Assembly (NCBI GenBank): GCA_021798095.1
Contig: JAJZYL010000001.1
Location: forward strand, 1-26,609
Length of the DNA: 26,609 bases
Source of the DNA: an archaeon
GTDB taxonomy: Archaea; Thermoproteota; Nitrososphaeria; Conexivisphaerales; UBA164
Reading direction: 5' to 3'
Part shown: in pieces, positions 1 through 26,609 of the stretch
Layout of the letters: each line of letters begins with the position of its first letter
Position numbering within the stretch: the first letter of the stretch is position 1
Position numbers and translations under genes: made by a program
The notes under the pieces: generated by a model
What the model saw: only the letters and a program-made list of their open reading frames with translations
Database searches by the model: none
Told to the model about the DNA's origin: nothing

Positions 1-53
1 TACCGCGGCTAATGGAAGTTTGATTCAGGAAGTGAAAATTCGGAGGGCGTTAA

Positions 54-557
54 TCAGACCCTGATGCTCATTATGTGCTTCTTTGCCTCCGATGATGAGC
101 TCCAGCCTGATATCTTTACCCACTTATTAGGCTCCAGCTCCTTGTACTGTTCGAAGAAGTGAATTATCCTGTTCTTTACAGCCTCCGGTATATCGGCGGG
201 CTCCATCATCTCTGAAAAGGTGGGGTCAACGCTGTCAATGGGTACCGCCACTATCTTCTTATCGACGCCGCGTTCATCCTCCATGTTTATCATGCCTATT
301 GGCCTCACCTCCATATACGAGCCGGGTGATATGCGGGCGCTTCCCAGCACGATGATGTCTATTGGGTCTCCGTCCTCAGCCATGGTGCCAGGCACAAAAC
401 CGTAGTTAAACGGGTACACCATGGAGGTGAACAGTATCCTGTCAACTTTCATTATGTCGTTTTCCTTATCATATTCATACTTGACCGCCTCACCGGTTGG
501 AATTTCTATGAACGCGTTTAATATATCGGGGGCCTGATTGCCTATTTTGAGCTTCAT
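54..557 (-). CDS. ppa: Soluble inorganic pyrophosphatase (family I)
   Basis: 167 aa; motifs [24 protein letters not shown], DxKIVAV and [10 protein letters not shown] typical of family I PPases. Confidence 0.96.
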
Positions 558-846
558 AAAAAGCGCACCTTACAACATACACTGCCACCATTTAAATCCT
601 TTCCCTGCAGAATATATGAGAAGTGATAAATCGAAGAGCTAAATGCGGATGAACGCCGTCGGTTTAGGGACGAAGTATAGAATTCCAGGGGCGGGCCCGT
701 TCATCTATTGACAATTTTGACAACAAGCTAGAAATCATAAGGTGCACTTGTAGTTTGTTTTTCACATAGGGTAGCTCTGGCGGGGAGTCTCATGTTCCCT
801 GTTAAATAGCAACGCTTATGAAGCCCAACTGCAATTTCAGATAGAA

Positions 847-1461
847 TTGGCTCCCAGATATGATATATCTCAGCTGGCTGTTGGGAATATGGGCAATTTC
901 ACATACCTCATCTCTTCAGGTGGAAAAGCGCTTGTAATAGACGCGAGCTTCGGTGGAAAGGAAGTATTAAAAATGTTGTCCGAACGCGGCCTTAGGCTTA
1001 GGTATATCCTTTCAACGCACAACCACTTCGATCACAATATGGACAACACATATCTCAGACTGGAGACTGGCGCAGAAGTCGTAGCTCACAAAACTTCACC
1101 GATAGGGAAGGATATTTCCATAGAGGATGGTGATGAAGTGAAGGTTGGCTCCATGACCATAGTAGCCTTGCATACCCCCGGCCATACCCCGGATTCCATA
1201 TGTTATCGCCTTGAGGGGAATGTATTTACCGGTGATACCCTTTTCGTGGGAACGTGCGGGAGGGTCGACCTCCCTGGTGGAAACGCCGGCGAACTATTCC
1301 AAAGTATGAGAAGGCTCTGCAATCTTGAGAGATCGACCGTCGTATTTCCCGGGCACGATTATGGTGTCACAAAGACCTCTACAATCGGCAGGGAATGCAC
1401 GTCCAACCCTGCAATGACCGCTCGCGATATTTCTGAATTCTTGGCATATATTAAAAGTTGA
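847..1461 (+). CDS. MBL-fold metallo-hydrolase (glyoxalase II / ETHE1-like)
   Basis: THNHFDH (HxHxDH), HTPGH, TGDTLF, GRVDLPGG and PGHDY motifs; TTG start. Confidence 0.88.
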   Translation: MAPRYDISQLAVGNMGNFTYLISSGGKALVIDASFGGKEVLKMLSERGLRLRYILSTHNHFDHNMDNTYLRLETGAEVVAHKTSPIGKDISIEDGDEVKVGSMTIVALHTPGHTPDSICYRLEGNVFTGDTLFVGTCGRVDLPGGNAGELFQSMRRLCNLERSTVVFPGHDYGVTKTSTIGRECTSNPAMTARDISEFLAYIKS

Positions 1462-1559
1462 GCCCATTGTGGGAAAACCGAGCTGGGCTAACCTACTTAC
1501 CATCATTATCTTCTATCAAACATCAAGGTTTATCATAAAAGCGAGCTGGAAGGGGGCTA

Positions 1560-1567
1560 TTTAAATA
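1560..1567 (+). promoter_or_regulatory. Candidate TATA box for the tnpB-end relic / tRNA-Ser transcript
   Basis: TTTAAATA ends 23 nt before the ATG at 1590, the spacing expected for a leaderless archaeal transcript. Confidence 0.5.
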
Positions 1568-1589
1568 CTCAAAGAGTCAATGGTATAGC

Positions 1590-1726
1590 ATGCTTTCAGC
1601 GTTCAGGCTCTACGATGTTAACCGTGTGTCGTTGAAACAGGAAACAAGTTCCCTGCTGGTCGACGAACCCGCAAGGGCAATAAACTTAAGGGAAGCCCAC
1701 AGGCTTTAGCCGTGGGAGGATGTCAC
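1590..1726 (+). mobile_element. Minimal IS200/IS605-family relic: tnpB 3' end / omega(re)RNA-like region with right-end hairpin
   Basis: Ends in GAAGCCCACAGGCTTTAGCCGTGGGAGGATGTCAC (hairpin CCCAC-A-GGC/TTTA/GCC-GTGGG plus terminal TCAC), the typical IS605/IS1341 right end; the 39-aa frame 1590-1709 contains SLKQE...EAH, resembling TnpB C-termini. Confidence 0.75.
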
Positions 1727-1753
1727 TAGCCCTCAAGTGGAGATGTGGGTTGA

Positions 1754-1839
1754 GCCGGGGTACCCTAGCCTGGTAGGGGGCAGGCCTTGAGAGCCTGTGG
1801 CCTTTTCTGGCCTCGTGGGTTCGAATCCCACTCCCGGCG
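1754..1839 (+). tRNA. tRNA-Ser(TGA), intronless, CCA not encoded
   Basis: Cloverleaf: GCCGGGG/TCCCGGC acceptor, CAGGC-CTTGAGA-GCCTG anticodon arm (TGA 1788-1790), long variable arm GGCC-TTTTCT-GGCC, GTGGG-TTCGAAT-CCCAC T arm. Confidence 0.97.
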
Positions 1840-2053
1840 CCTCAACTACTGGAACGCCCATCCCAGTTGTACCTTATGGATTGGAACCCATATGAATATA
1901 TCACGATAAGCCGGTTATAGCTGGCGGTTTGATATCAATGAGGGGCATGTGTGGTCTACCCCTTATCTGCAAGTGATGGCCCTGCGACTTCCCCCGACTC
2001 AATGGAAAGGGTATCAGACAGATTTATCTATCGCTGAAAAGCTCTAATCTGAT

Positions 2054-2521
2054 ATGGGCGGCGTATTCTTCCCTTCCCCTCCAGAGGTGATAAACGAAAT
2101 GCTCGCGATGGCCGGGGCCAATTCAACATCGGTGGTATACGATTTGGGTTCGGGCGATGGAAGCATTGTGATGGCCGCCGCCCGGGACTATAACGTCAGG
2201 AAGGCGGTGGGCATAGAAAGGGATGGAAGGTTATGTTCAATAGCTCGCGCGAGGGCCGCACGTTTTAATAACGTGGTTATAATAAACGCGGATTACGACG
2301 CGATAGAAATATCGGAGGCCAGCATAGTGACCGTCTACCAGGGGGCGAGCGAAAACTCAAGGCTCAGGCCAAAATTCCTAAGGGAGCTTCGAAATGGGTC
2401 CATGATAGTTTCCCACGAGTTCGGCATCCCCGGATGGCGCCCAACCCAGTTTCATATCATGAAGCACAACGGCCGCAGTTACCGCATCATGGTCTACGTC
2501 GTGGGTTCCCATACACCTTGA
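2054..2521 (+). CDS. Class I SAM-dependent methyltransferase, substrate unknown
   Basis: FFPSPPEV N-terminus, YDLGSGDG motif I, AVGIE, and IVSHEF segment typical of small putative protein/RNA methyltransferases. Confidence 0.82.
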   Translation: MGGVFFPSPPEVINEMLAMAGANSTSVVYDLGSGDGSIVMAAARDYNVRKAVGIERDGRLCSIARARAARFNNVVIINADYDAIEISEASIVTVYQGASENSRLRPKFLRELRNGSMIVSHEFGIPGWRPTQFHIMKHNGRSYRIMVYVVGSHTP

Positions 2522-2603
2522 CGCCGCCAATGGGCGCGGATTAAGTTGTATGCGATGAGCTGGTGAGTGCAGGCCCTGTTATGGGGATGGAGTATGTGCC
2601 CGC

Positions 2604-3740
2604 TCACTTGGTTACCGTCCTCTGGAAGAGGGGCAGCGCTATGGCGAATACCACCACCGTAAATATCAGGAGTATGTACACGTCACCTGAAATAGCGGAG
2701 AATGGGGCGTTGAGCAGCATGACGGACCTGAATGCCGATATGACGTACGTGAGCGGCAGGATGTCCGATATTATCCTAAGCCATGACGGCAGCTGGATTA
2801 CCGGGTACAGGGCACCGCTTAGGAATATCATGGGGAACTGGATCATCATCATGATCAGCTGCGCGGACTCCTGATCCGATACAAATGACGTCGCTATTAT
2901 GCCCATCCCGGTGAACGCCAGTATCCCCAGCGTCAGGACCAGGGCCATTAGCAATATGCTCCCGTATATATGAACGCCGAACAGTATCATGGCCAGTATA
3001 AACACCAGTACGCCGCTGGCCAGCCCCCTGACGACCTGGGCGAAGCCCTTGCCCAGTATTATTGAAAGCCTTGAAATGGGGGTCATAAGGAGCCCATCCA
3101 GCGTGCCCAGCTCCTTTTCCCTGGAGAAGGTCATGGCCAGCCCTGACAGCCCGGCAAGGATGGTCGTCATGGCTATCAGCCCAGGCGCAAGAAATTCGAT
3201 CGTGTTGGATGTCTGGGGGATGAGCCCCTGATATATAGGGGTGATCGGAGATGATGAGGCGCTTGCCAGGGTCGCGGACAGCCTTAATGATGAAAATATC
3301 TGGGTCAGCTCGCCCTGGATCGCCGCATCCAGCGACGGGTTTGCCTGATCTATTATGACCTGGACGGTGGCCGTTCCGCTGCTCTGGAGCTGCTGGCCTA
3401 GCCCCTGATGGAATATGATTATGGCGTATACGTTCCCGCTCATGAGCTGGTTCTGGGCGGAGCTCAGGCTGCCCATGGAGATCACGTTGAACAGGCCCGA
3501 CGATTGCGCCGAACTGATAAATTGGGACACTATGTTCAATCCGGCCTGTGACTGGTCCTGATTGACGACCGCTATCGATATGTGGGTTATCGAACCTGTT
3601 GATGGAAACATATACCCGAACAGCACTATCAGTATTATGGGGAGGAGGATCATGGTGACCAGCCTCGCCCTTATCCTCATGAATTCAGTCAGGTCCTTCT
3701 TCATTATTATGTAAATATCATAAAATATATTGTTAGCCAT
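2604..3740 (-). CDS. ABC-2 type transporter permease
   Basis: N-terminal TM, extracellular loop, FLAPGLI, REKELGTLDGLLMTP, five C-terminal TM helices, PLTY. Confidence 0.92.
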   Translation of the reverse strand: MANNIFYDIYIIMKKDLTEFMRIRARLVTMILLPIILIVLFGYMFPSTGSITHISIAVVNQDQSQAGLNIVSQFISSAQSSGLFNVISMGSLSSAQNQLMSGNVYAIIIFHQGLGQQLQSSGTATVQVIIDQANPSLDAAIQGELTQIFSSLRLSATLASASSSPITPIYQGLIPQTSNTIEFLAPGLIAMTTILAGLSGLAMTFSREKELGTLDGLLMTPISRLSIILGKGFAQVVRGLASGVLVFILAMILFGVHIYGSILLMALVLTLGILAFTGMGIIATSFVSDQESAQLIMMMIQFPMIFLSGALYPVIQLPSWLRIISDILPLTYVISAFRSVMLLNAPFSAISGDVYILLIFTVVVFAIALPLFQRTVTK

Positions 3741-3741
3741 A

Positions 3742-4506
3742 TCACCATCCCCTGCGCTTTAGCCTGCTCGATACTTCATCCCTTAGCTCCCTCCCAGTGA
3801 GCTTTAAAAATAGATCCTCTATCGTGGCCACATCCTGACTCCTTTTCAGGTCTGCTGTCCTTCCAACCGCCAGCACACCGCCCCTGTCCATGATGGCCAG
3901 CTCATCCATAAGCTCTTCGGCCTCATGCATGTCGTGTGTAGTGACCAGGACCGTGAGGTTCCTTTCCTTGAGCCTCTTGACGTAGTCCCGCACCCATCTG
4001 ACGCTCTGAGGATCGAGCCCGTTCGTCGGCTCGTCTAGGATGATCACCTTGGGGTCGTGTATAAGCGCCCGTACCAGATTTATGCGCTGCCTCATGCCGG
4101 TCGAGTAGGTGCCCACCGGCCTATCCTTAACGCTGGTCAGCTTGACCTCTTCGATCAGGGCTTCAGCCTTCTCCCTGAGGGGCTTCCCCCTGATCCCGTA
4201 CAGCCTGCCGAAGAATTCGAGGTTTTCTATGGCCGTCAGGGTGGGATACAGGAGCAGCTTTTCCTGGACTACCCCTATCGTCTTCCTTACTTCGTTCGTA
4301 TCATTTGCTATATCGAACCCTTCGATGCTACCGTGCCCGGAGGTCGGGCGCAGGACCGTGCATATCATGCGGAGGAATGTGCTCTTTCCTGCACCGTTTG
4401 GCCCCAATAGCCCGAATATGGTCCCCTTGGTTACCTTGAGCGAGACCCCGTTTACGGCCACCAGACCATTAAAGGTCTTTGTGAGGTTCTCTGTAACTAT
4501 GCTCAT
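3742..4506 (-). CDS. ABC transporter ATP-binding protein (DrrA/CcmA-like)
   Basis: Walker A GPNGAGKST, signature YSTGMRQR, Walker B ILDEPT, H-loop TTHD; ATGA overlap with the upstream gene. Confidence 0.95.
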   Translation of the reverse strand: MSIVTENLTKTFNGLVAVNGVSLKVTKGTIFGLLGPNGAGKSTFLRMICTVLRPTSGHGSIEGFDIANDTNEVRKTIGVVQEKLLLYPTLTAIENLEFFGRLYGIRGKPLREKAEALIEEVKLTSVKDRPVGTYSTGMRQRINLVRALIHDPKVIILDEPTNGLDPQSVRWVRDYVKRLKERNLTVLVTTHDMHEAEELMDELAIMDRGGVLAVGRTADLKRSQDVATIEDLFLKLTGRELRDEVSSRLKRRGW

Positions 4507-6098
4507 CGTCTACGCCTTAATACGAGGATTATGATCACCGCAAGGAGTATGGCCACAAGCGCTATGACTATCCAGCCGAAATCGTAGATCCACGAAATGA
4601 AGATGGTGTAGATCCCCTGGTGCACCTGAAAGCTGATCGGGATCTCCTGCGTAAACTGGTTCCCGGGGGCGTTGCTCTGGAACCACGTCACCACGAGGGT
4701 CCCATAATAGGTGCCCGGCGGGGCGCTTGATGAGACCGCAATGGAAAAGGTCGCGACGTTGGAGGCCGCGTTCTGCATGTCGCCAAGGTAATCCACGGTT
4801 GTACCCGACAGTTCGTTGGGTAGAAGGAGCTCAGCCTGGGCCGACTTCGCGGTTATATTCCCGAGATTTTGTATCAATAGAGCAAACTTGGTATTGGATG
4901 CCCCCTGTGACAGATAGGCGTTGTTGTAATACGTTGCAGAAAAGTTGGCCTGGCTATTAACCTCCAGGGGCATCATATAAGTGTAGTTCTCTCCGTCGTA
5001 ATACACGTACACCGGAACCTTAAATGAAAGGGGGCTTGAAGCTGCGCTCGATACGTCAACGTAGAACGTGGTTGGTATGGGTTCCCCTGGGGGCATGCTG
5101 CCTATCTCCATGCTGGTGGACCCTGGATAAGCGGTCTCGATTGGTGACTGGGCTCCGAGGGAAACCTGCACGTTATTGGCCGTTATGTTCCCGCTGTTCA
5201 TCAGGTCTATGGATATGGGCACGTTCTGATTCCCGGGGAACATGCCCGGTTGCCCAACTCCATAACCCTGTACTATTACATCCGCGGCACCAGAGACGGG
5301 GACACTTACTATCTGAGATGACACCATTCCGTTGTTGTACCTTATGGAGACATTAAGCGGGTATAACCCGGTCGTTGTGTTTGCATTTATGCTTAGCGTG
5401 AATTGTGCTGGCACGACGCTGCCGGCCGGCACCACGCCCAGATATGCCGTCTCGCTGGGCGAGCTATAATAGAATGGGGCCGATGGATATATAATAACGG
5501 ATGAATTAAATGCCGTGTTGTCGCCCAGGTTCTGAACGGTTAAGACCAAGTTCCCGTTCCTAAGGCCAGAGCTGGCCAGTGAAGGCGCGGCCGGACTGCC
5601 CCAGTAAGCGTTCTGAGCTCGCAGGTCGGCATATGTGGAAACTGGCATCTGCAGGTTCGCGGTGAACGTGTAATTTACGCCTGAAAGGGTGTAGTTCACC
5701 GTCGCCGGCACCACATATACTCCATCGGAGCTATTAGCGGCGACGTTCAGATAAAACATCACCGGCTGCGAACCTGTGGGTGAAATAAATGATGCGTTCG
5801 CGGTCACCCTAGTGACTCCATCTTCCATCACCCCTCTGATTGGAGAGGAAAAGGGATAGCTGAGGTTGAGAGTTACAAAGACGTTCGTTATGCTGGCGGT
5901 GTTGGGGTTAGCTATGTATACGGAAAAAGGCGCGTTTGTAGAACCAGGTTCCACAGAGATGGGCGATGACTGAGAACCCCAGGTTGATCCAGCTACGTAC
6001 ACCGTGTTCGACGAAGCGTAAACGGCGGGCGCAAAAAGTGCGCTCCCCATCAGGATTACCATCATCAAAATCAAGCTTGCAAGACCATATCGGCTCAT
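4503..6098 (-). CDS. Secreted S-layer-domain protein (COG1361-like) with C-terminal membrane anchor
   Basis: Signal peptide, repeated beta-rich NxGxxxAxN domains, C-terminal TM followed by RRRR; operonic with the ABC genes as is common for this family. Confidence 0.8.
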   Translation of the reverse strand: MSRYGLASLILMMVILMGSALFAPAVYASSNTVYVAGSTWGSQSSPISVEPGSTNAPFSVYIANPNTASITNVFVTLNLSYPFSSPIRGVMEDGVTRVTANASFISPTGSQPVMFYLNVAANSSDGVYVVPATVNYTLSGVNYTFTANLQMPVSTYADLRAQNAYWGSPAAPSLASSGLRNGNLVLTVQNLGDNTAFNSSVIIYPSAPFYYSSPSETAYLGVVPAGSVVPAQFTLSINANTTTGLYPLNVSIRYNNGMVSSQIVSVPVSGAADVIVQGYGVGQPGMFPGNQNVPISIDLMNSGNITANNVQVSLGAQSPIETAYPGSTSMEIGSMPPGEPIPTTFYVDVSSAASSPLSFKVPVYVYYDGENYTYMMPLEVNSQANFSATYYNNAYLSQGASNTKFALLIQNLGNITAKSAQAELLLPNELSGTTVDYLGDMQNAASNVATFSIAVSSSAPPGTYYGTLVVTWFQSNAPGNQFTQEIPISFQVHQGIYTIFISWIYDFGWIVIALVAILLAVIIILVLRRRR

Positions 6099-6128
6099 AT
6101 CTAGATCGAAAGGCCGTTTTTGGATACC

Positions 6129-6136
6129 TATTTAAA
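6129..6136 (-). promoter_or_regulatory. Candidate TATA box of the S-layer/ABC operon
   Basis: Minus-strand TTTAAATA about 31 nt upstream of the ATG at 6098. Confidence 0.5.
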
Positions 6137-6244
6137 TATATTGATACGAATGTCATGTTCTCCTCTTCAAGATGCAATCTAGCTATTTCATATCGAGTAT
6201 TTTGACCGGCCATCATCCAGCAGCAATAAAATCTTCCCATGGTT

Positions 6245-6536
6245 AAGGCGCGTGGGATCCCCTCAGGTCTATCCCCACGGTGGTCGGCAAGCAGGGAAAA
6301 TGGGGCGCATCAGTGGCGTTCATGCCAGTTCAAGCGCAAGGGAAGCTGCCATCTAGTCAACGCTGACCTGAAGCCCAGTCTTACCAAGGTCATAAAAACT
6401 CGGGCGTTGTGAACCAGCTTCCTATCAGGAACGGGTCCCTGATCAACCTGGGGATACCGGCCACGTGTGTCGTGGTTATGAGGCCACGCCGGCCCGCCCC
6501 AGTTCTGGGAAGCTGCAGGGCCAGGGCTGCAGCCAC
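6245..6536 (+). pseudogene. Heavily decayed tnpB C-terminal fragment with structured 3' region
   Basis: Frame from 6239 reads KARGIP...SP...FKRKGSCHLVNADL; a shifted frame gives VNQLP (6409-6423); then GAAGCTGCAG-loop-CTGCAGCCAC, resembling a right-end hairpin. Motif order and spacing fit the TnpB C-terminus. Confidence 0.45.
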
Positions 6537-6566
6537 AGGCGGTTTATCCCGGGCTGGACCCCGTCC

Positions 6567-9236
6567 CTAAGCTGTTGATGACCCTTGAACCCTGTGTTTT
6601 ATGGAGGCCTGCGCTGCAGCCAACCGTGCAACCGGAACCCTGTATGGTGAACAGCTTACATAATCCACTTCGGTTTCATTCAGGAATTCAATGGACTTCG
6701 GATCCCCTCCGTGTTCCCCGCATATGCCCACCTTCAGGCCCGGCCTGGACTTCTTGCCCTCCGTTGCGCCTATCTTTATAAGCCGCCCTACACCACCAAC
6801 GTCGATCGTTTCAAATGGATTAAACGGAAGTATCTTGTTCTCCACATAAAATGGTATGAATTTCGCTTCTACATCGTCCCTGCTGAAAGCAAATGTCGCC
6901 TGAGTTAGGTCATTGGTTCCAAAGGAGAAGAAGTCGGCGTACTTTGCGATATCGCTGGCCGTTAATGCCGCGCGCGGAGTCTCTATCATTGTGCCGACCT
7001 TGTACTTGACATCGACCTTAAACTTGGCCCTGGCCTCATTGGCCTTCCTTTCGACTATTTCGCGTGCCTTTCTGAACTCCTCGGCTTCTGCGACCTGAGA
7101 AATCATTATCTCGATCTCAGCGGTAGCTCCATCCTCCTTAAGGAGCTCGGCCGCCGCGTCAAATATCGCGCTGATCTGCATCTCATAGATTTCAGGGTAC
7201 ATCAGGGACAGCCTTACGCCCCTCTGGCCCATCATTGGATTGTATTCCTTTAACTCCATCACCCGCTTTAACACCTTTTCATCGCTTTCCAGCTGCCTGT
7301 TATCCCTTCCGGTGACCCTCAATTCAGCTACCTTGGGCAGTATCTCCTCCAGCTTCGGCAGAAATTCGTGTAAGGGGAAATCCAGCAGCCTGACAGTAAC
7401 CGGTAACCCCTTCATTATTCTGAATATCTGTTTGAAATCGCTTTTTTGCATGGGCTCTATCTGATCCAGGAACTTCTTCCTTTCCTCTACGGTGCCTGCC
7501 AGTATCATCTTCTGGACTATCTCCAGCCTTTCCGGCGCGTTGAACATCCTTTCCGTCCTGACCAATCCTATGCCGGCGGCTCCGTTTTCCCTAGCCTTCG
7601 CTGCCATCTCCGGCGTGTCCGCGTTTGCCCTTACCCCCAGACGTCTAAGGCCATCGGCCCATCCCAGTATGGTGCTGACTTCACCGGAGATCGTAGGCTC
7701 GACAAGCGGTACCTCACCGACGTATACGGATCCGGATCCCCCGTCTATGGTTATTATATCCCCCCTCCTGACCGTTTGATTTCCTGCCCTGAAGACGCCT
7801 TCGCTCATCTCTATCTTCATGCCTTCGGCGCCCACTATGCAGGGCTTGCCCATTCCCCTTGTGACAACAGCTGCATGGCTGGTCATACCTCCCCTGCTGG
7901 TTAAAACCCCGTCTGCGGCCGCTATCCCCGCTATATCCTCAGGTGTGGTTTCTGGTCTCACAAGTATTATCTTTTCCTTGTTTTCCCTTGCGTTGCGGGC
8001 CTCATCTACTGTGAATACAACCTTACCTACGGCGGCCCCTGGTGACGCCGGCAGCCCATTGACCAGCGGAGTCACCTTGGCATTTGAGTCGATCTGCTTG
8101 TAGAGTAAGCGTTGAAGCTGATCCGGCTCCACCCTTAGCACCGCCTCCTCCTTTGAAATCAACCCTTCCTTTACCATGTCGGTGGCTATCTTGACCGCTG
8201 CATTGGCCGTCCTCTTGGCTGTCCTGGTCTGTAACATGTAGAGCTTGCCTCCCTCTACTGTGAACTCGATGTCCTGCATATCCTTGAAGTGTGTTTCCAG
8301 CTTCTGTGCGATGTTTTCCAGCGTAGAGTATGCATCAGGCAACATCTCCTTTAGTTTGCTCACCGGCAGCGGCGTCCTTATCCCCGCTACCACATCTTCA
8401 CCCTGTGCCTTCATTAGAAATTCCCCGTAGAACTTCCTCTCACCGCTTGAGGGGTCCCTTGTAAACGCGACGCCGGTCCCGGACCTGTCATCGAGGTTTC
8501 CATAGACCATCATCACTATGTTTACTGCGGTGCCAAGTTCATCGGAGATTTTGTATATTTTACGGTATTCGATGGCCCTCTGAGTCCACCACGAATTGAA
8601 CACCGCGCCCACGGCCATTAGCAGTTGCTCTATGGGGGCCTGTGGAAGGTCTTTCCCGGTCCTCTCCTTGATAAGCGCTTTGTACCTCTTGACAACTTCA
8701 ATCCAGCCGTCAACCTTTACGTCGAGATCGCTCTCGGCACCCACTTCCTGCTTTACCCTTTCCAGTATCTTATCAAACTCTTCACCTGGAATGCCCATGA
8801 CTATCTTTCCAAACAGCTGAACAAATCGCCTGTAAGTGTCATAGGCAAACCTCCTATCCCCGGTCTTCGTGGCAAGCGCTTCAACTATTTTGTCATTTAT
8901 CCCCAGGTTCAACACCGTGTCCATCATGCCTGGCATTGAAAATGGCGCGCCAGACCTTACAGACACAAGGAGCGGGCTGTTTGGATCATCAAACCTCTTC
9001 CCAACCTTCTTCTGAAGCTCGTTTAAATGAGCCAGGATGGATTCCTTCAGTTCAGGCCAGATCTGCTTATCATTCTTAAAGAACTCGTTACACATTTTCG
9101 TCGTTATGACTATGCCTGGAGGTACAGGGAGGCCCAGCTTTGTCATTTCAACAAGTCCATAACCCTTCCCTCCCAGATCGTATTTCGTCATATCAGTCCT
9201 AGCAGCCTCTTCAAATGAGTAAACTTCTACAACCAA
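6567..9236 (-). CDS. ppdK: Pyruvate, phosphate dikinase
   Basis: 889 aa; LGGKG, PLLVSVRSGA, MPGMMDT, GEDVVAGIRTP, phospho-His motif GGMTSHAAVV, FSFGTNDLTQ, GICGEHGGDP; TTG start with AGGTGG SD. Confidence 0.98.
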   Translation of the reverse strand: MVVEVYSFEEAARTDMTKYDLGGKGYGLVEMTKLGLPVPPGIVITTKMCNEFFKNDKQIWPELKESILAHLNELQKKVGKRFDDPNSPLLVSVRSGAPFSMPGMMDTVLNLGINDKIVEALATKTGDRRFAYDTYRRFVQLFGKIVMGIPGEEFDKILERVKQEVGAESDLDVKVDGWIEVVKRYKALIKERTGKDLPQAPIEQLLMAVGAVFNSWWTQRAIEYRKIYKISDELGTAVNIVMMVYGNLDDRSGTGVAFTRDPSSGERKFYGEFLMKAQGEDVVAGIRTPLPVSKLKEMLPDAYSTLENIAQKLETHFKDMQDIEFTVEGGKLYMLQTRTAKRTANAAVKIATDMVKEGLISKEEAVLRVEPDQLQRLLYKQIDSNAKVTPLVNGLPASPGAAVGKVVFTVDEARNARENKEKIILVRPETTPEDIAGIAAADGVLTSRGGMTSHAAVVTRGMGKPCIVGAEGMKIEMSEGVFRAGNQTVRRGDIITIDGGSGSVYVGEVPLVEPTISGEVSTILGWADGLRRLGVRANADTPEMAAKARENGAAGIGLVRTERMFNAPERLEIVQKMILAGTVEERKKFLDQIEPMQKSDFKQIFRIMKGLPVTVRLLDFPLHEFLPKLEEILPKVAELRVTGRDNRQLESDEKVLKRVMELKEYNPMMGQRGVRLSLMYPEIYEMQISAIFDAAAELLKEDGATAEIEIMISQVAEAEEFRKAREIVERKANEARAKFKVDVKYKVGTMIETPRAALTASDIAKYADFFSFGTNDLTQATFAFSRDDVEAKFIPFYVENKILPFNPFETIDVGGVGRLIKIGATEGKKSRPGLKVGICGEHGGDPKSIEFLNETEVDYVSCSPYRVPVARLAAAQASIKHRVQGSSTA

Positions 9237-9323
9237 TCAAGCCACCTGACAGGGGGTAGGAGGAACTCGATTTAACCTTTACGAATTCCTATACAGGAAT
9301 CCGGCATTAAGTGGAGATGCCCT

Positions 9324-9358
9324 GTTAACTACCCACGGCTAAGGCGTACGGACTCCCC
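9324..9358 (-). mobile_element. Degenerate IS200/IS605 right-end relic
   Basis: Minus strand GGAGTCCGTACGCCTTAGCCGTGGGTAGTTAAC; shares TTAGCCGTGGG with the 1590-1726 element and ends in a TAGTT(C/A)AC-type terminus. Confidence 0.55.
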
Positions 9359-9425
9359 TACGGATCACTTTCTGATTCATAAAAAACACTGATCGGAAAG
9401 CACCATTCAACATATAAAAAAGGAA

Positions 9426-9501
9426 TGGGCCGGCCAGGATTCGAACCTGGGACTTTCGCCGTGTAAGGGCGACGTCCTAAACCGGGCTAGACGACCGACC
9501 C
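9426..9501 (-). tRNA. tRNA-Val(TAC), intronless, directly downstream of 23S
   Basis: Cloverleaf GGGTCGG/CCGGCCC, TCGCC-CTTACAC-GGCGA, CCAGG-TTCGAAT-CCTGG. Confidence 0.97.
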
Positions 9502-9512
9502 ATGGACGATCA

Positions 9513-12636
<3,124 letters not shown>

Positions 12637-12719
12637 CGATCATCGTAGGATCTACCTACTTCGCCCTTAGCCCACGGACACCTATCCAGTGAGCCGCACC
12701 ATTTCGTATCGTTAACCTA

Positions 12720-14311
<1,592 letters not shown>

Positions 14312-14443
14312 CATCAGATCCAACATTCATGTCGGATCCTCATTAATGTGCACGCACTTGGAGATCATCGCCTCATAGTAGGGAATACCCGAGCTTAGCG
14401 ATGATGCCGCCACGCTATGCGCAGAACAAGTAAGAATTGGTGG

Positions 14444-14460
14444 TATATATATGCCTTTCT
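14444..14460 (-). promoter_or_regulatory. rRNA operon promoter (BRE-like AGAAAGG + TATATATA)
   Basis: Purine-rich element followed by an AT-only box about 140 nt upstream of the 16S processing stem. Confidence 0.6.
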
Positions 14461-14821
14461 AACTTCTATTTCATGCGGCCTATCAAAATGCCATTGATTG
14501 GAGCCGTCTGTTTTATTATCATATTAATACATCCCCAGTGCCATGTTCGAAAGGTTCTTCCTGTACTTAACCCGGTGTCAATCTTCATAGGTCACCACTA
14601 GAGCGGCTTTCTGCGCTATTTTATTTGCTACATGGTCACAGAGCGTATTTCAGATAAAACCGATATATCACCGTAAGGATAGATAAACGGTTACATTCAT
14701 CGTACGATTGAAAATGTTGACCTCCGGTTAACCATTATTAAAAAGGTGAAATCAAACGTTCGTACGGAGCAGATGTGTCAACGGACAGGTCCGCCCGTAA
14801 TTAAATCTCATCAACGATTTA

Positions 14822-15445
14822 TCATGGGGGGGAGGTGTTCACCATGGGTTGTTTCTTAATTCTCAGTGCATCCTCCTGTTTGAACCTTTCCTCATTCCAT
14901 ACGTTACCTTTCTGGTGGTATCCCCTTTCCTCCCAGTATCCATCATGATAGACGTCCATCACTGTGATTCCACTTAACCACTTGGCGCTCTTCCAACCAT
15001 AAAGGTCCTTAAAAAATGGCCGGAGCGGGAACCCCTGTTCGTAAGTCAATGCCCTACCATTGACCTTCAAGGCAAGTATCGCGTTGTCTTCGTCCGGACC
15101 TCCATTGTTATCATGAACATCGTTGATGTTTACTGTAGTCGTATAACCGTCAAGGCATCTGAACAGCAGGTTATTTCCATGCGGCTTAACCAAACTCATG
15201 ATGGTGCTAAGGCGTATTCCACTCCATTTTATTCCCTTTACAGTCCATCCGGTCACACAGTGAAAATCAGATTCAAATTCTGTATCTATCATTTTCAAGA
15301 GATCGCCGTATGACTTGCTGATGTTTACTTCTACATCCCCATTGACGGTAAATGTGTAGGAATTTACATCTATGCTTGGAGAAGCCAGCGCAGAATAATA
15401 TATGAAGTCCTTGATCACATGTTGCCCGGGCGGGTTACCTCCCAT
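14822..15445 (-). CDS. Molybdopterin-dependent oxidoreductase, sulfite-oxidase/YuiH-like
   Basis: PPGQ, DFHCVTGW (Mo-ligating Cys), DGYTT, EQGFPLR, YGWKSAKW, GYWEERGYH. Confidence 0.9.
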   Translation of the reverse strand: MGGNPPGQHVIKDFIYYSALASPSIDVNSYTFTVNGDVEVNISKSYGDLLKMIDTEFESDFHCVTGWTVKGIKWSGIRLSTIMSLVKPHGNNLLFRCLDGYTTTVNINDVHDNNGGPDEDNAILALKVNGRALTYEQGFPLRPFFKDLYGWKSAKWLSGITVMDVYHDGYWEERGYHQKGNVWNEERFKQEDALRIKKQPMVNTSPP

Positions 15446-15481
15446 GAAGGTAGGGCATAATACTTAAATATAAATCTGACC

Positions 15482-15769
15482 GTGAAACCATTCTTGAATA
15501 GAAAGTTAGTACGCGCGTACGTGGATGGCCTGATAACACAGGTTATTAATGACCCGAATGGCCCCTTAGCGGAGTCGCAGGCCAAAACGGCAAGGCGGAT
15601 GCTAATGAAAGCAAGGATCAAACAACCGAAGGAAATAAGGATGCTATTCTGTAAGAGATGCAAATCGTACGCTCCTCCCCTGTCCGGTAAAACGGTGAGG
15701 ATAAATCGGGGCCATCTGGCTTATACATGTAAGATATGCGGCGGAGTGTCCAGAATCTATTATAAATAG
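15482..15769 (+). CDS. rnp4: RNase P protein component 4 (Rpp21)
   Basis: 95 aa basic protein with FCKRC...TCKICG zinc ribbon and VRI motif; GTG start. Confidence 0.88.
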   Translation: MKPFLNRKLVRAYVDGLITQVINDPNGPLAESQAKTARRMLMKARIKQPKEIRMLFCKRCKSYAPPLSGKTVRINRGHLAYTCKICGGVSRIYYK

Positions 15770-15794
15770 TAGATAGCCTAATGCCAGACCGTCG

Positions 15795-16418
15795 ATGAGT
15801 ATGACCGAACTGGGCGCTGAAAAAATACTGCCGGTGGCATTCTATGAGCGTGACCCGTCACGTGTGGCAAATTCGTTGCTTGGAAAGAAACTGGTAAGGA
15901 TCGTAAATGGCCACAGGGTCATTGGGAGAATAACGGAAACAGAGGCCTATGGTGGCACTGAAGACCTCGCAAGCCACGCTCATTCCGGTAATAAGGGTAG
16001 GGCGAGCATTATGTATCAGCGGCCAGGTTTAGCGTATATATATTTCATCTATGGGATGTATTACTGCCTGAACGCGGTGGCCCACTCAAAGGACCAGGAA
16101 GCAGGTGCCGTGCTAATAAGGAGCATGGAATTACTTGATGGAATCCAAGGTATAGACGAACAAATGGGCAGAGATAGAAGATACTCTATAGCCAGGGGGC
16201 CCGGCAACCTGTCGAAAGCTCTTTACATAGATAAACGGTTAAACGGTGCCGACTTGACCGTGGCTGGCGAAATATTCATTATTGAAGGGGAATTGAAGGA
16301 GAATGAGGTGGTATCGACGTCGTCCAGGGTGGGTATAAAAAAGGAGATCAGCAGGAAATGGCGCTTCTATTTAGCCGGCAATAAATCCGTCAGTGGCCTC
16401 GCCTCCGTTAGAGCTTAG
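15795..16418 (+). CDS. mpg: DNA-3-methyladenine glycosylase (MPG/AAG family)
   Basis: LLGKKLV, GRITETEAY, ASHA, YIYFIYGMYYCLN, AVLIR, GPGNLSKAL, RVGI...WRFY. Confidence 0.93.
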   Translation: MSMTELGAEKILPVAFYERDPSRVANSLLGKKLVRIVNGHRVIGRITETEAYGGTEDLASHAHSGNKGRASIMYQRPGLAYIYFIYGMYYCLNAVAHSKDQEAGAVLIRSMELLDGIQGIDEQMGRDRRYSIARGPGNLSKALYIDKRLNGADLTVAGEIFIIEGELKENEVVSTSSRVGIKKEISRKWRFYLAGNKSVSGLASVRA

Positions 16419-16421
16419 CGA

Positions 16422-17186
16422 TCAACCATTTGAGGTTGGCGGTTCATTCACCCAGTTGTACCCAAATTCCTCTAAACGTTGTGCTATTTCAAATCCTCCA
16501 GATAGAGCTATCTTGCCATCGACCAGGACGTGCACATAATCAGGTTTCAAATAGTTGAGAATTCTCATATAATGGGTGACAAGTAAGAGCCCGGGTTTGA
16601 ATAAGCCCTCCAGCGCGTTCACGGCCTCGGCCACCCCCTTTATCGAGTCTATATCTAGACCAGAATCCAACTCGTCCAGTATTGCCAGTTTAGGCTCTAA
16701 AAAGGCCATCTGAAGGACTTCAGCCTTTTTCTTTTCGCCTCCAGAAAACCCTTCATTAAGGTAACGATGAATCATAGATTGATCCATTTTCAGAAGCTTT
16801 AGCCTTTCCTGCACGAGTTTATTAAATGAGTATATGGAAATGCTGCTGGTCTGTTTGTCTCCTTCTGTCTTTGCATTGTAGATAGATCTTAAAAATGAGA
16901 AATAGGGGACACCGCTTATTTCTAAAGGGTACTGGAAAGCCAGAAATATCCCTGCCCTAGCCCTCTGGGTCGGGTCTAACGCCGTAATTTCCTTGCCGTC
17001 TAACAGGATCTGCCCCTCGGTCACCTTATACTTTGGATGTCCAGTAATAGCGTAGCTCAAAGTGCTTTTACCGGAACCGTTGGGCCCCATAAGCGCATGA
17101 ATCTCCCCCCTGTTTATCTTCATATTGACCCCTTTCAGTATTTCCTTTCCCTCAACCTCCACATGCAGGTCCCTGATCTCTAACAT
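16422..17186 (-). CDS. sufC: Fe-S cluster assembly ATPase SufC (SmsC)
   Basis: MLEIRDLHV start at 17186 (track ORF over-extended), MGPNGSGKSTL, FLAFQYP, NEGFSGGEKKK, LDELDSGLDID, VTHY. Confidence 0.93.
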   Translation of the reverse strand: MLEIRDLHVEVEGKEILKGVNMKINRGEIHALMGPNGSGKSTLSYAITGHPKYKVTEGQILLDGKEITALDPTQRARAGIFLAFQYPLEISGVPYFSFLRSIYNAKTEGDKQTSSISIYSFNKLVQERLKLLKMDQSMIHRYLNEGFSGGEKKKAEVLQMAFLEPKLAILDELDSGLDIDSIKGVAEAVNALEGLFKPGLLLVTHYMRILNYLKPDYVHVLVDGKIALSGGFEIAQRLEEFGYNWVNEPPTSNG

Positions 17187-17296
17187 GTAGGGAAAGGAAA
17201 GCCCATTAATTTTAAATCTTTCTACTAAATCCATATACCAGCAGACATCGCCTGCACATCATCTGGCGCTTAACCGGTAAATTTGGAGGGTCGTCA

Positions 17297-19495
17297 TCAG
17301 GTGATGAGGGATGGCTGGCTTGCAACTACTATCCTGGCGTCTATAACCCTCCCGCCGTTCCCTGCCGCAAGCACCTTGAACGGGTTGATATCCAACTCGG
17401 TTATTTCCGGATGATCTGTAGCCAGCTGGGATAATCGTAATATCGTTTCGATCAGGACATCTACATCGCCCTTAACACCGCCCCTGAACCCGTTTAACAA
17501 TTTAATGACCTTGGTTTCATTTATCATTCTGGAGGCCCCAAGTTCCCTTATTGGAGTTAGCCTGAATGATACGTCCTTATAGAGTTCAACCGCAGTTCCA
17601 CCAGAGCCGAACATTATAAATGAACCCAATGGATCCTTCTTGATTCCCAGGATGGTTTCATATCCCTCCCTTACCATCTCTGATACGGAGATCCCTTCAA
17701 TGCGCGCATTTGGGGCCTTTGATGACGCGCTCTTGATTATATCGTTATACGCTTCTCTCAGGGCAAACTCATCCTTGATATCTACCTTGACGCCACCCAC
17801 GTCCGATTTATGAACTATGTCTGGCGATATGATCTTCAACACTACCGGGTATCTTATTCCATACGCGAGCTTTACAGCTTCATCTTCCGTCTTCGCCACG
17901 CCATATTTTACTATGGAGAACCCGTAAGCCGCTAGGATTTTGAACGATTCTACGTCCGTCAGATAGTGTCTTTCCTTGGCAAGGGCTTCCTTGATGATCT
18001 GTGTTACTAGTTCCGAATTCACGTCGTTAAAGCGCTTTATTTGGGTTTTTGGCCTTTCCATCCATACTCGATATTTATACATCAGGGAAAGGGCCCTTAC
18101 TGCTGACTCCGGAAATGTGTAAATTGGCAGGCCGGCGTTTTCCAGTAGTTTAACGCTAGGATCGTTGTGGGATATGCCGCAAAACGCTACGAGAACCGGT
18201 TTGTCGTTTTCCTTGTAGGCATCGATTATCGAACGCGCGATCGCGTTAAGGTCTGTCATTTCCTGCCTAGTGGCTACGACCAGCAGCGCATCTATTTCCT
18301 GGCTCTTCAACAGCAGCTGCATGACGCTATAATATCTTTTGTAATCGGCATCTCCAAGCACGTCTATCGGATTATTCATGTTGGACTGTGGAGGAAGAAT
18401 TGCCCTTAATGCCGTCTTAATATGATCTGGCATCTGGGGGATAGATAGGCCGTACTTGATGCTGGTATCGGTCGCTATTATGCCCGGCCCGCCAGCGTTG
18501 GTCACTATAGCTAACCTGTTTCCTGCAGGCATCTTCAGTTTAGAAAATGCTGAGGCATAATCAAATAGCTCTTCTGTAAAGTCCACCTTTATGACCCCGG
18601 CCTGTGAAAAGATCGCATTATAGACTTCCACGGATCCGGCTAGCGAACCTGTATGTGATGATGCGGCTTTTGCACCTTCGGCTGTCACGCCGGCCTTTAG
18701 CGCGAGGATGGGTTTACCACAATAGGTGGTCAATTGGTTAGCCAACTCGATGAAATCGCGCCCGTTACTAAGCTGCTCGATATATATTGTTATCACCTTC
18801 GTATCCTCATCGTTACACATGGACCTTAGCACGTCATTTTCATTTATTACAGCCTTATTTCCAAGGCTAACCATTTTGGATATGCCTATCCCCCTATCAG
18901 CCGCATAGTCCAGAAGCGCAACGGCAAGGGCGCCGCTCTGTGATATGACCGCTATGTTACCCTGACTTGGAGAACTGCTATAGAAGGTGGCGTTCATTCT
19001 TACGTCTTCGCTGGTGTTTATGAACCCCAGACAATTGGGCCCCAGCACTGGCATGTTGTATTTCGCGGCAATTTCCTTGAGCTTATCCTCCAACTGTGCG
19101 CCCTCCTGGCCAGCCTCCTTAAAGCCGGAGGATATTACTACAACGCCTTTAACGCCCTTTTTCCCAGCCTCCTCTAAAACCGTTGCTACCAATGTGTTTT
19201 TTAAGCATATTACCGCTAAATCTAGATCATCATCTACATCGAGCACAGATTTGTACGCCCTTATGCCCAGCACCGACTTCTCAGAAGGATTTATTGGATA
19301 GATTATACCTTTGTATCCAAACCTGATCAGGTTATTCAACACTGCATAGCCCACGCTATCAGTTCGAGGGCTGGCCCCTATGACTGCAATGGTTTTAGCC
19401 TTAAATATGGGATTTAGTCGATCGGATGCATTAATCACCCCATCATCAGCTACACGCCGATCGGCGTTGGTAGGTTTACCGTTGGAGTTGATCAA
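17297..19495 (-). CDS. ADP-forming acetate/acyl-CoA ligase, alpha-beta fusion
   Basis: CoA-binding IAVIGAS, LGPNCLG, SQSGAL, phospho-His SSHTGSLAG, TNAGGPG, NPIDVLGDA, C-terminal ATP-grasp HKSDVGGV...ELDINP...DARI. Confidence 0.93.
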   Translation of the reverse strand: MINSNGKPTNADRRVADDGVINASDRLNPIFKAKTIAVIGASPRTDSVGYAVLNNLIRFGYKGIIYPINPSEKSVLGIRAYKSVLDVDDDLDLAVICLKNTLVATVLEEAGKKGVKGVVVISSGFKEAGQEGAQLEDKLKEIAAKYNMPVLGPNCLGFINTSEDVRMNATFYSSSPSQGNIAVISQSGALAVALLDYAADRGIGISKMVSLGNKAVINENDVLRSMCNDEDTKVITIYIEQLSNGRDFIELANQLTTYCGKPILALKAGVTAEGAKAASSHTGSLAGSVEVYNAIFSQAGVIKVDFTEELFDYASAFSKLKMPAGNRLAIVTNAGGPGIIATDTSIKYGLSIPQMPDHIKTALRAILPPQSNMNNPIDVLGDADYKRYYSVMQLLLKSQEIDALLVVATRQEMTDLNAIARSIIDAYKENDKPVLVAFCGISHNDPSVKLLENAGLPIYTFPESAVRALSLMYKYRVWMERPKTQIKRFNDVNSELVTQIIKEALAKERHYLTDVESFKILAAYGFSIVKYGVAKTEDEAVKLAYGIRYPVVLKIISPDIVHKSDVGGVKVDIKDEFALREAYNDIIKSASSKAPNARIEGISVSEMVREGYETILGIKKDPLGSFIMFGSGGTAVELYKDVSFRLTPIRELGASRMINETKVIKLLNGFRGGVKGDVDVLIETILRLSQLATDHPEITELDINPFKVLAAGNGGRVIDARIVVASQPSLIT

Positions 19496-19607
19496 ATTGT
19501 GATCACATCTTGGTCAAAGTGCTCCCCTTTTTAGCCATATCGGTATCCAATGAAGGATCGGATGTCATCAAAATATATTTATAACGCTCACAAATTTACC
19601 AAACATA

Positions 19608-20369
19608 ATGAGCGCGATCTACCTGCTTTCCTACACAAGAAACATTGAGCGTATGTGCGCGGTTGCCATGAGGAGTTGCTACTCCAGCAAGAGCGCTGAC
19701 GAACTTTACATTGATCCAAGCTTTACCGAAGAAGATATTAAAAGAATGTTGGCAAAATCGAACGAGCTGGGACACTTGGACGTGCTAGAACACGGATCAC
19801 TAACCTTTTCCATCACTCAAGTAAGCAGAGCCTTCACACATCAAATGGTCAGGTACAGGTTGGCTAGTTTTTCACAACAGAGCCAGAGACATATTCGAGT
19901 CAAGGCGGACAGGCCGTGGTATGTTAAACCACCTTCCCTTACTAACCAGAAATATGATGAATTGATGAACCAGATCGTCAAAGTATACGATGAACTCCTG
20001 CTTGATGCATCTATAAAAAAGGAGGACGCAAGGTTTGTACTGCCAAATGCAACAATGACCAATTTAACAATGTCAGCAAATCCACGTGAATTAAAACACA
20101 TATTCGCCCAGAGATGCGATCCTGCGGCACAATGGGAAATACGCAGGGTGGTCTGGGGGGTGTTTGCATTAAGCTATTTAATCGCTCCAAATATCTTCGC
20201 TTCTCTGGATAGGCCAGCCGGTGGCATAGCTGAGGTTCAAGATAAGTTAAAATCCACAAAGGAGTTGGTAGACTTGCAGAGGCCCACATTCAATGCGATG
20301 GAATATGGGAGGTTGTTTTCGCTCAACATCGAAGATCCAGAGCTCACACTATATGCATTAAAGAATTGA
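19608..20369 (+). CDS. thyX: FAD-dependent thymidylate synthase ThyX (variant signature)
   Basis: GHLDVLEH, SRAFTHQMVRYRLASFSQQSQR, EDARFVLPNAT, NPRELKHIF..RC...AQWEIR. Confidence 0.9.
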   Translation: MSAIYLLSYTRNIERMCAVAMRSCYSSKSADELYIDPSFTEEDIKRMLAKSNELGHLDVLEHGSLTFSITQVSRAFTHQMVRYRLASFSQQSQRHIRVKADRPWYVKPPSLTNQKYDELMNQIVKVYDELLLDASIKKEDARFVLPNATMTNLTMSANPRELKHIFAQRCDPAAQWEIRRVVWGVFALSYLIAPNIFASLDRPAGGIAEVQDKLKSTKELVDLQRPTFNAMEYGRLFSLNIEDPELTLYALKN

Positions 20370-20416
20370 ACGAAGGCGCTCAGCTTATAAAGCTCGCAAC
20401 AAGCGCCATATATGGC

Positions 20417-20489
20417 AGCCCGGTGGTGTAGAGGCCAAGCATCTCAGCCCCTGGAGCTGGGGACGGCGGTTCGAATCCGCCCCGGGCTA
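20417..20489 (+). tRNA. tRNA-Gln(CTG) with C at position 33
   Basis: AGCCCGG/CCGGGCT acceptor (A1-U72 typical of archaeal Gln), TCAGC-CCCTGGA-GCTGG anticodon arm, GGCGG-TTCGAAT-CCGCC; TTATAAA box at 20385-20391. Confidence 0.93.
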
Positions 20490-20615
20490 TCCTAACAACA
20501 GCTCCCATTATAATATGTACAAAACCCCCTAGTGGGTAATGCTCTTACGAACTGGAGCGCACAGGCTAGGCCCGACCTATAATTTTATATTTAAGTATAA
20601 TTTTAAAGCTACAGA

Positions 20616-20894
20616 TTGAGCCAGAAAACAAGGGAAAACCCAATATACCTAAAGGCTTACCCACTTAAGGAGTACCAGGATATTCAGAGGATTAAGGACG
20701 ATCTTGAAGCTGGGTGCATTGTAATAGTAAGGTTCACCCCACTTGTAAAAAAAAGCGTTGAAGAGCTGGCGAAAAGTGTAGATGAGATATATAAATATTC
20801 AACCACTATAGGCGGCGACATTGCACGCCTTGGAGAGGACAGGATAATAATAACGCCGCCTGGCGTCAAAATATATCGCGAGAATTCCATTTAG
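20616..20894 (+). CDS. sepF: Archaeal SepF-like protein (DUF552), core domain only
   Basis: G.IVIV...L...EL...V.EI......GGDIARLGEDRIIITPPGVKI; TTG start. Confidence 0.8.
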   Translation: MSQKTRENPIYLKAYPLKEYQDIQRIKDDLEAGCIVIVRFTPLVKKSVEELAKSVDEIYKYSTTIGGDIARLGEDRIIITPPGVKIYRENSI

Positions 20895-21014
20895 TGATAT
20901 TAACGCTGTACGCTCTTCCATGGCGCGGCTATGATCATTTATCCGTTAATTACGTGCCGCTATACGAAGTGTGGCTATCAGTGCACATTTAACCGGTCCC
21001 CAGCAAAGCTGCGA

Positions 21015-21035
21015 TTCCCTTAAATAGTAAGGGAA
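21015..21035. promoter_or_regulatory. Perfect 8-bp inverted repeat overlapping a TATA-like box
   Basis: TTCCCTTA-AATAG-TAAGGGAA; TTAAATAG lies inside it, upstream of the ORF at 21049. Confidence 0.5.
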
Positions 21036-21048
21036 AAATGCACATGAG

Positions 21049-21342
21049 ATGGAGCCAATTAACAACGACAGCGCTTATAACGGCCTGAAATTTCTTATAA
21101 TGGAGTACCGTGAAACCATCAAGACGTCGTTTTTCGAAATTAGATCTTCCAGCGAAGTTGGGGATGTAATGGTGGAAAACCTGATCAATAGATGTACGAA
21201 TACAATAGCTGAAATAGACAACAGGTCAGTTAACACAGAACTGGACGGCATTGCACAGGCCGTTCAATCCATATTGGCTCAAATGCAGGTCCTTATGTCA
21301 ACCGTTGGTCAAGAAAAGGTAGAAGTAGAGTATATTACTTGA
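21049..21342 (+). CDS. Hypothetical protein (acidic, predicted helical)
   Basis: 97-aa ORF with upstream TATA-like box; 8-nt convergent overlap with tuf; no recognisable family. Confidence 0.5.
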
Positions 21343-22648
21343 TCACAATGTCCTGCTTTTCTGATACTTCTTTAACTATGCCGGCTGCTACCGTCCTGCC
21401 GGAATCTCTAAGTGCGAACCTGCCAAGTTCTGGAAAATCCTTGTAAGTTTCTATGGCCGTAGGAACTAATGGCCTTATCTTTACTAGTGCCGCATCTCCG
21501 GTCTTGATACTCTTTGGTTTCTCCTCGGTCACCTGTCCACTTCTGGGGTCAAGCTTCGCTAATAATTCTGTAATGGTAGCAGCAACCTGTGCTGTATGAG
21601 CATGTAATACCGGGGTATACCCGGCGGCGATCGCGCTCGGATGATATACTACTATTATCTGTGCTACAAATTCCTTAGCTACGGTAGGCACGTTGTCAGG
21701 CTTGCCAACCACCATCCCTCTTCTAATGTCCTGCTTAGCGATGCCGCGTATGTTGAATCCTATATTATCGCCTGGCTCAGCCTTTTCTACTGGCGTGTGA
21801 TGTGTTTCTATTGTCTTGACCTCACCTTTAAGGCCTGCCGGCATTATTACCACAGTGTCCCCATCCTTAAGTACCCCGGTTTCTATTCTTCCCACGGGAA
21901 CTGTACCTACACCGGTGATAGAATAGACATCCTGAATTGGAATACGAAGCGGTTTATCTGTTGGCTTCGGCGGTACCTGAAGATTGTCAAGAGCATCCAG
22001 CACCGTAGGGCCCTTATACCATGGCATCTTGGTAGAACGATCTACCAAATTATCACCATTCCATCCAGAAACGGGTATAATCGGTATTGTATCCACCTTG
22101 TAGCCCACAAGCTTTAGTAATGCTGTTATCTGTTCCTTCACCTTGTTAAACTCTTTTTCATCGTACGGTGGTTGAGTGGCGTCCATCTTGTTGATCAGGA
22201 CAACGAGTTGGTTCACACCTAGTGTTTTTAAAAGAAACGCGTGCTCCCTCGCTTGGCCACCCTCGGTCAATCCCGCCTCCGCCTCACCCTGTTTTGCCGA
22301 TACAACTAGCACGGCCGCATCAGCTTCGCTTGCGCCGGTTATCATGTTCTTTACGAAGTCCCTGTGGCCTGGCGCGTCTATAAGCGTGAAGAAGTATTTC
22401 TTTGTTTCAAATTTCTGGAACGCGAGATCTATGGTTACGCCCCTTTCCCTTTCTTCCTTCAGTTCATCCAGTACCCATGCAAATTTAAAGGTATCACCGG
22501 TTCCAGTCTTTTCCGATTCTTTAGCATATTCGTCTATGAGCCTTTGGTCAACTACGCCTAACGAAAGTAAGAAATGCCCCATCGTAGTAGACTTCCCGTT
22601 ATCTACATGACCGGTTATAACAAGGTTTAAATGTGGTTTGTCTGCCAA
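21335..22648 (-). CDS. tuf: Translation elongation factor EF-1 alpha
   Basis: [38 protein letters not shown]; likely TTG start at 22648 (MADKPHLN) after a GGGTG SD. Confidence 0.98.
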
Positions 22649-22742
22649 ATATAACACCCTTCTGTCCTAGAAGGAAGCGGAGATGGTTATTTAACGATTA
22701 CGGTATGCTAGGCTGAGGATTTTGCAACAAGCTACTGCGGGC

Positions 22743-23072
22743 TCAGATGTTGTGATCTTCAACATTTGCTGTCTTGGGCCCATGTTTTCCGACAGCTACC
22801 GTCGATAGTTTCATTATATCGCCGACAAGCTGTCTTACTTCTTCTTCATTCTGAACGTGTGGCACCCTTGATCGTCCCACGTCATAAATTTCAATCAAGC
22901 CAGCGTCTTCTAGTCGTTCGATATGCCTATAAACCTGGGCATAATCCATACCTAAATTCTTGGCTAAGCCCCTTATGTGGAGTGGCCTCTCCGTATTGAG
23001 CAATATCTCAATTATATGAAATCTGGTGGGATGTGAAATCGCTGTAAGCAATTGGTTTATAGGCTCGGTCAT
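22743..23072 (-). CDS. Winged-HTH transcriptional regulator (ArsR/HTH_20-like)
   Basis: AISHPTRFHIIEIL...IRGLAKNLGMDYAQVYRHIERLEDAGLIE; small inverted repeat ATAAC-N6-GTTAT (23071-23086) at its start. Confidence 0.8.
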   Translation of the reverse strand: MTEPINQLLTAISHPTRFHIIEILLNTERPLHIRGLAKNLGMDYAQVYRHIERLEDAGLIEIYDVGRSRVPHVQNEEEVRQLVGDIMKLSTVAVGKHGPKTANVEDHNI

Positions 23073-23184
23073 AACATTATGGTTATTCCGTCATAGTTAA
23101 AGCCTTTGTGGTACTTATAAAGAAAGTTAGGGGTCTGGGGAAGCGGTAAAACTCCGACCTTCACAGTTAGTTCCAAACTTTTTA

Positions 23185-23366
23185 GTTTAGGATGGTTTTA
23201 TTGAACGCGGGCCTGAATCCCTCAAGGAACATCAAAATGCTTGGCAGGTTTGAGTACTTGGGCTGTTGCTAGCCAGCCAATCATTGTAGTTCGATGAAAC
23301 TCCACCTGCTGGTGAAGGGGAGGCTAGCGACAAGCTCCGAAGCTTTAACTGAGGAGTAGCTGTCAA
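23185..23366 (+). pseudogene. Decayed tnpB 3' end with omega-RNA-like region and right end
   Basis: 23201-23272 reads LNAGLNPSRNIKMLG (cf. RuvC-III NADLNASRNI); then QPI- and DETPPAGEGE-like tail; ends AAGCTCCGAAGCTTTAACTGAGGAGTAGCTGTCAA (CTCC/GGAG hairpin, TTTA loop, terminal TCAA). Confidence 0.7.
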
Positions 23367-23456
23367 TACACACTGGAATAGGTTATTTTTCAGAATCGTA
23401 CGGATGGAAAGAGAGGCGATGTGGCTGTTCAAAGGGGGGCTGGAAGCGCGCCACCC

Positions 23457-24050
23457 TTACCTTGAGGCCATCGCCATTCTTTCTTGGTCTTGCTTCTTCT
23501 TTATAGGATAGCTGTTCAAGTCCCCTGAGGCCGCTGTTATGATCTCATCTGCAAGGGTTTCTTCGAATGGCCTAGCGCTGGCAAATGAGGCAAGCCTTGC
23601 CCCTTCTGCAATGTACCTTATTGCGAGATCTATTCGCCTGGTAGGTGAAACATCTACTGAAACGTGATAGACGGTTCCGCCATAGCTTATCCTGGTGGTA
23701 TCCTCATTAGGGCCCGCGTTTATTATAGCTTTTACTAGTATATCTAGGGGGTTCTTGTTGGTCTTAAGGTGAATGATATCGAAGGCTGTACTTACCGTCT
23801 TGATCACCCTTTGTTTTTTTCCTCCCATCCTTCCGGTATTCTTTGAGTAGATCTTGCCAAAGTGTGAGAGGCCATTAACTAGCCTCTCGACCACGTTGAC
23901 CTTATCCTTGCTGAACCTCTTTCCGGCATGTCTTCCAAAGCTATGCGGATATATCATAGGGTACAGTGATATCGAATCCTTCAAACCGGCATCATCTATG
24001 GTAACCCCCGTATAGTCCCATTTTCCAAACAACCGTATTTCCTTTTGCAT
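23457..24050 (-). CDS. rps7: 30S ribosomal protein S7 (uS7)
   Basis: LFGKWD, PHSFGRH, VERLVN, GPNEDTTRI.YGG, VDVSP.RRID.A, MAMASR. Confidence 0.97.
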   Translation of the reverse strand: MQKEIRLFGKWDYTGVTIDDAGLKDSISLYPMIYPHSFGRHAGKRFSKDKVNVVERLVNGLSHFGKIYSKNTGRMGGKKQRVIKTVSTAFDIIHLKTNKNPLDILVKAIINAGPNEDTTRISYGGTVYHVSVDVSPTRRIDLAIRYIAEGARLASFASARPFEETLADEIITAASGDLNSYPIKKKQDQERMAMASR

Positions 24051-24059
24051 TGCTCTTAA

Positions 24060-24500
24060 TTACCTCTTTGGCTTCTCCTTTCTTCCATAAATTAGCATAT
24101 TAAGGTTAATACCGTTAACCTGTGAAACCTTCCACCTAACGCCCGGTATATCACCCATAGCCCGCCCCTGAGAACCTCCAATCCCCTCCACAAGAACCTC
24201 ATCGTGTTCATCCACCAAATTCAAAGCTCCATCCCCAGGCAAAAAAGCGGTTATCTGTTTACCATTTTTTATGAGCTGTAGCCTTACGCATTTTCTTACA
24301 GCGGAGTTAGGCTGCTTGGATTCGATGCCGACCTTTTCAAGCACTATTCCCCTTCCTTGGGGCGCCCCTTCCAGTGGATCCGCTTTCAAGTCCAGTTTAT
24401 ATGCCCTCCGTTTATAATATTTATCCGACCACCTGAACCTCTGTCTCTTTATCTTCAGTTTTCTAGCACCGAATTCTCCCATTGGTGACTTATCAGTCAT
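24060..24500 (-). CDS. rps12: 30S ribosomal protein S12 (uS12)
   Basis: [33 protein letters not shown]. Confidence 0.98.
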
Positions 24501-24637
24501 AACTTTACCTACCTTCTAGGGCCCTTAATAAGCTCAATGGTAGGAAGCATTTAGAGCTTAAACGGCCGGTATGAACTCTTAGAATTAGATCGATATCACA
24601 TATTAAATAATGCGTATGGATAAGATGATTCATTAGC

Positions 24638-25078
24638 CTAAATTGACATTACTTTGACTTGATCTATCCCAAAATATCTGTTTGATAGCAATTTAAGCTT
24701 TTCAATATTCTGCCCCCTAGTTCCAAAGATGGCACCCTTATCCTTCTGATTGACCGTCACTATACAAGATTTTGATCCATCAACTGAGTGTGTTTCCCTG
24801 ACCCCTATCACATATTTTGGACCAACCATATTTTTAATGAGTTCTTCTAGCGTATCGGCGTACTCAACTACGACCACCGTCTTCCCAGTAGCCTTCCTCA
24901 CATAGTTTATTTTCTGACCGTCTTTGCCTATGGTAATCCCCATCATCCCCTTGTTGACTACCAGGATAACACGGTCGAACGTTTTATCCACTATACAATC
25001 CCGTGGTTCTATCCCAGTTAGGCTTTGAAAGAGGCGCATGAATCCTAGTTCTTCGCTAGTATATTTTATTTCGCTCAT
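24638..25078 (-). CDS. nusA: Archaeal NusA (two KH domains)
   Basis: F..LTG....DC, IGKDGQKI, VVEYAD, GAIFGTRGQNI; conserved position after rpl30e. Confidence 0.9.
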   Translation of the reverse strand: MSEIKYTSEELGFMRLFQSLTGIEPRDCIVDKTFDRVILVVNKGMMGITIGKDGQKINYVRKATGKTVVVVEYADTLEELIKNMVGPKYVIGVRETHSVDGSKSCIVTVNQKDKGAIFGTRGQNIEKLKLLSNRYFGIDQVKVMSI

Positions 25079-25083
25079 ACGTG

Positions 25084-25383
25084 TTAACTACCTTTAAGTA
25101 TCTGCTCAAACTTTGGGTCTATCGATCTGAAAGCCAGAACCGATACTGGAAACATCTTTTTTACAGCTTTTCCAAGTTCAACGGAGGTGCCATCAAATTC
25201 CGCTATGTATGATTCAGCGGGAACGGTTTTTTTCAGTGATTCTACGTCATCTGCGACCAAGCTACGCGAATATATTACAAGCTTGACTGACTTGATCGAT
25301 TTCTTGACTTCCCGTAGGCCTATGATATATTTGGAATCCTTCATAGTATATTTGATGAGTTCTAATAATTCTGTTTTTTCCAA
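25084..25383 (-). CDS. rpl30e: 50S ribosomal protein L30e (eL30)
   Basis: IIG.REV.K, FDGTSVELGKAV.K.F.VSVLA; syntenic between rpoA and nusA; TTG start. Confidence 0.85.
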   Translation of the reverse strand: MEKTELLELIKYTMKDSKYIIGLREVKKSIKSVKLVIYSRSLVADDVESLKKTVPAESYIAEFDGTSVELGKAVKKMFPVSVLAFRSIDPKFEQILKGS

Positions 25384-25393
25384 TCCTCTTCAC

Positions 25394-26609
<1,216 letters not shown>

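What the first reader, a model, noticed from the sequence alone, without database searches (positions are those of the whole stretch)
1560..1839. Promoter-driven minimal TnpB omega-RNA-like unit fused to the 5' leader of tRNA-Ser
Seen: TATA box (1560-1567), then ~137 nt ending in an almost intact IS605-type right end (TCAC at 1723-1726), then 27 nt, then tRNA-Ser at 1754. There is no TATA-like box 25-30 nt upstream of the tRNA. Known: TnpB guide RNAs span roughly the last 150 nt of the element plus ~16-20 nt of flank, and RNase P cuts at tRNA 5' ends. Inference: almost all of tnpB was deleted, leaving a scaffold of about guide-RNA size. A single transcript would be cut by RNase P into mature tRNA plus an orphan guide RNA (spacer TAGCCCTCAAGTGGAGATGT...), a natural analogue of engineered tRNA-gRNA cassettes that could load a TnpB encoded elsewhere. 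The first codons (MLSAFRLY) may be a remnant of a TnpB N-terminus (MLxAxxFRLYP). The AT-rich 1678-1690 stretch is a possible alternative tRNA promoter.
Basis: partly seen in the sequence, partly recalled or inferred. Interest (0 to 1): 0.78.

Follow-up and report, generated by a model that had tools for sequence, protein, structure and literature searches.

The report
Immobilised TnpB mini-transposon upstream of tRNA-Ser
A 190-bp gene-less remnant of an RNA-guided-nuclease (TnpB) transposon, which still carries the transposon's promoter and guide-RNA end, sits 27 bp upstream of an archaeal tRNA-Ser gene; it most likely now serves as that tRNA's promoter and long leader, not as a working guide RNA.

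Summary
Window 1537-1726 is a miniature, protein-less derivative (MITE/PATE) of a TnpB-only IS200/IS605 element. It consists of a left-end remnant, the tnpB TATA box (1560-1567), the first 8 tnpB codons, and then, in frame, the last 113 nt of the guide-RNA scaffold and right end (…TCAC, 1723-1726). tRNA-Ser(UGA) follows 27 nt later.

A second copy with the same deletion junction and a near-intact left-end hairpin lies elsewhere in a sister species. The unit was therefore mobile. The tRNA-linked copy has lost 39 nt, including that hairpin, and is fixed at the same site in all three species of the genus.

Against a neutral divergence of about 20%, the promoter/start block (2/55) and the right-end hairpin plus spacer (1/62) are strongly conserved. 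The middle of the scaffold drifts at the neutral rate (15/78), and several substitutions break pairs that are conserved across the family.

No other TATA box lies upstream of the tRNA. My reading is that an immobilised transposon relic was co-opted as the promoter and 5' leader of an essential tRNA. An orphan guide RNA would be a by-product and is unlikely (about 10%) to be a selected function. The arrangement is a one-off: none of 27 other copies has it. There is no transcript evidence.

The parts
847..1461 (+). Upstream MBL-fold hydrolase gene on the same strand as the tRNA. It is a possible additional source of read-through transcription.
   Evidence: ORF list. Orthologous and 89% identical in G001/G002. 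By direct reading there is no run of 5 or more T between its stop codon and the tRNA.
1530..1536 (+). Left flank TTATCAT (TTATCAC in the sister species). This is the conserved insertion-site/TAM-like motif. Together with the preceding GGT it forms a TATA-like box that would have lain at -37 to -28 of the tRNA before the insertion.
   Evidence: The same TTATCAC flanks the full-length tnpB copy C22 and the mobile MITE copy G002:C32. It resembles the tRNA-Met promoter GGTTTTAATCAT in this genome. The promoter role is an inference.
1537..1558 (+). Left-end remnant. The 39 nt that carry the left-end hairpin (CCCACACCGTTCACGGGTGGG) in C22 and G002:C32 are missing here, between direct repeats AAAGCGAGCTGGAA.
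   Evidence: Alignment A3. The same deletion is present in the G001 and G002 orthologues (A1).
1560..1567 (+). The archaeal TATA box of the tnpB promoter (TTTAAATA). The predicted start of transcription is about 1588-1590.
   Evidence: The octamer is invariant in three species. The spacing from box to ATG is 21-23 nt in four tnpB subfamily copies. It matches the box type upstream of most tRNA genes of this genome. The TSS is inferred from promoter geometry and has not been mapped.
1590..1613 (+). First 8 codons of tnpB (MLSAFRLY). The deletion junction lies at 1613/1614.
   Evidence: 93% identity to C22, which continues as TnpB. G002:C32 has the identical junction.
1590..1709 (+). 39-codon relic ORF: tnpB codons 1-8 fused in frame to the tnpB C-terminal tail. 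Its stop codon TAG lies in the right-end hairpin loop. It is not a conserved protein.
   Evidence: By my own translation of the A1 alignment the frame is open in G001/G002, but 15 nt changes between window and G001 give about 11 of 31 amino-acid changes. No Pfam hit.
1614..1726 (+). The 3'-terminal 113 nt of the omega-RNA scaffold, equal to the transposon right end. It has a local hairpin (1625-1634/1638-1646), a long-range helix (1649-1660/1683-1694), a small CCC/GGG hairpin (1668-1670/1676-1678) and a terminal hairpin (1696-1716). It ends in TCAC (1723-1726).
   Evidence: CM R1 gives 111 bits. Family covariation: 86% of cells paired against 40-55% in slid controls, and 62 double-change cells against 31±4 in shuffles. 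In the window copy, 3 pairs of the family structure are broken and 1 is compensated.
1678..1690 (+). G000-specific AT-rich patch (CAATAAACTTAAG) created by a cluster of 5 substitutions. It damages the long-range helix and the family-conserved GGGATAGCC motif. It is a weak candidate for a new promoter.
   Evidence: It is not conserved in G001/G002 or in paralogues.
1727..1753 (+). 27-nt flank between the right end and the tRNA. It occupies the guide position of an omega-RNA and forms the last part of the pre-tRNA leader.
   Evidence: 0/27 differences in three species (P about 0.001-0.003 at the neutral rate). No other match in the genome or in viral contigs.
1754..1841 (+). tRNA-Ser(UGA), the only tRNA with this anticodon found in the assembly.
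   Evidence: It is identical in G001/G002.

Best explanation
Window 1537-1726 is a PATE/MITE-type, protein-less derivative of a TnpB-only IS200/IS605 element.

Origin. It transposed as a unit of about 229 bp, inserting 3' of TTATCAC. The insertion fell between a TATA-like box and tRNA-Ser(UGA), 27 bp upstream of the tRNA. In the ancestor of the genus it then lost 39 bp, including its left-end hairpin, by deletion between short direct repeats. That loss made excision by TnpA impossible and fixed the element in place.

Current role. The element's own tnpB promoter is the only canonical TATA box upstream of the tRNA (1560-1567, predicted start near 1590). Transcription from it runs through the 137-nt relic and the 27-nt flank into the tRNA. 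Read-through from the displaced old box or from the upstream gene may add to this. 5' maturation at 1753/1754 then releases the tRNA.

The leader RNA. The released leader of about 164 nt has the form of a truncated omega-RNA plus a 27-nt guide. It is a by-product, not a guide maintained by selection.

Shown: identity, mobility, immobilisation, orthologous fixation, and the pattern of sequence constraint. Inferred: promoter use, the joint transcript and the processing.
For: Identity:
- The 5' block is 93% identical to the promoter and N-terminus of a real tnpB (C22).
- The 3' block is 94% identical to a right end (C81) and belongs to a structured family of about 100 copies.
- Y1 TnpA genes are present in the genome.

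Mobility: G002:C32 has the same junction, a near-intact left-end hairpin and unrelated flanks.

Immobilisation and fixation: the 39-nt hairpin deletion is shared by the orthologous loci of three species.

Constraint, G000 versus G001, against a neutral proxy of 0.19-0.22:
- 1559-1613: 2/55 (P 1e-4 to 9e-4).
- 1692-1753: 1/62 (P 4e-6 to 3e-5).
- 1614-1691: 15/78, which is neutral.

Promoter logic:
- About 60% of this genome's tRNA genes have a TTTAAATA-type box ending 22-28 nt before the tRNA. tRNA-Ser(UGA) has none there.
- The AT-rich patch is not conserved.
- By direct reading there is no T-run terminator between 1568 and 1753.
- This tRNA is the only UGA-anticodon tRNA-Ser found, so it must be expressed.
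- In the sister genus the same tRNA abuts the stop codon of a gene, so long co-transcribed precursors are normal for it.

By-product status of the leader:
- Pair-breaking substitutions occur in the scaffold.
- There is no target elsewhere.
- No cognate tnpB was found in G001/G002.
Against: - There is no transcript evidence. Three metatranscriptomes from the source study are too shallow, and no RNA contig covers 1590-1753.
- The near-perfect conservation of the right-end hairpin and spacer is not specifically predicted by a pure promoter-donor model. It could instead mark a cryptic proximal promoter or a retained TnpB-binding module.
- The conservation rests on essentially two independent lineages, because G001 and G002 are about 97% identical.
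- 8-9 of the 28 tRNA genes in this genome also lack a proximal TATA box, so its absence here is not exceptional.
- RNase P RNA was not detected in any of the three genomes of the genus, although it is found in 33 of 33 other genomes of the order. A diverged Rpp29 is present. The processing enzyme is therefore assumed.
Confidence: 0.58

Rival explanations
1. The promoter-driven leader is a functional orphan omega-RNA. RNase P cleavage at the tRNA 5' end defines its 3' end. A TnpB encoded elsewhere loads it and targets TTATCAC followed by TAGCCCTCAAGTGGAG…
For: - The retained 113 nt equals the size of the minimal ISDra2 scaffold (116 nt; PMC10097598).
- The protein-proximal 3' hairpin, the TCAC end and the whole guide position are 98-100% conserved.
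- The promoter is conserved.
- A cognate tnpB 5' half with a 93% identical promoter and N-terminus exists in G000.
- In G002 all 7 lineage-specific changes in the 113-nt unit (6 in 1614-1691 and 1 in the terminal hairpin) are compatible with the structure. Two of them restore or create pairs.
- PATEs that encode omega-RNAs used in trans are known (PMC10055086).
Against: - The scaffold body evolves at the neutral rate, with 7 pair-breaking changes across the lineages. Some of these hit family-invariant motifs.
- The left-end hairpin is lost, so no excision is possible. The donor-joint target never forms.
- The guide has no other match in the genome or in viral contigs.
- The only TnpB found in G001 belongs to another subfamily, and G002 has only fragments. 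All three MAGs are 73-82% complete.
- The 5' 60 nt or so of scaffold kept by the other solo copies is absent here.
- None of 27 other copies precedes a tRNA.
Confidence: 0.12
2. The tRNA is transcribed from a cryptic proximal promoter. This lies either inside the conserved right-end hairpin and spacer (1692-1753) or, in G000, at the new AT-rich patch 1678-1690. The tnpB promoter is irrelevant to the tRNA.
For: - The 62 nt just upstream of the tRNA are the most conserved non-genic stretch of the locus (1/62), as expected for core promoter and initiation sequences.
- The hairpin loop CTTTAG lies 43-47 nt before the tRNA, within the range of box positions seen for other tRNAs.
- G000 has a cluster of 5 changes to A/T at 1678-1690.
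Against: - 1692-1753 contains no AT-rich octamer. Its best candidate shares only TTTA with the TTTAAATA consensus (direct reading).
- The AT-rich patch is absent from G001/G002, which have the same tRNA arrangement.
- This reading leaves the significant conservation of 1559-1613 unexplained.
Confidence: 0.2
3. The element is an inert relic. The tRNA is expressed only by read-through from the upstream hydrolase gene or the displaced old TATA-like box. The conserved blocks reflect gene conversion from active copies or chance.
For: - The upstream gene is on the same strand, with no obvious terminator before the tRNA (direct reading).
- The sister genus co-transcribes this tRNA with a protein-coding gene.
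- The right-end hairpin is identical in many copies, even in Micrarchaeota MAGs, so gene conversion could keep it uniform.
Against: - The unique 27-nt spacer cannot be maintained by gene conversion, yet it shows 0/27 changes.
- The promoter block differs among paralogues (C22, G002:C32) but is invariant among orthologues.
- The combined probabilities are 1e-4 or lower.
Confidence: 0.08

Closest known systems
PATEs / IS200-IS605-derived MITEs that carry an omega-RNA (for example the gene-less ISGst-like elements of Geobacillus stearothermophilus; Meers et al. 2023, PMC10055086)
   Same: - Protein-less derivative that keeps transposon ends and the guide-RNA-coding right end.
- Multiple copies: about 100 scaffold copies in 9 genomes of the order.
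- Mobilisable in trans by Y1 TnpA.
- Flanked by a conserved motif, with no target duplication.
   Different: - It is archaeal (Nitrososphaeria).
- This copy keeps the tnpB promoter and 8 codons fused directly to the last 113 nt.
- It has lost its left-end hairpin.
- It is fixed at an orthologous site in three species.
- It abuts a tRNA gene in the transcribed orientation.
ISDra2 TnpB omega-RNA (cryo-EM structures; Nakagawa et al. 2023, PMC10097598)
   Same: - The scaffold overlaps the 3' end of tnpB and the right end.
- The guide is the flank immediately after the right end.
- The essential scaffold is about 116 nt, against 113 nt retained here.
- The family has conserved helices with covariation.
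   Different: - There is no detectable sequence similarity, and no Rfam family matches.
- The pseudoknot could not be identified here.
- No adjacent tnpB.
- The scaffold body at this locus is not under detectable constraint.
Engineered polycistronic tRNA-gRNA cassettes (endogenous RNase P/RNase Z release guide RNAs)
   Same: The geometry is the same. A guide-RNA-like unit is directly followed by a tRNA, whose 5' processing would define the guide's 3' end.
   Different: - This is a natural, single, accidental insertion, with 27 nt in the guide position.
- There is no evidence that the released RNA is used.
- RNase P RNA was not detectable in this genus.
Promoter donation by insertion sequences (outward or read-through transcription from IS elements that activates neighbouring genes)
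   Same: A mobile element inserted between a gene and its promoter supplies transcription of that gene. The element's promoter is under purifying selection after fixation.
   Different: - The promoter is the element's own internal tnpB promoter, brought close to the exit by deletion of tnpB.
- The downstream gene is a tRNA, and the relic becomes its leader.
- This role is inferred, not measured.
TldR-type domesticated TnpB systems with fixed guide RNAs (Wiegand et al., PMC10705468)
   Same: An immobilised transposon-derived guide-RNA locus is retained vertically.
   Different: - There is no associated TnpB-like gene at the locus.
- No target was identified.
- The scaffold is decaying.

Membership tests
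IS200/IS605-derived MITE (PATE) of a TnpB-only element | Sequence homology of its ends to a full-length element that encodes TnpB | tested here: met
   1535-1610 is 92-93% identical to C22, which continues as a TnpB N-terminus (HTH_OrfB_IS605, E 7e-9). 1629-1727 is 94% identical to the C81 right end. Related right ends lie directly after tnpB 3' ends in C83 and C27.
IS200/IS605-derived MITE (PATE) of a TnpB-only element | Subterminal imperfect hairpins at both the left and right ends | tested here: not met
   The right-end hairpin is present (1696-1716). The left-end hairpin is absent from the window copy and from the G001/G002 orthologues. It is present in the sister copy G002:C32 and in C22. 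This copy is therefore a defective, immobilised member.
IS200/IS605-derived MITE (PATE) of a TnpB-only element | Insertion 3' of a conserved short motif, without target-site duplication | tested here: met
   TTATCAC (TTATCAT in the window) flanks the left end at three independent sites. The right flanks are unrelated.
IS200/IS605-derived MITE (PATE) of a TnpB-only element | More than one copy with the same internal structure at unrelated sites (mobility) | tested here: met
   G002:C32 has the same deletion junction and different flanks.
IS200/IS605-derived MITE (PATE) of a TnpB-only element | A Y1 (HUH) TnpA available in trans | tested here: met
   PF01797 hits at E 1e-23 to 1e-25 on C10, C13 and C1. 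Whether that TnpA recognises these ends was not tested.
TnpB omega-RNA (functional guide RNA) | Scaffold encoded by the tnpB 3' end plus the right end, with the guide being the adjacent flank | tested here: met
   The relic ORF reads the tnpB tail frame and stops in the right-end hairpin loop. The 5' parts of the solo copies align to TnpB residues about 286-365. Family homology ends at TCAC.
TnpB omega-RNA (functional guide RNA) | Conserved secondary structure supported by covariation | tested here: inconclusive
   Met for the family: 27 pairs, 86% paired, and 0 of 500 shuffles reach the observed covariation. At this locus the scaffold body drifts at the neutral rate. The window lineage has 3 broken pairs and 1 compensated pair; the three lineages together have 7 pair-breaking changes.
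TnpB omega-RNA (functional guide RNA) | Pseudoknot between the 3' tail and the 5' part of the scaffold | tested here: inconclusive
   An all-against-all covariation scan and inspection showed no convincing partner for GGAUGUCAC.
TnpB omega-RNA (functional guide RNA) | An intact cognate TnpB in the same genome | tested here: inconclusive
   G000 holds only the first 185 codons, at a contig end (C22). Other tnpB fragments belong to other subfamilies. G001 and G002 have none of this subfamily. The MAGs are 73-82% complete.
TnpB omega-RNA (functional guide RNA) | The RNA is expressed, bound by TnpB and directs cleavage next to a TAM | not testable with these tools
   The metatranscriptome contigs do not cover 1590-1753.
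Natural tRNA-gRNA cassette | Guide unit and tRNA on one transcript: no promoter or terminator between them | tested here: inconclusive
   By direct reading there is no TATA-like box and no T-run in 1568-1753, and one search supports this. No RNA evidence exists.
Natural tRNA-gRNA cassette | RNase P available to cut at the tRNA 5' end | tested here: inconclusive
   RF00373 was found in 33 of 33 other genomes of the order but in none of the 3 genomes of this genus. A diverged Rpp29 lies between L29 and S17 in G001. HARP/PIN_5 was not found.
Natural tRNA-gRNA cassette | Recurrence of the arrangement (selection for the cassette as such) | tested here: not met
   None of the 27 other best-scoring family loci has a same-strand tRNA after the right end. 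In G000 it is 1 of 26 copies.

The most novel reading that the evidence does not exclude
The relic is a domesticated guide-RNA gene. The tRNA's 5'-processing enzyme trims its 3' end, and a C22-type TnpB loads the short 113-nt scaffold in trans. The complex would cut conspecific or incoming DNA that carries the uninterrupted site (TTATCAC followed by TAGCCCTCAAG…). It would thereby drive or protect the promoter-replaced tRNA-Ser allele in the population. This would be a natural tRNA-gRNA cassette acting as an allele-drive.
Probability: 0.08. Interest if true: 0.8.

Novelty: new member of a known kind. Interest (0 to 1): 0.4.

Why it matters
If the promoter reading holds, this is a clean, datable archaeal example of a known process. 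A TnpB mini-transposon lands between a promoter and an essential tRNA, loses the hairpin needed for excision, and has its own promoter kept by selection as the tRNA's promoter.

It also shows that omega-RNA-shaped RNAs with a 3' end defined by tRNA processing can arise by accident. That route could yield orphan guides and is relevant to how TnpB guides become domesticated.

In practical terms, the family (about 100 structured copies in nine acid-mine-drainage Nitrososphaeria genomes) offers a compact archaeal scaffold of about 113-175 nt with a TTATCAC-like flank motif. It could be tested once a full-length cognate tnpB is assembled.

Tried and rejected
- Rfam, at gathering and at permissive thresholds: only the tRNA matches.
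- Single-sequence fold of 1585-1753: no more stable than shuffles (z = 0.24).
- RNAalifold on the first mixed alignment found almost nothing. A cleaner 3'-end alignment was needed.
- Search for an empty site. In sister genus g2 the tRNA-Ser(UGA) has a different context, abutting an amidohydrolase-like gene. A metagenome search with the upstream hydrolase found nothing above 43% identity.
- The idea that this family inserts just after TATA boxes, so that downstream genes are read from the element. Only C147 (23 nt to a start codon) and the tRNA locus fit, out of 26 copies. G002:C32 has no downstream ORF. I dropped it as a general rule.
- RNA-seq. Three metatranscriptomes were laid on the region. 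They yielded only short right-end-hairpin contigs from other copies and one contig at 1813-1997. This is uninformative.
- Guide targets: none in the genome with up to 4 mismatches, and none in viral contigs.
- Apparent loss of RNase P in the genus. The Rpp29 Pfam search was negative in all 3 genomes. Synteny then showed a diverged Rpp29 between L29 and S17, so loss is not established. nhmmer with an order-level RNase P RNA profile found nothing in G000. A 41-nt hairpin hit is too short to be the ribozyme.
- Pseudoknot search: inconclusive.
Full report
**1. The observation**

- TTTAAATA is at 1560-1567.
- ATG is at 1590.
- The right end finishes with TCAC at 1723-1726.
- A 27-nt spacer follows (1727-1753).
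- tRNA-Ser(UGA) is at 1754-1841.

The window is contig C45 of a 1.2-Mb, 74%-complete archaeal MAG. Related records are titled Nitrososphaeria/Nitrososphaerota archaeon. The DNA is held by acid-mine-drainage, tailings and sediment metagenomes.

**2. What the element is**

The 5' block (1535-1610) holds the left-end remnant, the TATA box and the codons for MLSAFRLY. It is 92-93% identical to G000:C22:609-536. C22 continues as a genuine TnpB N-terminus, MLSAFRFRLYPSEEQETALKEQ… This matches Pfam HTH_OrfB_IS605 at E 7e-9.

The 3' block (1629-1727) is 94% identical to a right end at the edge of contig C81.

Other IS605 subfamilies in the genome end with the same hairpin module, directly after tnpB 3' ends: …CCCACAAGCTTTAGCTGTGGGAGTATGTCAG. 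Their flanks diverge immediately afterwards.

The genome also holds Y1 TnpA genes and several tnpB fragments.

The ORF at 1590-1709 is therefore an in-frame fusion of tnpB codons 1-8 to the last 31 codons of tnpB. Its stop codon lies in the right-end hairpin loop.

**3. It is a mobile MITE/PATE, and this copy is immobilised**

G002, another species of the genus, carries a second copy at an unrelated site (C32). That copy has the identical deletion junction (…TCTAC|GATGTTAG…). It also has a near-intact left-end hairpin (CCCACACCGTTCACGGGTTGG, one mismatched pair) preceded by TTATCAC.

The same TTATCAC precedes the left end of the full-length C22 copy.

The tRNA-linked copy lacks exactly the 39 nt that contain this hairpin. 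Those 39 nt lie between direct repeats AAAGCGAGCTGGAA.

The orthologous loci of G001 and G002 share that deletion.

I infer the following order of events:
1. A MITE of about 229 bp inserted 3' of TTATCAC, 27 bp upstream of tRNA-Ser.
2. The left-end hairpin was then lost in situ.
3. The three species diverged afterwards.

Before the insertion, the sequence GGTTTATCAC would have ended 27 nt upstream of the tRNA. That spacing is typical of tRNA promoters in this genome, and the sequence resembles the tRNA-Met box GGTTTTAATCAT. The former promoter role of this box is an inference.

**4. The wider family**

The genome has at least 21 copies of the scaffold. A covariance model finds about 100 copies in 9 of the 36 genomes of the order.

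Most copies are solo units. A second subfamily keeps three parts:
- a left end of about 110 nt;
- the tnpB TATA box;
- about 175 nt of the tnpB 3' end plus the right end.

The 5' parts of these solo copies align to TnpB residues about 286-365.

On 31 copies the proposed structure is well supported:
- 86% of cells are paired, against 40-55% when partners are slid;
- there are 62 double-change cells, against 31±4 in shuffles (0 of 500 shuffles reach the observed value);
- three pairs of the long-range helix each show three Watson-Crick pair types.

That helix corresponds to window 1649-1660/1683-1694. It lies outside the TnpA-recognised hairpin, so the family behaves as a structured RNA, as expected of omega-RNA scaffolds.

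Rfam has no matching family.

**5. Constraint at the tRNA locus**

I compared G000 with G001. The neutral proxies are third codon positions of the upstream gene (0.22) and the downstream spacer (0.19).

| Segment | Differences | P at the neutral rate |
|---|---|---|
| 1559-1613 | 2/55 | 1e-4 to 9e-4 |
| 1614-1691 | 15/78 | neutral |
| 1692-1726 | 1/35 | 0.002 to 0.006 |
| 1727-1753 | 0/27 | 0.001 to 0.003 |
| tRNA | 0/88 | not computed |

I polarised the scaffold changes with the paralogue G002:C32.
- The window lineage has one compensatory pair (C·G to U·A, 1660/1683) and three pair-breaking changes (1678, 1684, 1688).
- The G001/G002 stem has two pair-breaking changes.
- G001 has two more pair-breaking changes.
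- G002 has four structure-compatible changes in paired columns and no pair-breaking change.

The window's cluster of five changes at 1678-1688 creates the AT-rich patch and damages the family-conserved GGGATAGCC motif. It is absent from the sister species.

**6. Reading**

The promoter/start block and the 62 nt before the tRNA are under selection. The scaffold body is not demonstrably so.

Several facts point to transcription from about 1590 through the relic into the tRNA.
- The only canonical TATA box upstream of this tRNA gene is the tnpB box. This is the only tRNA-Ser(UGA) found in the assembly, so it is presumably essential.
- There is no T-run terminator in between (direct reading).
- The same tRNA is co-transcribed with a protein-coding gene in the sister genus, where it abuts the stop codon.

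Read-through from the hydrolase gene (847-1461) or from the displaced old box may contribute.

Any such precursor would, after 5' maturation of the tRNA, release an RNA with the shape of a truncated omega-RNA plus a 27-nt guide.

The evidence does not favour a selected guide function.
- The element cannot excise, so its natural target (the donor joint) cannot form.
- The guide has no other match in the genome or in viral contigs.
- No cognate tnpB was found in G001 or G002.
- The arrangement is unique among the sampled copies.

Two points keep the guide reading alive at about 10%:
- the 113-nt size matches the 116-nt minimal ISDra2 scaffold (PMC10097598);
- the hairpin and spacer are strikingly conserved.

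A cryptic proximal promoter is the main alternative explanation for that conservation.

**7. Caveats**

- No RNA evidence could be obtained.
- The conservation rests on two effective lineages.
- All three MAGs of the genus are incomplete.
- The enzyme assumed to cut at 1753/1754 is uncertain. The archaeal RNase P RNA model hits 33 of 33 other genomes of the order but none of the three genomes of this genus. A diverged Rpp29 subunit is nevertheless retained between L29 and S17.

**8. Comparison and novelty**

Gene-less IS200/IS605 derivatives that carry omega-RNAs (PATEs) are described for Geobacillus (PMC10055086). IS-borne promoters that drive neighbouring genes are a classic theme.

Three literature searches found no description of a natural omega-RNA/tRNA fusion.

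I did not test it.

I file this as a new (archaeal, immobilised, tRNA-linked) member of a known kind, of moderate interest.

Noticed in passing
G000, G001, G002 whole genomes; G001:C2 (L226:968-1168; L228:1501-1541): The archaeal RNase P RNA model (RF00373) hits 33 of 33 other genomes of the order at E 1e-47 to 1e-71, including MAGs only 55-68% complete. It hits none of the three genomes of the window's genus. nhmmer with an order-level profile also finds nothing in G000. HARP/PIN_5 is absent. Pfam misses Rpp29, but a diverged 66-aa orthologue sits between L29 and S17. A 41-nt hairpin with a CR-V-like ACAUAAUGAAGCU motif, about 5.4 kb from the r-protein operon, is the only weak hit; G002:C30 has a similar weak hit (E 4) at a matching distance. 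The RNase P RNA of this genus is either very divergent or reduced, or it was left unassembled three times.
   Followed up: partly
L102:201-233, L104:5135-5167, L105:5043-5075 (Candidatus Micrarchaeota MAGs): The terminal 33 nt or more of the right end (GAAGCCCACAGGCTTTAGCCGTGGGAGGATGTC) is 100% identical in DPANN (Micrarchaeota) MAGs. In L102 it follows a tnpB 3' end; in L104 and L105 no tnpB precedes it, and in all three the upstream sequence is unrelated. The TnpA-recognised end module is therefore shared between elements of two archaeal phyla.
   Followed up: partly
G000: C121:6939-7112(-), C121:456-628(+), C35, C162, C87, C152, C63, C25, C174 and others: A second solo subfamily has a left end of about 110 nt, a TTTAAATA box, and about 175 nt of tnpB 3' end plus right end. 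There is no tnpB. Its left flanks are TTATAA, TTATCA or TTTAA. In these copies the tnpB promoter directly drives a full-size scaffold.
   Followed up: partly
G000:C147:5602-5716(+): The right end of a solo copy stops 23 nt before the start codon of a same-strand ORF of at least 492 aa (translation MKTVLNYTELKN…; no family search was run). The left flank is AATTATAAG. This is the same 'relic between a TATA-like box and a gene start' geometry as at the tRNA.
   Followed up: no
G000:C151:5941-6047(+) and C121:514-628(+): Two other scaffold copies lie convergent to tRNA genes. One is 10 nt from the 3' end of tRNA-Arg(TCG). The other is about 125 nt from tRNA-Ser(GCU), and this arrangement is orthologous in G001 (L214). 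With 3 of 26 copies near tRNAs, there is no significant excess for intergenic space.
   Followed up: partly
L036, L038, L040, L042 (sister genus g2): tRNA-Ser(UGA) begins 0-2 nt after the stop codon of a 454-aa amidohydrolase-like gene. A conserved CTTTTAAGTAGG lies inside the coding end, about 30-40 nt upstream. The tRNA is therefore either co-transcribed with the gene or driven by an intragenic promoter.
   Followed up: no
window 1691-1725, RNA runs X18 and X20: Metatranscriptome contigs from the source study contain the right-end hairpin joined to other upstream sequences. Three X18 pieces stop at 1725, the penultimate base of the right end; the X20 piece runs to 1727. This hints that right-end RNAs of other copies are expressed. 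DNA carry-over cannot be excluded.
   Followed up: no
G001 and G002 whole genomes: G001 holds 15 scaffold copies and G002 holds 26. G001 has only one detectable tnpB, a 414-aa gene of a different subfamily on C16. G002 has only fragments. Solo guide-type units far outnumber nuclease genes, although the MAGs are incomplete.
   Followed up: partly
The scaffold model R1 (E ≤ 1e-5) and the right-end motif search did not pick them up. If they are real, they belong to other subfamilies.
   Followed up: partly
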